64,000 nucleotides of DNA from Chloroflexia bacterium (GTDB lineage Bacteria > Chloroflexota > Chloroflexia > Thermomicrobiales > CADCWN01). The notes under the pieces were generated by a model. It saw only the letters and a list, made by a program, of their open reading frames with translations, was not told the origin of the DNA and did no database searches. Shown here piece after piece: positions 1 to 64,000 of the stretch (positions are counted from its first letter, which is position 1; every line of letters starts with the position of its first letter). A program made the translations under genes and the position numbers. The DNA lies in NCBI GenBank assembly GCA_039810045.1, contig JBDHWF010000001.1, positions 846 to 64,845 of the forward strand. The letters run 5' to 3'.

Positions 1-764
1 GTTCCGCTGGCAACAGTTCCACCCGCATTATTGGCCCCTCCATCGCCGGAGTTTTGATCGGCCTTGTGGGCTTGGCTGGTTGCTTCATCTCTCAGGCCGG
101 CACGCTACTGATCGCCGCATTCCTCACCTTCGGTATTCGGCTCTCAGCAACGACGAAACCGGGCGGGACCCTGCCTGGTGGCGTCCTTGATGGCCTGCGC
201 ATCATTCGGCGCGACCGCACCCTTTCAGGGCTGCTCCTCCTTGGAGCAGCACCCGCCCTGCTCGCCTACCCTTATGTCCAGATGTTGCCAGTCTTTGTGC
301 GCGATATTCTCCACCTGGATGCTCAGGGCTTGGGGCTGATTATGGGCGCCAGTGGCGTTGGTTCATTTTGTGGCGCATTAGCGATCGCGGGCTTCCACCG
401 CTACCCGCACAAAGGGCGGCTCACCCTGATCCTGGGCATTATCTACGGCTTCATACTCACCGCCTTTGCCGCCTCGCGCAACCCAATCTTCAGTGGCTTG
501 CTCCTGGCCTGTTCGGCCTTCCTTGGCTCAGCCTTTTATTCGGGTAATCAGATTCTGGTCCAAACGCACACAAGCGAAGCAATGCGTGGGCGCGTGATGG
601 GCGCACTCGCGCTGAGCTTTGGGCTCACCCCAGTTGGCGCGCTACTGCTGGGCTGGTTAGCCCAGCGGTTGGGGGTCTCGTGGGGCATTACGCTCTGCTC
701 ACTGGGATCTAGCCTCTGTATCGCCCTGATCGGCTGGCGTTATCGGCACATCGCCACGCTTTAA
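1..764 (+). CDS. MFS transporter, C-terminal part (5' end lies outside the window)
   Basis: Frame 3 is open from base 3 (SAGNSSTRIIGPSIAGVLIGLVG...) into the 54..764 ORF. It has several hydrophobic TM segments and resembles the full-length MFS at 23825..25183 (NTSRIIGPAAGGVLIA...). Confidence 0.75.
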   Translation, partial: SAGNSSTRIIGPSIAGVLIGLVGLAGCFISQAGTLLIAAFLTFGIRLSATTKPGGTLPGGVLDGLRIIRRDRTLSGLLLLGAAPALLAYPYVQMLPVFVRDILHLDAQGLGLIMGASGVGSFCGALAIAGFHRYPHKGRLTLILGIIYGFILTAFAASRNPIFSGLLLACSAFLGSAFYSGNQILVQTHTSEAMRGRVMGALALSFGLTPVGALLLGWLAQRLGVSWGITLCSLGSSLCIALIGWRYRHIATL

Positions 765-1351
765 GGCTGGCGATCGGCGGCCAACGTCAGGGGAAGTTGC
801 CCTGGGAAATCACCCACGACGGGCAGGCCCAACTGCCGCCGTTTCAGTTCAATCTCCCCAATATGCAGATAATGGTGCGCGATAATCCGCAGCAATGCGT
901 AGCGCAATGGGAGAGAGCCATGCGCCCTAACTCCGCGTACTGAACCTGTGTACGGTATCTCCCGCAGCAAATCGGCCTCGCCCAACGGTGCCAAAAATGC
1001 CGCTGCCTGCATCCGTACCTCGCGTACGGCGGCCACAACTGTGCCCCAATCCTCAGCCACCCCACTGCCCCCGGCGCGGAATTGTGGCTGACCGATCAAC
1101 GCCTGCACAGGCAATCCCTGAAATCGTCCGTTGATCCAGCTATCGACCAATTCCGTGACGTGGGCGTAGGTCCAGGCGAATGAACTCCCCTGACCATCTT
1201 CGGCCCGTTCCACCAACACCGCTGGTTCTAACCCCGCCAGGGCGCGGTCAACATCATCCCAGGCATCAAAGACCGCGCCAATCAGCAGTGTCTGTGCCGG
1301 CGGCAGCGGTCTTTCAGGATCACTCCTAACCCCAGTCACCTTCATCCTCAC
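761..1351 (-). CDS. DinB-family (DinB_2-like four-helix bundle) protein
   Basis: C-terminal IIAHHYLHIGEI histidine motif and overall length are typical of DinB/YfiT-like metal-binding proteins. The start is GTG 1351 or ATG 1345. It overlaps the upstream small ORF. Confidence 0.65.
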   Translation of the reverse strand: MRMKVTGVRSDPERPLPPAQTLLIGAVFDAWDDVDRALAGLEPAVLVERAEDGQGSSFAWTYAHVTELVDSWINGRFQGLPVQALIGQPQFRAGGSGVAEDWGTVVAAVREVRMQAAAFLAPLGEADLLREIPYTGSVRGVRAHGSLPLRYALLRIIAHHYLHIGEIELKRRQLGLPVVGDFPGQLPLTLAADRQP

Positions 1352-1553
1352 GCTCCAGACTCCGTTGCCGGGCCTGACGCTGCATTGCGCGATTGTGCCA
1401 GGAGATCATCAGTTCTGTCAGATCAGCGGCTGAACCAACCGAGCGGAGTTGTGCAAACTCAGCGGCGAACTGCTCCTGTTCCTCAGCCTGTAGCCAGACT
1501 GTCCAGGCAAAGAGATAGTCAGTTGGGCCTGGAGGACGATCACTATCGAACAT
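1326..1553 (-). CDS. small hypothetical protein (75 aa, helical, acidic C-terminus)
   Basis: ATG is preceded by GGGAGAGAGGAAG. It overlaps the epimerase stop by 11 nt and the DinB start by 26 nt, suggesting coupling. I recognise no family. Confidence 0.4.
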   Translation of the reverse strand: MFDSDRPPGPTDYLFAWTVWLQAEEQEQFAAEFAQLRSVGSAADLTELMISWHNRAMQRQARQRSLEREDEGDWG

Positions 1554-2565
1554 TTACGCGCACTTCCTCTCTCCCACCAGGGCCATCACGATCATCGTTA
1601 CTGGGGGTCATCACTGGTACACCGAGTTGCTCACGCCACCAATTGAGGACATCGCAGAGGGAATCGGTAAAGGGGATCGAGGGCGCCCAACCAGTAGTCG
1701 TCCGCAGGCGCGTTGTGTCAGCTACAATCAGCGGCACATCGGCTGGGCGCAGTCGTTCAGGATCAGTCTCCACGGTGATCGTCGCGTGCGATAGCGCGAG
1801 CAACTGATTCAGTGCGTCACTGATTGACACGGCAACACCGCTGCCAATGTTATAGACCGCCCCAGGCTCGCCGCGAATGAGCGCCAGGTAGTAGGCCTGG
1901 ACAACATCGCGCACATCGAGAAAGTCACGCTGTGCTTCAAGGTTGCCCACGCGCACTACTGGCGCACAGCGCCCTGCTTCAATTTCGGCGATCTGCCGGG
2001 CAAAGGCTGAAATCACAAAGCGATCGCTCTGGCCCGGACCAATATGATTGAAGGCGCGCACGCGAATCACTGGCAACCCATAGGCCAGAAAATATTGTAA
2101 TCCCAGATAATCTTGCGCCACTTTACTGACCGCATAGGGGCTGGTAGGGCGCAGTGGATTATCCTCACGCAGGGGCATTTCGGCGGGCGTAGCCAGGCCA
2201 TACTCCTCACCCGAAGCAACAATCAACACGCGTGGCAACGCGGCAAGAGTACGACAGGCATCGAGAAGATGCGTTTGCCCGATGATATTGTTCATCAGGG
2301 TGGCCCCATGATCATGGTGCGAGGTGGGGACGTGGCTCTGAGCGGCCAGGTGAAAAACATAATCAGGCGCGATCTCGGCAATCGTTGCCTGCACCTGCTC
2401 CCGATCAAGCAGATCAAGTGAAACGGCGGTATACCCGTGCGCTCCTGTTGGCGCAGCTTGTCGCTGCGTTCCATAGAGCGTCCAATCAGTGCTCGCTACT
2501 AATCGCTGCACTAAGTGCGGGCCTGCAAACCCACCAACGCCAGTAATCAGGGCTCGCAAACGCAC
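1543..2565 (-). CDS. NAD-dependent epimerase/dehydratase (GDP-6-deoxy-hexulose reductase-like SDR)
   Basis: N-terminal Rossmann motif ITGVGGFAGPHL, a YAVSK catalytic Tyr-x3-Lys, and length of 340 aa. Confidence 0.8.
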   Translation of the reverse strand: MRLRALITGVGGFAGPHLVQRLVASTDWTLYGTQRQAAPTGAHGYTAVSLDLLDREQVQATIAEIAPDYVFHLAAQSHVPTSHHDHGATLMNNIIGQTHLLDACRTLAALPRVLIVASGEEYGLATPAEMPLREDNPLRPTSPYAVSKVAQDYLGLQYFLAYGLPVIRVRAFNHIGPGQSDRFVISAFARQIAEIEAGRCAPVVRVGNLEAQRDFLDVRDVVQAYYLALIRGEPGAVYNIGSGVAVSISDALNQLLALSHATITVETDPERLRPADVPLIVADTTRLRTTTGWAPSIPFTDSLCDVLNWWREQLGVPVMTPSNDDRDGPGGREEVRVNVR

Positions 2566-2666
2566 ACTCTCCGCTTCAATCGATTATTCAACGGCCCTAC
2601 TGCTCTGGTTGCTCTGTCCGCCCAGAGCGATTTTACCATACTGCCTCTCAGCTACTCAGTCGCAAG

Positions 2667-2705
2667 CAACAAAAGTGGTGGCGGAGACTTAAGCTCCACC
2701 ACCAC
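2667..2705 (-). terminator. intrinsic terminator downstream of metK
   Basis: Minus strand reads GTGGTGGTGGAGC-TTAA-GTCTCCGCCACCAC followed by TTTTGTTG, 38 nt after the metK stop. Confidence 0.65.
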
Positions 2706-2742
2706 TGAATATTGCTATTGCGCTGACTCTGCTGGAAAGAAC

Positions 2743-3957
2743 TTAGAGGCCCGCATCTTTGCGGAGCACATCAGCCTTGGTTGTTTGTTCCCAGGGCAGG
2801 TCGAGGTCTGGGCGTCCGAAATGCCCAAACGCCGCGGTCTGCCGATAAATCGGGCGGCGCAGGTCGAGGGCATGGATGATTGCGCCTGGTCGCAGGTCAA
2901 AATGCTTGTCAATCAGCTCTAGAATCCGTTCATCGGCAATTTTCCCAGTGCCGAATGTCTCGACGCTGATCGAGAGTGGGTGCGCTACCCCAATCGCGTA
3001 GGAAAGCTGCAGTTCACAACGGTCGGCCAACCCAGCCGCTACGACATTCTTCGCCACCCACCGCGCAGCATACGCCGCCGAGCGGTCGACCTTGGTTGAA
3101 TCCTTCCCGGAGAATGCGCCACCACCGTGTCGCGCCATGCCGCCATAGGTATCAACAATGATCTTGCGCCCGGTCAACCCTGCATCACCCATCGGGCCAC
3201 CGATAGTAAAGCGACCACTGGGATTGATGAAGATATTGGTCTTGGTATCGATCATCCCTTCGGGGATTACCTCACCAATAATCTGCGAGCGAACATCGCG
3301 TTCCAATTGCTCATTGGTGACCTCTGGCGCGTGCTGCGTCGAGATCACCACGGCATCAACGCGCACAGGCTTGCCCATCTGGTATTCCACTGTGACCTGG
3401 CTCTTGCCATCGGGGCGCAGGTAGGGCAATGAGCCATTCCGCCGCGCCTCTGAGAGTTGTCGCGTCAGGGCGTGGGCCAATGAGATCGGCAAGGGCATCA
3501 GTTCAGGCGTTTCATTGCAGGCGAACCCCACCATCATCCCCTGATCACCAGCCCCAACAGACGCTATATCGTCGTGCTGCTGCTGTTCGCCAGAGCGCTC
3601 CTCCAGGGCCGTCGTCACTCCATCGGAAATCTCGTGCGACTGCTCCTTGATCGCCACCATGACAGCGCAGGTATTGGCATCAAAGCCTGACTCGCTGTTG
3701 CTGAAGCCAATATCGTTGATCACCTCGCGAACCAACGACTGAATATCCACATAGGCTTTGGTCGTGATCTCCCCAAAGACCAGCACCAGGCCAGTCGTAG
3801 TAGCGGTTTCACACGCTACACGACCCTGCGGATCGTCCTTCATAATCGCATCAAGAACAGCATCGGAGATCTGATCGCAGAGTTTATCAGGATGGCCTTC
3901 TGTCACCGATTCTGAGGTGAAAAACAGTTGCGGCGACTGCATAAATGTCGTGCTCAT
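2743..3957 (-). CDS. metK: S-adenosylmethionine synthetase
   Basis: [37 protein letters not shown] and GGGAFSGKD signature blocks. The SD is GGAAGGA. Confidence 0.97.
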
Positions 3958-4022
3958 CGACTGTTCCTTCCTTATCAGCTAGCGGGCAGAGCGCACTGCT
4001 GCGGTCTGCCCTGTACTATTCT

Positions 4023-5345
<1,323 letters not shown>

Positions 5346-5365
5346 TCACGTATCTGTGCGTAGCG

Positions 5366-6340
5366 TCACTCTGCGGTTGGTGGTTGCAGATCCGCGCTCA
5401 GGCGCGGCATATCTGGGAAACTCTCATTGAAGCGCGCGGCGAACTCTGCCGGAGTGTACTGGTGCGCCTGCGTGCCAAGGTGTTCAACAGCGTACGTTGC
5501 GGCCTGGGTCGCCAGCCGACCAACCATCTCCAGCGGGAAGCCCCGCGTGAGACCCAGCAAAAGGCCGCTACGGAAGGCATCGCCTGCCCCAGTGGGGTCA
5601 ACAACCTGCTTTGGTGGCGCAGCTGGAATCGTGTACACCTCGCCGCCAGCGGCGATCTCTGCGCCGCGCTCACCAAGGGTGGTCACGATCATCGTCGCGC
5701 GTTGGCGCAGTTCCGCTTTACTGAAACCAGTCTTCTGCTCGATCAGGGCGATCTCGTAATCGTTACCGATGACGACGTGTGCCCCGGTCAGGCCTTCACG
5801 AACGTTGTCATCAGAGAGGATCGGCAGGTTCATACCCAGGTCGTAGATATAGGGCAGCCCTAACTCGCGACATTCACCAGGGTAGCGCAGCATAGCCGTC
5901 AGCGAATTCGCTGAGACAACCGCCATCGTTGTCTCGGCTGTCACCACTTCACGCAGTGGCTTCTCTCCAGCGCGGTTCATCGCGCCAGGATAAAACCCGG
6001 TAATCTGATTATTGGCATCGTCGGTAGTAATAAATGCCGATGCAGTCGCGTCGTTGTCGATGATCGTCGCCGCGCTCGTATCAACCCCAACCGCGGTTAA
6101 GGCGTCCAGGTAAGCGGCAGCATCATTGCCAGCAGCGACAACAAGCTGTGGTTGTAGGCCAAGCAGGGCCGCATTGTAAGCGATATTCCCGCCCGTACCA
6201 CCTCGTTTCTTCTCCAGCGAAGAAACCAGAAATGAGAGATTAATAATGTGCAATTTGTCGGGCAAGAGATGGTCTTTGAAGTAGCCAGTAAATCGCATAA
6301 TGTGGTCATATGCCAATGACCCAGTAACAATTACGCTCAC
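5366..6340 (-). CDS. PfkB-family carbohydrate/nucleoside kinase, adenosine-kinase-like
   Basis: N-terminal VIVTGSLAYD and C-terminal DPTGAGDAFRSG PfkB signatures. The start is set to GTG 6340 (GGAGGGA 10 nt upstream), so the CDS lies downstream of the riboswitch terminator. The adenosine-kinase assignment rests on operon context with ahcY and metK. Confidence 0.7.
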   Translation of the reverse strand: MSVIVTGSLAYDHIMRFTGYFKDHLLPDKLHIINLSFLVSSLEKKRGGTGGNIAYNAALLGLQPQLVVAAGNDAAAYLDALTAVGVDTSAATIIDNDATASAFITTDDANNQITGFYPGAMNRAGEKPLREVVTAETTMAVVSANSLTAMLRYPGECRELGLPYIYDLGMNLPILSDDNVREGLTGAHVVIGNDYEIALIEQKTGFSKAELRQRATMIVTTLGERGAEIAAGGEVYTIPAAPPKQVVDPTGAGDAFRSGLLLGLTRGFPLEMVGRLATQAATYAVEHLGTQAHQYTPAEFAARFNESFPDMPRLSADLQPPTAE

Positions 6341-6382
6341 TGCTGTGTGATCCCTCCTATTCCGAAATGCCAGTTGTCCAGA

Positions 6383-6420
6383 CAACAAAAAGCCCTACAT
6401 CGCACACGGCGAGCAGGGGC
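6383..6420 (-). terminator. riboswitch expression-platform terminator
   Basis: Minus strand reads GCCCCTGCTCGCCGTGTGCGATGTAGGGC + TTTTTGTTG. The GCCCCT arm can alternatively pair with the upstream AGGGGC. Confidence 0.6.
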
Positions 6421-6438
6421 ATAGAAAGAGAGCCCCTA

Positions 6439-6572
6439 CTCTCATCTCTCAAACCTGTGGCAAATCCACGCCATTGGCAGGTCTGTCGGAATTGGCACCG
6501 CTGCACAGCGAGACTTCGCTTGCCGGTTGCCGGGCGTCACTGGGCCGATCCCTCAGCCGCTCCCGATAAGAG
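6439..6572 (-). promoter_or_regulatory. SAM-I (S-box) riboswitch
   Basis: Minus strand reads CTCTTATCGGGAGCGGCTGAGGGATCGGCCCAGTGACGCCCGGCAACC...GCGGTGCCAATTCCGACAG...GAGAGATGAGAG. This matches the S-box conserved blocks, with a P1 helix of CTCTTATC/GATGAGAG. Confidence 0.92.
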
Positions 6573-6597
6573 TAGTGTGCTTGAATTGTCGCGCCGC

Positions 6598-6626
6598 AGT
6601 GTAGCATAATGGCGGCAGGGCTGCAA
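6598..6626 (-). promoter_or_regulatory. candidate sigma70-type promoter for the riboswitch operon
   Basis: Minus strand reads TTGCAG-17 nt-TACACT, about 25 nt upstream of the riboswitch P1. Confidence 0.4.
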
Positions 6627-6631
6627 TGCGC

Positions 6632-7792
6632 CTACGGCGCAGTAGCCCCCAGAGCAGCCAGAACCACCTGCACATCAGCTAGCGCCACATCATCGCGAAT
6701 GATTACTTCACCTGGCACCGTGGGCAAGATCCAATGGACCCGCCCGGCCTGCACCTTCTTATCACTGCCAAATCGCGCGATCAGGGCAGCAACCGAACAG
6801 CCATTGATCGCTGCTGGCAGCCCAAATGCATCAAACAGTTCATCAACCAGCTGCACCAGATCCTCGCTGCTACAGCCATACCGTACCGCCACTCGCGCTA
6901 CAGCACGGGTGCCCAGGGCAACGGCTTCGCCGTGCGTATAGCGACCATAGCCAGCGACCGCCTCAATCGCGTGCCCGATGGTGTGGCCCAGGTTCAGCAC
7001 CCGCCGCAGGCCAGTTTCGCGCTCATCTTGCTCGACCACTGCCGCCTTAATCCGCAGGCACTGGGTAATCACTGTGGAACAGGCTGGCTCTGCTAACGCC
7101 CGCAAAGCAGGCCCCTCCTCGCGCAAGAGGGGCAACAATCGCGGGCCGGTCAACTGCGGCACACTGCCATCGAAGAAGGCATATTTGATCACCTCGGCCC
7201 ACCCAGAGCGCTGTTCACGCGGCGAGAGCGTGGCGAGCAGGGCGGGGTCAACCACCACCAACTCTGGCTGCAAAAAAGCACCAACTAGGTTCTTCCCCGC
7301 TGGCAGGTTCACCGCCGTCTTGCCACCAACACTACTGTCAACCATTGCCAAGAGTGATAGCGGCACCTGGATAAATGGCACGCCACGCAGATACGTTGCC
7401 GCGACAAAGCCAACCAGATCGCCAACTACCCCGCCCCCAAAGGCGATCAACGGTTCACGGCGCTCGGCCCGTTCCGCCGCCAGCCACTCGTAGAGGATCG
7501 TGGCCTGGGCCAGCGACTTGCTGGGTTCTCCATCAGGAATCGTTTGCAGGCAGAGCTGAAGATCAGCCGCCTGCAAGCTCGCCACCAGGGCGGCACCATG
7601 CGCCGCCCAGACTGGCCCCACTGTCACAACAAAGACCCGCTGTAAGGCTGGATAACGAGCGCGAATCAACGTCCCGAGTTGCGCCAATCCACCAGATGCA
7701 ATCCGAATGGTGGAGATGGTGTTGCCAACCTTGATTTGCAGCGTATTACTAGCGCTATCAGCCAGTGCGGGAGAATACTCTTGCTGTGTCAT
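6632..7792 (-). CDS. aroB: 3-dehydroquinate synthase
   Basis: GGGVVGDLVGFVAATYLRGVPFIQVPLSLLAMVDSSVGGKTAVN and the LNLGHTIGHAIE motifs. Confidence 0.9.
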   Translation of the reverse strand: MTQQEYSPALADSASNTLQIKVGNTISTIRIASGGLAQLGTLIRARYPALQRVFVVTVGPVWAAHGAALVASLQAADLQLCLQTIPDGEPSKSLAQATILYEWLAAERAERREPLIAFGGGVVGDLVGFVAATYLRGVPFIQVPLSLLAMVDSSVGGKTAVNLPAGKNLVGAFLQPELVVVDPALLATLSPREQRSGWAEVIKYAFFDGSVPQLTGPRLLPLLREEGPALRALAEPACSTVITQCLRIKAAVVEQDERETGLRRVLNLGHTIGHAIEAVAGYGRYTHGEAVALGTRAVARVAVRYGCSSEDLVQLVDELFDAFGLPAAINGCSVAALIARFGSDKKVQAGRVHWILPTVPGEVIIRDDVALADVQVVLAALGATAP

Positions 7793-7996
7793 ACGTTCTC
7801 CGTCCCCTATTCGGTGGTATACTGCACTGAGAGATTCGTCATTACTATACGCTATTCGACTGAATTAATGGCAGCCAAATCTTCGGCATAGCGTACCATT
7901 AGCCTGAAATTGGTCTCCACCGCTATAATGGCGCAATGGACCAAAGCCCAACAATTGGGCAGATTCCGACGAAAGAAACGGAGAATACCAAACACT

Positions 7997-9376
7997 ATGC
8001 CCCATATCTTGATCGCCGAAGATGAAGAGTCCATTCGCGACCTCCTACGAGATTTCTTGCAGGGTGAAGGGTTTACAGTCAGCGAGGCCACCGATGGTCT
8101 GCAAGTGCAGACCGCCCTCACTGCGGGCGAAGTTGATCTGGTATTGATGGACGTGCGGATGCCCAAGAAAAATGGTCTGGAGGTTTTGCGCGAAGCGCCG
8201 TCCAAGCCAGAAGGGTTGCCGATCATCGTGATGACCGCCTTCGCTACGGCGAATATGGCGATTGAAGCGATTCAACTAGGGGCCTACGACTATATCGCCA
8301 AGCCGTTCGACCTTGATCATGTGCTGGTCACGATTAACAACTTTTTCAAGCGGCAGGAACTGGCGAATCAGGTTCAGGCGTTGCAAGAACAACTCGGCGA
8401 CCGCGACCCGAAGGAGCAGATCATTGGGAATACACCCGCAATGGTCGAAGTCTTCAAGACGATTGGTCGTGTCGCTCGCTCCGATGTCAATGTACTGATC
8501 ACTGGGGAAACTGGAGCAGGGAAAGAATCCGTGGCCGAGATGCTGCACAAAAACTCGCTCTACAGTCGTGGCCCACTGATCAAGGTCAACTGCGCGGCGC
8601 TCCCCGAAACATTGTTGGAAAGTGAACTGTTCGGTCACGAAAAAGGCTCATTCACTGGAGCGATTGCCCAGCACAAAGGCCGTTTCGAACAGGCAAACAA
8701 AGGCTCAATCTTCCTCGATGAAGTTGGTGAGATGACCCTGGCGACGCAAAAGAAGTTGCTGCGGGTGCTGCAAGAGCGCGAATTTGAGCGGGTGGGCGGC
8801 ACCATCACCGTGAAAGTTGACGTACGCGTGATCGCCGCAACGAACAAGAACCTGAGCCAGGAAGTGGCCGAAGGGAAGTTTCGGCAAGACCTCTACTATC
8901 GACTGAACGTGATCAATATTCACCTCCCACCGCTCCGCGAACGCAAAGAAGATATCGCCCCGCTCACCGAGCACTTCCTCAATAAGCATCGCTACTTGCC
9001 TGGTTCACCGCCCGCGCAGATCACCGAGGAAGCAATGAGCGTCCTGCTCGAACATTCCTGGCCGGGCAATGTGCGGGAATTGGAGAACACGATTCGCCGC
9101 GCTACGGTCCTTTCTCAGGGTGGTTTGATCAGTGCCGACCTGATCGTCTTCTCCTCAGCAATGGAACGCCACCTGATCGATATCAGCCAAAAGGTACGCG
9201 ATGGCGCATCGTGGGAAACGATCATCCACGAAGCCGAGCGGGCGATCCTCAACGAAGCTCTCACCCAACACAATGGCGACCGCGCGAGTGCAGCCCAGGC
9301 GCTTGACCTGACCACCGAAGCCTTTCAGGAAAAGCTCGGTGTTTATGGTTTAGGGGGGCAATTAGTCTCCCGCTAG
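7997..9376 (+). CDS. NtrC-family response regulator (REC + AAA+ sigma54-activator domain + Fis-type HTH)
   Basis: REC domain (ILIAEDEESIRDLL...DLVLMDVRMPKKNG). Walker A is GETGAGKE and the GAFTGA-like loop is GSFTGA. The C-terminal HTH is ALTQHNGDRASAAQALDL. Start is ATG 7997 (MPHILIAEDE). Confidence 0.85.
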   Translation: MPHILIAEDEESIRDLLRDFLQGEGFTVSEATDGLQVQTALTAGEVDLVLMDVRMPKKNGLEVLREAPSKPEGLPIIVMTAFATANMAIEAIQLGAYDYIAKPFDLDHVLVTINNFFKRQELANQVQALQEQLGDRDPKEQIIGNTPAMVEVFKTIGRVARSDVNVLITGETGAGKESVAEMLHKNSLYSRGPLIKVNCAALPETLLESELFGHEKGSFTGAIAQHKGRFEQANKGSIFLDEVGEMTLATQKKLLRVLQEREFERVGGTITVKVDVRVIAATNKNLSQEVAEGKFRQDLYYRLNVINIHLPPLRERKEDIAPLTEHFLNKHRYLPGSPPAQITEEAMSVLLEHSWPGNVRELENTIRRATVLSQGGLISADLIVFSSAMERHLIDISQKVRDGASWETIIHEAERAILNEALTQHNGDRASAAQALDLTTEAFQEKLGVYGLGGQLVSR

Positions 9377-9398
9377 CCCAGATTGTATCGCCTAACCA

Positions 9399-9444
9399 AA
9401 TCCCTGTTAGCAGCACAAAAAGCTGATTCTAGCAGGGATTTTTC
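9399..9444 (+). terminator. candidate terminator after the NtrC-type gene
   Basis: AATCCCTGTTAG ... CTAGCAGGGATT followed by TTTTCG. The loop is large (18 nt) and there is one mismatch. Confidence 0.4.
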
Positions 9445-9459
9445 GCGCCCATTAACCCC

Positions 9460-9488
9460 TTGACAGCAGCGCACAGAGCCGTTATACT
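9460..9488 (+). promoter_or_regulatory. consensus sigma70-type promoter
   Basis: TTGACA (9460-9465), a 17-nt spacer, then TATACT (9483-9488). Confidence 0.65.
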
Positions 9489-9494
9489 ACCTAT

Positions 9495-9508
9495 AGAACA
9501 AATGTTCT
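9495..9508 (+). promoter_or_regulatory. candidate LexA (Cheo/DinR-type) SOS box
   Basis: Perfect 14-nt palindrome AGAACAAATGTTCT (GAAC-N4-GTTC) starting 6 nt after the -10 hexamer, so it overlaps the predicted transcription start. Confidence 0.55.
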
Positions 9509-9546
9509 CTTGGTTCGTGGATAGTACAGAAAGGGAGTGCAAGCAC

Positions 9547-10194
9547 ATGAGCGAACGAACCGGACAGCCAACTGTCGAGCAGTTTGAGCCAGCCAAGTAT
9601 CTGATGAACCTGAATGGCCGTGGCGAGTATCTGGAAGTCAAGTGGCGCTTACTCTGGCTACGGACCGAACATCCAGACGCCATCATCGAGACGGAGCTTG
9701 TCCGCTTTGAGGATCGCGATGCCATCTTCAAGGCGCGGGTCAGTATTCCCAACGGGGGGACGGCCACAGGCTGGGGCAGCGAAAGCGCAGGCGATTTCCG
9801 CGATTTCCTGGAAAAAGCCGAGACCAAGGCGATTGGCCGCGCACTGGCCGCGTTAGGCTATGGCACCCAGTTTTGCCAGGACCACGAGTTCGGCGGCGAT
9901 CAGATCATCGGCGAAAACGGCCAGATGCGGATCGTCGATGCCCCAGTCGACCTGAACGCTGGGCGCAGCCGTCGCCAAGCCAGCCAGTCAGCCACAGCGG
10001 ATCAGGGCAACCAGCGCGCCACGGAGCGTCAGGTGAAGTTTATCTTCGCCATCGCCCGCGAAGCAGGGCTGGATGAGCAAGAGTTGAATACCTGGTCACA
10101 AGAACTGTATAGCCAGGATGTTGACCAGCTGAACCGTCGCGACGCCTCTACCCTGATCGAAGCCTTGCAACGGCGCCGTAACGAAGTAGCCTAA
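9547..10194 (+). CDS. Rad52/DdrA/Sak-like single-strand annealing protein candidate with an extra C-terminal helical domain
   Basis: ATG 9547 is preceded by AAGGGAG. FKARVSIPNGGTATGWGSES...FLEKAETKAIGRALAALGYG resembles the beta-hairpin plus K.A.TDA.KRAL..FG.G helix signature of the Rad52 fold. The match is by eye only. Confidence 0.5.
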   Translation: MSERTGQPTVEQFEPAKYLMNLNGRGEYLEVKWRLLWLRTEHPDAIIETELVRFEDRDAIFKARVSIPNGGTATGWGSESAGDFRDFLEKAETKAIGRALAALGYGTQFCQDHEFGGDQIIGENGQMRIVDAPVDLNAGRSRRQASQSATADQGNQRATERQVKFIFAIAREAGLDEQELNTWSQELYSQDVDQLNRRDASTLIEALQRRRNEVA

Positions 10195-10227
10195 GGCCAC
10201 TGGCGTTTGGAACGAAGGAGAACAACA

Positions 10228-10473
10228 ATGGTTCGCCGATATCGGGTAATCAATGGCCAACGAGAGCTACAACTGGTCGAAAGCGCTGGTGAGCGGATCG
10301 AACTCGAAGGCCAGCGCGACACCCTCTATCAGCGCCTGGAGCAAGGCTATCAGCGCATCGAGCGTGGTCTGGCCGATGGCAAAGATATGACGAACTGGGA
10401 AGACCTCTGGGTATCGCTGCTGCATGAATACGAGCAGGTCTGCGACGAGCTACAGCGCAATCTCGCCGCCTAA
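10228..10473 (+). CDS. small hypothetical helical protein (81 aa), second gene of the bicistron
   Basis: ATG 10228 is preceded by GAAGGAGAA. The composition is charged and coiled-coil-like (EGQRDTLYQRLEQGYQRIERGL...). I recognise no family. Confidence 0.5.
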   Translation: MVRRYRVINGQRELQLVESAGERIELEGQRDTLYQRLEQGYQRIERGLADGKDMTNWEDLWVSLLHEYEQVCDELQRNLAA

Positions 10474-10494
10474 ATCATACGAGGAGCCCAGCAT

Positions 10495-10534
10495 AGCCGC
10501 CGCCCTATCAATTAGGGCGGCGGCTTGCTATTTG
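10495..10534 (+). terminator. intrinsic terminator
   Basis: Perfect 13-bp stem AGCCGCCGCCCTA-TCAAT-TAGGGCGGCGGCT followed by TGCTATTTG. Confidence 0.7.
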
Positions 10535-10541
10535 CCCCGCA

Positions 10542-10961
10542 TTGCAGCAAACTCCCTATCTAGACCGATCGCTGATGACTGAATCACCAGGAATGGACGA
10601 CGTGCAGCTAGCAACAGTTGGTACTGAACAAGTCTGGTATTACCCATCAACCCGGGCAATGATTGCCCAGGAGCAGGCTGTAACCGACCTGCTTGGTGAG
10701 GCATTCAGTAATGGCGCGACGCTCGTGGCGCTGCCAGTCGACCGCCTCCCAGCGAACTTCTTTCAGCTTCGTAGCGGGCTAGCCGGGGCAATCAGCCAAA
10801 AATTTGTGACCTACCATCTGAAACTGGCGATCATCGGCAGTATTACGCTATATCTTGCTGAGAGCAGCGCCCTGCGTGACTGGGTGTTCGAGTGCAATCG
10901 TGGCAATGACCTCTGGTTCCTGCCCAACACCGCAGCCTTAGTCGCCCGCCTCACGGCCTAA
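10542..10961 (+). CDS. DUF4180 domain protein
   Basis: LLGEAF..GA..VALPVDRLP.NFFQLRSGLAGAISQKFV.Y.LKLAIIG...ALRDWVFECNRGNDLWFLP matches my memory of the DUF4180 family pattern. The start is uncertain (TTG 10542, ATG 10575 or ATG 10593). Confidence 0.65.
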   Translation: MQQTPYLDRSLMTESPGMDDVQLATVGTEQVWYYPSTRAMIAQEQAVTDLLGEAFSNGATLVALPVDRLPANFFQLRSGLAGAISQKFVTYHLKLAIIGSITLYLAESSALRDWVFECNRGNDLWFLPNTAALVARLTA

Positions 10962-10970
10962 CCTGACGAG

Positions 10971-12350
10971 TCAGTCCGGAGAAATTGCATTCCCACTCGC
11001 CCGCGCTAGGGGGCACTCAAAACACCGTCGCTGCTCGCAATAGTGGCGAAATAGGTGCAAGGCTCCCTGCTGTTGGCGGCCAGTTTTGAGTTTACGGGGC
11101 AAGCGCACCGCCAGTTGGTTTAACAACGCCGTGGTTGGCGCAGTGTCAGCAGCGGCAGGCGCGATCTCCCAGGTCGCGGCGGCACTACTGCTCAATCGCT
11201 CGTTGCCCGCCCACGCCCCATACGCCAGGACAAAAGGCACCAGAATATTATTGATGATTTCAGCGACCCGATCGGCACCGAGATAACGGCCCAGGGGGTC
11301 AACAGTTCGCGGCGCTCCGAAAAATAGCTCATGCCATTCAGCCAACGTTGTCGTTGGCTCTTCCGCTGTGGCTGGCTCCAATACTGCTGCGAGTAGTCCG
11401 CCAGCGCGGCAATGCGCCAGCAACGTTGCTGCGCCCAAGAGCCGTCGAACGGGGTGATTGGCAGGGCGCACACGCGCCAATTGCCACTGATCTTTGCCTA
11501 GCACCACCGCTGTCCACGGACCACCGTGTTCAGCCCAGGCCGCTTCAATCGCCACCTGATCAGCCGGGGTAAGGCCACCAAGCGCCGCCACACCTGACGC
11601 AAACGGCAACAAGCCAGCCACACCAAGCAATAATCCCGCTGCCGCAATAAACGCCGCCGAAGCGGATAGGCCAGCCAACCGTGCCTCGATTGCGGTGAGC
11701 GGTAAGGTCGCCGCCAGCGTACTCATTCCCGCCCGATTCTGACGATAACCAAGGGCTTCCAGCACCCCTGCATAGAGTATTTCGCCGGGCGCGGCCACCG
11801 TAAAGCGGGCCTCAAACGCCGCCGCCTTTGCCGTCAGCCGCGCATCGCCCGCCCGTTCCAGTACCCCGAGCAACGTAGCGGCGGTCAGCGGCTTGGCCGC
11901 TGCAACACATTGCTCACCGTTCATCGTGGCAAGCGTGGATACCAGCGGGTCAGCGGGTAATTGTTCCAGCGGCCCAGATAGGAACGGTCGTAGCACCAGC
12001 GTTGGCACCACCACGCCATCTTGGCGCTGGCATCGTTGCGCCAGGTGCTCACGATCAAGCACCACATGGAGGATCACCGCATTGTAGGCAGGGTTGAGGT
12101 GATGCCCATGAGCGCGCCAACCACCCTCTTGCAAGTGAATCTCAATATCACCCCGCCGTAACTCATTGCCAAAGGCGATCAGCGCACCACGGAAATCGGG
12201 GCCGAATCCAAACGTCCAGCGGCCCCGATAAACGACTGTCAGCGGCTGTCCGTCCGTCGTCTGCAACCGCGCAGCGTCAAACCAGCCCGCCTGCCAAGCG
12301 CGACTGACCGCCAATTCATTGCTTGCCGTTAATGGAGGCTGTTGTTCCAT
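10971..12350 (-). CDS. DUF2851 family protein
   Basis: GPDFRGALI...GDIEIHLQEGGWRAHGHHLNPAYNAVILHVVL block is typical of DUF2851. It starts 42 nt downstream of the binding-protein gene on the same strand. Confidence 0.6.
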   Translation of the reverse strand: MEQQPPLTASNELAVSRAWQAGWFDAARLQTTDGQPLTVVYRGRWTFGFGPDFRGALIAFGNELRRGDIEIHLQEGGWRAHGHHLNPAYNAVILHVVLDREHLAQRCQRQDGVVVPTLVLRPFLSGPLEQLPADPLVSTLATMNGEQCVAAAKPLTAATLLGVLERAGDARLTAKAAAFEARFTVAAPGEILYAGVLEALGYRQNRAGMSTLAATLPLTAIEARLAGLSASAAFIAAAGLLLGVAGLLPFASGVAALGGLTPADQVAIEAAWAEHGGPWTAVVLGKDQWQLARVRPANHPVRRLLGAATLLAHCRAGGLLAAVLEPATAEEPTTTLAEWHELFFGAPRTVDPLGRYLGADRVAEIINNILVPFVLAYGAWAGNERLSSSAAATWEIAPAAADTAPTTALLNQLAVRLPRKLKTGRQQQGALHLFRHYCEQRRCFECPLARASGNAISPD

Positions 12351-12392
12351 GCGGCGATTGTGCCAGGAAGCGTCCCCACCTGCAAACGGTGG

Positions 12393-13469
12393 TCAGCGTT
12401 GCGGCAAAAAGGCGTTGGAATAGGCTTCCTCAGCAGTGATCTTCGTGCCTAGGAAACCCAGCCGTTCCAGGAGATCACGCGAGGTGGCCCAGGCAGCAGG
12501 GTCACAATATCCCTGCCCATGCGCGGCGGTTTGCGCGCTTTCCATCAGTGGCAAAGTCGCCGCCAGCACCTGGCGCAGTTGGTCGCGCTTCTCTGCAGAG
12601 CCGGGAATCGTCGGAATCGATACCGTCACAGCTTCGTCAGGATTGGCAATCGTCGCCTCTTGTCCCCGCAAGAAGGCCCGCACCACCGCCCGCACCAGCT
12701 CGGGGTCTTCACGCTGAGTTTTCTCGTCGGTGATCAGGCCGTTCGATACCAGATTGACCTGATCAAAAACGTTGATCGTGGTAATCGCCTGCCCCAGGCC
12801 GCGCAATTGAATCGGTTCGTTATTGGTATAGCCCATCACCGCTTCAACCTGCCCTTGTGTCAGGGCTTGCACCTGATTGAACCCAACCTCGCGTAGCTGC
12901 ACATCCGACTCTTTCAGCCCCGCACTATCGAGCAACGCCAGCAGCCCGGTATACGTTGCGCCAAATCTCCCAGGCACCCCAATCACCCGCCCCTTCAGGT
13001 CAGCCACGGTATGAATATTCGCCTTTTCCAGGGCGATCACCGAGACGGGGTATTTCTGATACCAGCTTGCGACAAAGACAAGGGGTACGCCTTGCGACCG
13101 GGCCACCATCACCTCATCGCCACCAGCAACGCCAAAGTGCAACGCGCCAGTGCCGAGCAATTTGAGGACATCAGTCTCAAATCCCTGCTTGAATTCGACA
13201 TCAAACCCTTCGTCACGGAAGAAGCCACGTTCCTTCGCCACATAGAATGGAGCAAACTGAATATCGGGGATATAGCCCAGCCCAATCGTCAGCTTCCGCA
13301 GTTGCCCGGTCGTTCGCGATGGTGTCGCCGCCACAGCCGTGCCAGCGGCGCTGCTTGGTGCTGCACTTCCTGGCGCGGCACTGCCCGTAGTTGGTGTTGC
13401 CGTTGCGCCACACCCCACTACTGCCAGCAACACCGCCAGCAGACTGATCGCCCGACTCAAACGCCCCAT
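12393..13469 (-). CDS. ribY: ABC transporter substrate-binding lipoprotein, NMT1/THI5-like (RibY-type, predicted riboflavin binding)
   Basis: Start is ATG 13469 (GGAGAAGGAGGA upstream), giving the lipoprotein signal MGRLSRAISLLAVLLAVVGCG and an Ala/Pro/Ser linker. The body resembles the NitT/TauT/ThiY type. It is the second gene behind an FMN riboswitch. The 526-aa ORF-track version is a spurious extension over ribX. Confidence 0.7.
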   Translation of the reverse strand: MGRLSRAISLLAVLLAVVGCGATATPTTGSAAPGSAAPSSAAGTAVAATPSRTTGQLRKLTIGLGYIPDIQFAPFYVAKERGFFRDEGFDVEFKQGFETDVLKLLGTGALHFGVAGGDEVMVARSQGVPLVFVASWYQKYPVSVIALEKANIHTVADLKGRVIGVPGRFGATYTGLLALLDSAGLKESDVQLREVGFNQVQALTQGQVEAVMGYTNNEPIQLRGLGQAITTINVFDQVNLVSNGLITDEKTQREDPELVRAVVRAFLRGQEATIANPDEAVTVSIPTIPGSAEKRDQLRQVLAATLPLMESAQTAAHGQGYCDPAAWATSRDLLERLGFLGTKITAEEAYSNAFLPQR

Positions 13470-13486
13470 ACCTGTCCTCCTTCTCC

Positions 13487-14344
13487 TTACCACCGCACCA
13501 GCAGCCGCTCTAACAGCACGACCGACCCATAGGCCACCATCGCAATTGCCGCCAGCGTGATCAGCGCGACAAAGAGCAATGGCGTATCGAATAACCCCCG
13601 CGAGATATTCAGCAAGAGCCCCAACCCGCGATCCGCGCCCATGAACTCCGCAACCGTCGCCCCCGTTACCGCCAGGGTGAAGCCGATCCGCGTTCCACCA
13701 AGAATGGTTGGTAACGCCAATGGCAACTCCACGTAGCGGAACGTTTGCCAGCGATTCGCTCCATACACCTGCGCGACCTCCCGCAAGGCTGGGTCGATCC
13801 GCCGCAGCCCCCCAATCGTATTGATCAGCATTGGAAAGAAGACCACAATCGCCGCTACCACCACTTTGGGCAGGAGGCCAAACCCCAGCCAGAGGAGCAA
13901 GATCGGCGCAATCGCAATCACGGGCAGGGCCTGACTCGCCGCAATATACGGCGACAGCAAATGTTCGAGCCACGGCTGATGCGCCAGCAAATACCCCAAC
14001 CCTGAGGCCACCAGAAAGCCCAGGGCAAAGCCCAGCGCACTCTCAACCAGCGTTGTGCTGGTGTGTAGCCACCAGGTGCCATCAGCCAACGCAGTCACGA
14101 ACCGCGCAGCAACCCGCCCCGGTGGCGGCAAGATAAACGGCGGGATCTGCCGCGCCGTCACCAACCATTGCCAACCGAGCAAGCCCAACCCAAGCGACAG
14201 GACAACAAACAGCCAGTTTGGCACCACCCGCCGTTGTCGCGTACTCCGATCAGGCGGTGGAACTGAATCCACGTCCGTTAACGATGTCTGGCCTGATCGG
14301 GTAGCGCCAAAAATCACCAAGAACCTCGCTTGTCTTGACAGCAT
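13487..14344 (-). CDS. ribX: ABC transporter permease, NitT/TauT family (RibX-type)
   Basis: Polytopic, with the EAA-loop region REVAQVYGANRWQTFRYVELPLALP. It is the first gene after the FMN riboswitch and terminator. Confidence 0.7.
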   Translation of the reverse strand: MLSRQARFLVIFGATRSGQTSLTDVDSVPPPDRSTRQRRVVPNWLFVVLSLGLGLLGWQWLVTARQIPPFILPPPGRVAARFVTALADGTWWLHTSTTLVESALGFALGFLVASGLGYLLAHQPWLEHLLSPYIAASQALPVIAIAPILLLWLGFGLLPKVVVAAIVVFFPMLINTIGGLRRIDPALREVAQVYGANRWQTFRYVELPLALPTILGGTRIGFTLAVTGATVAEFMGADRGLGLLLNISRGLFDTPLLFVALITLAAIAMVAYGSVVLLERLLVRW

Positions 14345-14363
14345 CCACCGCTGCCGCAGGCAA

Positions 14364-14397
14364 CAAAAAAACCCGAAGGTTTACAAACCTTCGGGGT
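14364..14397 (-). terminator. FMN-riboswitch expression-platform terminator
   Basis: Minus strand reads ACCCCGAAGGTTT-GTA-AACCTTCGGG + TTTTTTTG. Its 5' arm CCCCGAAGGT is complementary to ACCTTCGGGG in the riboswitch P1 5' strand, which is anti-terminator logic. Confidence 0.8.
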
Positions 14398-14484
14398 AAA
14401 CGCCATCAGCAGCACGCAAGGCCAGCACTGCCAACGTTACCCAATGGCAACGCCAACAGCGCCGGCACACACAACGTGTTACCG

Positions 14485-14618
14485 GGCGACCTTCTCCCAT
14501 CCGGACTCTACCGTCGGCCCCGGTTTCTCACCGGGTCAGCCGCATCGCGGCTCGCGGGCTTGGTATCACAGCGACACCTTACCGCCGGTCGGGAATTACA
14601 CCCTGCCCCGAAGGTCAC
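14485..14618 (-). promoter_or_regulatory. FMN riboswitch (RFN element)
   Basis: Minus strand reads GTGACCTTCGGGGCAGGGTGTAATTCCCGACCGGCGGTA...AGCCCGCGAGCC...CCGGTGAGAAACCGGGGCCGACGGTAGAGTCCGGATGGGAGAAGGTCGCC. All RFN conserved blocks are present, with a P1 helix of GACCTTC/GAAGGTC. Confidence 0.93.
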
Positions 14619-14623
14619 TACTA

Positions 14624-14652
14624 ACTGTACGCGCCAGATTCATTGTTGTCAA
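14624..14652 (-). promoter_or_regulatory. sigma70-type promoter driving the FMN riboswitch
   Basis: Minus strand reads TTGACA-17 nt-TACAGT, ending about 6 nt before the riboswitch. Confidence 0.6.
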
Positions 14653-14675
14653 TTCTTTGCATCGACCCCCTAACC

Positions 14676-14704
14676 TTGTCAAAAAATTGCCCAGATGATA
14701 CTAT
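14676..14704 (+). promoter_or_regulatory. divergent sigma70-type promoter
   Basis: TTGTCA-17 nt-TACTAT upstream of the membrane-protein gene. Confidence 0.5.
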
Positions 14705-14732
14705 GCGCCCAGGCATAGTACTGGGTGAGCAA

Positions 14733-15551
14733 ATGGCAACGATGGTCAACACACAATCCCCCCCGCCCCTTAGCAGGAAGTGGTGGTTCCGTGTGTTGAT
14801 TTTCGGCTTGTTTCTCCTAATCCCACCCTATTCACAACTCGCGGCCCCAAACTCTACCAGCATTGACATCATCACCCGCACCCTGGCAGACCCTCTCGCT
14901 CACGCGATTCCCTGGCTACTCCCGGTTGCCAAGGTGCTATTAGTGCTTTTTGGAATTATCCTGCCCCTGGTTGTGCCACAGCAGCTATCTGGCCGCGTCT
15001 TACTTGGCTACTATGCAGCCATCATCGTGCTGATCAGTATCTTTCAGAACACAGCGCGCACCGATCTCTTTGGCTTCACCTGGCTAATTGGCAACACCGT
15101 GGTTCAACTGATCGTGGTGGCCTGTTGTCTGGCCGACCTGTTCAGGAATCGCACAATCCTTGATCACGCATCATTCAGACGCGAGCGACTCTGGCTCGTT
15201 ATCCCCATCCTCCTGGCCCTGCTGATGCCGTATATCACTGATAGTAATTCGCAGGTAGTACCCTCGCTACGCAGTATTTTTGTGAATGAGGCAGGCGTCA
15301 CCTATTGCATGGTCACACCAATCATCATTGGGCTCCTGCTACTGTTCCCCGCTGGCGTCTATAAACCAACCTTATCCATTGTGTCATTTGTCGCGTTACT
15401 CTTTGCAATCGTCAATATGCTGGTCTGGTTTGTGCTGGATCAAGCGAATTGGTGGATGGGTGTCTTGCACCTCCCGCTGCTGATTACGGGAGTGTATGGG
15501 CTAATTGAGGGACGCAGGCCAAAATCTCAGGCGGCGATCAGCGGCCAATAA
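14733..15551 (+). CDS. hypothetical polytopic membrane protein
   Basis: About 8 hydrophobic segments. ATG 14733 was chosen because earlier in-frame starts overlap the predicted promoter. I recognise no family. Confidence 0.5.
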   Translation: MATMVNTQSPPPLSRKWWFRVLIFGLFLLIPPYSQLAAPNSTSIDIITRTLADPLAHAIPWLLPVAKVLLVLFGIILPLVVPQQLSGRVLLGYYAAIIVLISIFQNTARTDLFGFTWLIGNTVVQLIVVACCLADLFRNRTILDHASFRRERLWLVIPILLALLMPYITDSNSQVVPSLRSIFVNEAGVTYCMVTPIIIGLLLLFPAGVYKPTLSIVSFVALLFAIVNMLVWFVLDQANWWMGVLHLPLLITGVYGLIEGRRPKSQAAISGQ

Positions 15552-15711
15552 GCACACCCTACCGTGTTCACTGCGCCAAACTGCAACTAGCAGAGCAACC
15601 TGCCCCAATAACTGGTCGCCTAGCGCAACAATCAGCGGCGCAGTATACTTCTTTCCACAATCAACCAAGCGTCTCAACTGTAATTGAACACGAGGAGAAG
15701 GAGTCGCACCT

Positions 15712-17481
15712 GTGATGCGGTTTCGTTCGTTGCCCCGGTTGATCCTGATCTGGTCGCTGAGTATCGCCATTCTCAGTGTTGCACACCCCGCCGCAGTTCG
15801 CGCAGATAACGGCACCCAGGTTTCCAACACAGCCCACGCAAACCTCAGCGCAATGGCGCTCAGCCCCGATGGTGGCCGGGTCTACCTGATCTGGTACGAC
15901 TTCCTCAATGCCCAGGAAGAAGGCTTGGGCGAAGTCTATTTTCGCTACTATGATGGTGGTGGCTGGCACCCCGCGTTAGATCAAGCAGCGATCAATATCT
16001 CCTCCAGTCCCGGCACCCACAGTGAGCAACCAACGATCGCCGTTGATACGAATGGCGGGATTCATGTCGCCTGGGGCGAAGGTCGCCCGCGGAACATTCT
16101 TGAACGATACCTGCCACCAGGAGCTGACCCCGCCAATCCCGCTGCCTGGAGTGGCACCACTCTCGTCAGTAACGAAGAAGATGTGCAAAATCCGAATATG
16201 GCTGCCGATAATGCAGGCGGAGTCTGGATCGTCTACACCACGCACGCCACTGGCAACTACGAAATCTTCGCCCGCCACCGCTCGCCCAATGGCTGGGAAG
16301 GCTCGCAGAATGTTTCGCGTGCTGGTGGGCGCGGCGGCTTTGTCGGGAAGGTCGCCGTTGATCCCAGTGGCGTTGTCAGCGTCCTCTGGTGGGAGCGTGG
16401 TTCGCTGCGGTATTCTGCCCGTACGAGTGACTGGCAAAGTGTCGAAACAGTTGCCCCTTCGGTCACACAACAGAGCGGCATTACTGTTGAGACATCTGGG
16501 CGAATCCACGTGATCTACACCGAATCATTTGGAGAGAACGATACCGACCGCCGGATTGCCTATCGCACCAGGGCCGGCTGGAATGCGCCCTGGTCCAATG
16601 TCGAGATTCTCTCCGACAACGGCAATATGCTTGAACCACGCATTGCCTGGGCCAACGGGCGGATTGTTGCCACCTGGAATGATCGGTCGAGCGGGCCAGC
16701 CAAAATCTTTGTCATGCAAAACTTCGGCACTGGTTGGCGCGACCGGCAGGCCTGGACGGATGGCTTCAAGGCATTCTCACCGTGGATTGTCGAGCGGGCA
16801 GACACTGTCGCCTACATCTGCTTCCGCAATGCCGACACCGACCAGATCCATTTCTCGATCTACACCCAGAATAGCGGCAACCCTGGCCCACCCGCGCCCC
16901 CACCACCGAGCAATAATCCGGCGCAGGGGGTCGACCCAGCGCCAAACGCCAGCTACTTCGCGGAAACTCGCCACAACCTTGGTGGAGCCTTCCGTAATTA
17001 CTGGCTCGCCAACGGCGGATTAGCCCGTTTCGGTTTACCCCTCACGGAGGAGTTTACTGAAGTGAGCCCCGACGACGGCAAAGAGTATACGGTGCAATAT
17101 TTTGAGCGGGCACGGTTTGAATACCACCCTGAATATGCAGGCACTCCGAACGATGTTCTCCTTGGGCGCCTGGGGTTGCGGCAACACGCCCTTGATGGCC
17201 CAACTACCCCCATTATTGGCGCAACCTACTTTGAGCAAACGGGGCATAATCTCGGTGGTGCCTTCCGCGAATACTGGCTGACGAATGGCGGCCTCGCGAT
17301 CTTTGGCCTGCCAATCACCGAGGAGTTCACCGAAGTCGGCAGCGATGGGAAACCGTACACCGTGCAATACTTTGAGCGGAACCGCTTCGAATTCCACCCA
17401 GAAAATGCTGCCCCCTACGACGTGTTGCTTGGCCTCCTGGGGCGACAAGAATTGATCAGTCGCGGCTGGATTCAGCCCTAA
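15712..17481 (+). CDS. secreted protein: beta-propeller-like N-terminal region plus two C-terminal LGFP-like repeats
   Basis: Signal peptide MMRFRSLPRLILIWSLSIAILSVAHPAAVRA. The SD is GGAGAAGGAG. A Pro-rich linker (PGPPAPPPPSNNP) is followed by a duplicated ~77-aa module. Confidence 0.6.
   Translation: MMRFRSLPRLILIWSLSIAILSVAHPAAVRADNGTQVSNTAHANLSAMALSPDGGRVYLIWYDFLNAQEEGLGEVYFRYYDGGGWHPALDQAAINISSSPGTHSEQPTIAVDTNGGIHVAWGEGRPRNILERYLPPGADPANPAAWSGTTLVSNEEDVQNPNMAADNAGGVWIVYTTHATGNYEIFARHRSPNGWEGSQNVSRAGGRGGFVGKVAVDPSGVVSVLWWERGSLRYSARTSDWQSVETVAPSVTQQSGITVETSGRIHVIYTESFGENDTDRRIAYRTRAGWNAPWSNVEILSDNGNMLEPRIAWANGRIVATWNDRSSGPAKIFVMQNFGTGWRDRQAWTDGFKAFSPWIVERADTVAYICFRNADTDQIHFSIYTQNSGNPGPPAPPPPSNNPAQGVDPAPNASYFAETRHNLGGAFRNYWLANGGLARFGLPLTEEFTEVSPDDGKEYTVQYFERARFEYHPEYAGTPNDVLLGRLGLRQHALDGPTTPIIGATYFEQTGHNLGGAFREYWLTNGGLAIFGLPITEEFTEVGSDGKPYTVQYFERNRFEFHPENAAPYDVLLGLLGRQELISRGWIQP
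16948..17448 (+). repeat. tandem duplication of an LGFP-like module inside the CDS (16948-17184 and 17221-17448)
   Basis: ASYFAETRHNLGGAFRNYWLANGGLARFGLPLTEEFTEV...YTVQYFERARFEYHPE aligns with ATYFEQTGHNLGGAFREYWLTNGGLAIFGLPITEEFTEV...YTVQYFERNRFEFHPE. Confidence 0.7.
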
Positions 17482-17610
17482 CAATAGCGGCAGCTACGCT
17501 CCCACCCACGTCCTCAGCAACGGCTCATTGTTGCTGGGGGCGTGACATTGCTCAGGTTCGCTCGGTATACTCCCGCTACGATTGACGACGTTCAGGAGCG
17601 CAGGAGCAGG

Positions 17611-19848
17611 ATGGCGGGCACAGCCAAAGCGACAAAGCAGCGCGTACGCCGTCGTAAACGCCCGCAGCAACCGTGGCGACGCTGGGGGCGACGACTTCGC
17701 GAGGAAGTCTGGACCACCACGCCACCCAGCGTCGAAACAGCAGCACCGCGCTCATGGGTCACTCGCTGTCGGCAGCACCTGTTACCGCTGGGTCTCTATG
17801 GTCTGATGGCCCTGGTCGCTACCTATCCGCTCGTGCTGCACTTTACTACGCACATTCCCAGCGATGGCGGCGACGGACTGATGAACTATTGGGGCTTTTG
17901 GTGGCTGCGTGAAGCCCTGGGCAGCTTCCACAATCCCTTCAGCACCCCGATGGTCTATGCCCCCTACGGTGCGCCCCTGTACTTGCACACGCTCAACCCA
18001 CTGAATGGCCTGATCAGCCTGCCAGCACAACCCCTGGGCCTGACACCCGCCTATAACGTCGTCATCCTCGTTTCGCTGATACTCGATGGGTATTTCGCTT
18101 ACCTGCTGATCACCCACATTACTGGACAGCGGGTGGCGGGATTTGTTGGCGGCACGGCCTATGCCTTCAGCGCTTACCACCTGATGCACCTACTGGGGCA
18201 CACCAACCTCCTGTCATCACAGTGGCTGCCAGCCTACCTGCTCTGTCTCCTCCGCACGCTGGAAACGACCGGGAGAAGGCGTACGGGCTACCTCGTACTG
18301 GCCGTTGCCGCCATGCTCGCCCTCACCCTCACTGACTGGCTTTACGTCGTTTTTGCCATTTTGCTGACGGTGCTGGTGCTGCTCTGGTTTGTGGTCAGCC
18401 GTCGCTCAATCACCCCATTATTGCTTGGGGCCATTGTCGGGCTGGCGTGGGCAACCCTGACTGCACCACTCCTGCTCGCCACCGCTGCCGAAGTCCGCAG
18501 CGGGATCACTGATCTTCCAAGCTACGGCACCATCCGCAACTACTCCGCCGATCTCCTCTCATTCATCTTACCCAGCACGCGCCACTGGCTGGTTGGGTCA
18601 CTCACCAGCAAAGTTGCGCGCTACAGTGCAGCACCATTCGTCGAGGGCGATGTCTTTCTGGGCTTTATTCCCCTCATTCTGACACCGATTGCAATCTGGT
18701 ACTGGCGCAAAAAGGCAGTACTGTGGCTGCTGATCGCCACCTTCTTCACGGTTCTCGCGCTCGGCCCAGTTTTGCATATCGATGGCCGCTGGCAGTTTGG
18801 CGCAACCAACTGGGAAATGCCCTTACCGTATCGGCTGCTGATGGATCTCCCCGGTCTCAGCGTCGTCCGCACACCAGTACGCATGGCACTCGGCGGCACG
18901 CTGGGATTGGCCGTGCTGACTGGGCTGGGGGTAGTCGCACTCCAACGGCGTTGGACACGGCTCGCGCACGGATCCGGCCAACTGATTCTCGCGGCGGGGT
19001 TGGTCACCCTGCTCCTCGCCGAGCAACTGACGATCCCATTCCCACTGGAATCAACTGCAGTATCGAACTTTTACCAGCAACTCGCGACGAGCGCGGAGTC
19101 GGGAGCAATCATTGAACTCCCAATCTCTTACAAACGCGCACGCTCTGACCTCTACCAGACGGTGCATGGTCGCCCGATTGTTGGGGGCTATATCGCCCGT
19201 CGGCTCGATTATCCCTATCGCGCCCTCCTACCTGTAGGGGGTTATCCCCCGGCCCCGTTCGATATCTTCGCCCGCCAGACAGCGCCCGAAGTCGCGCCAC
19301 TCGCCCTAGCGTGGGGCAATATCCGCTGGATCGTGGTGTATCCCAAAGACCCCAACTATGATGAGTATGGGATCAACCGTTTCCTGGCACTGACAGCGGA
19401 AGGTGGGCCGATCTACGAAGATGATGAGCTACGCGTCTATCGGCCACGTCCTGCTGTGGGCGATGGAGCAGCGCTCTCGCTGGGTGATGGCTGGTACGAC
19501 CTGGAACGGCTCTCGGATGGGAAGACCGATATTCGCTGGATGGCCCCACAGGCGCAGTTCTTCGCTTGGTACTTTGGCGCACCATCCGGGTCATTTGCCC
19601 TGCGCTTCGACGCGATCAGCTTCAACAATCCCCGCCGACTCGAAGTGCTGCTTGATGGACAATCGCTTGGGCAGTGGCGCGTGACCGAAACCCAGCGCTT
19701 TGATATTCCGCTCACCCTCAGCGCGGGCCAGCACACGATCACTCTGCGCGCCCTTGATCCACCAGTCACACCCGCCAGTATTGGCCTCAACCAGCGAGAT
19801 TCCCGCCCGCTCACCTTCGCCATCAGCAACGTCTACCTACAGCGCTAG
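17611..19848 (+). CDS. large polytopic membrane protein, GT-C-like putative glycosyltransferase with a C-terminal extracytoplasmic domain
   Basis: A basic N-terminus is followed by more than 10 TM segments and about 230 aa of soluble C-terminus. ATG 17611 follows AGGAGCAGG. The family assignment is tentative. Confidence 0.45.
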   Translation: MAGTAKATKQRVRRRKRPQQPWRRWGRRLREEVWTTTPPSVETAAPRSWVTRCRQHLLPLGLYGLMALVATYPLVLHFTTHIPSDGGDGLMNYWGFWWLREALGSFHNPFSTPMVYAPYGAPLYLHTLNPLNGLISLPAQPLGLTPAYNVVILVSLILDGYFAYLLITHITGQRVAGFVGGTAYAFSAYHLMHLLGHTNLLSSQWLPAYLLCLLRTLETTGRRRTGYLVLAVAAMLALTLTDWLYVVFAILLTVLVLLWFVVSRRSITPLLLGAIVGLAWATLTAPLLLATAAEVRSGITDLPSYGTIRNYSADLLSFILPSTRHWLVGSLTSKVARYSAAPFVEGDVFLGFIPLILTPIAIWYWRKKAVLWLLIATFFTVLALGPVLHIDGRWQFGATNWEMPLPYRLLMDLPGLSVVRTPVRMALGGTLGLAVLTGLGVVALQRRWTRLAHGSGQLILAAGLVTLLLAEQLTIPFPLESTAVSNFYQQLATSAESGAIIELPISYKRARSDLYQTVHGRPIVGGYIARRLDYPYRALLPVGGYPPAPFDIFARQTAPEVAPLALAWGNIRWIVVYPKDPNYDEYGINRFLALTAEGGPIYEDDELRVYRPRPAVGDGAALSLGDGWYDLERLSDGKTDIRWMAPQAQFFAWYFGAPSGSFALRFDAISFNNPRRLEVLLDGQSLGQWRVTETQRFDIPLTLSAGQHTITLRALDPPVTPASIGLNQRDSRPLTFAISNVYLQR

Positions 19849-19861
19849 GAAGACCAGGCCG

Positions 19862-20359
19862 ATGAACACACTGACGATTATCAACATCGATCGCAGTAAC
19901 TGGCGTGCCGCACTCGCGCTAGGCGTGAGCGCAGACCAGCAGCGATTCATCAGTGGCTACAGTCCAATTGCGGCGATTGTGCTGGCGAAGGCGTATGTAG
20001 GAGCCAATGGCCTGACCTGGCAACCATATCTCTTTGCCGTTGCTGACGAGCCAATCGGCATGGCGGCCCTGGCCTATGAACCTGGCAGCCCGAATAACTA
20101 CTGGCTCTACCACTTCTTCATCGATCAGCATCAGCAAGGACATGGCTACGGGCGACAAGCAATGAAACTCTTGCTCGCTCAGATGGCCACCGAGCATCCA
20201 GACTGTCATCAACTGTATCTCACCGTTCATCCAGAAAATATCCCCGCCCAACGCCTGTATCGCAGCGTCGGTTTTCAGCCTACCGGGCAGTGCATTGATG
20301 GCGAGCCAGTCTACTGCATCGCACTCGCACCACCGATCAATACGACATCGTGTCAATAG
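19862..20359 (+). CDS. GNAT family N-acetyltransferase (diamine acetyltransferase-like)
   Basis: QQGHGYGRQAM acetyl-CoA loop (Q/R-x-x-G-x-G/A) and RLYRSVGF. Start is ATG 19862 (MNTLTIINIDRSNW). Confidence 0.8.
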   Translation: MNTLTIINIDRSNWRAALALGVSADQQRFISGYSPIAAIVLAKAYVGANGLTWQPYLFAVADEPIGMAALAYEPGSPNNYWLYHFFIDQHQQGHGYGRQAMKLLLAQMATEHPDCHQLYLTVHPENIPAQRLYRSVGFQPTGQCIDGEPVYCIALAPPINTTSCQ

Positions 20360-20486
20360 GCCCAGATCACACGGAGCGATAGCGACACAGCCGCTGGTTG
20401 CAGTCTGTCAGGGGATCGTGCGATCCTGCTGCTGGTGTGCAAGATTGCCAGGTCTGCAGCAATGGCATATATGACAGGGGAGCAGA

Positions 20487-21620
20487 ATGCGAATCACAAA
20501 GATCGAAACGTTTACCTACTGGATCGAGTGGTGCAACTGGCTCTTTGTCAAAGTCTCCACCGACGAAGGACTCTATGGATGGGGTGAAGGCTCGCTCCAT
20601 GGCTCGATTGCGGCAGTCGAAACCGCGATCCACGAACTCAGCCCTGCGCTGATCGGCCAGGATCCCAGTGGGGTCGAACGACACTGGCAGACGCTCTATC
20701 ATGCCTGGCGCTGGCGCGGCGGCCCAGTCCTGATGACGGCACTCGCGGCTATCGACATCGCCCTCTGGGATCTGGAAGGGAAACGCCTGGGCGTGCCCGT
20801 CTACCGCTTACTTGGTGGGCCATTTCGCCCCCAGATCACCGTCTACGCTAGTCACTGGCTCAGTGGAGTCACCACCCCACAGGCAGCATTCGCTGGCGCA
20901 CAGGAAGCAGTGCGGCGCGGCTTCAGCGGCTTCAAGTGGAGTCCCTTCAACGCCAACGCCCTGCGCGACAACGAAGCCAAGGCCATTGCCCACGCCACCG
21001 AATTGATGGCTGCGGCCCGCGATGGCGCCGGGCCAGACGTGGAAATCTTTGTCGAGTGCGCCGAAGCGTTATCACCCCGCACCGCCCCGCTAGTAGCCCA
21101 GGCGTTCGCGCCATACCGCCCTGGCTGGTTTGAGGAACCGATCCCGTTCGAGAATACGGCGGCGATGGCGCGATTACAGCAGACATTGCCCATCCCCATC
21201 GCGACCGGGGAACGCTTACTCACGCGTTGGGAGTACCAGGAACTGCTGGCGGCTGGCGGCTGCCAGATCGCCCAACCCGACGTAATGCACGCGGCAGGAC
21301 TGACCGAAGTTCGCAAGATTGCGGCGCTGGCCGATACCTACTATATCCCGATCGCACCCCATAACCCCGGAGGCCCGATCTGCAATCTCGCGTCGTTGCA
21401 TCTGGCCGCCGCGATCCCCAACTTCCTGATCCTCGAGCAAATGGAAGAAGAACGCGCCCTACGCGATGAACTCTGCACCGAACCAGTACAATATGCTGAT
21501 GGCTATTATGCCTTACCTACCACACCAGGACTTGGCACCGACCTCCGCCTCGACCTGCTGGCCGAGCGCACCGCCCGCCCCCAGCCAGTCCGCAAATCAG
21601 CAGAACCGATCTGGCGCTAA
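20487..21620 (+). CDS. enolase-superfamily acid-sugar dehydratase (mandelate racemase/muconate lactonizing family)
   Basis: MRITKIETF...LFVKVSTDEGLYGWGE N-terminal capping domain, plus a barrel carrying FVECAE, WFEEP, ATGER and the AQPDV..AGG motifs. Confidence 0.85.
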   Translation: MRITKIETFTYWIEWCNWLFVKVSTDEGLYGWGEGSLHGSIAAVETAIHELSPALIGQDPSGVERHWQTLYHAWRWRGGPVLMTALAAIDIALWDLEGKRLGVPVYRLLGGPFRPQITVYASHWLSGVTTPQAAFAGAQEAVRRGFSGFKWSPFNANALRDNEAKAIAHATELMAAARDGAGPDVEIFVECAEALSPRTAPLVAQAFAPYRPGWFEEPIPFENTAAMARLQQTLPIPIATGERLLTRWEYQELLAAGGCQIAQPDVMHAAGLTEVRKIAALADTYYIPIAPHNPGGPICNLASLHLAAAIPNFLILEQMEEERALRDELCTEPVQYADGYYALPTTPGLGTDLRLDLLAERTARPQPVRKSAEPIWR

Positions 21621-21656
21621 CCCTTATCAGCAGTTGCCAACCGCGGTGGGTTGGGC

Positions 21657-21694
21657 CCTTCAGTGCTCAAAACATGAGCCGATAGGTATGTAAG
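21657..21694 (-). repeat. solitary degenerate CRISPR repeat (trailer-most copy)
   Basis: CCTTCAGTGCTCAAAACATGAGCCGATAGGTATGTAAG aligns with repeat 22064-22100. It has a 1-nt longer loop, but the GCTCA/TGAGC stem is retained. Confidence 0.6.
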
Positions 21695-21883
21695 CCACCG
21701 TAAGTAATGCCTTGCGCTTTATCAACATCGGCGGGAATGACCACGAAAGCTATAAAGAACATATAGACAACCCTGAACGAGTTATCCCCCACTTGTTAGC
21801 AAAAGACGACAGTGATAAGCTTGACTTGCAGGCGATTACATAGTAAAGCGAACCCATTGAAAACAACTGGAAGGAGCAGACGA

Positions 21884-22048
21884 ATGGCGAAGGATACCAA
21901 CAATACCGCAAAGCCAAAAATCAAGCTTCTGAAGTGTCCACCCATGAAGCAGTACACGCCAGAGGAAATCGCGGAAATGAACAGGACTTGGCAGGTCGGC
22001 TTCGTGAACAACTCCAAACCTTCAACCAAGCCTTCCAAGAAGAGCTAA
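21884..22048 (+). CDS. small Lys-rich hypothetical protein (54 aa) inside the CRISPR trailer insertion
   Basis: ATG 21884 lies 7 nt after GGAAGGAG. The product is MAKDTNNTAKPKIKLLKCPPMKQYTPEEIAEMNRTWQVGFVNNSKPSTKPSKKS. I recognise no homology, so coding status is unproven. Confidence 0.3.
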   Translation: MAKDTNNTAKPKIKLLKCPPMKQYTPEEIAEMNRTWQVGFVNNSKPSTKPSKKS

Positions 22049-22063
22049 CAATATCATTATTAC

Positions 22064-22319
22064 GTTTCAGTGCTCAACCTTGAGCCGATAGCTATGTAAG
22101 TGACGTTTTAGCAGTCATCCGCTGGTCATTGTCGATGGTTTCAGTGCTCAACCTTGAGCCGATAAGGTTGTTACACCACCTTCCCTACAACGTCGGCATA
22201 CTTCGCTGCCTGTTTCAGTGCTCAATCGTGAGCCGATAAGGTTGTTACTTTCAGCCGTCGCCGTTTGAGCAGTCGGCGACTGGTTTCAGTGCTCAATCGT
22301 GAGCCGATAAGGTTGTTAC
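22064..22319 (-). CRISPR. orphan CRISPR mini-array, 4 repeats of 37 nt and 3 spacers (37, 37, 34 nt)
   Basis: Repeats are at 22064, 22138, 22212 and 22283. In the minus orientation the repeat is GTAACAACCTTATCGGCTCACGATTGAGCACTGAAAC (hairpin GCTCA-CGAT-TGAGC, 3' end ACTGAAAC). Repeats degenerate progressively toward lower coordinates, so the leader is at 22320 onward. Confidence 0.85.
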
Positions 22320-22387
22320 CCGAATTCTTAAGGTACCAAAGTATAGGCAAAAATGCCTCGCGGTAGTTGTTTCGTGGCTCTTAGGAC

Positions 22388-22416
22388 AGTATAGCCAATC
22401 AAAATCTCTCTGTCGA
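22388..22416 (-). promoter_or_regulatory. candidate leader promoter for the CRISPR array
   Basis: Minus strand reads TCGACA-17 nt-TATACT in the AT-rich flank, about 65 nt upstream of the first repeat. Confidence 0.4.
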
Positions 22417-22818
22417 TTGAGAAATCCTTACCACATTCGCAACTATACATTTGTCAGCCAGCACTCGCTAGTTGCGAAATAGCTCTTTCTCGGTTCAGGA
22501 TAGGAAAAGGTTAGAGGTACTAATATCTACGTTTGGTTGCCGATACAGTGTTTTCCTCTCACTGGAATGACAAGTTGCGAATGGCAGTGTAGGATGATGG
22601 TCTTTGTGGTCAATGCTCCACCATATGATTGCAAACCTGATGAGACTCACAGCTAACGTAGAGGTGGCGATTCCAAGGGGGATCTAACATCCTTTCAACT
22701 TGCGTGACCCCGTGAATATGACAGCTGATCGGATGGCTGGCAACTGATTCTGGCGACGAAAAGTACTGTCAGCCCGCACATTTGGCGCTGGTTGACCACG
22801 CAGGAGGCATAAGCAACA

Positions 22819-23325
22819 ATGACAGCACAGCAGGAGTACTACACGACCAGCGAAGCGGCAACAGTACTTGGTATCACCGTTGGTGCTGTGCGCAAGGCGA
22901 TCCAGCAAGGCCGCCTCAGTGTCACACGCCTCGGTGGCGGCGAACAGCGGGCGGGGCTTGTCCTGATCAGCGCCGCTGAAGTGGCGCGATATCGCGACGA
23001 GCATCCGCTCCGCATTGGTCGGCCAAAAGCGGGCACGGACGGCCACCACATCCGCGTCGTCGAGGAACTAGCGCAGAGCGGCAGTACAAGGATGCGCATC
23101 TTTATTGGTAAGGGGCTTTGGCGTGCCCTCGGTCAGCCTGACCACATCGCGATTACTGCTGATCCGCTCATGATTACCCCAGCGACTGGCGATGATGGCT
23201 ACGCGCTCGTCGTTGGTGATGGAGTGCCCCGCTGCTTCATCACCAAGCTCTCACTCCAACTCGGTACCTATGAGGCAGAGATCAGTGATGGCAAACTCGT
23301 CGCTCGCTGGATCGGGAGTCAATAG
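22819..23325 (+). CDS. excisionase-family (HTH_17/MerR-like) DNA-binding protein with an uncharacterised C-terminal domain
   Basis: The SD is AGGAGG. The N-terminus YYTTSEAATVLGITVGAVRKAIQQGRLSVTRLG...LISAAEVARY is a typical excisionase-type HTH. The C-terminal ~90 aa (RMRIFIGKGLWRALGQPDHIAITADPLMITPA...) may be AbrB/SpoVT-like (weak). Confidence 0.65.
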   Translation: MTAQQEYYTTSEAATVLGITVGAVRKAIQQGRLSVTRLGGGEQRAGLVLISAAEVARYRDEHPLRIGRPKAGTDGHHIRVVEELAQSGSTRMRIFIGKGLWRALGQPDHIAITADPLMITPATGDDGYALVVGDGVPRCFITKLSLQLGTYEAEISDGKLVARWIGSQ

Positions 23326-23347
23326 ATCCAGGGAAGCAGACGCCTAG

Positions 23348-23383
23348 CCCACTGTACGCAATCGGGCAACTGCGTACAGTGGG
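23348..23383. other. perfect 13-bp inverted repeat (hairpin) without a U-tract
   Basis: CCCACTGTACGCA-ATCGGGCAAC-TGCGTACAGTGGG, 23 nt after the HTH gene stop. Confidence 0.6.
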
Positions 23384-23519
23384 GCCCAGCATTGTCCAGC
23401 CGTGAATAATCTAACGTTTTTCTCACAGGCCAATCCAGATTGGCCCATTCTCACCTCTGCTAACGGCATTAAAAACGATGAGATTACGACATTCGTACTG
23501 GGTTGGGTTATTCGCGAGG

Positions 23520-23594
23520 TGGAGCGGAAGACGGGGGTCGAACCCGCGACCTTCTCCTTGGCAAGGAGATGCTCTACCACTGAGCCACTTCCGC
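23520..23594 (-). tRNA. tRNA-Gly (anticodon GCC), CCA encoded
   Basis: Minus strand reads GCGGAAGTGGCTCAGTGGTAGAGCATCTCCTTGCCAAGGAGAAGGTCGCGGGTTCGACCCCCGTCTTCCGCTCCA. It folds as a cloverleaf with anticodon loop TTGCCAA. Confidence 0.95.
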
Positions 23595-23607
23595 ATAAAG
23601 CTCAGCA

Positions 23608-23636
23608 ATTGTAGTCAGCAGCGGCGTAACTGTCAA
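23608..23636 (-). promoter_or_regulatory. consensus promoter of tRNA-Gly
   Basis: Minus strand reads TTGACA-17 nt-TACAAT. The -10 ends 13 nt before the mature tRNA 5' end. Confidence 0.6.
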
Positions 23637-23677
23637 GAGTTTTGCAGGCGGTGCCGCGAAACGCCCAGTCAGAAAAG

Positions 23678-23706
23678 TTGCAGATAGTACGGTATTACCG
23701 TATGAT
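23678..23706 (+). promoter_or_regulatory. candidate promoter with an embedded palindromic operator upstream of the MFS gene
   Basis: TTGCAG-17 nt-TATGAT. The spacer contains the perfect inverted repeat TACGGTA-T-TACCGTA (23688-23702). Confidence 0.4.
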
Positions 23707-23824
23707 TGATCGCGGGGAATTAGGATGAGTGGGTCCAACCACTCACAGCGGTTGGCAAAGGGGAACGCCACGCTGCGAAGTGCCATAGTCGTGCAACGAA
23801 GCGCGAGAAAATAGGGTCGAGACA

Positions 23825-25183
23825 ATGTTGGGCGTAGTAAGCACAGCGGTTAGTTCCATCAGTGTCGCCGCTGGGCGAACGTTCCACTCACTGAAGAACC
23901 GCAACTATCGCCTCTACTGGATCGGTCAGGTCGTTTCGCTCAGTGGCACCTGGATGCAGCGGATCGCCCAGGCGTGGCTGGTGCTGCAACTCACCCATTC
24001 GCCACTCGCCCTTGGCACAGTCACCGCCATGCAATTCACCCCAATTCTGATCTTCTCCCTCTTTGGTGGCGTCGTGGCTGACCGCGTCTCCAAGTGGCGC
24101 TTCCTCCTCTTCACGCAGTCGGTCATGGCGTTGCAGGCACTGACTTTAGCGATCCTTGTCGCCAGCGGCCAGATTCATATCAGCCATCTCTACATTCTGG
24201 CCGCCATCCTTGGGATCGCCTCCGCGCTCGATGGGCCCTCACGGCAAGCATTCGTCGTTGAACTCGTTGGAAAAGACGATCTCCCCAATGCTGTTGCCCT
24301 CAACTCCACGATTTTTAATACCTCGCGGATTATCGGCCCGGCAGCTGGTGGCGTACTGATCGCCACGGTGGGGATCGCTGGTTGCTTCTTCCTCAACTCC
24401 CTGAGCTTCCTGGGGGTGATCGGCGGCCTCTTGATGATGGACCCAACCCGCTTCTTCGCCGCCCCACCAGCGCGAGGCGGGCGCGTCCTCGGTCAGATCC
24501 GCGAAGGGCTCAGCTATGCCGTCACCACGCCAGACACCGCCCTACCGCTGATCTTGATGGCAATTCTCGGCACCTTTGGTTACAACTTCACCGTGATCCT
24601 CCCACTGATCGCCGATAATGTGCTGAATCTCGGAGCGATTGGCTTTGGAGGCCTGACCACAGCGATGGGGGTTGGTTCGCTTGTCGCGGCGCTGGGAGTG
24701 GCCTATCAGGGCCGTGCCACCCGCAGGGTCTTGCTGATCGGGGCCGCCGGTTTCAGTCTGCTCCTCTTTCTCGTTGGGCTCTCCCATTGGTGGATCGTCA
24801 CGGTACTCCTGCTTGTTTGCATGGGTTTTTGCAGTATCCTCTTTAGCGCCACTGCCAGTACACGCCTGCAAACTGTCGCACCAAGCCAGCTACGCGGGCG
24901 GATCATGAGCATCTACCAGCTCCTCTTTGCCGGCACCACGCCGATTGGCAGTGTGGTCATCGGGGCGCTCGCCGAGAGGATGGGGGTGCAATGGGCAGTC
25001 GCCATCGTCGCCAGTATTTGTGGCCTCGGGGTCGGGGTCGGGCTGCTCTATCTGAAAGGGCACGCCAATCAATTGCTGCCAGAGAAGGTTGGTATCAGCG
25101 TCGCAACCGAAGCAATGCCAGAGCCAGCCCCGCCGACGCCCACCCAGGCTGGCTCCACAGCAAGCGTGATAAGCGTGAAATAA
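23825..25183 (+). CDS. MFS transporter (EntS/MFS_3-like, 12 TM)
   Basis: RNYRLYWIGQVVSLSGTWMQRIAQAWLVL N-terminal pattern and GGVVADR loop, with 12 hydrophobic segments. Confidence 0.85.
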   Translation: MLGVVSTAVSSISVAAGRTFHSLKNRNYRLYWIGQVVSLSGTWMQRIAQAWLVLQLTHSPLALGTVTAMQFTPILIFSLFGGVVADRVSKWRFLLFTQSVMALQALTLAILVASGQIHISHLYILAAILGIASALDGPSRQAFVVELVGKDDLPNAVALNSTIFNTSRIIGPAAGGVLIATVGIAGCFFLNSLSFLGVIGGLLMMDPTRFFAAPPARGGRVLGQIREGLSYAVTTPDTALPLILMAILGTFGYNFTVILPLIADNVLNLGAIGFGGLTTAMGVGSLVAALGVAYQGRATRRVLLIGAAGFSLLLFLVGLSHWWIVTVLLLVCMGFCSILFSATASTRLQTVAPSQLRGRIMSIYQLLFAGTTPIGSVVIGALAERMGVQWAVAIVASICGLGVGVGLLYLKGHANQLLPEKVGISVATEAMPEPAPPTPTQAGSTASVISVK

Positions 25184-25292
25184 CCAACGCTGCCTGGGGC
25201 TGATCAAGTCCACACGCTCCCGCAAGTCACGCCATGGAGTAGCGGTGTACAATAGACACCACTATCAGTGACCTTGCCAAGGAGACAGCGCG

Positions 25293-28010
25293 ATGACTGA
25301 TCAACCAATCTACCCCTTACAAACTGTTGGCCGACTTCCCGTTCCAGAGGACAACGTCGCGATTGCCACCCGTCGTCTGGATGCTGGCACAGTGATCGAT
25401 GATGGTACGCAGCAGTACCAGATTGACTACACCATTTTGGAAGGGCACCGCTTTGCGATTGCGCCGATCGCCCCAGACGAAGCCCTGCTCTCCTGGGGGC
25501 TGCCGTTTGGCTATGCGCTCGGCCCAATCGCCCCTGGCAGCTACGTCCACAATGCCAAAATCCTGAAAGCGCTCGCCACGCGTGGTCTCGACTTCACTCT
25601 ACCCAGCACGCCAAACTTCCGCGATAATCCTTTGGAAGCGTTCCAACTCAATCCAGCGACGTTTACGCCTGGCACACAGGTGCCGCGCCACCCCAATGCA
25701 GCAACACAAACGTTTCTCGGCTATCAGCGCGGTGCCGATCGCGGCGTTGGCACGCGCAACCATATCGTCATCCTCGGTGTCACCTCGCGCGTCGGCAGTT
25801 GGGTCAAAGCGCTTGAAGAACGCTTCCACAATGAAGCTGCTGGCCCAAACTTCGATGGTGTTGTCGCCGTGGCCCACACCGAAGGTGGCAGCGCCGAACA
25901 ACCAAACAATCTCGAACTCCTACTGCGCACCCTCGCAGGCTTCATCATCAACCCGAACGTAGGGGCCGTACTTGTCGTTGACGATGGTTTGGGGCCAGTC
26001 ACGGGGCGGATGGTACGCGAATGGATGCGCCAGCATCAGTATCCACTTGCTGCCGTCACCAGCCGTTTCGTCACGCTGCGCGAGAGTTTCGCTGCCGACC
26101 TTGACCTCGGCGCAGCCCTGATTCGCGAATGGCTCCCTCAGGTGGCCGCCACAACTCGCACAGCCGCCCCACTCGGTGCGCTGAATATCGCCCTGCAATG
26201 TGGAGGGTCCGACGCCTTCTCCGGCGTTTCGGGCAATCCCCTGCTCGCCTGGGTCGCCCGCGAAGTCGTGCGCTACGGGGGGATCGCCAATCTCGCTGAA
26301 ACCGATGAACTGATCGGGGCCGAGGCGTATGTGCTACAAAATGTCCGCGACCTCGCCACGGCCCAAAAGTTCCTCGCCACGATTGAACGCTTCAAGGAGC
26401 GCGTGGCCTGGCATGGGCACACTGCTGAAGGGAACCCTTCGGGCGGCAACAATTTCCGCGGCCTCTACAACATCGCCCTGAAATCGATTGGCGCAGCAGC
26501 GAAGAAGCACCCCGACATACGCCTCGATGCGGTGATTGACTACGGGGAACGGGCGTTGCAACCGGGCTACTATTTCATGGATAGTCCGGGGAACGACCTG
26601 GAAAGTATCGCTGGACAGGTCGCTTCTGGCGCAAACCTGATCTACTTTGTTACGGGCAATGGCTCAATCACGAACTTTCCATTTGTCCCCACGATCAAGA
26701 TTGTGACCACCAGTGAGCGGTTCCGCCTGTTATCACGCGATATGGATGTCAATGCTGGCGAATATCTGGATGGCGTGCCGATGGACGACCTCGGTGCACG
26801 CACCTTCGCCCTGACCACCCGCGTTGCCGCTGGCGAACGGACGGTCGGGGAACGGGCAGGCCACGCGCAGGTCTCAATCTGGCGCGATTGGCGGCAGACC
26901 GACTACAGTAATCTGGCCGATCTACAAGCGGCACCCGCCCCACCAGGAAAGCCCCTACCAATTCAGCCCCTGCCGGCGACTGACCCATTGCTCCAAACAA
27001 CCTTCGAAGCGATCAACACGCCAGAAGGCCCAGCAGTAGATCAACTGGGCCTGGTTCTACCAACCAGCCTTTGCTCCGGGCAAATCGCCAGCCAGATCGC
27101 CCGCCTGTTGAACGACCAGCAAGTGGGGTCTGGCTACCTCTCACGCTATGTCGCCCTGCCCCACACTGAGGGCTGTGGAGTCTCCTCTGGTTCCTCGGAA
27201 ATGCTCTACACCCGCACCCTGATCGGCTACCTGCGTAGCCCATTGGTCGGTCGCGCCCTGCTCCTTGAACACGGTTGTGAGAAGACGCATAACGACTTTG
27301 TGCGCCATGCGCTGAGTGAAGCAGGCGTGAACCTTGATCGCTTCGGCTGGGCCAGTATCCAACTCGATGGCGGTATTGCGGCGGTGACGCAGAAAGCAAT
27401 GCAGTGGTTTGCTGATGCACTCGCCGACGCTGGCCCACGCACCTACACCAGCGCTGGATTAGCGGCGCTCTCCATTGGCCTCACCGTCCAGGGAGCAGTC
27501 GAAGCAGCATTAGCCTCCGCCTATGCCCAACTCGCCCGCCTGATCGTCACGGCGGGCGGTACGGTCGTTATCCCGCAGAACTCCCCACTCCTCACTGACC
27601 CACAGTTTTGTCAGGAAACCTTTGCGACGGATAAGCTCGCTCCATCGCTTGATTATGGTGAATTTGTCGCCCAGCCAGGGTTACAGATTATGGCAACACC
27701 AACCAAACATTGGGTCGAAACGCTCACCGGGCTTGGCGCGACTGGTATCGACATGGTGCTGACCCAGATCACTGAACGCCCGGCACAGGCACACCGCCTG
27801 GTACCAGTGCTCCAGGTTGGCATAGCGCAGCCTGCCACCGACCATTACGCCGCTGACCTTGATCTGCTGCTAACGCCAGGGGGTGATTGGCCTGCTGCCC
27901 TCTTGGGGGCGATTCTGACTGTGGCGAATCGCACCGCTATGCCCAAACTCAATCTGCGCGGTAACACCGACTTCCAGTTCACCAGGGGACTGCTTGGCGT
28001 TTCGATGTAA
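25293..28010 (+). CDS. atypically long UxaA/GarD-family (altronate/galactarate dehydratase-like) protein, 905 aa
   Basis: N-terminal SAF-like domain (VPEDNVAIATRRLDAGTVI...ILEGHRFAI). A UxaA core follows (ALQCGGSDAFSG..., FMDSPGNDLESIAGQVASGANLIYFVTGNGS). An extra C-terminal module repeats the HTEGCG/EHGCE region. Confidence 0.7.
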   Translation: MTDQPIYPLQTVGRLPVPEDNVAIATRRLDAGTVIDDGTQQYQIDYTILEGHRFAIAPIAPDEALLSWGLPFGYALGPIAPGSYVHNAKILKALATRGLDFTLPSTPNFRDNPLEAFQLNPATFTPGTQVPRHPNAATQTFLGYQRGADRGVGTRNHIVILGVTSRVGSWVKALEERFHNEAAGPNFDGVVAVAHTEGGSAEQPNNLELLLRTLAGFIINPNVGAVLVVDDGLGPVTGRMVREWMRQHQYPLAAVTSRFVTLRESFAADLDLGAALIREWLPQVAATTRTAAPLGALNIALQCGGSDAFSGVSGNPLLAWVAREVVRYGGIANLAETDELIGAEAYVLQNVRDLATAQKFLATIERFKERVAWHGHTAEGNPSGGNNFRGLYNIALKSIGAAAKKHPDIRLDAVIDYGERALQPGYYFMDSPGNDLESIAGQVASGANLIYFVTGNGSITNFPFVPTIKIVTTSERFRLLSRDMDVNAGEYLDGVPMDDLGARTFALTTRVAAGERTVGERAGHAQVSIWRDWRQTDYSNLADLQAAPAPPGKPLPIQPLPATDPLLQTTFEAINTPEGPAVDQLGLVLPTSLCSGQIASQIARLLNDQQVGSGYLSRYVALPHTEGCGVSSGSSEMLYTRTLIGYLRSPLVGRALLLEHGCEKTHNDFVRHALSEAGVNLDRFGWASIQLDGGIAAVTQKAMQWFADALADAGPRTYTSAGLAALSIGLTVQGAVEAALASAYAQLARLIVTAGGTVVIPQNSPLLTDPQFCQETFATDKLAPSLDYGEFVAQPGLQIMATPTKHWVETLTGLGATGIDMVLTQITERPAQAHRLVPVLQVGIAQPATDHYAADLDLLLTPGGDWPAALLGAILTVANRTAMPKLNLRGNTDFQFTRGLLGVSM

Positions 28011-28025
28011 GGAGAAGCGTTCATC

Positions 28026-28319
28026 ATGATTCAGCGACATCGCTTGCTCGTGCTCACCATGATCCTGTTCGGCGCGCTGGCCCTGGTGCTGAGTGGTTGC
28101 GGCACTAACGGCCCCAAAAGCGTCAAAGGCACCGTTGTTGCGGTTGATGCTGCGGCCAAGACCTTCAGCATTCAGGGCACAGACGGCAAGAAATACGATT
28201 TCAAAGCAGGGAGTGGCGTTGATCTCGCTCATGTGAAAGAACATATGGACGAAAAGGCGCAGATCGAAGTGACCTACACTGGGAGTACGCCACCGTACGA
28301 TGCGAGTGCTGCCCATTGA
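28026..28319 (+). CDS. small lipoprotein, hypothetical
   Basis: Lipobox LVLSGCG after a hydrophobic signal. It starts 15 nt after the UxaA-like stop and overlaps the next gene's start. Confidence 0.55.
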   Translation: MIQRHRLLVLTMILFGALALVLSGCGTNGPKSVKGTVVAVDAAAKTFSIQGTDGKKYDFKAGSGVDLAHVKEHMDEKAQIEVTYTGSTPPYDASAAH

Positions 28320-29254
28320 CGTCTGAAACGGCAAGCGCTCTGCTCTTGCAAGGGCCAGGGCAACTGGCGTGGATCACCACGCCGCTGCCCGCCGTCAACG
28401 CCGATGAGATCCAGGTCGAGACCAAAGCCGGGGCGATCAGTAGTGGTACCGAACTGCCCCAATTTTGTGGGCGATCACGCAATGTCGCGGCACCTCAATA
28501 CCCCAAGATGACTGGCTACGAGAGTGTGGGGATCGTCACCGCCACTGGCGCTACCGTTGCTGGCTTATCTGTCGGGACACGGGTTGTGGCAACCTACGGT
28601 CATCGCACGCGGGCGGTTATCTCCGCCACCAAAGCCATCGCCATTCCCGATGAGATCCGCAACCCCGCCGCGTTGCTACTGATCCTCAGTGGCGATGTAG
28701 CGACTGGTATTGCGAAACTCGGCAGTCAGCCACCCCCATCAGTGCTGATCACGGGAGCAGGCACGATTGGCCTACTCGCCATCTTTGTGCTGGCGGCGCG
28801 GGGCACGCCAATGATTGATGTAGTTGAGCCAGACCCCCAACGTCGCGCCCTGGCGCTGGCGTTTGGCGCGCGCCTCGCCGTAGCCCCCGCGAATGCCGTC
28901 AGACTGGAGAACACTTACGCCGCTGGAGTCGAATGTTCAAGTCTCGATGCGGCTTTCAGGCTCTTGCAGCAACGATTACAACCACACGCCCGCCTTTGCG
29001 TCCTGTCCGACGGTAATCGCGAACCACTCACCCTCACGCCACACTTTCACGAACGGCAATTGACGGTTATCGGCTCCAGCGATTGCCCCGATTACCACGT
29101 CCACGCTCGCTGGTATTTCCCGCTGGCTGCCCGCCACCAGAACACCCTGGAACAACTCTTCGACTTACAGATTGCTGCCAGCGAACTGCCGCAAACATTC
29201 GCCGATCTCGCGGCGGGCAATCTTGCGGCAGTCAAGGTGCTGATACACTACTGA
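28316..29254 (+). CDS. medium-chain dehydrogenase/reductase (zinc-type alcohol dehydrogenase-like) protein
   Basis: GYESVGIV substrate-domain motif and Rossmann motif ITGAGTIGLLAI. The start is TTG, overlapping the upstream stop by 4 nt. Confidence 0.65.
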   Translation: MTSETASALLLQGPGQLAWITTPLPAVNADEIQVETKAGAISSGTELPQFCGRSRNVAAPQYPKMTGYESVGIVTATGATVAGLSVGTRVVATYGHRTRAVISATKAIAIPDEIRNPAALLLILSGDVATGIAKLGSQPPPSVLITGAGTIGLLAIFVLAARGTPMIDVVEPDPQRRALALAFGARLAVAPANAVRLENTYAAGVECSSLDAAFRLLQQRLQPHARLCVLSDGNREPLTLTPHFHERQLTVIGSSDCPDYHVHARWYFPLAARHQNTLEQLFDLQIAASELPQTFADLAAGNLAAVKVLIHY

Positions 29255-30306
29255 GGGCGTGGAGGAACCTCCACGCCGGCGATCTCGGCCACCATCTGGA
29301 AGAACTGCTGCTTGCGGGGTGTATTGATCCCCCAATTTACTGGCACTAATTGGTAGCCTTCAACATAGTCGGAGTGCGCTCCAGCACCACCAACCCCTTC
29401 GCCAGGGTCAAAATAGCCCCATGAGGCATGATTCACCACGGCGACTGCAAAGTTGTTTTCTTCCTGATCAAAGGCGAAGTGGTCATCTTCATTGAAGACA
29501 ATCGGCATCGGACGATAGCTTGGCAACGCCCGTGTTTGCGCGATCATCTCGGCGATAAATGCGGGGTCGGTCACGCCATTGCCATGCAGCAATAAGAAGT
29601 CGGACGCAGCGACGACGGCATCAGTGGGGACTGACCGCCCGCGAAAGCTGGTGCCAACGAGCAGCCGCCGTGAATCCGCCGTGATCTCCTTTGCAACCAG
29701 GATCAGTTCGTGTACCCGCGCTGGCTGCAAAATCTCATGCTCATAGTGTGGCACATCACACTCGTTGTTGATCTCCAGCAGCAGATTCTCCCAACCACCT
29801 GCCAGCAACCAGCGCACCGTTTCCGCAACCGCCCGCTGGACAGCCGCTTCGTCCGCCAATCGCTCATCCTGGCCGAAGTAAAAGCAGCCCACAATCACGA
29901 CCATGCCCAGTTGATCGGCAAGGTCGAGAATCTGCCGCAAACGCTCCATGAACTCAGCCCGCAAATCTCCTTCAGCGGTGTAGGCGCTATTGTCCCACGG
30001 CTGCGCCTTGCTATAGCCTTCGGGCGAACCACCTTGCAAATTCACCGTAATCCCCAATAGCCCATATTGGCGATAGATGGGCAGCATCGCCAGAAACTCT
30101 TGCAGATTCCGCTCGGGATCCCACTTGTTCGTATCAGGATAACGCCAGCGGTCACGCGTGGCGGGGTTCAGATCGTCAAAGGTAGCCTGCACCATCCGCG
30201 AGTTCAGCAGTAAGCCCTCAACCCGCTGCCCGCGCCAGTGGCGTCCGGCATAGGTCGGGCGACCATCGATCAGGAAATCCTCACCAACAATCGTTACCTG
30301 GGTCAT
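29248..30306 (-). CDS. TIM-barrel glycoside-hydrolase-like protein (clan GH-A/GH5-like)
   Basis: LLEINNE (Asn-Glu acid/base-like motif) and alternating beta/alpha pattern. ATG 30306 follows GGGAAGGTG. The family call is tentative. Confidence 0.45.
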   Translation of the reverse strand: MTQVTIVGEDFLIDGRPTYAGRHWRGQRVEGLLLNSRMVQATFDDLNPATRDRWRYPDTNKWDPERNLQEFLAMLPIYRQYGLLGITVNLQGGSPEGYSKAQPWDNSAYTAEGDLRAEFMERLRQILDLADQLGMVVIVGCFYFGQDERLADEAAVQRAVAETVRWLLAGGWENLLLEINNECDVPHYEHEILQPARVHELILVAKEITADSRRLLVGTSFRGRSVPTDAVVAASDFLLLHGNGVTDPAFIAEMIAQTRALPSYRPMPIVFNEDDHFAFDQEENNFAVAVVNHASWGYFDPGEGVGGAGAHSDYVEGYQLVPVNWGINTPRKQQFFQMVAEIAGVEVPPRPQ

Positions 30307-30395
30307 TGCACACCTTCCCTGAATACTATCACCAAGCCTGCTCAGGAGAAGCAAAGGGGCTGACAGGCAATACCTGTCAGCCCCTGCCAAAAATC

Positions 30396-31763
30396 TTACC
30401 GCGCCAGTGCGCCCATCGGGTCCCAGGCAGGGAGGACAATCGGCTCCTGCTCCAGGGCTGCTTGCAACTCAGCGGGAAGCAATTCTTTCCGGGCGGCGAT
30501 CTCGAATGTGTATTGGTCGAACCAGGAGTCGTTCATCGTATAGAACCCCTTCTGGCCGTTTTCCTCGCCCCAGGAATTTTCAACACGCCAGCGGCGAACC
30601 TGACCATCGACCAGATCGACCCCGGTAAAGAGCATCGCGTGAGTCATCTGGGTTTCGTGGTAATCCAGGCGTGCGGCTTTGTCCTGCGTATAGCCTTCAC
30701 CATAGATCGCGGCATAGTCGAGCAGCGCAGCGTCCCAAAGGCCCAGTTTACGCTCCATCTGCTTACCCACATCGCAGCCAAACCAGACCGGCTCCCCACC
30801 GACAATGACCTGTTGCGCGATCGCTTTCATCAGATCGATCTCGATGTTCAAGTATTTCACGATCCCACCACCAACTACGTTGCCAAGATATTCGACTGTG
30901 AAAGTATGCCCGGTCGGGCTAGTCTGCCGTGGGTCATGCACCAGGCAAACATATTCGTCGATTGGCACCGTGATGTATGCCGCTGCAAACTCCTGTGGCG
31001 TTGTCTCCTGATCGCGGTGGAACTGCCCATCCTGGTCCGTCCACTGCCAGGTGAACCGTGCTGGTGGTGTGCCCAGGTGAATGCAAAGCATTCGGTAGAT
31101 CGTTCGCAGCAAGGTTTCTTTCCGCTCCGTCAGCGCGGCAGTATCAGCGCCCTGCGCGTGGAGTGCGCGCAATTCCTGCGCCCCTTCGCGCAGTTTCGCT
31201 CGCAACAGGCTATTCATCGTGCGCGTTTCGGACGAACTCTGCGTCTCGGGCATCACCGCTTTCGGCACTACGCCGTGCTTTTTCACCAGATTGATGAACA
31301 TATTCCACTGTCCACCGTCTTCAACCGGGCGATCCAGCAGGAAGCTAACAGTGCGATCGTCCAGTGGGCGGTCAGCAGTCTCAATAATCGCTTCGTAGAA
31401 ATAGTTGGCTCGCTCAAATTTATCCCAGAACATCATGTAGTTCTGGCTGAACTCAAAATCTTTCAGGCCCATCTTCTGCATCGCACCGGCCCGGAACAGG
31501 TTGAGGCCAGCAAAGAGCCAGCAACGACCAGTCTGCTTCTGATTCGTCACCGCCCAATCGTCGAGCTTGTGCGAAAAGGTGTGGGCGCTTTCCACCACTA
31601 CTGCATGATTAAGCGCCACCGTGTTAATCGCCGTGCCAACGACGGCATTCTGGGCAATCGTATTGGCGCGGTTCGCAGCGAACTCATCGCGTAATGTCGC
31701 CAGATAGTCTGCTGATACTGCGCCCGCTTCGCTCGTCTGCGGTCGGGTCTCAAACGTGACCAT
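30396..31763 (-). CDS. pepC: aminopeptidase C / bleomycin hydrolase (peptidase C1B)
   Basis: Active-site block NQKQTGRCWLFAGLN, then the HAMLFTGVD His region and ENSWG. Confidence 0.85.
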   Translation of the reverse strand: MVTFETRPQTSEAGAVSADYLATLRDEFAANRANTIAQNAVVGTAINTVALNHAVVVESAHTFSHKLDDWAVTNQKQTGRCWLFAGLNLFRAGAMQKMGLKDFEFSQNYMMFWDKFERANYFYEAIIETADRPLDDRTVSFLLDRPVEDGGQWNMFINLVKKHGVVPKAVMPETQSSSETRTMNSLLRAKLREGAQELRALHAQGADTAALTERKETLLRTIYRMLCIHLGTPPARFTWQWTDQDGQFHRDQETTPQEFAAAYITVPIDEYVCLVHDPRQTSPTGHTFTVEYLGNVVGGGIVKYLNIEIDLMKAIAQQVIVGGEPVWFGCDVGKQMERKLGLWDAALLDYAAIYGEGYTQDKAARLDYHETQMTHAMLFTGVDLVDGQVRRWRVENSWGEENGQKGFYTMNDSWFDQYTFEIAARKELLPAELQAALEQEPIVLPAWDPMGALAR

Positions 31764-31834
31764 GCTACGTCCTCCTTACTGCATTGTTGTACCGAACGTT
31801 AGCCCTACTCTAACATGAATCAGCGCCGCTGCCA

Positions 31835-32611
31835 CTAGCGGGCAGTCAAGCCCCCATCAATCGTTACTGCCGAACCAGTCATAAACTCGGCGGCATCAGA
31901 GGCAAGGTAGACCGCAAGATCGGCAATTTCGTCGGGCCGCCCCATCCGCCCAACTGGTTGGCGGGCGTGCAATTCCACTACCGTTTCATCTTTGTTCTCT
32001 TTGTGGAAACGGTCAAGATACGATTCGACAAATGGCGAGTAGACAGTACCAGGACAGATGCAGTTGCAGCGTACCCCAGTGCCAGCGTAGTCCACGGCGA
32101 TCGATTTACTCAGCGCCACCACTGCGCCTTTCGTCGCCCCATAGGCGAACCGCCGCGATACCGCGACCAGCCCCGCCACCGAGCCGATATTGATGATCGT
32201 GCCGCCTTTCGGCTCCTGGGCCAGCATCACTGGGATCGCTGCGGCACAGGTCAGGTAGGTGCCAGTGACGTTGACCGCAAAGAGTTTTGCCCACTCATTT
32301 TCCGGCGTTTCCTCAACGTTGCCCACAAAACCGATTCCCGCGCAGTTGACCAATGAATCCAACCGCCCGAAGCGTGCTTGGGCCAACGCCACCGCCGCCG
32401 CCGCGTCATCGGCCCGTGTTACGTCAAGTTGAATGAACGCGGCGTTCTCGCCCAACTGCATTGCCAAGGTTTCGCCTGTTGCAACATTGAGGTCGCCCAA
32501 CACCACCTGCGCCCCCTGCTCGATAAAGGCCTTGGCAGTTGCTGCGCCAATCCCCGACGCGGCACCAGTAATGAGGGCGACTTTTCCTGCCAGACTAAAT
32601 CGCGCGGTCAT
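31835..32611 (-). CDS. SDR-family oxidoreductase (possibly 2-keto-3-deoxy-L-fuconate dehydrogenase-like)
   Basis: TGAASGIGAA cofactor motif and YGATKGAV catalytic motif. The function is guessed from its fucose-cluster context. Confidence 0.8.
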   Translation of the reverse strand: MTARFSLAGKVALITGAASGIGAATAKAFIEQGAQVVLGDLNVATGETLAMQLGENAAFIQLDVTRADDAAAAVALAQARFGRLDSLVNCAGIGFVGNVEETPENEWAKLFAVNVTGTYLTCAAAIPVMLAQEPKGGTIINIGSVAGLVAVSRRFAYGATKGAVVALSKSIAVDYAGTGVRCNCICPGTVYSPFVESYLDRFHKENKDETVVELHARQPVGRMGRPDEIADLAVYLASDAAEFMTGSAVTIDGGLTAR

Positions 32612-32626
32612 CAGTACAACTCCCTT

Positions 32627-33601
32627 CTACTGCTTCTTCCAGCGATTCGCTTCGGGGTCTTCCGCTGGTTGATCATCGAGCGCCGCAAATGCCGACCAAA
32701 GGGCGTCAGGGATCGGGAATGTCGCCAATTCCGCCGTCTGGACAATCCGCTCAGGGCGGGTCATTCCCACAATCGTCGTCGCGATTCGTGGGTCACGAAT
32801 CGAGAATTGCAGCGCGGCAGCGGCGAGCGGCACGTCATATTCAGCACAGATCGCGGCAAACTGCTGCACCCGTGCCACGAGGTCTGCCGACGCTTCCTGA
32901 TAAGCATAACGCGGATATGAATCAGGGCCTTTCGCCAGTATCCCACTACCGTACGGGGCAGCGTTCGCGACGGCTACACCCCGCGCCGCGCAGACAGCGA
33001 TTAATGGCTCTGCCGAGCGGTTTACCAAGGTGTAGCGATTGTGCGTGATAGCCACCGCATATGCGCCAGTTTCTACGTACTGAATCGTCAGATCGATTGG
33101 CCCAGGAGCAACACCGAGATGCTCAATCAACCCTTCTTCTTTCAGGCGCACCAGGGTCTCGACAGCGCCACCAGTAGCGTTCAATTCGGCAAATGAGGCG
33201 TGTTCGGGGTCATGCAGGTAGACCAGTTGCAACCGTTCCAGCCCCAGCAACCGCAGGCTACGCTCAACCGAGCGCCGCATCTGCTCGCCAGTAAACTCAC
33301 CAGTCTGCAAGTCGCGGTCGGCTTTCGTCGCCAACACGACGCCATCAGGGAGCCCCCCAAGCTCCTTCAGCACGATCCCAATCCGGCGTTCGCTTTCGCC
33401 ATCGCCATATGAGGCAGCCGTGTCGATAAAATTGATCGGGCCATCACAGGCTGCGCGGATCGTCGCCAATGCTCGCTCTTCAGGAACAGAGTAGGCAAAC
33501 GTTTCGGGCATATCCCCAAGCGGCGCACAACCCAAGCAAACGGGTGTCACCATCAGCCCGGTTGAGCCAAGCGAGCGCCGGGGTAGCGGATTCACGGTCA
33601 T
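32627..33601 (-). CDS. aldo/keto reductase (possibly L-fucose/D-threo-aldose 1-dehydrogenase-like)
   Basis: AKR blocks FIDTAASYGDGESE, LATK and LQLVYLHDP. The function is guessed from context. Confidence 0.8.
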   Translation of the reverse strand: MTVNPLPRRSLGSTGLMVTPVCLGCAPLGDMPETFAYSVPEERALATIRAACDGPINFIDTAASYGDGESERRIGIVLKELGGLPDGVVLATKADRDLQTGEFTGEQMRRSVERSLRLLGLERLQLVYLHDPEHASFAELNATGGAVETLVRLKEEGLIEHLGVAPGPIDLTIQYVETGAYAVAITHNRYTLVNRSAEPLIAVCAARGVAVANAAPYGSGILAKGPDSYPRYAYQEASADLVARVQQFAAICAEYDVPLAAAALQFSIRDPRIATTIVGMTRPERIVQTAELATFPIPDALWSAFAALDDQPAEDPEANRWKKQ

Positions 33602-33628
33602 TGGTTCCTTCCTCCTTCGCGGGCTGGT

Positions 33629-33991
33629 TTATTGTCCACCTGGCTGATGCTGCGGCCAACTCAGCGCAAAGACTTCTTCCATCAGCGCCCACCACTCATC
33701 GGGCGCGGCCTCTGGCGCCCGCTCCTGTAACTCGGCCATCCAGCGATTCCACTCTGCCGACTGGGGGTCATCGTTAATCCGCACAAAGTCACGCGCTGGT
33801 TCAAACTGGTCATCCGTTTCGAGGTACATGAACATTCGGCGGTCGCGCAGGAAGATCCGCATTTCCTGCACGCCAACCTCACGCAGCCGTGCAGTGACCG
33901 CGGGCCAGACCCGCTGATGCGCTTCTTTGTAGGCGGCAATCTTCGCTGGGTCGTCTTGTAGGCAGAGAGTCTGCCCGAAATATTGCGTCAT
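33629..33991 (-). CDS. L-rhamnose/L-fucose mutarotase family (RhaM/DUF718) protein
   Basis: YKEAHQRVWPAV...GVQEMRIFLRDRRMFMYLE...W..WM matches the family pattern. Length is 120 aa. Confidence 0.8.
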   Translation of the reverse strand: MTQYFGQTLCLQDDPAKIAAYKEAHQRVWPAVTARLREVGVQEMRIFLRDRRMFMYLETDDQFEPARDFVRINDDPQSAEWNRWMAELQERAPEAAPDEWWALMEEVFALSWPQHQPGGQ

Positions 33992-34024
33992 GCTTCCTCC
34001 TTATCAGCGGCCAGTATCAGGCAG

Positions 34025-35317
34025 TCAATCATTCAGAAAAAGCTCAATCACCGGCACCAGCACATTGGGGCGTTGTACGGGCAACTCCAGCACCAGCGTG
34101 CCGGCTGTTCCGGCCATCGTAATCGTGCTGGCAGCCTGATCTGGGTCCGACTCAATCATCCGAATCTCCGAGCCATCATTGAGCAACTGCGCGTAGGCCA
34201 CTTTGCCTGCAAAGCCATCTAGATGGATATGGCGCAGCGGCCAGGCGAAGATATGCAGATAGAGCCGTCCAGCATTCTCAGTAAAGCGGCAGTCAGGCGG
34301 CGGCACCTGCTCACTCACCGTGCAGCCATAGATCGCCCGCCCATGCAGCCGCAGCCATTCGCCCAGTGCGGCGAGTGTTGCCGAAGCACGCGGCTCAAAC
34401 TCACCACGGGCGTTCGGCCCCACATTCAACAGCAAGTTGCCACCCTTGGAGACGGTATCAACGAGCAGACGCGCTAATAAGTCAGGGGATTTCCAATCGA
34501 GGTTATCGCGGTCGTAGCCCCAACTCCCGTTCAGCGTCTGGCAGGCTTCCCACAAAACCCGCGCCCCATCGCGCTCCATCCAGGCGCGCGGCTGATATTG
34601 CTCTGGCGTCAACAGATCCGCGCTACCTGGGAGATCGAGGCGATCATTGACGATGATCCCCGGTTGCAGTTCACGCGCCAGTTGTAGCAATCCTGCCGAG
34701 TCCCAATCATCCCGCCCTTTACCGCCCCAGACAAGATCGGGATACGAGAAGTCGAACCAGATAATCTCAATCGGCCCATAGTTCGTCAGCAGTTCCCGCA
34801 CCTGTCCGTGCAGGTAGGCCCGATATTTGGCAATATCACGGCCCCTGGTCGCCGCCTTAAACTCCTCATCATCACGCTGCGAGTGGATCCCATCAACCGG
34901 GAATTCTGGATGATGCCAGTCGAGCAAGGAATGATAAAAGCCAATCTTCAACCCCTCGGCCCGAAAAGCCTCAACAAAAGGCCGCAGCAGGTCACGACCT
35001 GCAGGGGTATTGGGGGCTTTATACTCGGTTAGCGCCGAGTCCCAAAGGCAAAACCCTTCGTGATGCTTCGTCGTCAATACCACGTAGCGCATTCCCGCTG
35101 CTTTGGCCTGTCTGGCCCAGGCAACCGGGTCATAAAGGTCAGGGTCAAAGTGCGCGAAATACCGATCATAGTGATCATCGTTCAATTGCTCGCGCTGCCG
35201 CACCCATTCATGGCGGGCGGGCAAGGCATAGAGCCCCCAATGAATAAACAGACCAAAGCGATCCTGAACAAACCAAGCAGTATCACCGCCCGTTGGGTAC
35301 GGCCCTGCCTTCGTCAT
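34025..35317 (-). CDS. alpha-L-fucosidase (GH29)
   Basis: RFGLFIHWGLYALPA, TKHHEGFCLWDS and IWFD blocks. Confidence 0.9.
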   Translation of the reverse strand: MTKAGPYPTGGDTAWFVQDRFGLFIHWGLYALPARHEWVRQREQLNDDHYDRYFAHFDPDLYDPVAWARQAKAAGMRYVVLTTKHHEGFCLWDSALTEYKAPNTPAGRDLLRPFVEAFRAEGLKIGFYHSLLDWHHPEFPVDGIHSQRDDEEFKAATRGRDIAKYRAYLHGQVRELLTNYGPIEIIWFDFSYPDLVWGGKGRDDWDSAGLLQLARELQPGIIVNDRLDLPGSADLLTPEQYQPRAWMERDGARVLWEACQTLNGSWGYDRDNLDWKSPDLLARLLVDTVSKGGNLLLNVGPNARGEFEPRASATLAALGEWLRLHGRAIYGCTVSEQVPPPDCRFTENAGRLYLHIFAWPLRHIHLDGFAGKVAYAQLLNDGSEIRMIESDPDQAASTITMAGTAGTLVLELPVQRPNVLVPVIELFLND

Positions 35318-35522
35318 TTCATACTCCTCAATATCCTAACCACTGATGAACCCGCTACCGCATTCTACAACGTCTCTCCGCTTGCTGTACTACGAAGAAT
35401 CTTCATCCCCAGCTAAGTATCACTTAATCAATCCTTCATCAAACAACGATATACTCTGAACAACAACACTGCTTACGTGACTGCCAACCAGCAGAACCAA
35501 CCACGCAAACAGGAGAAAGATC

Positions 35523-36215
35523 ATGGGTACTGAATCAACTGCCGAACGCCAGGTACGGGCCCTGGTCGTCGACGACGAAGAAACTATTCTCGAGTTCCTG
35601 GGCATGGGCCTGGGGTACGAAGGCTTTATGGTCGAAACCGCGCAAGATGGTCCCAGCGCGCTGGCCGCTGCTGATCGCTTCCGGCCCGACATTGTTTTGC
35701 TCGACTGGATGCTGCCCGGTCTTGATGGTGTTGAAGTCTGTCGCCGCTTACGAGCCAAGGGCGATGTTGGCATTATCATGTTGACCGCCAAGGGCGAGAC
35801 TGACGAGCGAATCGCTGGTCTGGACGCTGGTGCCGACGACTATGTTCCCAAACCATTCCGCTTCCAGGAACTGCTGGCGCGGATTCGCGCCGTACTCCGG
35901 CGTCGTGATATCGTGCTTCATCGCGTCTTGAAGGCCGCTGATGTTACCCTGGATCGTGGCACGCGGGAGGTGGTGCGCGATGGGATACAAATTGAACTGA
36001 CCCCACGCGAATTTGATCTGCTTGAACTCTTGCTTGCCCATCCTGGTCAGGTCTTCCCTCGCGAAACGATCTTGAATCGACTTTGGGGATACACTTTCGT
36101 TGGTGATAGTAACGTGATTGATGTCCATATCGGTGCATTGCGCGAAAAGCTCGGTGATCGCCCACCGAAGTTGATTCAGGCAGTGCGCGGTGTTGGCTAT
36201 GTGCTACGGGCCTGA
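35523..36215 (+). CDS. OmpR-family response regulator
   Basis: REC domain (VVDDEETILEF...DIVLLDWMLPGLDG...TAKG) plus winged helix (LTPREFDLLELL...VRGVGYVL). Confidence 0.9.
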   Translation: MGTESTAERQVRALVVDDEETILEFLGMGLGYEGFMVETAQDGPSALAAADRFRPDIVLLDWMLPGLDGVEVCRRLRAKGDVGIIMLTAKGETDERIAGLDAGADDYVPKPFRFQELLARIRAVLRRRDIVLHRVLKAADVTLDRGTREVVRDGIQIELTPREFDLLELLLAHPGQVFPRETILNRLWGYTFVGDSNVIDVHIGALREKLGDRPPKLIQAVRGVGYVLRA

Positions 36216-36218
36216 GCA

Positions 36219-37715
36219 ATGTATCGGCGGATACGCGACATCTCCCTCAGTTGGCGGCTGACCGCGCTTTACGTCACGGTGCTGGCCGTTGTCCTGACGA
36301 TCCTGGGCGTCGTCCTCTACACGCGAGTCGAGGACTTCTTGCTGCGTGATACCGCCAGCCGCTTGCAGGCCAGTGCTAAACCGCCGAGTGGCCCAAACCG
36401 ACGACCCGACGATGGCAATATCACCGATCCTGCGCGCCTCGCTGATCTTGCCAAAAATATCTCATCCCAGGATACGACCGTCCAGATCATCAGCCCTGAT
36501 GGAACAATCTTAGCCACGGCAATCCCCTACAAAGGACGACCAACCGCCCCCACTGTTGATCCAACTTTAGTCCGCGAAGTCTACCGCACTGGCACCATTC
36601 ATCAGACGCGCCTGACGACCGACGATGAAGACCGTTTAATCCTCTTACAACCTTTTCCAATCGGCGACCACCCCACTGGGGTGGTGCAACTCACAACTTC
36701 GCTCGCCGCAATGGATAGCCTGCTCAACCAATTACGGCTGATGTTACTGGTCGGGGTGCTTGGTGCCGTAACGCTTGGGGCCATGATCGGTATTCCCGTC
36801 ACTCGCGCTGCGCTGCAACCGCTGGCGCGGGTGACTACCACCAGCGAACAGATCGCCGCTGGCGATCTCAGCCAGCGGACAAACCTGAGCAATCGCTATG
36901 ACGAGATTGGGCGGTTGGCGCTCGCCTTCGACAGCATGGTGGATCAGCTTGAGGAAACATTACGCGCCCAACGCCAGTTCGTCGCTGATGCCTCGCACGA
37001 GCTACGCACCCCCCTGACCGCCCTGGGGGGGCTGATCGAAATGTTGTTGCTTGGCGCAGACCGGGGTGATGCCGCCACGACCCAACGCGCTCTTAAGATG
37101 GCCGACCGCGAAATTGAACGCCTCTCGCGCCTAGTTGGCGATCTCCTTACCTTATCTCGGCTCGATGCTCACCCTGTCACACATCATCACCCCCTCGACC
37201 TCGCGGCATTGGTCAATGACGTTGGGGAGCAAACGCACTATCTTGCGGGCGAGCGCACGGTAATCTGGCAAGCCCCAGAGCCACTACTGATCAATGGTGA
37301 CCCCGATAAGTTGAAGCAGGTCTTGCTCAACCTGACCGGCAACGCGGTCGCCTTCACCACCACAACGGGACGTATCGAGCTTCGGGCGACCAGGCAAGGG
37401 CAAAATGCCTGTGTGCAGGTTGAGGACAACGGCAGCGGGATTCGCGCCGAAGATCTGCCGCGCCTATTCGAGCGGTTCTACCGTGGCGATAAGTCACGCG
37501 TCCGGCGGGCAGATGGTGGTGGTAACGGCCTTGGCCTCGCCATCGCCAAGGCGATCATTGAGGCGCACGGCGGCACTATCAGTGCCAAGAGTGTTGTTGA
37601 TCATGGCACAACCATCACGTTCACTATCCCGCTGGCGAACGCCCACCAGGAAACAACTGCAGAGTCAGGGGCAAACACCACCTATGCCGTACCAAAACCG
37701 CGCACAATATCTTAA
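36219..37715 (+). CDS. sensor histidine kinase (TM-periplasmic-TM-HAMP-HisKA-HATPase)
   Basis: H-box FVADASHELRTPLT, N-box LLNLTGNAV, and G-boxes DNGSGI / GGNGLGLAI. It starts 3 nt after the regulator gene. Confidence 0.9.
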   Translation: MYRRIRDISLSWRLTALYVTVLAVVLTILGVVLYTRVEDFLLRDTASRLQASAKPPSGPNRRPDDGNITDPARLADLAKNISSQDTTVQIISPDGTILATAIPYKGRPTAPTVDPTLVREVYRTGTIHQTRLTTDDEDRLILLQPFPIGDHPTGVVQLTTSLAAMDSLLNQLRLMLLVGVLGAVTLGAMIGIPVTRAALQPLARVTTTSEQIAAGDLSQRTNLSNRYDEIGRLALAFDSMVDQLEETLRAQRQFVADASHELRTPLTALGGLIEMLLLGADRGDAATTQRALKMADREIERLSRLVGDLLTLSRLDAHPVTHHHPLDLAALVNDVGEQTHYLAGERTVIWQAPEPLLINGDPDKLKQVLLNLTGNAVAFTTTTGRIELRATRQGQNACVQVEDNGSGIRAEDLPRLFERFYRGDKSRVRRADGGGNGLGLAIAKAIIEAHGGTISAKSVVDHGTTITFTIPLANAHQETTAESGANTTYAVPKPRTIS

Positions 37716-37721
37716 AGGCGT

Positions 37722-39089
37722 TTAGAGGAGCCTGAAGATCTCCCACCATTGCCAGGAGCCATAGATATAGGTGGCACAACTGATCAGCAGGAGCAGAAGC
37801 AGCAACCAGAGCGGCCAGCGCCGAATCCCCAGCGCAGTCAACAGCACCAGCGGCACCATCATATCGAGCAGATAGCGCGGCCCAAAGGTGATATATCCTG
37901 TACCAAACAAGAGGCCAATCGGGATGTAAATCAGCAGACAACTCGCCACCAACGCCCAGGTCAGTCCATTGCGCCGCCAGATCCACCAGCCCGCAAAGGC
38001 CCCTAGCAGTACTGGTGTCATCCAGAACAGGCCCCCACCTTTCCAACGGTCATCACTGAAGACGGTATAACCCCAAAACTGGTAATGAAAATTAATCGGC
38101 AGAAAATGCACATTGAAGAAACCGTACCGCTCGTAATCTTCAACAAACTCCAACGCCATATTGTGCCATTGCAATCCCGTTTCCAGCGGCTTACCAAAGC
38201 GAGCGACGTTGTACCACCCCGTTAGCACCGCCAGCACCAGCAGTGGCACCAGGCCCATTGCCACCGCCCGCAACCGCCACACGAGGGGCCGCGCCCAATC
38301 ACGGCGCAAGAGATAGTAAGCCAGCCAAAGCCCATTGAAGACCAGGGCATTGCGCGTGCCGCCCGCACAGGCCAACGCGAATCCAGTCAGAAAGTAGCCC
38401 CAAGAGCCACGTATACCAATGGCGGCAATCGCTGCCAGCAAGACACACGCCAGACCCAGTAATTGCGCGGTAAACCAGACAGTGCCAAATGGCGCAAGGA
38501 TCAACTGCACCGAACCAAAGGCCATCGTCAGCACCAGGATTGCGCGACGCGATGCGCTGAGTGGGGCAACTCCATGGCGATCCGCCAGGGCCAGGAGCCA
38601 GGCAAATAACCCAGCCGTCGCGGCACCAATCACTGCGGTATAGAGCACATCACTGAGTCCAACCCCAAAGATGGCGACCAGCGGCATCAGCACGATTGCG
38701 GGGAAAGGGGGCCAGTAGAGATACAGCCGCCCTTCATAGATCACCAGATCCCGCACCTGTTCCAGGTTATCGCGTAAGGCGAGCTGGCCGTGAAGAAAGG
38801 CGTCGGCTAGGTAATTAAAGAACGCATATTCGGTGCGGTTCCACCCATACGCATTGAACCGGGCCCGCAAGAGGTAGATGATTAAGGCAGTAGCAAAGGC
38901 AATCAGGGGTTGCGCGAATAGCTCCAGGAAGCGCTTTGCAAGTCCGCTGTCAGAGGCTTCGGGTATTGGTTGTGTGGCACTCGCTTCAGGCATCAATACC
39001 TTATCTACCCAGGTCTGAGCATTATGCTGCCGCACAGTGTAGAGAGGATCAGCAGGAATTGCCAGACCAAACGCGCAGTATAAGCGCAA
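37722..39089 (-). CDS. polytopic membrane protein, GT-C-like putative glycosyltransferase
   Basis: More than 10 TM segments. N-terminal loop EYAFFNYLADAFLHGQLAL...IYEGRLYLYWPPFPAI. It is the last gene of the GtrA-GT2-GT39 operon. The start may be ATG 38993. Confidence 0.5.
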   Translation of the reverse strand: MRLYCAFGLAIPADPLYTVRQHNAQTWVDKVLMPEASATQPIPEASDSGLAKRFLELFAQPLIAFATALIIYLLRARFNAYGWNRTEYAFFNYLADAFLHGQLALRDNLEQVRDLVIYEGRLYLYWPPFPAIVLMPLVAIFGVGLSDVLYTAVIGAATAGLFAWLLALADRHGVAPLSASRRAILVLTMAFGSVQLILAPFGTVWFTAQLLGLACVLLAAIAAIGIRGSWGYFLTGFALACAGGTRNALVFNGLWLAYYLLRRDWARPLVWRLRAVAMGLVPLLVLAVLTGWYNVARFGKPLETGLQWHNMALEFVEDYERYGFFNVHFLPINFHYQFWGYTVFSDDRWKGGGLFWMTPVLLGAFAGWWIWRRNGLTWALVASCLLIYIPIGLLFGTGYITFGPRYLLDMMVPLVLLTALGIRRWPLWLLLLLLLISCATYIYGSWQWWEIFRLL

Positions 39090-39162
39090 TTCTCCACAGT
39101 ATCCGCAATGATGAAGGGTCGCTGTGGGGTGACAACCGTAGCGGGGCTACGGCAGCCAGCAA

Positions 39163-41322
39163 CTACCGCGTCGTCACCGCCGCACAATCATAAAGTTGCT
39201 GGCTGCTCTGTCCACTGCTCGTCGTCCCCAGCCAGGTTGTCGCTGGAACCACAGCGCAGCTACTACGAACCCATGCCGCGAGATCGGCAGTCGCATCAAC
39301 AATGCTGACACCACCATTCGGGCCAGCCATTGTCCCAGAGCCAGTACGATTCGTCGTCCCACTGGCATTGAGGTAGAAGAAGCGCACTGTGTTCTGTTGC
39401 ACCAGTTGTTGCAAATCCGCTACTGTCAGGACAGGATCCCACCCTTGATAACCGCCCAAGGCCATCGCTGGCTGATCGGTAGCGAGCATAAAGACGCTGG
39501 CGTAGGTTGAACTTGGGGTGGCGACAAGGAAGGTTGCCTGCCCCTGCTGCGCGAGCAGATATTGCACTAGGCCTGCGTCGAGCGTATCCCAGTTAGCGCC
39601 CGCTATCGTCAGGGCCTGACCACCGCTGCCACCGCCTGCCCGATTCCCATTTGCCGGAGCAGCGGGAGCGCCCTGCATACCGCGTACAGGCTGCTGTCCG
39701 CTTTGTCGCCCATTGGTCGTAGCTGGGGGCTGCCCAAATGGGGCATTGCTGACAGCACGACCACCACTATTCGCTGGCCCTGCCTGTGGCAACCACGCCC
39801 CACCATTGCCCGCCTGCACTGAAGTGACAGACCAGACCAGTGGCGTCACCAACAGCGCCGCCATGGCGACCGTTGCCAGCACTGGTGCAATCACACGACC
39901 CAGCCGCATCCAGAGCCGTACCGCCACGATACCGCTTGCGGCAAGACCGCAGACCACCAGGATCGGCACTACCAGCCGCGCACTCCACGTTGCGTTCGTT
40001 GTCAGCAATTTCGTCTGCACCAAGGCCGTGCCAAACAACACAGCAGGCAGGAGGAGCGCCGCGATTCCACCGCGCTGCCACGCACGCCAGAGAGCAGCAA
40101 CGGCGATCCCCGCCAGCGCAGCGATCCCTGGGCCAAGAATAGTCAGATAGTAGAGATGGTAGAACCGCGCCACACTGAAGAACCCCCCAGTGCCAACCAG
40201 CCAACCAGCCCAAAACACCAGCGACAAGCCCTGCGCACTGAGCGGCCAGCGTCGCCATGCGGCGCCTGCTCCCGCAACCACCCCAACCACCGCTAGCGGT
40301 AAAAGCCAACTCGCCTGGTCTGCCAGACCGCTATTAAACAGCCGCAGCAAACCAGGATCACCGATCCCCGGGGCAAACGCTGGTGCGAGATCGAGGTCAA
40401 GATTCCCTGGAAGAAACGTCAGCGCCGAGCGCACACTGGCGGGTAAGGCCAGCGTGAGCCGACTGAGGCCGTTATAGCCCAACACCAGACTGAGGGCTGA
40501 GTTTGTGCCACTCGACCCCACATATGGTCGCAGCGTCGCCGGAGTCAGGTCAACCACGATCACCCACGCCAACGACACAGCGAGCGTCATGGCACCAAAG
40601 AGCAACAGTCGCCCCAGACGCAACGGCCAACGCCCCTTTGCCCCCAGCAGATAAACCAGGGCCAGGGCAGGCAATATCAGATAGGCTTCCAACATCTTGA
40701 TATTGAAACCGAGGCCGACACAAGCCCCACTCAGCAGCAGCCAACCCAGTCGTTCAGTAGCGATAGCGCGACTCATCGCCCAGGCAGCACAGAGCAGCAC
40801 GAAGACCAGTACTGTATCAGAGGTATTGTTGCGACTCGTGACCACGCTGATCGGGGTCACCGCCAGCACTGCCGCTGCAATCAGCCCTGCCGCTGCTCCC
40901 CAATACTGGCGCACGAGCCAGTAGAGCAGGGCAACCGAGGCCACGCCAGCCAGGGCTTGCGGCAACAAGATACTCAGGGCGCTAAAGCCAAAGATCCTGG
41001 CACTAATTGCCTGTATCCACAGCCCTAGCGGGGGCTTATCGACCGAGATGAAGCCTCCGCTATCGAAGGCAACAAAGAAGAAGTTGTGCCAGCTCGTCAG
41101 CATACTTTTGACCGCAGCAGCATAATAGGTATTGGCATAGCCCTCGCTGGTCAGCCCAACGATATTCAATGCTGCCGATAGCCCCAGGATCAGTGCCAGC
41201 AATGGTCGTTGCCAGTATTGCCGGGTCAGCAGTGACAGCCCTGCGCGGCTGCGCCACTGCGTGGCAACCTGCCAACCATCTGCGGTCGGGCGATTCAGGC
41301 GCAGTTGCTCATCACCAATCAT
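39163..41322 (-). CDS. GT39/ArnT-PMT-like glycosyltransferase (GT-C), 719 aa
   Basis: YANTYYAAAVKSMLTSWHNFFFVAFDSGGFISVDKPPLGLWIQAISARIFG is the typical first-loop region. It has many TM segments, a Gly/Pro/Ala-rich linker and a C-terminal soluble domain. Confidence 0.8.
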   Translation of the reverse strand: MIGDEQLRLNRPTADGWQVATQWRSRAGLSLLTRQYWQRPLLALILGLSAALNIVGLTSEGYANTYYAAAVKSMLTSWHNFFFVAFDSGGFISVDKPPLGLWIQAISARIFGFSALSILLPQALAGVASVALLYWLVRQYWGAAAGLIAAAVLAVTPISVVTSRNNTSDTVLVFVLLCAAWAMSRAIATERLGWLLLSGACVGLGFNIKMLEAYLILPALALVYLLGAKGRWPLRLGRLLLFGAMTLAVSLAWVIVVDLTPATLRPYVGSSGTNSALSLVLGYNGLSRLTLALPASVRSALTFLPGNLDLDLAPAFAPGIGDPGLLRLFNSGLADQASWLLPLAVVGVVAGAGAAWRRWPLSAQGLSLVFWAGWLVGTGGFFSVARFYHLYYLTILGPGIAALAGIAVAALWRAWQRGGIAALLLPAVLFGTALVQTKLLTTNATWSARLVVPILVVCGLAASGIVAVRLWMRLGRVIAPVLATVAMAALLVTPLVWSVTSVQAGNGGAWLPQAGPANSGGRAVSNAPFGQPPATTNGRQSGQQPVRGMQGAPAAPANGNRAGGGSGGQALTIAGANWDTLDAGLVQYLLAQQGQATFLVATPSSTYASVFMLATDQPAMALGGYQGWDPVLTVADLQQLVQQNTVRFFYLNASGTTNRTGSGTMAGPNGGVSIVDATADLAAWVRSSCAVVPATTWLGTTSSGQSSQQLYDCAAVTTR

Positions 41323-42173
41323 CGCTGCGACCCTTCAAACGATGCGCCCAACGTCGACGACTGCGGATATTCGGCAGCAGGGTTGCTCTTACGGAGGCGT
41401 CGCCAGAGCTGCAACATCTCACCCAACGACCGCAACACCACCCGCAGGCTACCGCCAGATTGCTCCCCAGCAACTCGCGGGCGATGGGTCACACCGACCT
41501 CGACTACGGTTGCCCCACGCCGATGTGCCAATGCCAGGATCTCCGTATTCAGCAACGCCCCAGGCGCTTGCAGCGGCATCTCCCGCAAGAGGTTGGCGCG
41601 GAAAAGCTTGAACCCGCAATCAATATCTTTGACCCAAACGCCAAAGAGTACCTTGACCACCGTATTGAACGTCGCCCCCAGCAGGACGCGTGGTAATGGA
41701 TCCTGCCGTCGCGTGCGATAGCCTGCCACAATATCGTAGCGGTCAGTAAAAGCAGCGAGTTTCCCCACTTCACGAATATCAAATTGGCGATCAGCATCCA
41801 TAAAGATGATCCGATCGCCACGCGCTGCGGCAAAACCTGAGCGCAATGCTGCACCATAGCCCTGGTTGAGGGGGTGATGAATTACCCGGACGCGAGAATC
41901 TTCCTCAGCCAGACGGTCGGCGAGCCGGGGAGTAGCATCAGTCGAACCATCGTCAACAATGATCACCTCGCACGCCTGAAAGAGCGTCGGAAGTATCGCC
42001 AACGCATCCCAGGTCACTGCCTGAATATTCCCTTCTTCATTATGTGCGGGCAAAACCAGGGAGAGAACGTATGGGTAGCGCGGCGACTGCCCAGCGCCCT
42101 GCTCGCGTTGCAGCATCGCTTTCACTGCGGTGATCTGCTGGTCTGCCTGCGTTGTCGCTTGTTGATCCATCAT
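41319..42173 (-). CDS. GT2 polyprenyl-phosphate glycosyltransferase (GtrB/Ppm1/ArnC-like)
   Basis: LSLVLPAHNEEGNI, IIVDDGSTD and FMDADRQ (DxD) motifs. There is a 4-nt overlap with the downstream GT39 start. Confidence 0.85.
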   Translation of the reverse strand: MMDQQATTQADQQITAVKAMLQREQGAGQSPRYPYVLSLVLPAHNEEGNIQAVTWDALAILPTLFQACEVIIVDDGSTDATPRLADRLAEEDSRVRVIHHPLNQGYGAALRSGFAAARGDRIIFMDADRQFDIREVGKLAAFTDRYDIVAGYRTRRQDPLPRVLLGATFNTVVKVLFGVWVKDIDCGFKLFRANLLREMPLQAPGALLNTEILALAHRRGATVVEVGVTHRPRVAGEQSGGSLRVVLRSLGEMLQLWRRLRKSNPAAEYPQSSTLGASFEGSQR

Positions 42174-42268
42174 GGTGCTCCTTTATCGAAATAATGCGCT
42201 ACATGAATCGCTTCTTGGCGAGACGGTATTCTGGGCTTACCTCTACCGTATGCCGTGTGCCTGAAGTC

Positions 42269-42742
42269 TCAGGCAGGATGTGATGAAGGATTAGTGAATG
42301 ATTCAGCGTGTTGAGCCAGCAACCTAGGCCGAAAGAGCAACCAGCCACTGACCAGATAGGTCAAGAGCATTCCAGCCAAAATACCGACCACCGCTGCTAG
42401 CAGATATGGCAACATCCGCAACGCCAGCGCAAAAGCTAGCTGGTTGATCACCAGAGAGCCAAGCGCGGTAACGTTGTAGCCCAGTAATCGCCGCGCAACG
42501 GTCGCCCGATGGTCAGTAGGCTGCGTCCGATCACGCCAGGTAATCAGGCTACTCAGGACAAAATTGACCTGCGTTGAGAGCAAAAAGGCCAGAGTATTTG
42601 CCAGATACACCTCCACCCGCCCCTGCACAAAAAGACTGAGCAGGGCCAATTGCACCAGGGCGCAACTCCCGCCAACCGCCGCAAAGCGCAGTGGACGCGG
42701 TACACGATCCAGCAGGGCATCAACTGATACCGTCATCATCAA
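42269..42742 (-). CDS. GtrA-family small membrane protein
   Basis: 157 aa with 4 TM segments, and RFAAVGGSCALVQLALL...NFVLSSLITWR as the family pattern. Confidence 0.8.
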   Translation of the reverse strand: MMMTVSVDALLDRVPRPLRFAAVGGSCALVQLALLSLFVQGRVEVYLANTLAFLLSTQVNFVLSSLITWRDRTQPTDHRATVARRLLGYNVTALGSLVINQLAFALALRMLPYLLAAVVGILAGMLLTYLVSGWLLFRPRLLAQHAESFTNPSSHPA

Positions 42743-43008
42743 ATCCTTTCCAGAATAGCCAGGGACTGGGTCGTGGCGGCTGGCGTCGCCACCTACCCAA
42801 TAGCTCTACTCTTTTGAGAGTAGTCTTGCTAATTGAACGTTTGGTCGGGATACGATGAACGATTGATGAAGAAGTCAACAGGATGATGATGAACGGGCAG
42901 ATTTTCTTGAAAGTTGCATCTTGCCGCGATTATCAGTCATCATGTAATACGAAAAACTAACGAGTTGATCGTAATCGTCGATCACAATGAAAGGGGAGAG
43001 AGGCCAGC

Positions 43009-43533
43009 ATGACTCAGAAACCAACCACAGACACAGCCGCCCAGGCCGATGTGATCGACCATTTAGCGGGAATCACCCCCGGCTCGAAGCTCGCCCAACT
43101 CCGCGCCGAACGCCCGGTTTTGGTCAAGGCGACACAGGGGAGCCATGATGCGCTCTTTGAGCCAGAAGATCTCGGCGGGGTAAGCCACCGCGAACGCGAT
43201 GGTCTGGCGCTGCGAGTCGCCGTCCTCACCCCCAGCCCTGAGCTTGTTTCCTGGCACCGCGAACGGTTGGCAGCCCAAGGGGAATCAGTCGCGACGATTG
43301 ACGCCTTCGCCCAGGGGCCAACTGGGGCAGGACTCACCGCACGCGAGGTCGCCTTGCTGCGCCACGCCGATATTCTCGCCAATACCCCTGGCGAGGCCAC
43401 GCCGGAGCAGATCGCTGCGTTGAAAGCGGCTGGCTTCAACCCCCGCGATATTGTCACGATCTCGCAACTGATCGCCTTTATCAGCTTCGAAGCGCGGATG
43501 CTGGTTGGCCTACGCCTGATCGGGGAGAAATGA
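43009..43533 (+). CDS. CMD (carboxymuconolactone decarboxylase/AhpD-fold) domain protein, Avi_7170-like, no CxxC
   Basis: DVIDHLAGITPGSKLAQLRAERP...SHRERDGLALRVAVL...REVALLRHADILANTP...QLIAFISFEARMLVGL. The family name is recalled from TIGRFAM naming and needs HMM confirmation. Confidence 0.65.
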   Translation: MTQKPTTDTAAQADVIDHLAGITPGSKLAQLRAERPVLVKATQGSHDALFEPEDLGGVSHRERDGLALRVAVLTPSPELVSWHRERLAAQGESVATIDAFAQGPTGAGLTAREVALLRHADILANTPGEATPEQIAALKAAGFNPRDIVTISQLIAFISFEARMLVGLRLIGEK

Positions 43534-44120
43534 TGAGCAACGAGAAACTCGCCTTCACCCGCGATTTCGTGACCTGGAGTCCCTGGGTCGAAACGGTTGA
43601 TGATGTTGGGCCAACTGAGGAGCAGGCCGCCCTGGTGCAGAAAGTCTCGCCCAACCCAAAGAATCGCGCCTACTACGCCACCCTGGCCCACGATATTCCC
43701 GCCCTGCGCGAGCGCACGCTGCTGTTCAACGAGATTATGGCCGGACGCGGCGGCGCTCCACGCGCCTATCGTGAGCTTGCCGCCGTCGCCACCTCGCGGG
43801 TCAACGGTTGCGTTTTCTGCGCCTCAGTCCATGCGCGAGCACACGCCCAGTTCACCAAAGATCCCGCCCTCGTTGATCGTCTGCTCAATGAAGGTGTCGA
43901 CGCTGATCAGCCGGCGATTGAACGTGCGATCATTGATTACAGTGTCAAGCTGACCCGTGATCCTGCTGGCCTGACCGCAGCAGACCTGCAACCGCTACGT
44001 GATGCTGGCCTGACTGATGCCGAGATTTTTGACATCAACAACGCTGCCGCCGTCTTTGCCTGGGCGAATCGCCTGATGCAAACGATTGGCGAGAGTGTGC
44101 CGCCAGCAGCCGAGTCGTAA
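43530..44120 (+). CDS. peroxidase-related AhpD-like enzyme (CxxC..H), paralog 1
   Basis: RELAAVATSRVNGCVFCASVHARAH motif. There is a 4-nt ATGA overlap with the upstream gene. Confidence 0.75.
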   Translation: MMSNEKLAFTRDFVTWSPWVETVDDVGPTEEQAALVQKVSPNPKNRAYYATLAHDIPALRERTLLFNEIMAGRGGAPRAYRELAAVATSRVNGCVFCASVHARAHAQFTKDPALVDRLLNEGVDADQPAIERAIIDYSVKLTRDPAGLTAADLQPLRDAGLTDAEIFDINNAAAVFAWANRLMQTIGESVPPAAES

Positions 44121-44138
44121 CGATTACTGCACCTCATT

Positions 44139-44726
44139 GTGCGGGAGGAACGAATGGCCCTGACCAAAGCGAAGCAATTCACTCTTGAAGTGGTTACATG
44201 GAAACCGTGGCTCGAAACCGCTGAACAGGTTGGCCCAACCCCAGAACAAGCGGCCCTGCTCGCTAAGGTGACGACGAACCGCGAGTACTTCGCTACTTTG
44301 GCCCATGATCCCGCTGTCCTGCGGGAACGCACAGCACTCTTTAATGCCGTGATGTACGCGCATGGTGGGGCCAGTCGCGCTGACCGCGAGTTAGCTTCCG
44401 TCGCCACCTCGCGCACCAACGGCTGTGTCTATTGCGCCTCGGGACATTCACGGCTCCATGCCCAGTTGACGAAAGATGATACGCTGATCAAACGCCTGCT
44501 TGATCAAGGGGTGACCGCAGACCAACCGCAACGCGAACGGGCGATCATCGACTATGCCGCCAAGCTCGCCCGCGACCCTGCCGCCATGACCGCCGCCGAT
44601 CTCGCACCATTGCGGGCCGCTGGCCTGAGCGATACCGAGATTCTTGACGTGAATAACGCTGCCGCGCTCTTTGCCTGGGCAAACCGCCTGATGCAGAGCC
44701 TTGGAGAAGGGTACGTCGAAGCATAG
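44139..44726 (+). CDS. peroxidase-related AhpD-like enzyme (CxxC..H), paralog 2
   Basis: RELASVATSRTNGCVYCASGHSRLH motif. It is collinear with paralog 1 over its full length. The SD is GGGAGGAA. Confidence 0.75.
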   Translation: MREERMALTKAKQFTLEVVTWKPWLETAEQVGPTPEQAALLAKVTTNREYFATLAHDPAVLRERTALFNAVMYAHGGASRADRELASVATSRTNGCVYCASGHSRLHAQLTKDDTLIKRLLDQGVTADQPQRERAIIDYAAKLARDPAAMTAADLAPLRAAGLSDTEILDVNNAAALFAWANRLMQSLGEGYVEA

Positions 44727-44774
44727 CGATTCGCGCAAACACGCTGTCAGCCCGCCAACCACTGGATAGGATGA

Positions 44775-45335
44775 GTGAGAAGGAGGAACACCCTGGATAC
44801 TGCAGCAACTGGCAACGACCAGGAAGCCCTGGCCCCGATCTCCGCTGACCTCTTTCGCGAAGTTTTTCGCCGCTGGACAAGTGGCGCTGCCGTCCTCACT
44901 TCGCGCGACGCCACGCACGCGCACGGGATGGTCGTTGGTTCGTTCTGCTCGCTCGCCAGTGATCCGCCTCTGGTCATGGTCAGCGCGGGGACAAACAGCC
45001 GCTCGCACGATCTGATTATGGAGAGTGGTGTTTTTGCGATCAGTATTCTCAGCGAACACCAGCGCACAATCTTTGAACGCTTCGCGGGCATCGACCGCAC
45101 CTTCGACCATGACCGCTTTGCCGATCTCACAGTACTCAATGCCCCAGTCACTGGCCTGCCGGTCTTCCCAGAAGCCCTGGCCTGGGTCGATTGTCGCGTC
45201 GTCAATCGCTATCCTGGCCCTGGCTACACGATCTTCGTGGGCGAGGTCTTTGCCGCCGACCTGGGCACCGCAGGTGACGGCTTCCCAATGCTCTATTTCC
45301 GCAGACAGATGGGCACCTTTACCCAACACCAGTAG
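44775..45335 (+). CDS. flavin reductase (FMN-binding split-barrel) family protein
   Basis: FREVFRRWTSGAAVLTSRD...HGMVVGSFCSLASDPPLVMVS is the family pattern. There is no in-frame ATG near the 5' end. The start is GTG 44775 or CTG 44793 (the latter 6 nt after AAGGAGGA). Confidence 0.8.
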   Translation: MRRRNTLDTAATGNDQEALAPISADLFREVFRRWTSGAAVLTSRDATHAHGMVVGSFCSLASDPPLVMVSAGTNSRSHDLIMESGVFAISILSEHQRTIFERFAGIDRTFDHDRFADLTVLNAPVTGLPVFPEALAWVDCRVVNRYPGPGYTIFVGEVFAADLGTAGDGFPMLYFRRQMGTFTQHQ

Positions 45336-45471
45336 CCACCGCTCACCTGCTCAGCCACGGGAACAGGGAGACTACCCTGACAAGATCACGCTGGCGCAGT
45401 ACACTGAGGCATGACTGATGAATCCCCGCAACGGGGCGGGCGATATGGTCCAAAGAAGGAGTGCGCTGTTC

Positions 45472-46629
45472 ATGCACTACCCACGCACAGAGCGTCAGGC
45501 CGAGTTTATGGCCCTGGGCGACCGTCTGGCTGCGCAGATTGCCGAACGGGCCGCTGAACACGACCGCCAAGGAACATTTCCATACGAGGCATTCACGGCC
45601 TTGCATGAGTCGGGATTCCTGGCCTTACCAATTCCTGAAGAATACGGTGGGCGCGGCGCAAATCCCCTTGAAGTTGCGCTGGCCCAAGAACGCCTCGCAC
45701 GTGGCGATGGTTCAGTTGCCCTTTCTACCATGATGCACTTATCCCTGACTGGTCGACTGGCTGAAACACGCCCCTGGCCGGAAGAACTATTCGCCCGCTT
45801 CTGCCGCGATGTTGTGGAGACAGGCGCAACGATCAACTCCGCAGCCAGTGAACCAGATCTTGGTAGTCCAAGCCGTGGGGGATTACCATCGACCACTGCG
45901 GTGAAAGTGCCTGAAGGCTGGAAGATCAATGGCCGCAAAACGTGGACCAGTCTGGCACCGATATTACGGTATGCCGTTGTCAGCGTAGCCATCCAGCAGG
46001 AAGGAAGCGATCCCCGCCGCGCCAATCTGCTGGTCCCCATGAACACCCCAGGGGTGCGCGTCGAAGAAACCTGGGACAATCTGGGCATGCGCGCGACAGG
46101 CAGCCACGATGTTGTTTTTGAGGATGTGCTCGTTGGTGATGACGCCCTGCTACCTGGTGACGACAAAGCCACTAAAGGCGATCCGCGTTCGTGGAGTACC
46201 CTCACCTCGGCGGTCTACCTGGGCATTGGGGAGGCGGCCCGAGATTTTGCCGTACAGTACGCCCGCGAACGGAAGCCAACGGGGCTGCCGGGGCCAATTG
46301 CCGAACTGCAAACGATCCAGCATCGCGTTGCTGAGATCGAGTTGCTCCTCTTCCAGGCCCGCTCGGTCTTCTTTGGCACCCTCGACGACTGGCAGGCATA
46401 TCCAGAGCGACGCAATGAAATGGCCTGGCAACTGGCCGCAGGCAAATATCTGGCAACCAACAATGCTATCCGTGTCACCGATCTCGCGTTGCGTGTCACC
46501 GGATCGATCGGACTCCAACGCTCCCGCCCGCTCGAACGATATTTCCGCGATGTTCGCGCAGGCCTTGGCCAACCGCCAGCCGATGATATCGCCCTGACGA
46601 TCATCGGGAAGGCGGCGCTGGGGTTATAG
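45472..46629 (+). CDS. acyl-CoA dehydrogenase-fold flavoprotein (possibly the oxygenase component of a two-component system)
   Basis: ACAD N/M/C domain pattern (AAEHDRQGTFPYEAF..., WKINGRKTWTS, RYFRDVRAG). ATG 45472 lies 9 nt after AAGGAG. Confidence 0.8.
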   Translation: MHYPRTERQAEFMALGDRLAAQIAERAAEHDRQGTFPYEAFTALHESGFLALPIPEEYGGRGANPLEVALAQERLARGDGSVALSTMMHLSLTGRLAETRPWPEELFARFCRDVVETGATINSAASEPDLGSPSRGGLPSTTAVKVPEGWKINGRKTWTSLAPILRYAVVSVAIQQEGSDPRRANLLVPMNTPGVRVEETWDNLGMRATGSHDVVFEDVLVGDDALLPGDDKATKGDPRSWSTLTSAVYLGIGEAARDFAVQYARERKPTGLPGPIAELQTIQHRVAEIELLLFQARSVFFGTLDDWQAYPERRNEMAWQLAAGKYLATNNAIRVTDLALRVTGSIGLQRSRPLERYFRDVRAGLGQPPADDIALTIIGKAALGL

Positions 46630-46642
46630 CCGCCACGAAAGC

Positions 46643-46680
46643 AAGCGAAGGCGCTGACATTCGCCAGCGCCTTCGCTTTT
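46643..46680. terminator. bidirectional terminator hairpin between convergent genes
   Basis: Perfect 14-bp stem AAGCGAAGGCGCTG-ACATTCGC-CAGCGCCTTCGCTT followed by TTTT on the plus strand. Confidence 0.65.
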
Positions 46681-46685
46681 CAGGA

Positions 46686-47117
46686 TTACTCCTCGGCATC
46701 CACCTGCTGCTGGTAACCCAGCGACCGCAATGCCTCGCGAATCGTCTCAGCCGCCCCATCAAGGGCAACTGGATCAGGGTGCTGTTCAGCACGGGCAAAA
46801 TCAAGGTCGGTTGGTTGATCAATCGGCACCAGGTGCAGATGCGTATGGGGCACTTCCAACCCGGCAATCATCAGGGCCACCTTCGTTGGGTGATAGGCCT
46901 GTTGTAGCGCCTTACCGATCGTCTGGGCCACCAACATCAAATGCGTCGCCAGTGCTGGCTCCAGGTCGAGCCAATGATCCACTTCCTGCCGCGGTACCAC
47001 CAACGTGTGCCCTGGCTTCAGCGGATTGATTGTCAGGAAGGCTACACATTGCTCATCCCGCCAGACAAACCGCCCAGGAAACTCGCCGCTGATAATTCGC
47101 GAGAAGGCTGTTGGCAT
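46686..47117 (-). CDS. HIT (histidine triad) family protein
   Basis: HTHLHLVP triad and the N-terminal FSRIISGEFPGRFVWRDEQCVAFL. Confidence 0.85.
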   Translation of the reverse strand: MPTAFSRIISGEFPGRFVWRDEQCVAFLTINPLKPGHTLVVPRQEVDHWLDLEPALATHLMLVAQTIGKALQQAYHPTKVALMIAGLEVPHTHLHLVPIDQPTDLDFARAEQHPDPVALDGAAETIREALRSLGYQQQVDAEE

Positions 47118-47164
47118 CAGTTCCTCCAGTTGCGCTCCTTATCTCGTCTGTCTCTACTCCCTGG

Positions 47165-48787
47165 CTACTCCCCCGAACCTGGATAGAGGACCGACCACAG
47201 GCTACGCACTTCGCCAATTGGGACATCGATCAGGACTGGCCCATCTGTTGCCAGAGCCTCGCGCAGCGCGCCTTCTAGCGCCTCCGGGGTCTCGGCCCGC
47301 AACCCAGTGATCCCGAACGCCTGCGCCAGCGCCACAAAGTCGGGATTCTCTAACTCTGAGCCGTAAGTATTACCGCCCAGGCGCGACTTCTGAATCCGCT
47401 TTACATTGCCAAATGCGCCATCGTTGAAGACGATCCCCACCAGCGGAATCTTATGCTGCTTGGCGGTCGCCAGTTCCTGCACGTTATACATGAAGCCACC
47501 ATCGCCACAGATCGCTACCACTTTCTTATCGGGACTGCCTACCTGTGCGCCCAGCGCAGTCGCGTAGCCATAACCGAGCGTCCCCTGATAGCCAGGAGTC
47601 AGATAGGTACGCGGCTCATAGATCGGCAGACCAACCCCAGCGTAATAGCCCATCTGTGTCATCTCAGCAACCACAATCCCATCGTCGGGAATCGCCGAGC
47701 GCAGAGCAGCAGCGAACGATTGCTGTGGTTGCAACTCAAACAGGAGATCTTCGATCTTCGCCTTCACAGCCAGCGACTCGGCCTCCCGTGAGGGGCGCGG
47801 CTGCCCACCACTCAGCAGATCATGCAAGCCCGCCAGCCCAAGTTGGGCATCACCGATAATCCCCACTGTCGGCGAGGCGTTACGACCCACCTCTTCAGTA
47901 TCAATATCCAGTTGAATCAACGGTACTCCGGCTGGTAGACCAATCCAGGCCGCAACTTCCATCAACCGTGTGCCAACCGCCAGAATTGCGTCAGCCTGCC
48001 CCAGGAACTGCCGCGTACTCAGCCCAGTGTGCGCCAATGGGTGCCGATCCGAGAGCGCACCACGCCCGTTCTCACTCATAATGACTGGCGCTTGCAACGT
48101 TTCCGCCAACGCCTGCAACTGCGTCCACGCCTCGGCCCGAATCACGCCACCGCCGGCAAAGAGCAGCGGGCGTTCAGCCTTCGCCAGAATCTCAGCCGCC
48201 CGTCGTAATTCGCCCTCATCTGGCGCAACCCGTTCAAGGTGAGCGCGATCAGCGAACGTAATATCCGCCTGTGCGCCCAGCACATCAGGCGGAAACTCCA
48301 AAGCCACCGGGCGCGGACGACCAGACCGCAATAGCCGGAAGGCTTCACTGACCAGATGGGGGATTTCCTCCGGCTTATTGGCCCGTGCCGCCCACTTTGT
48401 CACCGACTCCAACATCTGCAACTGCTTGGGGATCTCGTGTAACTCACCTCGCCCCACCCCGATCAGTGCTGAATCAATCTGCCCGGTCAGGCACAGGACT
48501 GGCGACGAACAGGCATACGCCGTCGATAACCCCGCTGTCGCATTCAGCAGCCCTGGCCCTGGTACCACCAGACAAGTACCAACTTTACCTGTTGTACGAG
48601 CATAGCCATCAGCCATATAAGAGGTCGCTTGCTCGTGGCGCGTATGAATCACCCGCAGGTCCTCACGCGAGGCATAGAGGGCATCAAACAACCAGTCAAG
48701 TTGAAACCCTGGCAAACCAAAGATCGTATCAATGCCTTCGCGCTTGATCGCTTCAACCAGAATTTCACCACCCGTCAGCCGCACCAT
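47165..48787 (-). CDS. thiamine-pyrophosphate-dependent enzyme (acetolactate synthase large-subunit-like)
   Basis: N-terminal GIDTIFGLPG and the TPP motif GDGGFMYNVQELATA...NDGAFGN. Confidence 0.85.
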   Translation of the reverse strand: MVRLTGGEILVEAIKREGIDTIFGLPGFQLDWLFDALYASREDLRVIHTRHEQATSYMADGYARTTGKVGTCLVVPGPGLLNATAGLSTAYACSSPVLCLTGQIDSALIGVGRGELHEIPKQLQMLESVTKWAARANKPEEIPHLVSEAFRLLRSGRPRPVALEFPPDVLGAQADITFADRAHLERVAPDEGELRRAAEILAKAERPLLFAGGGVIRAEAWTQLQALAETLQAPVIMSENGRGALSDRHPLAHTGLSTRQFLGQADAILAVGTRLMEVAAWIGLPAGVPLIQLDIDTEEVGRNASPTVGIIGDAQLGLAGLHDLLSGGQPRPSREAESLAVKAKIEDLLFELQPQQSFAAALRSAIPDDGIVVAEMTQMGYYAGVGLPIYEPRTYLTPGYQGTLGYGYATALGAQVGSPDKKVVAICGDGGFMYNVQELATAKQHKIPLVGIVFNDGAFGNVKRIQKSRLGGNTYGSELENPDFVALAQAFGITGLRAETPEALEGALREALATDGPVLIDVPIGEVRSLWSVLYPGSGE

Positions 48788-48905
48788 TGCGTCCTCTCCT
48801 TAATCCAGTCTCCACGCTCCGCACCTATTCCATTCACTATGTCTGATCCAGAGGCATTCTACGCGCCCGGTAGTACAGTTGCCACCAGGATCAATCTGGT
48901 GGCAG

Positions 48906-49733
48906 TCACGCCCCGCGTGAGTGCAACACCTGGCCCGTGATCCAGGCGGCGGCATCACTGGCGAGAAAGGTGACGAGGCGCGCAACATCGGCGGGCTGAC
49001 CGATACGCCCAAACGCCATCGTTGCCTGGAGTTCCGCCTTGAACGCTGGTGGCATCCAACCAGTATCGGTCGGCCCAGGGTCAACCGCATTGACCGTAAT
49101 CTCTTTGGAGGCGACTTCCACCGCAAGCGTGCGGGTAAAGGCTTCGACCGCCCCTTTGGTCGCAATGTAGGCCAGTTCCTCTGGCATCGGCCCTAAACTC
49201 TGCCCAGAGGTAAGATTGATAATCCGGCCCCCTGGTTCGCCCGAATAGCGGCGGGCAAACTCCACTGAGAGCAGTGCGAGCACCCGCAGATTCACCGCAT
49301 AATGTGCATCCAGCGTGGCGGCATCAAGCTGTTGATAGCCGTCACGGGTCGAATACGCGGCATTATTCACCAGAATCATTGGCTGTCCTAGCGCTGCTAC
49401 CGCCGCAAAAACCTGTGGGATCACCCCAGGATCGGCCAGATCAAACGCCGCTGCCGCCGCCGCTACCCCAAATTGCTTCAACTCAGCGATCAATGCTGCT
49501 GGGCCATCAGGGTCAAGGCACACCCTATCTTGCTCATCATAAGGCTGCCAGTAGGTGAAAAAGAGGTTGGCCCCGTGGCTCGCTAATGCCCGACAGATCG
49601 CCGCGCCAATCCCCTGTCGCCGCCCGGCCCCCGTGACAATTGCGAGTCGTCCACGCAGATCTAGCTCAACGGCCTGTTGCACAACCCCTCTTCCAGGCAA
49701 GCAGTACGCTGGTTCGCTCCCGATCACTACCAT
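48906..49733 (-). CDS. SDR-family oxidoreductase
   Basis: TGAGRRQGIGAAI, NNAAY and YIATKGAV motifs. Confidence 0.8.
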   Translation of the reverse strand: MVVIGSEPAYCLPGRGVVQQAVELDLRGRLAIVTGAGRRQGIGAAICRALASHGANLFFTYWQPYDEQDRVCLDPDGPAALIAELKQFGVAAAAAAFDLADPGVIPQVFAAVAALGQPMILVNNAAYSTRDGYQQLDAATLDAHYAVNLRVLALLSVEFARRYSGEPGGRIINLTSGQSLGPMPEELAYIATKGAVEAFTRTLAVEVASKEITVNAVDPGPTDTGWMPPAFKAELQATMAFGRIGQPADVARLVTFLASDAAAWITGQVLHSRGA

Positions 49734-49738
49734 GCTTT

Positions 49739-49767
49739 TTGACAGGATACTGTACTAACGCGACAAT
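49739..49767 (+). promoter_or_regulatory. candidate promoter
   Basis: TTGACA-17 nt-GACAAT upstream of the 1090-aa gene. Confidence 0.35.
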
Positions 49768-49812
49768 TACCAAAGCGATTATGCGTGAGCAATGAATTGA
49801 GGAGGCCAGAAA

Positions 49813-52800
49813 ATGACTGAGAATCGATTCGAGTCACTGGTATGGCGCAATATCGGCCCTCACCGTGGTGGTCGGGTTGTTGCTGTTGCGGGACATCCCA
49901 CCGAGGTAGGCACGTTCTACTTTGGCGGCTGTGCTGGGGGGGTTTGGAAAACCACCAATGCTGGCTCACACTGGGAGAATATCAGCGACAAATATTTCAA
50001 GACTGCCGCCGTTGGCGCGCTCGTCGTGGCGCATTCCGCTCCGAATATCATCTATGCAGGGATGGGCGAAACATCGATTCGCTCCAATGTCTCACACGGC
50101 GATGGTGTCTACAAATCAACGGATGGTGGCACCACCTGGCAGAATGTTGGCTTAGCCGAAACACGCCACATCGGCGATATCATCGTCCACCCGCGCAATC
50201 CCGATATCGTCTATGTCGCAGCCCTGGGCCATGCCTGGGGTACTAACAAAGAACGCGGGGTGTATCGCACCACCGATGGCGGCAAAAACTGGGAACAGAT
50301 CCTCTATCGCAGCGATCATGCTGGCGCAATCGATATCGCGATGGACCCCAATAATCCCGATATTCTCTATGCGGCGATGTGGGATACCCACCGTTACCCC
50401 TGGGCACTCGACAGCGGTGGGCCAGACTCTGGCCTCTGGCGTTCGACCGATGGTGGCGACACCTGGACCGACATCAGCCGCAACAAAGGCTTACCAACCG
50501 GGCTGCTGGGGAAGATGGGGATCACCGCCTCACCAGCCCAGAGCGGTCGCCTCTGGGCGACGATTGAGGCGATGGGCGAAGGTGAAAAAGATGGCGGTGG
50601 CATCTTCCGCTCAGACGACTTCGGCGAAACCTGGCAACTAACCAACGGCGATGCCGCCCTACGTGGTCGCCCATGGTACTACCAGCACATCTTCGCTGAC
50701 CCCTCACACCCTGATACTGTCTGGATCTGTAATCTCGCGTTCTGGAAATCAACCGATGGGGGTAAAACGTTCATTGACGTACCAACCCCACACGGCGACA
50801 ACCACGCCCTCTGGATTGACCCCAGCAATTCCAATCGGCTGGTGCAAGGCAATGACGGCGGCGCAAATGTCTCGCTCGATGGTGGACGCACCTGGTCATC
50901 AATCCTCAATCAACCAACGGCGCAGTTCTACCATGTCATCACTGACAACGCCCAACCATACAATGTCTATGGCTCGCAACAGGATAACTGGGCGATGCGC
51001 CTCCCCAGCATCGGCTTCGAGGGGGCGATCTCCTGGAAAGATTATGTCGAGCCAGGCGGTGGTGAATCTGGGTACATCGCCATTAGCAAGCTGCCACCCT
51101 ACAAAGTCTTTGGCGGGGGGATCGGCACTGGCACCGGGCATGGTCGCCTGTTGGCCTGGAATCCTGAAACTCGCCAGACCCGTAATGTCACCGTCTGGCC
51201 GGAAGTTCACGGTTTTGGCGCGGGCGCTGAAGCGCTGAAATACCGCTTCCAGTGGACGTTCCCCATCGAGTTCTCCCCTCACGACCCGAATGTTCTCTAT
51301 GTCTGTTCAAACTTCGTCCATCGCTCGACCGATGAAGGAAGCTCGTGGGAAACGATCAGCCCCGACCTTACCCGCAACGATCCAGAAAAACTTGTTTCCA
51401 ACGGAATCATCACCTCGGATAATAGTGGGGCGGAAATCTACTGCACCATCTTTGCCTTCCAGGAATCGCCGCACGAAAAAGGCGTCTTCTGGGCTGGGTC
51501 AGACGATGGCCTACTGCATATTTCCAAAGATGGCGGGAAGAAGTGGGAGAAGATCACCCCACCGAAACTTCCAGAGTGGACTCGAATCACGATCATCGAA
51601 CTCTCGCCGTTCGATAAGGCGACCGCCTATGTTGCGGCAACCAACTATCAACTCGACGATACCACGCCATACCTGTTCAAGACGACCAATTATGGCAAAA
51701 CCTGGAAACTGATTACCAAGGGGATCGAAAAAGGGGACTTCACCCGCGTCATTCGCTGTGATCCACAGTGCCAGGGACTTCTCTATGCCGGCACAGAGAC
51801 AGGGGTCTACGTCTCGTTCGACGACGGCAACAACTGGGAACGGCTAACGACCAACCTGCCAGTAGTACCGATCTGGGATCTGACCGTGAAGGAAACCGAC
51901 CTTGTGGCAGCTACCCACGGACGCTCCTTCTGGATTCTGGACGATGTCACGCCACTCCACCAGCTAGTCCAGGCGAAAGGCAAGAGCAAAGCGACCCATC
52001 TTTTCAAACCACGCGACACTATCCGCTGGCGGCAATACGGTCGCTCCTATGGCCCACGACAAGCGGGGTATACCAGCTATAAGATGACCGGGCCGGTCAC
52101 TGTGGCCTATTACGGCGAAGAAACGCCCCAGGGAACAACAATTCAGAAGTTCCTCAATGCGGGGCAGAACCCACCCGACGGGGTGATCATCCACTACACC
52201 TTGCCGGAGAATGTGCAAGGCAAAGTGACCGTGCGCATCCTCGATAGCGCGGGCAACGAAGTACGCAGCTATATTGGCAAAGCGCAGCAAGTGGTCAAAG
52301 CGGAAGAAGCGCCGCTGCTGGCGGGGGAAGCCCCCGGTGGCGGCACCGCAGAAGCTCCCGACGCCCCGGCTGCCGAGACCGAGACTGACGACGATCTGCC
52401 CGGTGGGCAGGTTGCGCCAGTCGCTCCTGGCGCCAACCGCCTGGTCTGGGATTATCGCTATGCCCCACCAACGGCCCTGGTTGATGCCAACGGCAAGCGC
52501 ACATCACGATTACAGGCGATGGAAGATGGACTACCGCCAAAAGCCGCGCCCGGTATCTACACTGTGGAACTGACCTATGGCAAAACACGGCTGACCGAGG
52601 AATTCACCCTACGCCCGGATCCTCGCATCCCTGCCAGCGCGGAAGAATTGCAGTCGCAGTTTGAACTGAAGCTGGCGATTCGCGATCAAGTCTCGGCGAT
52701 CAATGAAGGCTTGAACAAGTTGCAGAAGATGCGTGGGCAACTCGAAGCCTTCGAAGGCTGGATCAACGACAGTGGCGATAAGGAATTGACCAAGGCCGCC

Positions 52801-53085
52801 ACGGCCCTAAAGAAACGCCTGACCGAGATCGAAAACACCCTGATCCAGACCGAGCCAACGCGCCCGCGACCAGGAGCAAGCAAGCTCAAAGAGAAGTTAG
52901 CGGCCCTCTCAGGGATGATCGACGAATCAGACGATGCTCCAACCCAAAACGCCCACGCGGTCTATACCATGCTGGCTGAGCAAACCGAAGCGGAGTTAGA
53001 AAAGCTCCTCCACTTCGGCACCGAAGATGTGGTCGCCTTCAACAACCTGATCAAGAAGTCGGATATCCTCAAGGTTCAGGCATAA
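49813..53085 (+). CDS. large BNR/Asp-box, sortilin(VPS10)-type double beta-propeller protein (glycosyl-hydrolase-like)
   Basis: Repeated S.DGG.TW Asp-box motifs (TTNAGSHWENI, STDGGTTWQNV, TTDGGKNWEQI, STDGGDTWTDI, STDGGKTF, SLDGGRTW, STDEGSSWE, SKDGGKKWE, TTNYGKTWK, FDDGNNWE). Confidence 0.8.
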   Translation: MTENRFESLVWRNIGPHRGGRVVAVAGHPTEVGTFYFGGCAGGVWKTTNAGSHWENISDKYFKTAAVGALVVAHSAPNIIYAGMGETSIRSNVSHGDGVYKSTDGGTTWQNVGLAETRHIGDIIVHPRNPDIVYVAALGHAWGTNKERGVYRTTDGGKNWEQILYRSDHAGAIDIAMDPNNPDILYAAMWDTHRYPWALDSGGPDSGLWRSTDGGDTWTDISRNKGLPTGLLGKMGITASPAQSGRLWATIEAMGEGEKDGGGIFRSDDFGETWQLTNGDAALRGRPWYYQHIFADPSHPDTVWICNLAFWKSTDGGKTFIDVPTPHGDNHALWIDPSNSNRLVQGNDGGANVSLDGGRTWSSILNQPTAQFYHVITDNAQPYNVYGSQQDNWAMRLPSIGFEGAISWKDYVEPGGGESGYIAISKLPPYKVFGGGIGTGTGHGRLLAWNPETRQTRNVTVWPEVHGFGAGAEALKYRFQWTFPIEFSPHDPNVLYVCSNFVHRSTDEGSSWETISPDLTRNDPEKLVSNGIITSDNSGAEIYCTIFAFQESPHEKGVFWAGSDDGLLHISKDGGKKWEKITPPKLPEWTRITIIELSPFDKATAYVAATNYQLDDTTPYLFKTTNYGKTWKLITKGIEKGDFTRVIRCDPQCQGLLYAGTETGVYVSFDDGNNWERLTTNLPVVPIWDLTVKETDLVAATHGRSFWILDDVTPLHQLVQAKGKSKATHLFKPRDTIRWRQYGRSYGPRQAGYTSYKMTGPVTVAYYGEETPQGTTIQKFLNAGQNPPDGVIIHYTLPENVQGKVTVRILDSAGNEVRSYIGKAQQVVKAEEAPLLAGEAPGGGTAEAPDAPAAETETDDDLPGGQVAPVAPGANRLVWDYRYAPPTALVDANGKRTSRLQAMEDGLPPKAAPGIYTVELTYGKTRLTEEFTLRPDPRIPASAEELQSQFELKLAIRDQVSAINEGLNKLQKMRGQLEAFEGWINDSGDKELTKAATALKKRLTEIENTLIQTEPTRPRPGASKLKEKLAALSGMIDESDDAPTQNAHAVYTMLAEQTEAELEKLLHFGTEDVVAFNNLIKKSDILKVQA

Positions 53086-53108
53086 ACAGCAACGCCAACT
53101 AAGCAGTA

Positions 53109-53141
53109 GGGGGTGACGGTAGTACCGTCACCCCCTTTGTT
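53109..53141 (+). terminator. intrinsic terminator
   Basis: GGGGGTGACGG-TAGTA-CCGTCACCCCC followed by TTTGTT, 24 nt after the stop codon. Confidence 0.8.
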
Positions 53142-53336
53142 ATACTGGTAAAGTGCAGCGCACAGGACAATCAGGCCATTTACCAGCGGTTGACCTATCG
53201 TTACTGATGCGGCTACATGGTCGACCTACGCTGGTGATCATGAGGGGGGGTGAACGGGGCAAGGTGGCTACGATCAATCGTTGATCGCCTCCCACGACGC
53301 TGCCCCAACTAAGCATCCCCGTTGGTGGAGGTATTC

Positions 53337-54266
53337 ATGGCAGCAATGATCGAGACCGAAGCATTGACCAAAACCTACGGCAGCGCACGTGGCATCGACA
53401 ACGTCACCCTCACTGTCAATGAAGGCGAGATCTTCGGTTTCCTGGGGCCGAATGGGGCAGGCAAAACGACGACGATTCGCACCTTGATGGGCCTGCTCCG
53501 CCCAACGAGCGGTCGGGCCAAGATTGCCGGACTCGACTGCTGGGAGCAGGCGACTGAGATCAAGCGTTTTCTTGGCTACCTGCCCAGTGAATTCTCCTTT
53601 GATCCAGGGCTGACTGGTGCTCAGATTCTGACCTATCTCGCGAATCTGCGCGATGGCGTAGAGCAGGCGTATTTCCAGCAGTTGGTGACGCGACTGGACC
53701 TGGATCTCAGCAAACACTTCCGCGAATACTCACGCGGTAATAAGCAGAAGGTGGGGCTGGTACAGGCGTTCATGCACCACCCACGCCTGCTGATTCTTGA
53801 TGAGCCCACAAACGGCCTGGATCCGCTCAACCAGCAGACCTTTTACGATCTGGTACACGAGGCGCACGCTGGCGGGGCAACAGTCTTTGTTTCCTCGCAC
53901 ATTCTGCCAGAGGTGGAACACCTCTGCCATCGTGTCGGTATTATCCGCGAGGGCGCACTGGTGACCGTGGATGAGGTAGCAGCCCTGAAAGATCTGAAGC
54001 AGCGCGTGGTGGAAGTGACCTTCGCGGCTCCAGCCTCGTCCGACTGGTTTGCCGCAGTGCCAGGTGTTCACGACGTGACAGCGGACGATGATGGCCGCCT
54101 GCTACGCCTGTTAGTACAGGGTGATCTGCACGATATTCTCCAGGTTGCGGCCAGCCACAACGCAACGAATCTGGTCGCACATGATCCAAGCCTGGAGGAT
54201 ATCTTCCTGCGCTACTACGCCACAGATGGGCAAACGCCAGCGGCTGCTGGCGGCCAGTCGCGATAG
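53337..54266 (+). CDS. ABC transporter ATP-binding protein (ABC-2/DrrA-like)
   Basis: Walker A GPNGAGKTT, signature YSRGNKQKV and Walker B LLILDEPTNGLD. ATG 53337 follows GGTGGAGG. Confidence 0.9.
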   Translation: MAAMIETEALTKTYGSARGIDNVTLTVNEGEIFGFLGPNGAGKTTTIRTLMGLLRPTSGRAKIAGLDCWEQATEIKRFLGYLPSEFSFDPGLTGAQILTYLANLRDGVEQAYFQQLVTRLDLDLSKHFREYSRGNKQKVGLVQAFMHHPRLLILDEPTNGLDPLNQQTFYDLVHEAHAGGATVFVSSHILPEVEHLCHRVGIIREGALVTVDEVAALKDLKQRVVEVTFAAPASSDWFAAVPGVHDVTADDDGRLLRLLVQGDLHDILQVAASHNATNLVAHDPSLEDIFLRYYATDGQTPAAAGGQSR

Positions 54267-54318
54267 CACCACGCTGGTCAGTTAACCCACGGTCTTTGCT
54301 GGCAACACTGGAGGCACC

Positions 54319-55962
54319 ATGTTCCGCTCAATTTTCAGCAAAACACTGCGCGACTATCGGTTGTCGATCATTCTGTGGGGTGGCCTGCTAGGGCTCACGA
54401 TCATGGCGTACTATCCGCTCGTCAAAGATCTGGTGAGTACTACTTCGGCAGCAGAACTGCTGAAGCTGGTGCAGAGCCAGCGGTTTTTCGCAGAGCCAGT
54501 TGGCCTTGATACGCCAGGTGGCTATGTGACCTGGAAACTGATCGCCAGCATACCGCTCTTCGTTGGTATCTGGGCGGCGCGCGCCGCTGCGCGACTAGGG
54601 CGGCTGGGCGAGGAGCGCGGGTCGCTCGATGTCCTTCTAGCGACCCCGCGTTCGCGTATCCGTATCCTGGGCGAAGAGGTCGCGGCGCTGGCAACAGCAA
54701 CGCTGCTCGTTAGCCTGCTGATTGGCCTTGGTGCACTGGCTGGCGAGGCCGTGATCGGTGGCCCGGTTGATCTAGGCGGGGCGTTGCTGACTAGCCTGAA
54801 CGTCACGCTGACGCTGTTGGTGGTAGGGATGGTGGCGCTGTTCCTGGCCCAGCTACTGCCCAGCGCGGGGGCAGCAGCTGGGCTGGCCTGTGCGCTGCTG
54901 GTCACGGCCTGGATTCTGGATGGGATGGGGCGCATGTCGCCTGAACTGGCCTGGGTTGGCCGCCTTTCCCCATATCATCTCTACTCGATTAGCAAGCCCC
55001 TGATCCCCTCCTACGGCACAAACTATGCTGCATTCATCGGCCTGATCGCCATTGCAACGGTGTTTGGGGTGAGCAGTGTGCTGCTCTTCACCAAACGCGA
55101 TGTCGGCGGTACGGCCTGGCCCTGGCGGCGCACGACACGGCACGAGAGTAGCACGAAGGCCCTGGCACGGGCGACCCAGGCAGTTTCGCTGCGTGGGGTT
55201 GGCGCACGCATGTGGGGAGCCGGGGTGCCGGCGCTGGTCTGGTGGATGATTGGCGTGGGGATCTTTTTGGCCTGGATGACTGGCATCACGCAGGCGATCA
55301 AAGGGCAACTGAATGAGTTACTCAAAGGGGCAACAGTGATCCAGGATGTGCTGCGTGGCTCCGCACTGGGCACAGACACAGGGCTGGTCTCTGGTATTCT
55401 GTTCGCCTACCTGCCGATCCTGGTAGCGATCTTTGCGCTGACGCAGGCGAGTGCCTGGGCGCGTGATCTCGACGCCGGGAGGTTGGAACTGGTGCTGTCG
55501 ACACCAGTGCCGCGCTGGCGGGTCTATCTGGAAGCCTGGGGCGCCACGCTCGCTGCATTGATCGTAGCCCCAGTTGTCTTCTGTCTGGTCGTGATCGCCA
55601 GTATCCAGATCACTGGTCTACAGGTCGATATGAGCAAGCTGATCATCGCGTTCATCGGCTTCCTGCCGATCGAACTACTGACTGCGGGGATCGTGTTCCT
55701 GCTGGCTGGCCGGTTCTCCTCAGCAATCGTCAATGGTGGCGATGGTGGATTCCTCGCCGCTTCATTCCTGGGGGAGTTCCTTAATCCAGTGCTACACCTA
55801 CCCGGCTGGTTGATCGGCCTCTCGATCTTCCACTACTATGGCACACCGCTCATCAGCAGCCCACAGTGGGGGGCCTGGCTGATCATCACCTTGATCGCCG
55901 TTATTCTGGTTGTGCTCGGCCTAGTGCAGTTCACACGCAGCGATGTACAGCAGGGAGCCTGA
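54319..55962 (+). CDS. ABC-2-type permease (duplicated 6-TM module, 547 aa)
   Basis: Two sets of about 6 TM helices. It sits directly downstream of the ATPase gene. Confidence 0.65.
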   Translation: MFRSIFSKTLRDYRLSIILWGGLLGLTIMAYYPLVKDLVSTTSAAELLKLVQSQRFFAEPVGLDTPGGYVTWKLIASIPLFVGIWAARAAARLGRLGEERGSLDVLLATPRSRIRILGEEVAALATATLLVSLLIGLGALAGEAVIGGPVDLGGALLTSLNVTLTLLVVGMVALFLAQLLPSAGAAAGLACALLVTAWILDGMGRMSPELAWVGRLSPYHLYSISKPLIPSYGTNYAAFIGLIAIATVFGVSSVLLFTKRDVGGTAWPWRRTTRHESSTKALARATQAVSLRGVGARMWGAGVPALVWWMIGVGIFLAWMTGITQAIKGQLNELLKGATVIQDVLRGSALGTDTGLVSGILFAYLPILVAIFALTQASAWARDLDAGRLELVLSTPVPRWRVYLEAWGATLAALIVAPVVFCLVVIASIQITGLQVDMSKLIIAFIGFLPIELLTAGIVFLLAGRFSSAIVNGGDGGFLAASFLGEFLNPVLHLPGWLIGLSIFHYYGTPLISSPQWGAWLIITLIAVILVVLGLVQFTRSDVQQGA

Positions 55963-55980
55963 GTAGCTATAGTAAATAAG

Positions 55981-56009
55981 GCTGGGCGGCTGATCGTCAG
56001 CCGCCCAGC
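55981..56009. terminator. hairpin between convergent genes (likely bidirectional terminator)
   Basis: Perfect 13-bp stem GCTGGGCGGCTGA-TCG-TCAGCCGCCCAGC. A T-rich tail (CTTATTTAC) is present on the minus strand only. Confidence 0.5.
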
Positions 56010-56021
56010 GTCAGCCAGTGT

Positions 56022-56939
56022 TTACCCCTTCAAGGCCCCAGCAGTCAGCCCCTGCTCCAGCCGCCGCTGGAACACGACATAGACGGCGATGACTGGCAGC
56101 ATCGTAATCGTCAACCCCGCAAAGAGGGCGCTCCAATCGTTCTGGTAACCCTGTTGGATCGCCAGGAATGCTAACCCCTGTGACAAAACATACCGTTCTG
56201 GATCAGGCACGATCACCAGCGGCAGAATAAACTGATTCCACTGGCCCAGGAAATTGAAGATCCCAATGCTGATCAATCCTGGGCGGGCCATCGGCAACAT
56301 CACCCGGAAAAAGATCGCGTAATGCGAGGCACCATCAACCAGTGCAGCCTCAGCGACTTCAGATGGTAACGTCGCGAAGAAGCTGGTGAGGAAAAAAATC
56401 GAGAACGGTAACGAATAGGCTGTATAAACCAGGATCAATCCATGAAACGTACTGAGCAGATGAAGGTCTCGCACGACGAAAAAGAGCGGCACCAACGCCA
56501 GGAAGATCGGAAACATCAGGCCGATCATAAAGAGATAGCGAATCAGTTGTCGCCCCCGAAATTCATAGCGGGCCAGCACATAGGCCGCCATTGACGACAA
56601 CAACAGCGTCAGCGTCAGCGACCCAAGGACGACGATAATACTGTTGACGAAATATTTGCCGATACTCGCGGTTGTCCAGGCCCGCACGAAATTACTGAAC
56701 TGCGGTACCGCTGGTAATTGCCAGGGGCTGGCGAAAATCTCGAGATCGGTCTTGAACGCGGTCATCATCATCCACAAGAGCGGCATGATCACCAACAAGG
56801 CCCAGATAACGAGAAAAACCTGCGACACCCCCGTAAAGATCCAATCACCCAGCGTGAAGTGCGACCCAGTGCGTACCTTCGGGGCCGGGGTCTTGATCGC
56901 TTCTGTCGGGGCGGCTGGCTCAATCGGATTGAGGCTCAT
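56022..56939 (-). CDS. carbohydrate ABC transporter permease (MalG-like)
   Basis: EAA loop EVAEAALVDGASHYAIFFRVMLPMARPG. ATG 56939 follows GAGGGAGGA. Confidence 0.9.
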   Translation of the reverse strand: MSLNPIEPAAPTEAIKTPAPKVRTGSHFTLGDWIFTGVSQVFLVIWALLVIMPLLWMMMTAFKTDLEIFASPWQLPAVPQFSNFVRAWTTASIGKYFVNSIIVVLGSLTLTLLLSSMAAYVLARYEFRGRQLIRYLFMIGLMFPIFLALVPLFFVVRDLHLLSTFHGLILVYTAYSLPFSIFFLTSFFATLPSEVAEAALVDGASHYAIFFRVMLPMARPGLISIGIFNFLGQWNQFILPLVIVPDPERYVLSQGLAFLAIQQGYQNDWSALFAGLTITMLPVIAVYVVFQRRLEQGLTAGALKG

Positions 56940-56982
56940 GGGATCCTCCCTCGGCAAAGACACAGAGGACGAGTGTGCTCTG

Positions 56983-57897
56983 CTAGAACTCGATTCGTTC
57001 GCGCCGCGTTAGGGCAAAGGTCAGGGCCGACAGCGTGAGGGTCATAAAGAGCAATGACACCCCAATCGCGGTGGCATAACCAAACTGAGCATAACTAAAG
57101 GCAGTCGAGTACATATAGCGGGCCACCACGTCCGTAGCGCGGTTTGGCCCACCTTCAGTCATCACTTGAATAATGGTGAAGAGATCCAGCGCCCCGATGC
57201 CGATATAGATCAGGGCAACCTGCACATTATCCCAGAGCAAGGGCAGCGTAATCTTCCAGAACATCGTCCAGCGATTCGCCCCGTCAATGACGGCTGCCTC
57301 ATAAAAGGTTGTCGGAATCGATTGGATTCCCGCAATAAAGAGAACCATATAAAACCCAACAGCCTGCCAGATAACGACCGCCGCAACCGCCGCAAGGGCC
57401 GTGCGATCATCACCAAGCCAGGTACGCTGCAAGCTCCCTAGCCCGATATTACGCAATGCTCCGTTGAGCAGACCAAGCGTGGGATGATAGACAAACTGCC
57501 AGAGGATACCCACAATCGTGACGGCCATAACCTGGGGGAAGAAGAACACCACACGATAGAAATTTGCCCCGATCACCCCCTTCCCACCTTGCGTAAACAG
57601 CACGGCAAAGAGGAGGGCCAGCCCCAGGGTGATTACGGGTAAGGCCACCAGAAGAATCCCGTTATGCCGCAGCGCATTCCAAAACTGCGGATCACCAAAG
57701 AGTTTCGTGAAGTTCCCAAGGCCAACGAATCGCTTGTTGGCTGAAACCCCTTTCCAATCGGTGAGCGCAACGTAGAATGATTGAGCATAGGGATACAGCA
57801 CAAAGACAGCATACAAGAGCAACGCAGGGAACAGGAACGGAATAATCAAGCGATATTTCTGGTGGTACAACGGGTACCTCCTTACCCCAGCGAACAA
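56983..57897 (-). CDS. carbohydrate ABC transporter permease (MalF-like)
   Basis: EAA loop YEAAVIDGANRWTMFWKITLPLL and 6 TM segments. Confidence 0.9.
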   Translation of the reverse strand: MFAGVRRYPLYHQKYRLIIPFLFPALLLYAVFVLYPYAQSFYVALTDWKGVSANKRFVGLGNFTKLFGDPQFWNALRHNGILLVALPVITLGLALLFAVLFTQGGKGVIGANFYRVVFFFPQVMAVTIVGILWQFVYHPTLGLLNGALRNIGLGSLQRTWLGDDRTALAAVAAVVIWQAVGFYMVLFIAGIQSIPTTFYEAAVIDGANRWTMFWKITLPLLWDNVQVALIYIGIGALDLFTIIQVMTEGGPNRATDVVARYMYSTAFSYAQFGYATAIGVSLLFMTLTLSALTFALTRRERIEF

Positions 57898-57976
57898 GAA
57901 GAAAGGGGTAGGGCGACAGCGTGCGCTGTCGCCCTCACTCGCCGCCCCACCCCGTAGTCAACGCTGGCTAGCAGCA

Positions 57977-59608
57977 TTATCGCTTGTACTTCTTAATCGA
58001 ATCGTCCTTCGCCGTGGCATCAGCAATATCCTGGGCTTTGGTGATGAAATCGGCTGGAGACAGCTTCTTCGCCATCATCGCCCCAAGCTGATCTTTGATA
58101 TCATCGCCCATCTTCTTGTACCAGCCGGCAAACTGGTAGATGAAAGTATTGTTGCCAGCAGCGTCCGACACCTTCTTCACCGAAGCAAACGCCGAGCCAA
58201 GGTCAAGCCCTTCAGCACTTCCCTGAACCACCGTCAACGACTTGGTGTTCTCAGCGAAGAAGCGTCCACCCTGCTTCGAGAAAAGAATCCGCATGAATTC
58301 CTTACCGCCCGGCACGTTTTTGCCTTTAGACGGCACAATGAATCCTTCACCCGCAGAAGCCTGAATCCCCTCGAACGGCACCTTATCACTGCTGCTCAGC
58401 GAAGGGATCGGCATCACAGCCATGTTGAAGCCATCGGGGATCTGGCCTTTCATCTCGTTTTCCAGCCAGGAGCCGCATGGGATGAAAACAGCTTTGCCCT
58501 TCAGCCATTCCGACTGCGACTCAGTGTGGCTCAGCCCTTCTGAACCGGGCATAATATAGCCCTTATCGATCAGCTGATAGAGCGCTTCGGCAGCAGCCTT
58601 TACTTCTGGCTGCTTCCAGGCGTTGGCTTCCAGGTTATCGATCTTCTTGATCGCCTCGATCCCACCTGCCTTGTAGATCATCGGCATCAAGATCATATAC
58701 AGATACTGCGGATATTTCCCGGTGTAGGTAAAGGGCGCAACCCCCGTTTTCTTGATCTCCTCGCAGAGTTTCAACATATCGTCCCAGGTCTTTGGCAGGG
58801 TCCAGTTCTTCTCCTTGATCAGCTTTTCGCTGTACCAGATCCCCGTGACACTGTAGACGTAGTTCAGCACAAACTGCTTGCCATCATACTTGCCAGTATC
58901 CTGCGACCCTGGCAGCAGCGTATCCTTGAACTTTTTCCCTGGGCTGTCGAACGAAGGAGCCTCCATCAGGTCAGCATAGTCAGACAATTGGCCTTCAGCG
59001 ACCAACGCGGCAGTATCCAGATTCCCAGCACCAGAGTTATCGATCGCATCGGGCGGATTGCCACCAACAAAACGTGGCTGTAATTGCTCTTGCAGGCGCT
59101 GAATCCCCTGATGGCTCACCTTCGCCTTTGGGAACATTTTCTGGTAGATCGCTTCGGCATTGATCGCATACTCATCGCCGTAGCCACCTTTGAAGATCAC
59201 GACATCAAGTGGGGCGTCTTCCTTCACTTTCAAAGGATTGACGGCTTCCCCAGTGGGCATCGTTGCAGCCCCGCCACTGGCGGCTGGCGTGCCACTGCCA
59301 CCGGGTGTGGCTGAACCAGCGGCGCTGGCTGCCGTGGATGGTGCCGCACTCGCCGCCGCAGATGGCGCGGTACTCGCTGCGGCTGACGGGGCAGCACTCG
59401 CCGCCTTCGAGGGCGCCGCGCTGGCTGCCGGAGCGGTCGAGCTACTGCCCGTAGTCGGGGTGGTCGTTGTCTCACCACAGGCGGCGAGAATCATGCCGAT
59501 GGTCGAGGCGGAAAAGCCCAGAATCGCTGCTCGCCGTGTAATTTCGCGTCGTGAATACCGTTGCTGGATCGCTTCTTGAATAAAACTGGTAACTTGTTGG
59601 TTTTCCAT
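57977..59608 (-). CDS. extracellular solute-binding lipoprotein of the sugar ABC transporter
   Basis: Tat-like signal plus lipobox (SRREITRRAAILGFSASTIGMILAACG), then a long Ala/Pro/Ser/Thr linker and an SBP_bac_1-like body. ATG 59608 follows GGAGGAG. Confidence 0.85.
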   Translation of the reverse strand: MENQQVTSFIQEAIQQRYSRREITRRAAILGFSASTIGMILAACGETTTTPTTGSSSTAPAASAAPSKAASAAPSAAASTAPSAAASAAPSTAASAAGSATPGGSGTPAASGGAATMPTGEAVNPLKVKEDAPLDVVIFKGGYGDEYAINAEAIYQKMFPKAKVSHQGIQRLQEQLQPRFVGGNPPDAIDNSGAGNLDTAALVAEGQLSDYADLMEAPSFDSPGKKFKDTLLPGSQDTGKYDGKQFVLNYVYSVTGIWYSEKLIKEKNWTLPKTWDDMLKLCEEIKKTGVAPFTYTGKYPQYLYMILMPMIYKAGGIEAIKKIDNLEANAWKQPEVKAAAEALYQLIDKGYIMPGSEGLSHTESQSEWLKGKAVFIPCGSWLENEMKGQIPDGFNMAVMPIPSLSSSDKVPFEGIQASAGEGFIVPSKGKNVPGGKEFMRILFSKQGGRFFAENTKSLTVVQGSAEGLDLGSAFASVKKVSDAAGNNTFIYQFAGWYKKMGDDIKDQLGAMMAKKLSPADFITKAQDIADATAKDDSIKKYKR

Positions 59609-59887
59609 AAACTCCTCCAAAGTATCCGAGAAAACGCCCCGTACACATCCCCATCCCTAGCAGCAGACACGCAAGAAGTACCTTACCAGTTACTCCCCCA
59701 AGTAACCGACTCTGCGCCACCTTGCCTACTAGTCAGATCTATTGTAATGCACACTGACCAAGTTCGCAATCTCAATTACCAACTGTTATGTCAATCAACA
59801 ATTCATACGGTTATACCTGCAAGCAATTTCGCACAACGTGGTACGATGCACCTACTAGCAGTAGGAGCAGGTATTGATGGAGGACCG

Positions 59888-61006
59888 ATGACACTCTGGA
59901 CCTATCGTTGTGAACGCTGCGGGCAAACAGCCTCACTCGATGCCGCAATTTGGCGGTGTGCAGCCTGTGGCGGAGCATTAGCCCTTGACGGGCCGCAGCA
60001 GCTTGATCCAGCCACGATTGATCAGCAGCAACACACGCTCTGGCGCTATGCAGCGGTTCTGCCAGTCGCGCAAGCATATGCCCGCTCGCTCGGCGAAGGA
60101 ATGACCCCACTGGTAGCTGGCACGCTGGCCGGACAACCAGTCTGGTTCAAGCACGATGCCCTCTTACCAACTGGTTCGTTCAAAGATCGGGGGGCAGCCG
60201 TCCTCACCGCCCACCTGCGCCGCCTGGGGTTATCCAGGGTAATTGTTGATTCATCGGGCAATGCTGCAGCAGCGATGGCCGGATACAGCGCCGCCACTGG
60301 CCTCGACTGCACCGTCTTTGCTCCAGCTACCACTTCGCCAGGAAAACTCGTGCAGTCACGGGCCTCTGGCGCGACGGTTGTCCTCGTCACTGGGGATCGC
60401 GAAGCGGTCGCCCGCGCCGCGCAGGACGCCGCCGCTGCCGATCCCACCGCGTTCTATGCCAGCCATAACTGGCATCCTGTCTTTGTGGAAGGCGTCAAAA
60501 CGTGGGCGTTGGAAGTGTGGGAGCAACTCGATCGCCAATCGCCATCAGCGGTCTTCGTCCCAACTGGTGGCGGCAGTGCCTTTGTGGGGGCCTGGCGCGG
60601 CTTCAGTGCAGTTGGCGCGCTGCCCCCGTTAGTCGCGGTACAGCCCGCCGCCTGTGCGCCAATCGTCGCCGCATTCGCCCATGGCGCACCGATGGTCACG
60701 ACGCCGGGAACGACCATGGCCGAAGGAACCAAAATTGGCGCACCCGCCCGCCCGCAACAGATCCTTGATGCGCTCCATTCTTCTGGCGGCTGGGCCACGG
60801 CTGTCAGCGAAGAACAACTGATTGCGGCATTGCGCGAACTGTGGAGCCAGGGGCTGTATGTTGAGCCAACGTCAGCGATTGCTGCTGCCGCCTGTCGCAC
60901 CTACCTTGAAACAGCCACTAACCCACCCACCAGCCCACCAGTCGTCTTACTGACTGGCTCGGGCCTGAAGGCGACTGACACGATCGCCAAACTCGTCGCC
61001 ACATGA
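59888..61006 (+). CDS. threonine-synthase-like PLP enzyme with an N-terminal Cys4 zinc-ribbon
   Basis: YRCERCG...WRCAACG ribbon and PLP-lysine motif LLPTGSFKDRG. ATG 59888 follows GGAGGA. The upstream part of the ORF-track frame is judged to be non-coding. Confidence 0.75.
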   Translation: MTLWTYRCERCGQTASLDAAIWRCAACGGALALDGPQQLDPATIDQQQHTLWRYAAVLPVAQAYARSLGEGMTPLVAGTLAGQPVWFKHDALLPTGSFKDRGAAVLTAHLRRLGLSRVIVDSSGNAAAAMAGYSAATGLDCTVFAPATTSPGKLVQSRASGATVVLVTGDREAVARAAQDAAAADPTAFYASHNWHPVFVEGVKTWALEVWEQLDRQSPSAVFVPTGGGSAFVGAWRGFSAVGALPPLVAVQPAACAPIVAAFAHGAPMVTTPGTTMAEGTKIGAPARPQQILDALHSSGGWATAVSEEQLIAALRELWSQGLYVEPTSAIAAAACRTYLETATNPPTSPPVVLLTGSGLKATDTIAKLVAT

Positions 61007-61060
61007 GCAGCGGCATACAATAAGTAGCATGAATGACCTCGCCTAGAGAAAGGAACGTTG

Positions 61061-62149
61061 ATGAAGCGCTATCCCATTCCACTTGTCCCTGGCCCGGTCA
61101 CGGTCGCCGCCAATACGCTGGCTGCCTACGGCTACAACTATGGTTCATCCGACCTGGAACCAGAGTTTCTCACCTGCTACCAGGAAACGGGGAAACTGCT
61201 TGGCGAGATTATGCTGACGCGCAATGACGTCGTGATCGCCCTGGGCGAAGCGATGGTTGTACTCTGGGGTACCATCAAGAGTACGCTTGGCCCTGGCGAT
61301 CGACTGCTGGCCATTTCCAGCGGCCTCTTTGGGGCGGGCTTCGCGGAGATGGCCCAGGCAGTCGGAGCCGATGTACGCCTGGTGGAGTATCCCTGGAACG
61401 AAGTACCAGACCCCGATCGCGTTGCTGCCGCTGCCCGTGAGTACCAGCCAACCGTCGTCACGATGGTTCATTGCGAAACCCCCAGTGGCACGATCACCCC
61501 CGTCGAGGCAGTGGGCCAACGGCTCCGCGAGGTGGTACCAGATACCCTCTTTGTCGTCGATGCCGTGGCTGGTATTGGGGGTGCGCCGCTGAACACCGAC
61601 AACGCCGAGATCGATTTCTGCCTGCTTGGCTCGCAGAAATGTCTCTCCACTGTGCCTGATCTGGGGATCGTTTCGGTCAGTGAGCGCGGCTGGAAACAGG
61701 TAGAACAGGTCAATTACATCGGCTACGATGCGCTGGCACCGTTCCGCACCGCCGTCGAGCGGCACCACTTCCCCTACACCCATTCGTGGCACGCAATGAG
61801 TGCGCTGAATCAGGCTTGCCAGAATCTGCTCGCCGAAGGGCTTTCCGCATCGCACGCCCGCCACAAGCGGATCGCCCAGCAATGGCGCGATAACGCCCGC
61901 GCCCTTGGTCTGACGCTCTATCCAAAGCGGGAGGAAGATGCTGCGCCTACGGTCACGGCAATCAACGTGCCAGACAATCTCGATTGGCCGACTCTCGATG
62001 CCCGCCTCCGCGAACAGGGGATGGTGGTAGGAGGCAACTACGGCCAACTGGCAGGGAAAGTCTTTCGGATTGGGCACATGGGCAACCAGGCGACCGACGC
62101 GCTGCTTGAACAGGGCAGCGCAGCGTTGAAAGCCGCCCTACACCAGTAA
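61061..62149 (+). CDS. class V aminotransferase (serine-pyruvate/alanine-glyoxylate type)
   Basis: PGPV start, HCETPSGT, and the SQKCL PLP-lysine region. Confidence 0.8.
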   Translation: MKRYPIPLVPGPVTVAANTLAAYGYNYGSSDLEPEFLTCYQETGKLLGEIMLTRNDVVIALGEAMVVLWGTIKSTLGPGDRLLAISSGLFGAGFAEMAQAVGADVRLVEYPWNEVPDPDRVAAAAREYQPTVVTMVHCETPSGTITPVEAVGQRLREVVPDTLFVVDAVAGIGGAPLNTDNAEIDFCLLGSQKCLSTVPDLGIVSVSERGWKQVEQVNYIGYDALAPFRTAVERHHFPYTHSWHAMSALNQACQNLLAEGLSASHARHKRIAQQWRDNARALGLTLYPKREEDAAPTVTAINVPDNLDWPTLDARLREQGMVVGGNYGQLAGKVFRIGHMGNQATDALLEQGSAALKAALHQ

Positions 62150-62169
62150 CCAACCCAGCGCGGGACAGC

Positions 62170-63960
62170 CTAGCGTGTTGACCAGATCAGCGTGCTATAG
62201 CTGCCCCGATTGCTGATCTGGGTCAGGCCCGGATCGGTGGGGCCAAGCGGATTCCCGCCACGGGGTTGCAGCAAATAGAGCCCCGTGCCCGTCAGCATCG
62301 CAATCTGCTGCCCATTCGCCGCCCACGCTGGGCGGGGATCGTCCGCGTTGAGCGCGGTGATGCGGGTCAATTTGCCAGTGGCAACCGCAACCAACCAGAG
62401 GTCGGCGGGCAACCCATGTGCGGCCACGGCGGGCGGTTGGAACGGCGCGATCAGCCACGCCCACGCCCGCTGCGTCCAGGATAACGCCACGCGATCCCCT
62501 GGGGCAGTCGCTGCAGCAGGGCCACCAGCAGCCGCAAAGATGATCTGGTGGCCGTCGGGCGAAAAGCGCGGGGTGCTGATCTCCAGAAATTGCGGCGCGG
62601 TACTAACCAATTCACGCCCGCCACGACCATCGCTATCAGCGAGCCAGAGGCTCGGCTGATACGTTTGCGGATCAATCCGCACGTAGGCCAGAGCCGCCCC
62701 AGCGGTCGTCGGGTTCTTCGCGTCGCCGATTATGGTTGCCCGTTTGCCCGTAGCAAGGTCCAGTCGCTGCACTTCCTTCAGTGAATTGACATACCGTCCC
62801 TGGGCATCAATCACTGGTGTGGTCGCGCTGAGCAGCAGCGATTGGCCATCGGCGGCCCAGGCGAATCCTTCCAGCAACACCCCTGGCTGCTCATGCTGAT
62901 AAATCTGGCGCGGATTGCCTCCATCGCTGTTGATCAACCAGATATCGCTGCCCGGTAATGGTGGTGGGGTGGTGATCGGTGTGGCTGTCGCTGCTGGAAT
63001 TACCAGAACACTGTATGCAATCGTTGCACCATCGGGCGACAAAGCTGGATCGCCAGCATAACTATTCTGCCGACGGTCTGGCAGGAGATTGCGCGGCGGG
63101 CCACCAGGCAAGTCAATTGCCCACAACGTCCCATCAGCAGCATAGATCAGCCTGCCTGCGCCAGCAGACACAGGAGTTGCGGGTTGCGTAGCAGGCGCAC
63201 GACTGGTCGTGCTGGACGCTGCTGGTATGGCGGGCGTATTGAGCCTGCTTTGCGCCGTTGGTGAAGGCGGCAGGGCTGGTTGGTTCGGCGTTGCTGACGG
63301 CAACGGCGTAGCCCCAACAGCAGTCAACGGGTTGAACTGCCGCAGATAGTTCACCAGATCCCACTGCTCAGCTTCGCTAAACGTCTGTCCCCAGGCTGGC
63401 ATTGCCGAGCCAGGAAAGCCATTGCGAATCGCATTGAACAGATAGCCATCACTATGGGAAGCCGTGTGCGGCAAGGCCATATCGGGTGGACGGGGATTCA
63501 GGACGGCGGCTTGCGGGCCATCGCCACGACCAGTGACGCCATGACAAACCACACAGTTCGTCGCGAAAATAGTTCGCCCGCGTTCAATCGAAGCGCTGCT
63601 GACTGGTACTGGATTGGTTGGTTCCGGCACCCGCCCCACGATCGCCTCGGTTGGGTCGGCGGTATAGACCAGATAGCCGCCAGTGATCAGCGCCGTTGGC
63701 ACCAGCAGTAATAACACTGTGCCCGTCATTGCGCCCCGCCGAAAGAGCTGTACGCCCCCAACAGCGCAGCCTAGCCCCACCACAATGATGAGCAGCCCCA
63801 CCCCGCGCAACGAATTCAACTGCCCAAGGGATGGTGCAGTCAGTTGCGGTCCAGCCGCTTCCAGGTTTGCCGTAGAGCCAATCGGGAAAATGAACCGTTG
63901 CTGTAGTTCAGGGGCATTGGTTCGCTGCACTAGAGCCAGTAACTCCCAGCGTCCACTCAT
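62170..63960 (-). CDS. membrane-anchored c-type cytochrome fused to a TolB-like (PD40) beta-propeller
   Basis: TM segments come first. A heme motif CVVCHG follows, with downstream GSAMPAWG (Met ligand region). After a Pro/Thr/Ala linker come repeats of the SPDG type (LSPDGATIAYS, FSPDGHQIIFA, PAWAANGQQIAM). Confidence 0.65.
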   Translation of the reverse strand: MSGRWELLALVQRTNAPELQQRFIFPIGSTANLEAAGPQLTAPSLGQLNSLRGVGLLIIVVGLGCAVGGVQLFRRGAMTGTVLLLLVPTALITGGYLVYTADPTEAIVGRVPEPTNPVPVSSASIERGRTIFATNCVVCHGVTGRGDGPQAAVLNPRPPDMALPHTASHSDGYLFNAIRNGFPGSAMPAWGQTFSEAEQWDLVNYLRQFNPLTAVGATPLPSATPNQPALPPSPTAQSRLNTPAIPAASSTTSRAPATQPATPVSAGAGRLIYAADGTLWAIDLPGGPPRNLLPDRRQNSYAGDPALSPDGATIAYSVLVIPAATATPITTPPPLPGSDIWLINSDGGNPRQIYQHEQPGVLLEGFAWAADGQSLLLSATTPVIDAQGRYVNSLKEVQRLDLATGKRATIIGDAKNPTTAGAALAYVRIDPQTYQPSLWLADSDGRGGRELVSTAPQFLEISTPRFSPDGHQIIFAAAGGPAAATAPGDRVALSWTQRAWAWLIAPFQPPAVAAHGLPADLWLVAVATGKLTRITALNADDPRPAWAANGQQIAMLTGTGLYLLQPRGGNPLGPTDPGLTQISNRGSYSTLIWSTR

Positions 63961-64000
63961 CGAAATATAGGGGCCACTGGCAAGGTAATGCCCATCGCCG

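Follow-up and report, generated by a model that had tools for sequence, protein, structure and literature searches.

Organization of the array

The array lies among chromosomal housekeeping genes, at a site that runs from an MR/MLE enolase gene to a tRNA-Gly gene, in the window, by which we mean the whole 64-kb stretch of DNA that was analysed. On the minus strand, 22064-22319 comprises four 37-nt repeats with three spacers between them; a degenerate fifth copy follows in the same orientation at 21658-21694, beyond an insert (Table 1). On the other side of the array are an AT-rich leader and the last codons of a cas4 pseudogene. An earlier sequence-only reading of this locus had reported four 37-nt repeats, three spacers and a fifth copy 369 bp away, and its coordinates and sequences agree with ours, except that it started the feature at 21657 whereas the first base of the repeat is 21658.

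Table 1. Features of the array and its surroundings, with positions in the window
Feature	Position	Strand	Description
Repeat 5	21658-21694	minus	Degenerate terminal copy; profile E=5.7e-7
Insert between repeats 4 and 5	21695-22063		369 bp, low GC
54-aa ORF	21884-22048	plus	Inside the insert, antisense to array transcription
Repeat 4	22064-22100	minus	Variant CTTACATAGCTATCGGCTCAAGGTTGAGCACTGAAAC; AGGT loop, 5' segment CTTACATAGCTAT
Spacer 3	22101-22137	minus	37 nt
Repeat 3	22138-22174	minus	Loop CGAT changed to AGGT (crRNA orientation)
Spacer 2	22175-22211	minus	37 nt
Repeat 2	22212-22248	minus	Identical to repeat 1 (37/37)
Spacer 1	22249-22282	minus	34 nt
Repeat 1	22283-22319	minus	Leader-adjacent copy, GTAACAACCTTATCGGCTCACGATTGAGCACTGAAAC
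Leader	22320-22609	minus	About 290 nt, AT-rich, homologous to the leaders of intact loci
Promoter-like site TCGACA-17-TATACT	22388-22416	minus	68 nt upstream of repeat 1
cas4 pseudogene remnant	22610-22717	minus	Last 33 codons (22717-22619), then two extra codons and a stop
HTH_17 (excisionase or MerR-like) ORF	22819-23325		Adjacent to the array region
tRNA-Gly	23520-23594		Adjacent to the array region

With a period of 71-74 nt, the four clustered copies have the general form of a CRISPR array, that is, repeats of 23-47 nt alternating with regular, unique spacers; repeat 5 breaks this period, being separated from repeat 4 by 369 bp. The repeats are far beyond chance expectation because the pattern of their core matched four times in the window and not once in 100 shuffles, and because a repeat-profile search identified the five copies at E values of 7e-13 to 6e-7. 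No further copy was found in the window with that profile at better than E=0.14, and none was hidden in the 369-bp gap. Spacer 1 is itself repeat-like, with a 7-bp hairpin and then GGCTGAAA.

As the sequence-only reading had described, the two leader-proximal copies are identical (22283-22319 and 22212-22248), the copies differ in the loop and the 5' segment, and the GCTCA/TGAGC stem and the ACTGAA motif are unchanged in all five. Repeat 5 has a 5-nt loop (TGTTT), the 5' segment CTTACATACCTAT and a 3' end of GG where the others have AC, so that the stem and the 8-nt tag that follows it are both intact in four of the five copies. In repeat 3, which is chimeric, the 5' segment of repeats 1 and 2 is combined with the AGGT loop of repeat 4.

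Repeat hairpin and drift along the array

In the repeat, a short hairpin precedes an 8-nt tag at the 3' end, ACUGAAAC, which is the architecture of Cas6-type repeats. A minimum free energy hairpin of -6 to -7 kcal/mol was predicted for four of the five copies; for repeat 3 a more stable alternative fold was predicted, and the bases of the hairpin are still present. Covariation across the repeat family includes three compensatory base pairs, in the related locus L009, and 96% of the alignment cells were paired, versus 13-38% with the structure slid out of register. In Rfam, CRISPR-DR19 (RF01332) matched four copies on the minus strand, repeat 1 included, over its full length (positions 1-37 of 37), at scores of 24.2-26.7 bits; as these are under the gathering score of 40 bits, the repeat is not a member of that family by Rfam's own standard.

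It had been proposed that the array is decaying and that the drift of its repeats spares the stem. The pattern is real, but it is statistically weak (p ~0.02-0.08 in a test of the stem only, with about 9-13 mutational events, and p ~0.13 when copy 4 was compared with copy 5). Nor is it a sign of decay, since the same variation occurs in the older repeats of intact long arrays: in that of L025/L026 (~129 repeats), the few older variants have their changes in the 5' segment, in the loop and at a single stem position that is compatible with wobble pairing. The variation from copy to copy most plausibly records how the leader-proximal repeat changed while the system was active, together with ordinary degeneration of the terminal repeat, and it is not well explained as decay that followed the loss of cas genes and happened to avoid the stem.

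The repeat family and its intact relatives

The 26-nt core of the repeat, ATCGGCTCACGATTGAGCACTGAAAC, has the same base at all 26 positions in repeats 1 and 2 and in the loci L001-L007, and in these metagenomic relatives it forms arrays of 18 to about 40 repeats. In L001, which is from a Chloroflexales MAG, the core repeat adjoins a type I operon of cas3, cas8, cas7, cas5, cas6, cas1, cas2 and cas4, followed by the leader (read from the array side, cas4-cas2-cas1-cas6-cas5-cas7-cas8-cas3HD). Close variants of the repeat are found within full loci in L008 (a 3.77-Mb genome), L009, L021 and L025. The order in the intact relatives is (WYL regulator)-cas8-cas7-cas5-cas3-cas6-cas1-cas2-cas4, then a leader of ~300-400 nt and the array, and the best PADLOC models for the effector genes were Cas8a, Cas5a and Cas7-Csa2.

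The repeat family is consequently tied to cas genes in L001, with the same core, and in L008 and L025, with close variants. That relatives sharing the repeat core or the leader carry cas6 in a type I operon also upholds the earlier identification of a CRISPR array with a Cas6-type repeat. The repeat is a member of a genuine CRISPR family, which is common in the Chloroflexota and is predicted to be Cas6-dependent. The tetranucleotide correlation between L001 and the window (0.68-0.74) is no better than that for unrelated loci, compared with 0.92-0.95 within the window, which speaks weakly against L001 and the window being parts of one genome.

The cas4 remnant and the leader

No intact cas gene was detected in the 64-kb window, either by PADLOC on 56 ORFs or by tblastn with eight Cas proteins of L001, as the sequence-only reading had stated for visible genes. 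The single tblastn match was that of the L001 Cas4 to the remnant listed in Table 1, which was first recognised in this way, and apart from this pseudogene stub the array is an orphan in the sense of having no cas genes near it. A PADLOC match to RtcR/CARF was rejected; the sole sigma-54 activator among the Pfam-scanned ORFs (7910-9376) is an NtrC-type regulator with a receiver domain and without CARF.

A Cas4 family profile built from 120 homologues matched the remnant, which translates as IHGVTQVERMLDPPWNRHLYVSCESHQVCNHMV-EH*, at E=3.2e-4 over model positions 167-199 of 199, and had no other match in the six-frame translation of the window. Such a family-specific profile was needed, as Pfam gave no match to the 52-aa fragment. 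At 33 aa and 17 bits the remnant is a short match, and it is significant through the profile E-value, the position and the strand taken together: it has the same orientation as the array, and ~290 nt separate its end from repeat 1, the corresponding distance in L001 being ~307 nt. It is heavily altered, with 36% identity to the consensus versus a family minimum of 61%, a tyrosine in place of an Fe-S cysteine, SHQV in place of the invariant FRRF, and substitutions at nine of the 17 residues whose conservation in the family reaches 97% or more. At sites that are invariant in three intact loci, the repeat has kept 16/16 and the cas4 stub 38/56; across the stub and the interior of the leader, about a third of the conserved sites have been lost.

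The GC content at 22250-22700 is 44-49%. Three boxes that are conserved in the leaders of the family are retained in the window, namely TTCGCAACT, which occurs twice (at 22573-22581 and 22470-22478, each read as the reverse complement), and AGTTGCGAA (at 22436-22444, likewise in reverse complement). The boxes TCGCAACT and AGTTGCGA are invariant across the window, L001, L008 and L009 and are present in L021 as well, and the TATACT of the -10 is common to the window, L001 and L008. The array therefore has at one end an AT-rich leader with a promoter-like site, and its identical repeats are at that same end. Erosion of the leader is nevertheless apparent, in that the palindrome has lost its interior, the -35 and -10 no longer have their native spacing and the native overlap of promoter and operator is disrupted. 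A leader architecture for type I loci of the Chloroflexota can be defined from these comparisons, in which a palindromic operator-like box, a possible regulatory site, overlaps the -35; it is widespread, and the loci are often headed by a WYL regulator, as are those of L008 and L025.

The insert and its small ORF

The insert has a GC content of 45%, versus 58-60% for the chromosome, and contains a terminator-like hairpin on the array strand (21787-21765). No leader boxes were found in its 369 bp, and an origin as a duplicated leader was rejected because it has no similarity to the leaders. Also rejected were a structured RNA, based on a fold z-score of 0.25, and a MITE, as terminal inverted repeats were present only as weak matches of 8-24 nt. 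The 54-aa ORF has a strong ribosome-binding site (AAGGAG, 7 nt upstream of its ATG), is annotated in the NCBI record, where it forms a singleton cluster, and encodes the motif TPEEIx5TWQVGx5KP. It matched no Pfam or PHROG family, and its sole relative among 1.84 billion proteins searched was P0125, which has the motif twice (E=2e-4). This ORF is probably a real small gene.

Spacer targets

Comparison of the spacers with viromes and plasmids had been suggested in the sequence-only reading; in IMG/VR, phages and plasmids there was no credible protospacer for any of the three. For spacer 1, no target was identified in the window, the related cas and array loci, phages, plasmids or IMG/VR, and spacer 2 was likewise without a target in the same searches (phages, plasmids, IMG/VR and the related loci). 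In the IMG/VR scan, for which five 20-24-mers were drawn from the three spacers, only the 20-mer at the crRNA 5' end of spacer 3 was matched, in nine contigs representing about three distinct contexts, all of them tail-fibre-like genes. The first 21-22 nt of the spacer 3 crRNA are exact in those nine contigs and the other 16 nt are at random identity, so that overall identity is 23-25/37; in addition, the PAM side is inconsistent and the spacer has an in-frame stop. Given this identity and the lack of a consistent PAM, the match is not a credible protospacer, and we treated it as chance or a shared motif.

Nowhere in the window was a spacer match found with up to nine substitutions allowed. 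In the gap no match exceeded 8 nt, and there was no spacer complementarity to the 54-aa ORF or to its upstream region. A CreTA-like or other regulatory module was rejected on these grounds. An anti-cas orphan array was also rejected, since no spacer had a match of at least 13 nt to the cas operons of L001, L008, L009 or L010.

Origin of the array

Because the cas4 remnant and the homologous leader directly abut it, we consider the array to be, with a probability of about three in four, the stump of a type I CRISPR-Cas locus that stood on the chromosome, belonged to a family common in the Chloroflexota and was lost in place. All that preceded the final 33 codons of cas4 would have been deleted in the window, and what is left over would be the decayed cas4 end, the partly eroded leader, the four repeats with three spacers, the foreign-looking insert and the degenerate terminal repeat. 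The leader promoter could still give a minus-strand pre-crRNA, in which Cas6 would be expected to cut at the 3' base of the GCUCA/UGAGC hairpin of each repeat and so leave ACUGAAAC as the 5' tag. As the 64 kb contain no gene for Cas6, Cascade or Cas1-Cas2, the array is locally inert, and within that scope it is most likely a relic. Of the origins that the sequence-only reading had listed (dependence on a distant cas locus, a relic, or carriage by a mobile element), the relic is thus favoured by the abutting remnant and leader and the mobile element is not. One contrast counts against regarding the stump as a relic, namely that the cas4 stub is heavily decayed and repeats 1 and 2 are pristine, as the parts of a long-dead locus should decay alike. 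This would mean that cas4 was inactivated long before the other genes of the operon were deleted, unless use in trans or gene conversion still maintains the repeats.

Use in trans corresponds to a possible but doubtful reading, in which the array has the same stump origin and is a functional orphan, still transcribed and perhaps still extended, whose crRNAs are used by a cognate type I system elsewhere. It would account for the perfection of repeats 1 and 2 (26/26 in the core, 37/37 to each other) beside a decayed stub and leader interior, and the retention of three leader boxes, a good promoter-like site and the stem and tag of four copies is consistent with it. However, there is no cas gene within 64 kb, there are merely three spacers, none with a detectable target, and the native promoter/operator overlap of the leader is disrupted. 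Furthermore, a search of species-representative genomes, among which the genome of the window itself may not be included, found the repeat in only one further record; this MAG carries another variant of it and has a tetranucleotide signature no closer to the window than those of unrelated loci. For the insert and the variant repeats 4 and 5, an unlikely explanation is that a mobile element or a long piece of DNA came in at a repeat and was later lost for the most part, with one small gene remaining; its entry could have happened through homologous recombination with an element-borne repeat (a solitary repeat unit) or aberrant, repeat-duplicating integration by Cas1-Cas2. The insert has a full-length repeat exactly at each end, both with the derived 5' segment CTTACATA(G/C)CTAT, it is of low GC in a chromosome of 58-60%, its small gene has a strong ribosome-binding site and one remote motif relative only, repeat 3 is chimeric between two repeat types, and integration via solitary repeat units has already been proposed (reviewed in PMC8616872). 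On the other hand, it lacks terminal inverted repeats, an integrase, a transposase and any similarity to phages, plasmids or viral contigs; the low GC extends beyond it over the whole array and leader; adjacent old repeats share derived bases through normal array growth anyway; and a plain insertion into a former spacer fits the evidence equally. A combination of the two, in which a distant cas locus keeps the leader-proximal repeats of a live array perfect and the insert is foreign, gene-sized DNA captured at a repeat, appears distinctly improbable; if true, the transcribed array would carry an antisense copy of a small foreign gene.

We regard it as very unlikely that this is a mini-array of a virus, plasmid or island, or a regulatory module of the CreTA or anti-cas type. 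The array is very small, the HTH_17 ORF and tRNA-Gly are adjacent and a small ORF lies between degenerate repeats, all of which count in favour of this reading, but neither an integrase nor a duplication of the tRNA end (att) was found, the repeat is absent from the 2.9 million viral contigs of IMG/VR and from phages and plasmids, and the region 21621-22818 matched no phage or plasmid. The leader and cas4 stub are instead homologous to chromosomal cas loci, the neighbours are housekeeping genes, and no spacer matches the small ORF, its upstream region (at most 8 nt in the gap) or the cas genes of L001, L008, L009 and L010. The proposal of a mini-array borne by a mobile element was therefore rejected. 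Dispersed repeats of a non-CRISPR family, which the sequence-only reading had named as the other way in which it could fail, can practically be dismissed, and so can tandem ones: the low copy number in the window would suit them and nothing else does, given the 71-74 nt periodicity with unique spacers, the single cluster in the window and the presence of the same repeat in long arrays and beside cas operons.

Comparison with known systems

The loss of CRISPR-Cas is itself routine, and orphan or degenerate arrays are well documented; the locus described here, as the probable stump of a locus lost in place, is a clean and datable case. Because the cas4 stub, leader and array are contiguous and share one history, their unequal decay could serve as an internal clock for selection on orphaned arrays. 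The repeat-bounded, gene-bearing insert is a small curiosity that may bear on the entry of foreign DNA into arrays. It resembles CreTA, viral mini-arrays and solitary repeat units in that an element other than a spacer lies between degenerate repeats and a small gene stands beside CRISPR-like repeats. Unlike in CreTA and the viral mini-arrays, no spacer in the window is complementary to the small gene, the 369-bp element is not of spacer length, and the array is not on a mobile element.

With the intact loci L001, L008, L009, L021 and L025, the window shares the repeat core or its architecture (a hairpin followed by ACUGAAAC), the boxes TTCGCAACT and AGTTGCGAA, the TATACT -10 and the last place of cas4 in the gene order, ahead of the leader. 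It differs from them in having 33 decayed cas4 codons as its only trace of cas genes, 4-5 repeats rather than 35 to about 130, an altered leader interior and promoter spacing, and a gene-bearing 369-bp insert in the array. Orphan or degenerate arrays that remain after cas loss have been described as the I-F CRISPR4 of E. coli and the CRISPR2 of E. faecalis (PMC8616872; see also PMC4580645). Like these, the array in the window is small and chromosomal, with a leader, a degenerate terminal repeat and no adjacent cas operon. The CRISPR4 of E. coli contains anti-cas spacers, whereas none were found here, and use in trans, which has been shown for the CRISPR2 of E. faecalis, is possible but doubtful for the array in the window. 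Among these orphan arrays, the one in the window alone has a recognisable 3' remnant of cas4, which documents that the deletion occurred in place.

The array and its repeat family

The five repeats form a real CRISPR array, best read, on sequence comparison, as the stump that remained when a type I locus was lost in place. The sequence-only reading had described the region as five copies differing in their loops, their 5' segments and a terminal GG, and that description was borne out (see table); the array spacers are 34, 37 and 37 nt long. The repeat core gave four matches in the window versus none in 100 shuffles, and a repeat profile run on the whole window recovered exactly these five, with E values between 7e-13 and 6e-7. 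In the rest of the window, including the 369-bp gap between copies 4 and 5, the best other match had E=0.14 and there were no hidden copies. The Rfam model CRISPR-DR19 matched the repeats at full length on the minus strand with 24-27 bits, which is below its threshold of 40.

Features of the array region and riboswitches elsewhere in the window (window positions; copies numbered from the leader)
Feature	Position	Strand	Remarks
Copies 1 and 2	22283-22319, 22212-22248	minus	GTAACAACCTTATCGGCTCACGATTGAGCACTGAAAC in crRNA orientation, mutually identical
Copy 3	22138-22174	minus	Loop AGGT the sole difference from copies 1 and 2
Copy 4	22064-22100	minus	Loop AGGT and 5' segment CTTACATAGCTAT
Copy 5	21658-21694	minus	369 bp beyond copy 4; CTTACATACCTAT; 5-nt loop TGTTT; 3' end GG not AC
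54-aa ORF	21884-22048	plus (opposite array)	AAGGAG 7 nt upstream of ATG; annotated in NCBI record
Leader	22320-22609	minus (array strand)	290 nt upstream of copy 1; AT-rich
Leader boxes	22436-22444, 22470-22478, 22573-22581
cas4 stub	22717-22619	minus	Translation IHGVTQVERMLDPPWNRHLYVSCESHQVCNHMV
FMN riboswitch	14485-14619	minus	121 bits
SAM/S-box riboswitch	6439-6572	minus	72.7 bits; upstream of SAM synthetase and AdoHcy hydrolase region

When one genome per species was scanned, the repeat core turned up in a single further record, L001, which is a Chloroflexales MAG. Its order on the array strand is repeat, leader, cas4, cas2, cas1, cas6, cas5, cas7 (DevR/Csa2), cas8 and the cas3 HD domain. 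A second scan, of metagenomes, returned six further loci, three of which had arrays of 18, 19 and ~40 repeats and the other three short or partial arrays. Among the repeat-core loci the 26 nt ATCGGCTCACGATTGAGCACTGAAAC were invariant and variation was confined to the first 11 nt. Transposase genes have inserted at or in two of the metagenome arrays (an ISL3-like C-terminus in L006 and a DDE-type gene in L007), and IS disruption is thus a recurrent event for arrays of this repeat family.

The L001 Cas4 proved to have abundant homologues, 1524 proteins at E<=1e-10, and these led to loci with complete operons. In one of these, L008, from a 3.77-Mb genome, the order is WYL regulator, cas8, cas7, cas5, cas3, cas6, cas1, cas2, cas4, leader and an array of >92 repeats of GCTTCAACCACATCGGCTCAAGATTGAGCACTGAAAC; the loci L009/L010, L021 and L025/L026 resemble it. 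The best PADLOC models for the relatives' cas genes were Cas8a, Cas5a, Cas7 (I-A/Csa2), Cas3a1, Cas6 and Cas1b, and on this basis we class the system as type I (I-A/I-B kind), with the subtype left uncommitted. Compensatory changes preserve the hairpin throughout the family (GCTCA/TGAGC, GCCTG/CAGGC, ATCC/GGAT), with three both-side stem changes in L009 and further evidence from L025, and the tag ACTGAAAC is invariant. The window repeat is a member of a genuine CRISPR repeat family. Repeats of this family stand beside cas6-bearing operons, and the Cas6-type repeat architecture proposed earlier is therefore supported by genomic company.

A cas4 remnant and a leader beside the array

The eight L001 Cas proteins were compared with the whole window by tblastn, and the sole notable match was to the C-terminus of Cas4, exactly where cas4 ends ahead of the leader in the intact loci. 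A Cas4 profile built from 120 homologues was also run on the window's full set of 2105 six-frame fragments. This stub was its single match (E=3.2e-4), aligning to model positions 167-199 of 199, and the second-ranked fragment reached E ~1. The stub shares 36% identity with the family consensus; no homologue falls below 61%, and their median is 85%. Nine residues of the stub are unseen in all 120 homologues, among them a Tyr in place of a cysteine of the Fe-S cluster and SHQV in place of the invariant FRRF. There is an in-frame stop upstream of the stub, and no Cas4 homology continues upstream past model position 167. The cas operon would formerly have stood between the stub and tRNA-Gly (23520-23594). 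A PADLOC scan of the 56 window ORFs found no Cas families, and the earlier statement that the 64-kb window has no cas gene holds for intact genes, the stub detected by tblastn being all that was seen. The expected operon site is filled by an ORFan of 168 aa (22819-23325, plus strand) that adjoins the tRNA-Gly(GCC) gene; its N-terminal domain is HTH_17 (excisionase or MerR-like), and it had no homologues at E<=1e-3 in a search of 5.8 billion proteins.

The sequence-only reading was right about the array itself and overlooked both the stub and the adjoining leader, the latter found by leader alignment. Three boxes, TTCGCAACT, TTCGCAACT and AGTTGCGAA, occur in the same order in the window, L001, L008 and L009 leaders, and these four leaders do not differ in the arms TCGCAACT and AGTTGCGA; the L021 leader also carries the boxes. 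A promoter-like TCGACA-17-TATACT is present on the array strand within the window leader. In the family leaders (L001, L008, L009, L021) the box TTCGCAACT is followed by a palindrome, TTCGCAACTTGACACG..TTGGCGCAAAAA.CGAGTTGCGAA, whose right arm supplies the -35 of TTGCGA-17/18-TATACT. A WYL-domain regulator gene is the first gene of the L008 and L025 loci, and the palindrome is a possible operator. The window leader preserves the arms of the palindrome and has lost its interior and spacing.

Uneven decay and repeat drift

The stub, leader and repeats are contiguous in the window and have been preserved to different extents. Judged by sites invariant across L001, L008 and L009, the first repeat is intact (16 of 16 retained), the leader box region retains 19 of 29, with its arms preserved and its interior lost, and the stub retains 38 of 56. 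The stub also has substitutions at nine of the 17 Cas4 positions that are nearly invariant in the family. We infer a post-inactivation divergence of the stub of at least ~0.18 substitutions per site, at which two 37-nt repeats coexisting since cas4 inactivation should no longer match fully. It is possible that cas4 died early, well before deletion of the remaining operon, and that the system worked on without it. Continuing selection or gene conversion of the repeats, by way of another cas locus or array elsewhere in the genome, is also conceivable; there was no sign that L001 and the window come from one genome. Alternatively, the ancestral cas4 of this locus might have been unusually divergent from the outset.

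Repeat drift that spares the hairpin stem had been put forward as a mark of decay. As a description this is true, there being no stem differences, but the statistical case is thin. For ~13 independent mutational events and 10 stem positions the chance of missing the stem is (27/37)^13 ~0.017; with the 5' segment taken as one event (~8 events) p is ~0.08, and for copy 4 versus copy 5 (six differences, none in the stem) p is ~0.13. More tellingly, the window repeats vary in the loop and the first 11 nt, just where members of the family differ between species. The array of L025/L026, with ~129 repeats beside a full cas operon, has a few variant older repeats that differ in these places too, with changes in the 5' segment, at one loop base and, in one case, from C to T in the stem with a G-U pair kept. 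During Cas1-Cas2 integration new repeats are copies of the leader-proximal repeat, and an array therefore preserves earlier versions of that repeat, so far as they were compatible with Cas6 and Cascade. The window pattern is the look of an active family array plus a typical degenerate terminal repeat, and as evidence on decay it points neither way. In copy 3 the new 5' segment is combined with the old loop, a chimera that stepwise change or within-array recombination could equally have produced.

The 369-bp gap and the spacers

The gap has low GC and is bounded exactly by two full-length repeats, copies 4 and 5, that have derived bases in common. Neither the leader nor any of the fetched loci was significantly similar to it, and it had no notable structure and no convincing terminal inverted repeats. 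The extra DNA could have been inserted into what was once a spacer, or have come in by recombination with a repeat on a mobile element or by aberrant integration at a repeat. The best match of the gap, 16 nt exact and inverted between 21963-21978 (in the small ORF) and 9794-9809 (blastn-short E=0.006), is probably due to chance. The 54-aa ORF is probably a real gene. Among 1.84 billion representative proteins it had one relative (P0125, 124 aa, E=2e-4), encoded at 538-912 of an uninformative 2-kb contig (L011). The 26-aa motif TPEE(I/M)x5(S/T)WxVGx5KP is present in the ORF and twice in P0125; it is apparently a small domain that has not been described, and it had no match in Pfam or PHROG.

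The spacers had no self-matches in the whole window with up to nine substitutions and no matches to phages or plasmids. Since E. coli CRISPR4 offers a precedent for anti-cas spacers (PMC8616872), they were also compared with the cognate cas operons, with no match. In IMG/VR only spacer 3 matched exactly, over its 5' 21-22 nt (crRNA orientation; window 22101-22121), in nine contigs (L012-L020) representing ~3 sequence contexts, at a conserved stretch of tail-fibre-like genes that encodes the motif DPLVIVD. This partial virome match was not accepted as a protospacer: the other 16 nt are at random identity, the spacer has an in-frame stop and the PAM side is inconsistent from contig to contig. 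Spacer 1 (22249-22282), CAGTCGCCGACTGCTCAAACGGCGACGGCTGAAA in crRNA orientation, has a perfect 7-bp hairpin (GTCGCCG/CGGCGAC) and then GGCTGAAA; on the plus strand it starts with TTTCAG, and its TGAGC is at nearly the offset of that of a true repeat. It resembles a CRISPR repeat from a different family and may have been acquired from another array; it had no database match.

Chromosomal setting

Housekeeping functions surround the array: the neighbours include genes for an enolase-family protein (MR/MLE), an MFS transporter, altronate dehydratase, SAM synthetase, AdoHcy hydrolase, DHQ synthase, TPP enzymes and others, together with the FMN and SAM riboswitches. The window's proteins are singletons in their NCBI record. 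Two large adjacent ORFs on the plus strand, 15712-17481 (589 aa) and 17542-19848 (768 aa), lie 2-6 kb from the array and had no Pfam or PADLOC family. PADLOC models for RtcR (CARF_AAA_HTH) reached E=7e-115 on one window ORF, which looks like a false positive through the common AAA+ domain; it is best explained by the NtrC-type sigma-54 activator at 7910-9376 (plus strand), which has a receiver domain, lacks CARF and is the only such activator among the Pfam-scanned ORFs. Further weak PADLOC matches were to mad1/3/8, AriA, SduA and SspA/DndA. The repeat was absent from 2.9 million viral contigs, the region 21621-22818 had no similarity to phage and plasmid records, and no duplication of the tRNA end was found. 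Given these negatives and the chromosomal neighbours, the option of a mini-array borne by a mobile element is therefore unsupported. A stump array left after cas loss is a kind of feature that is already known.
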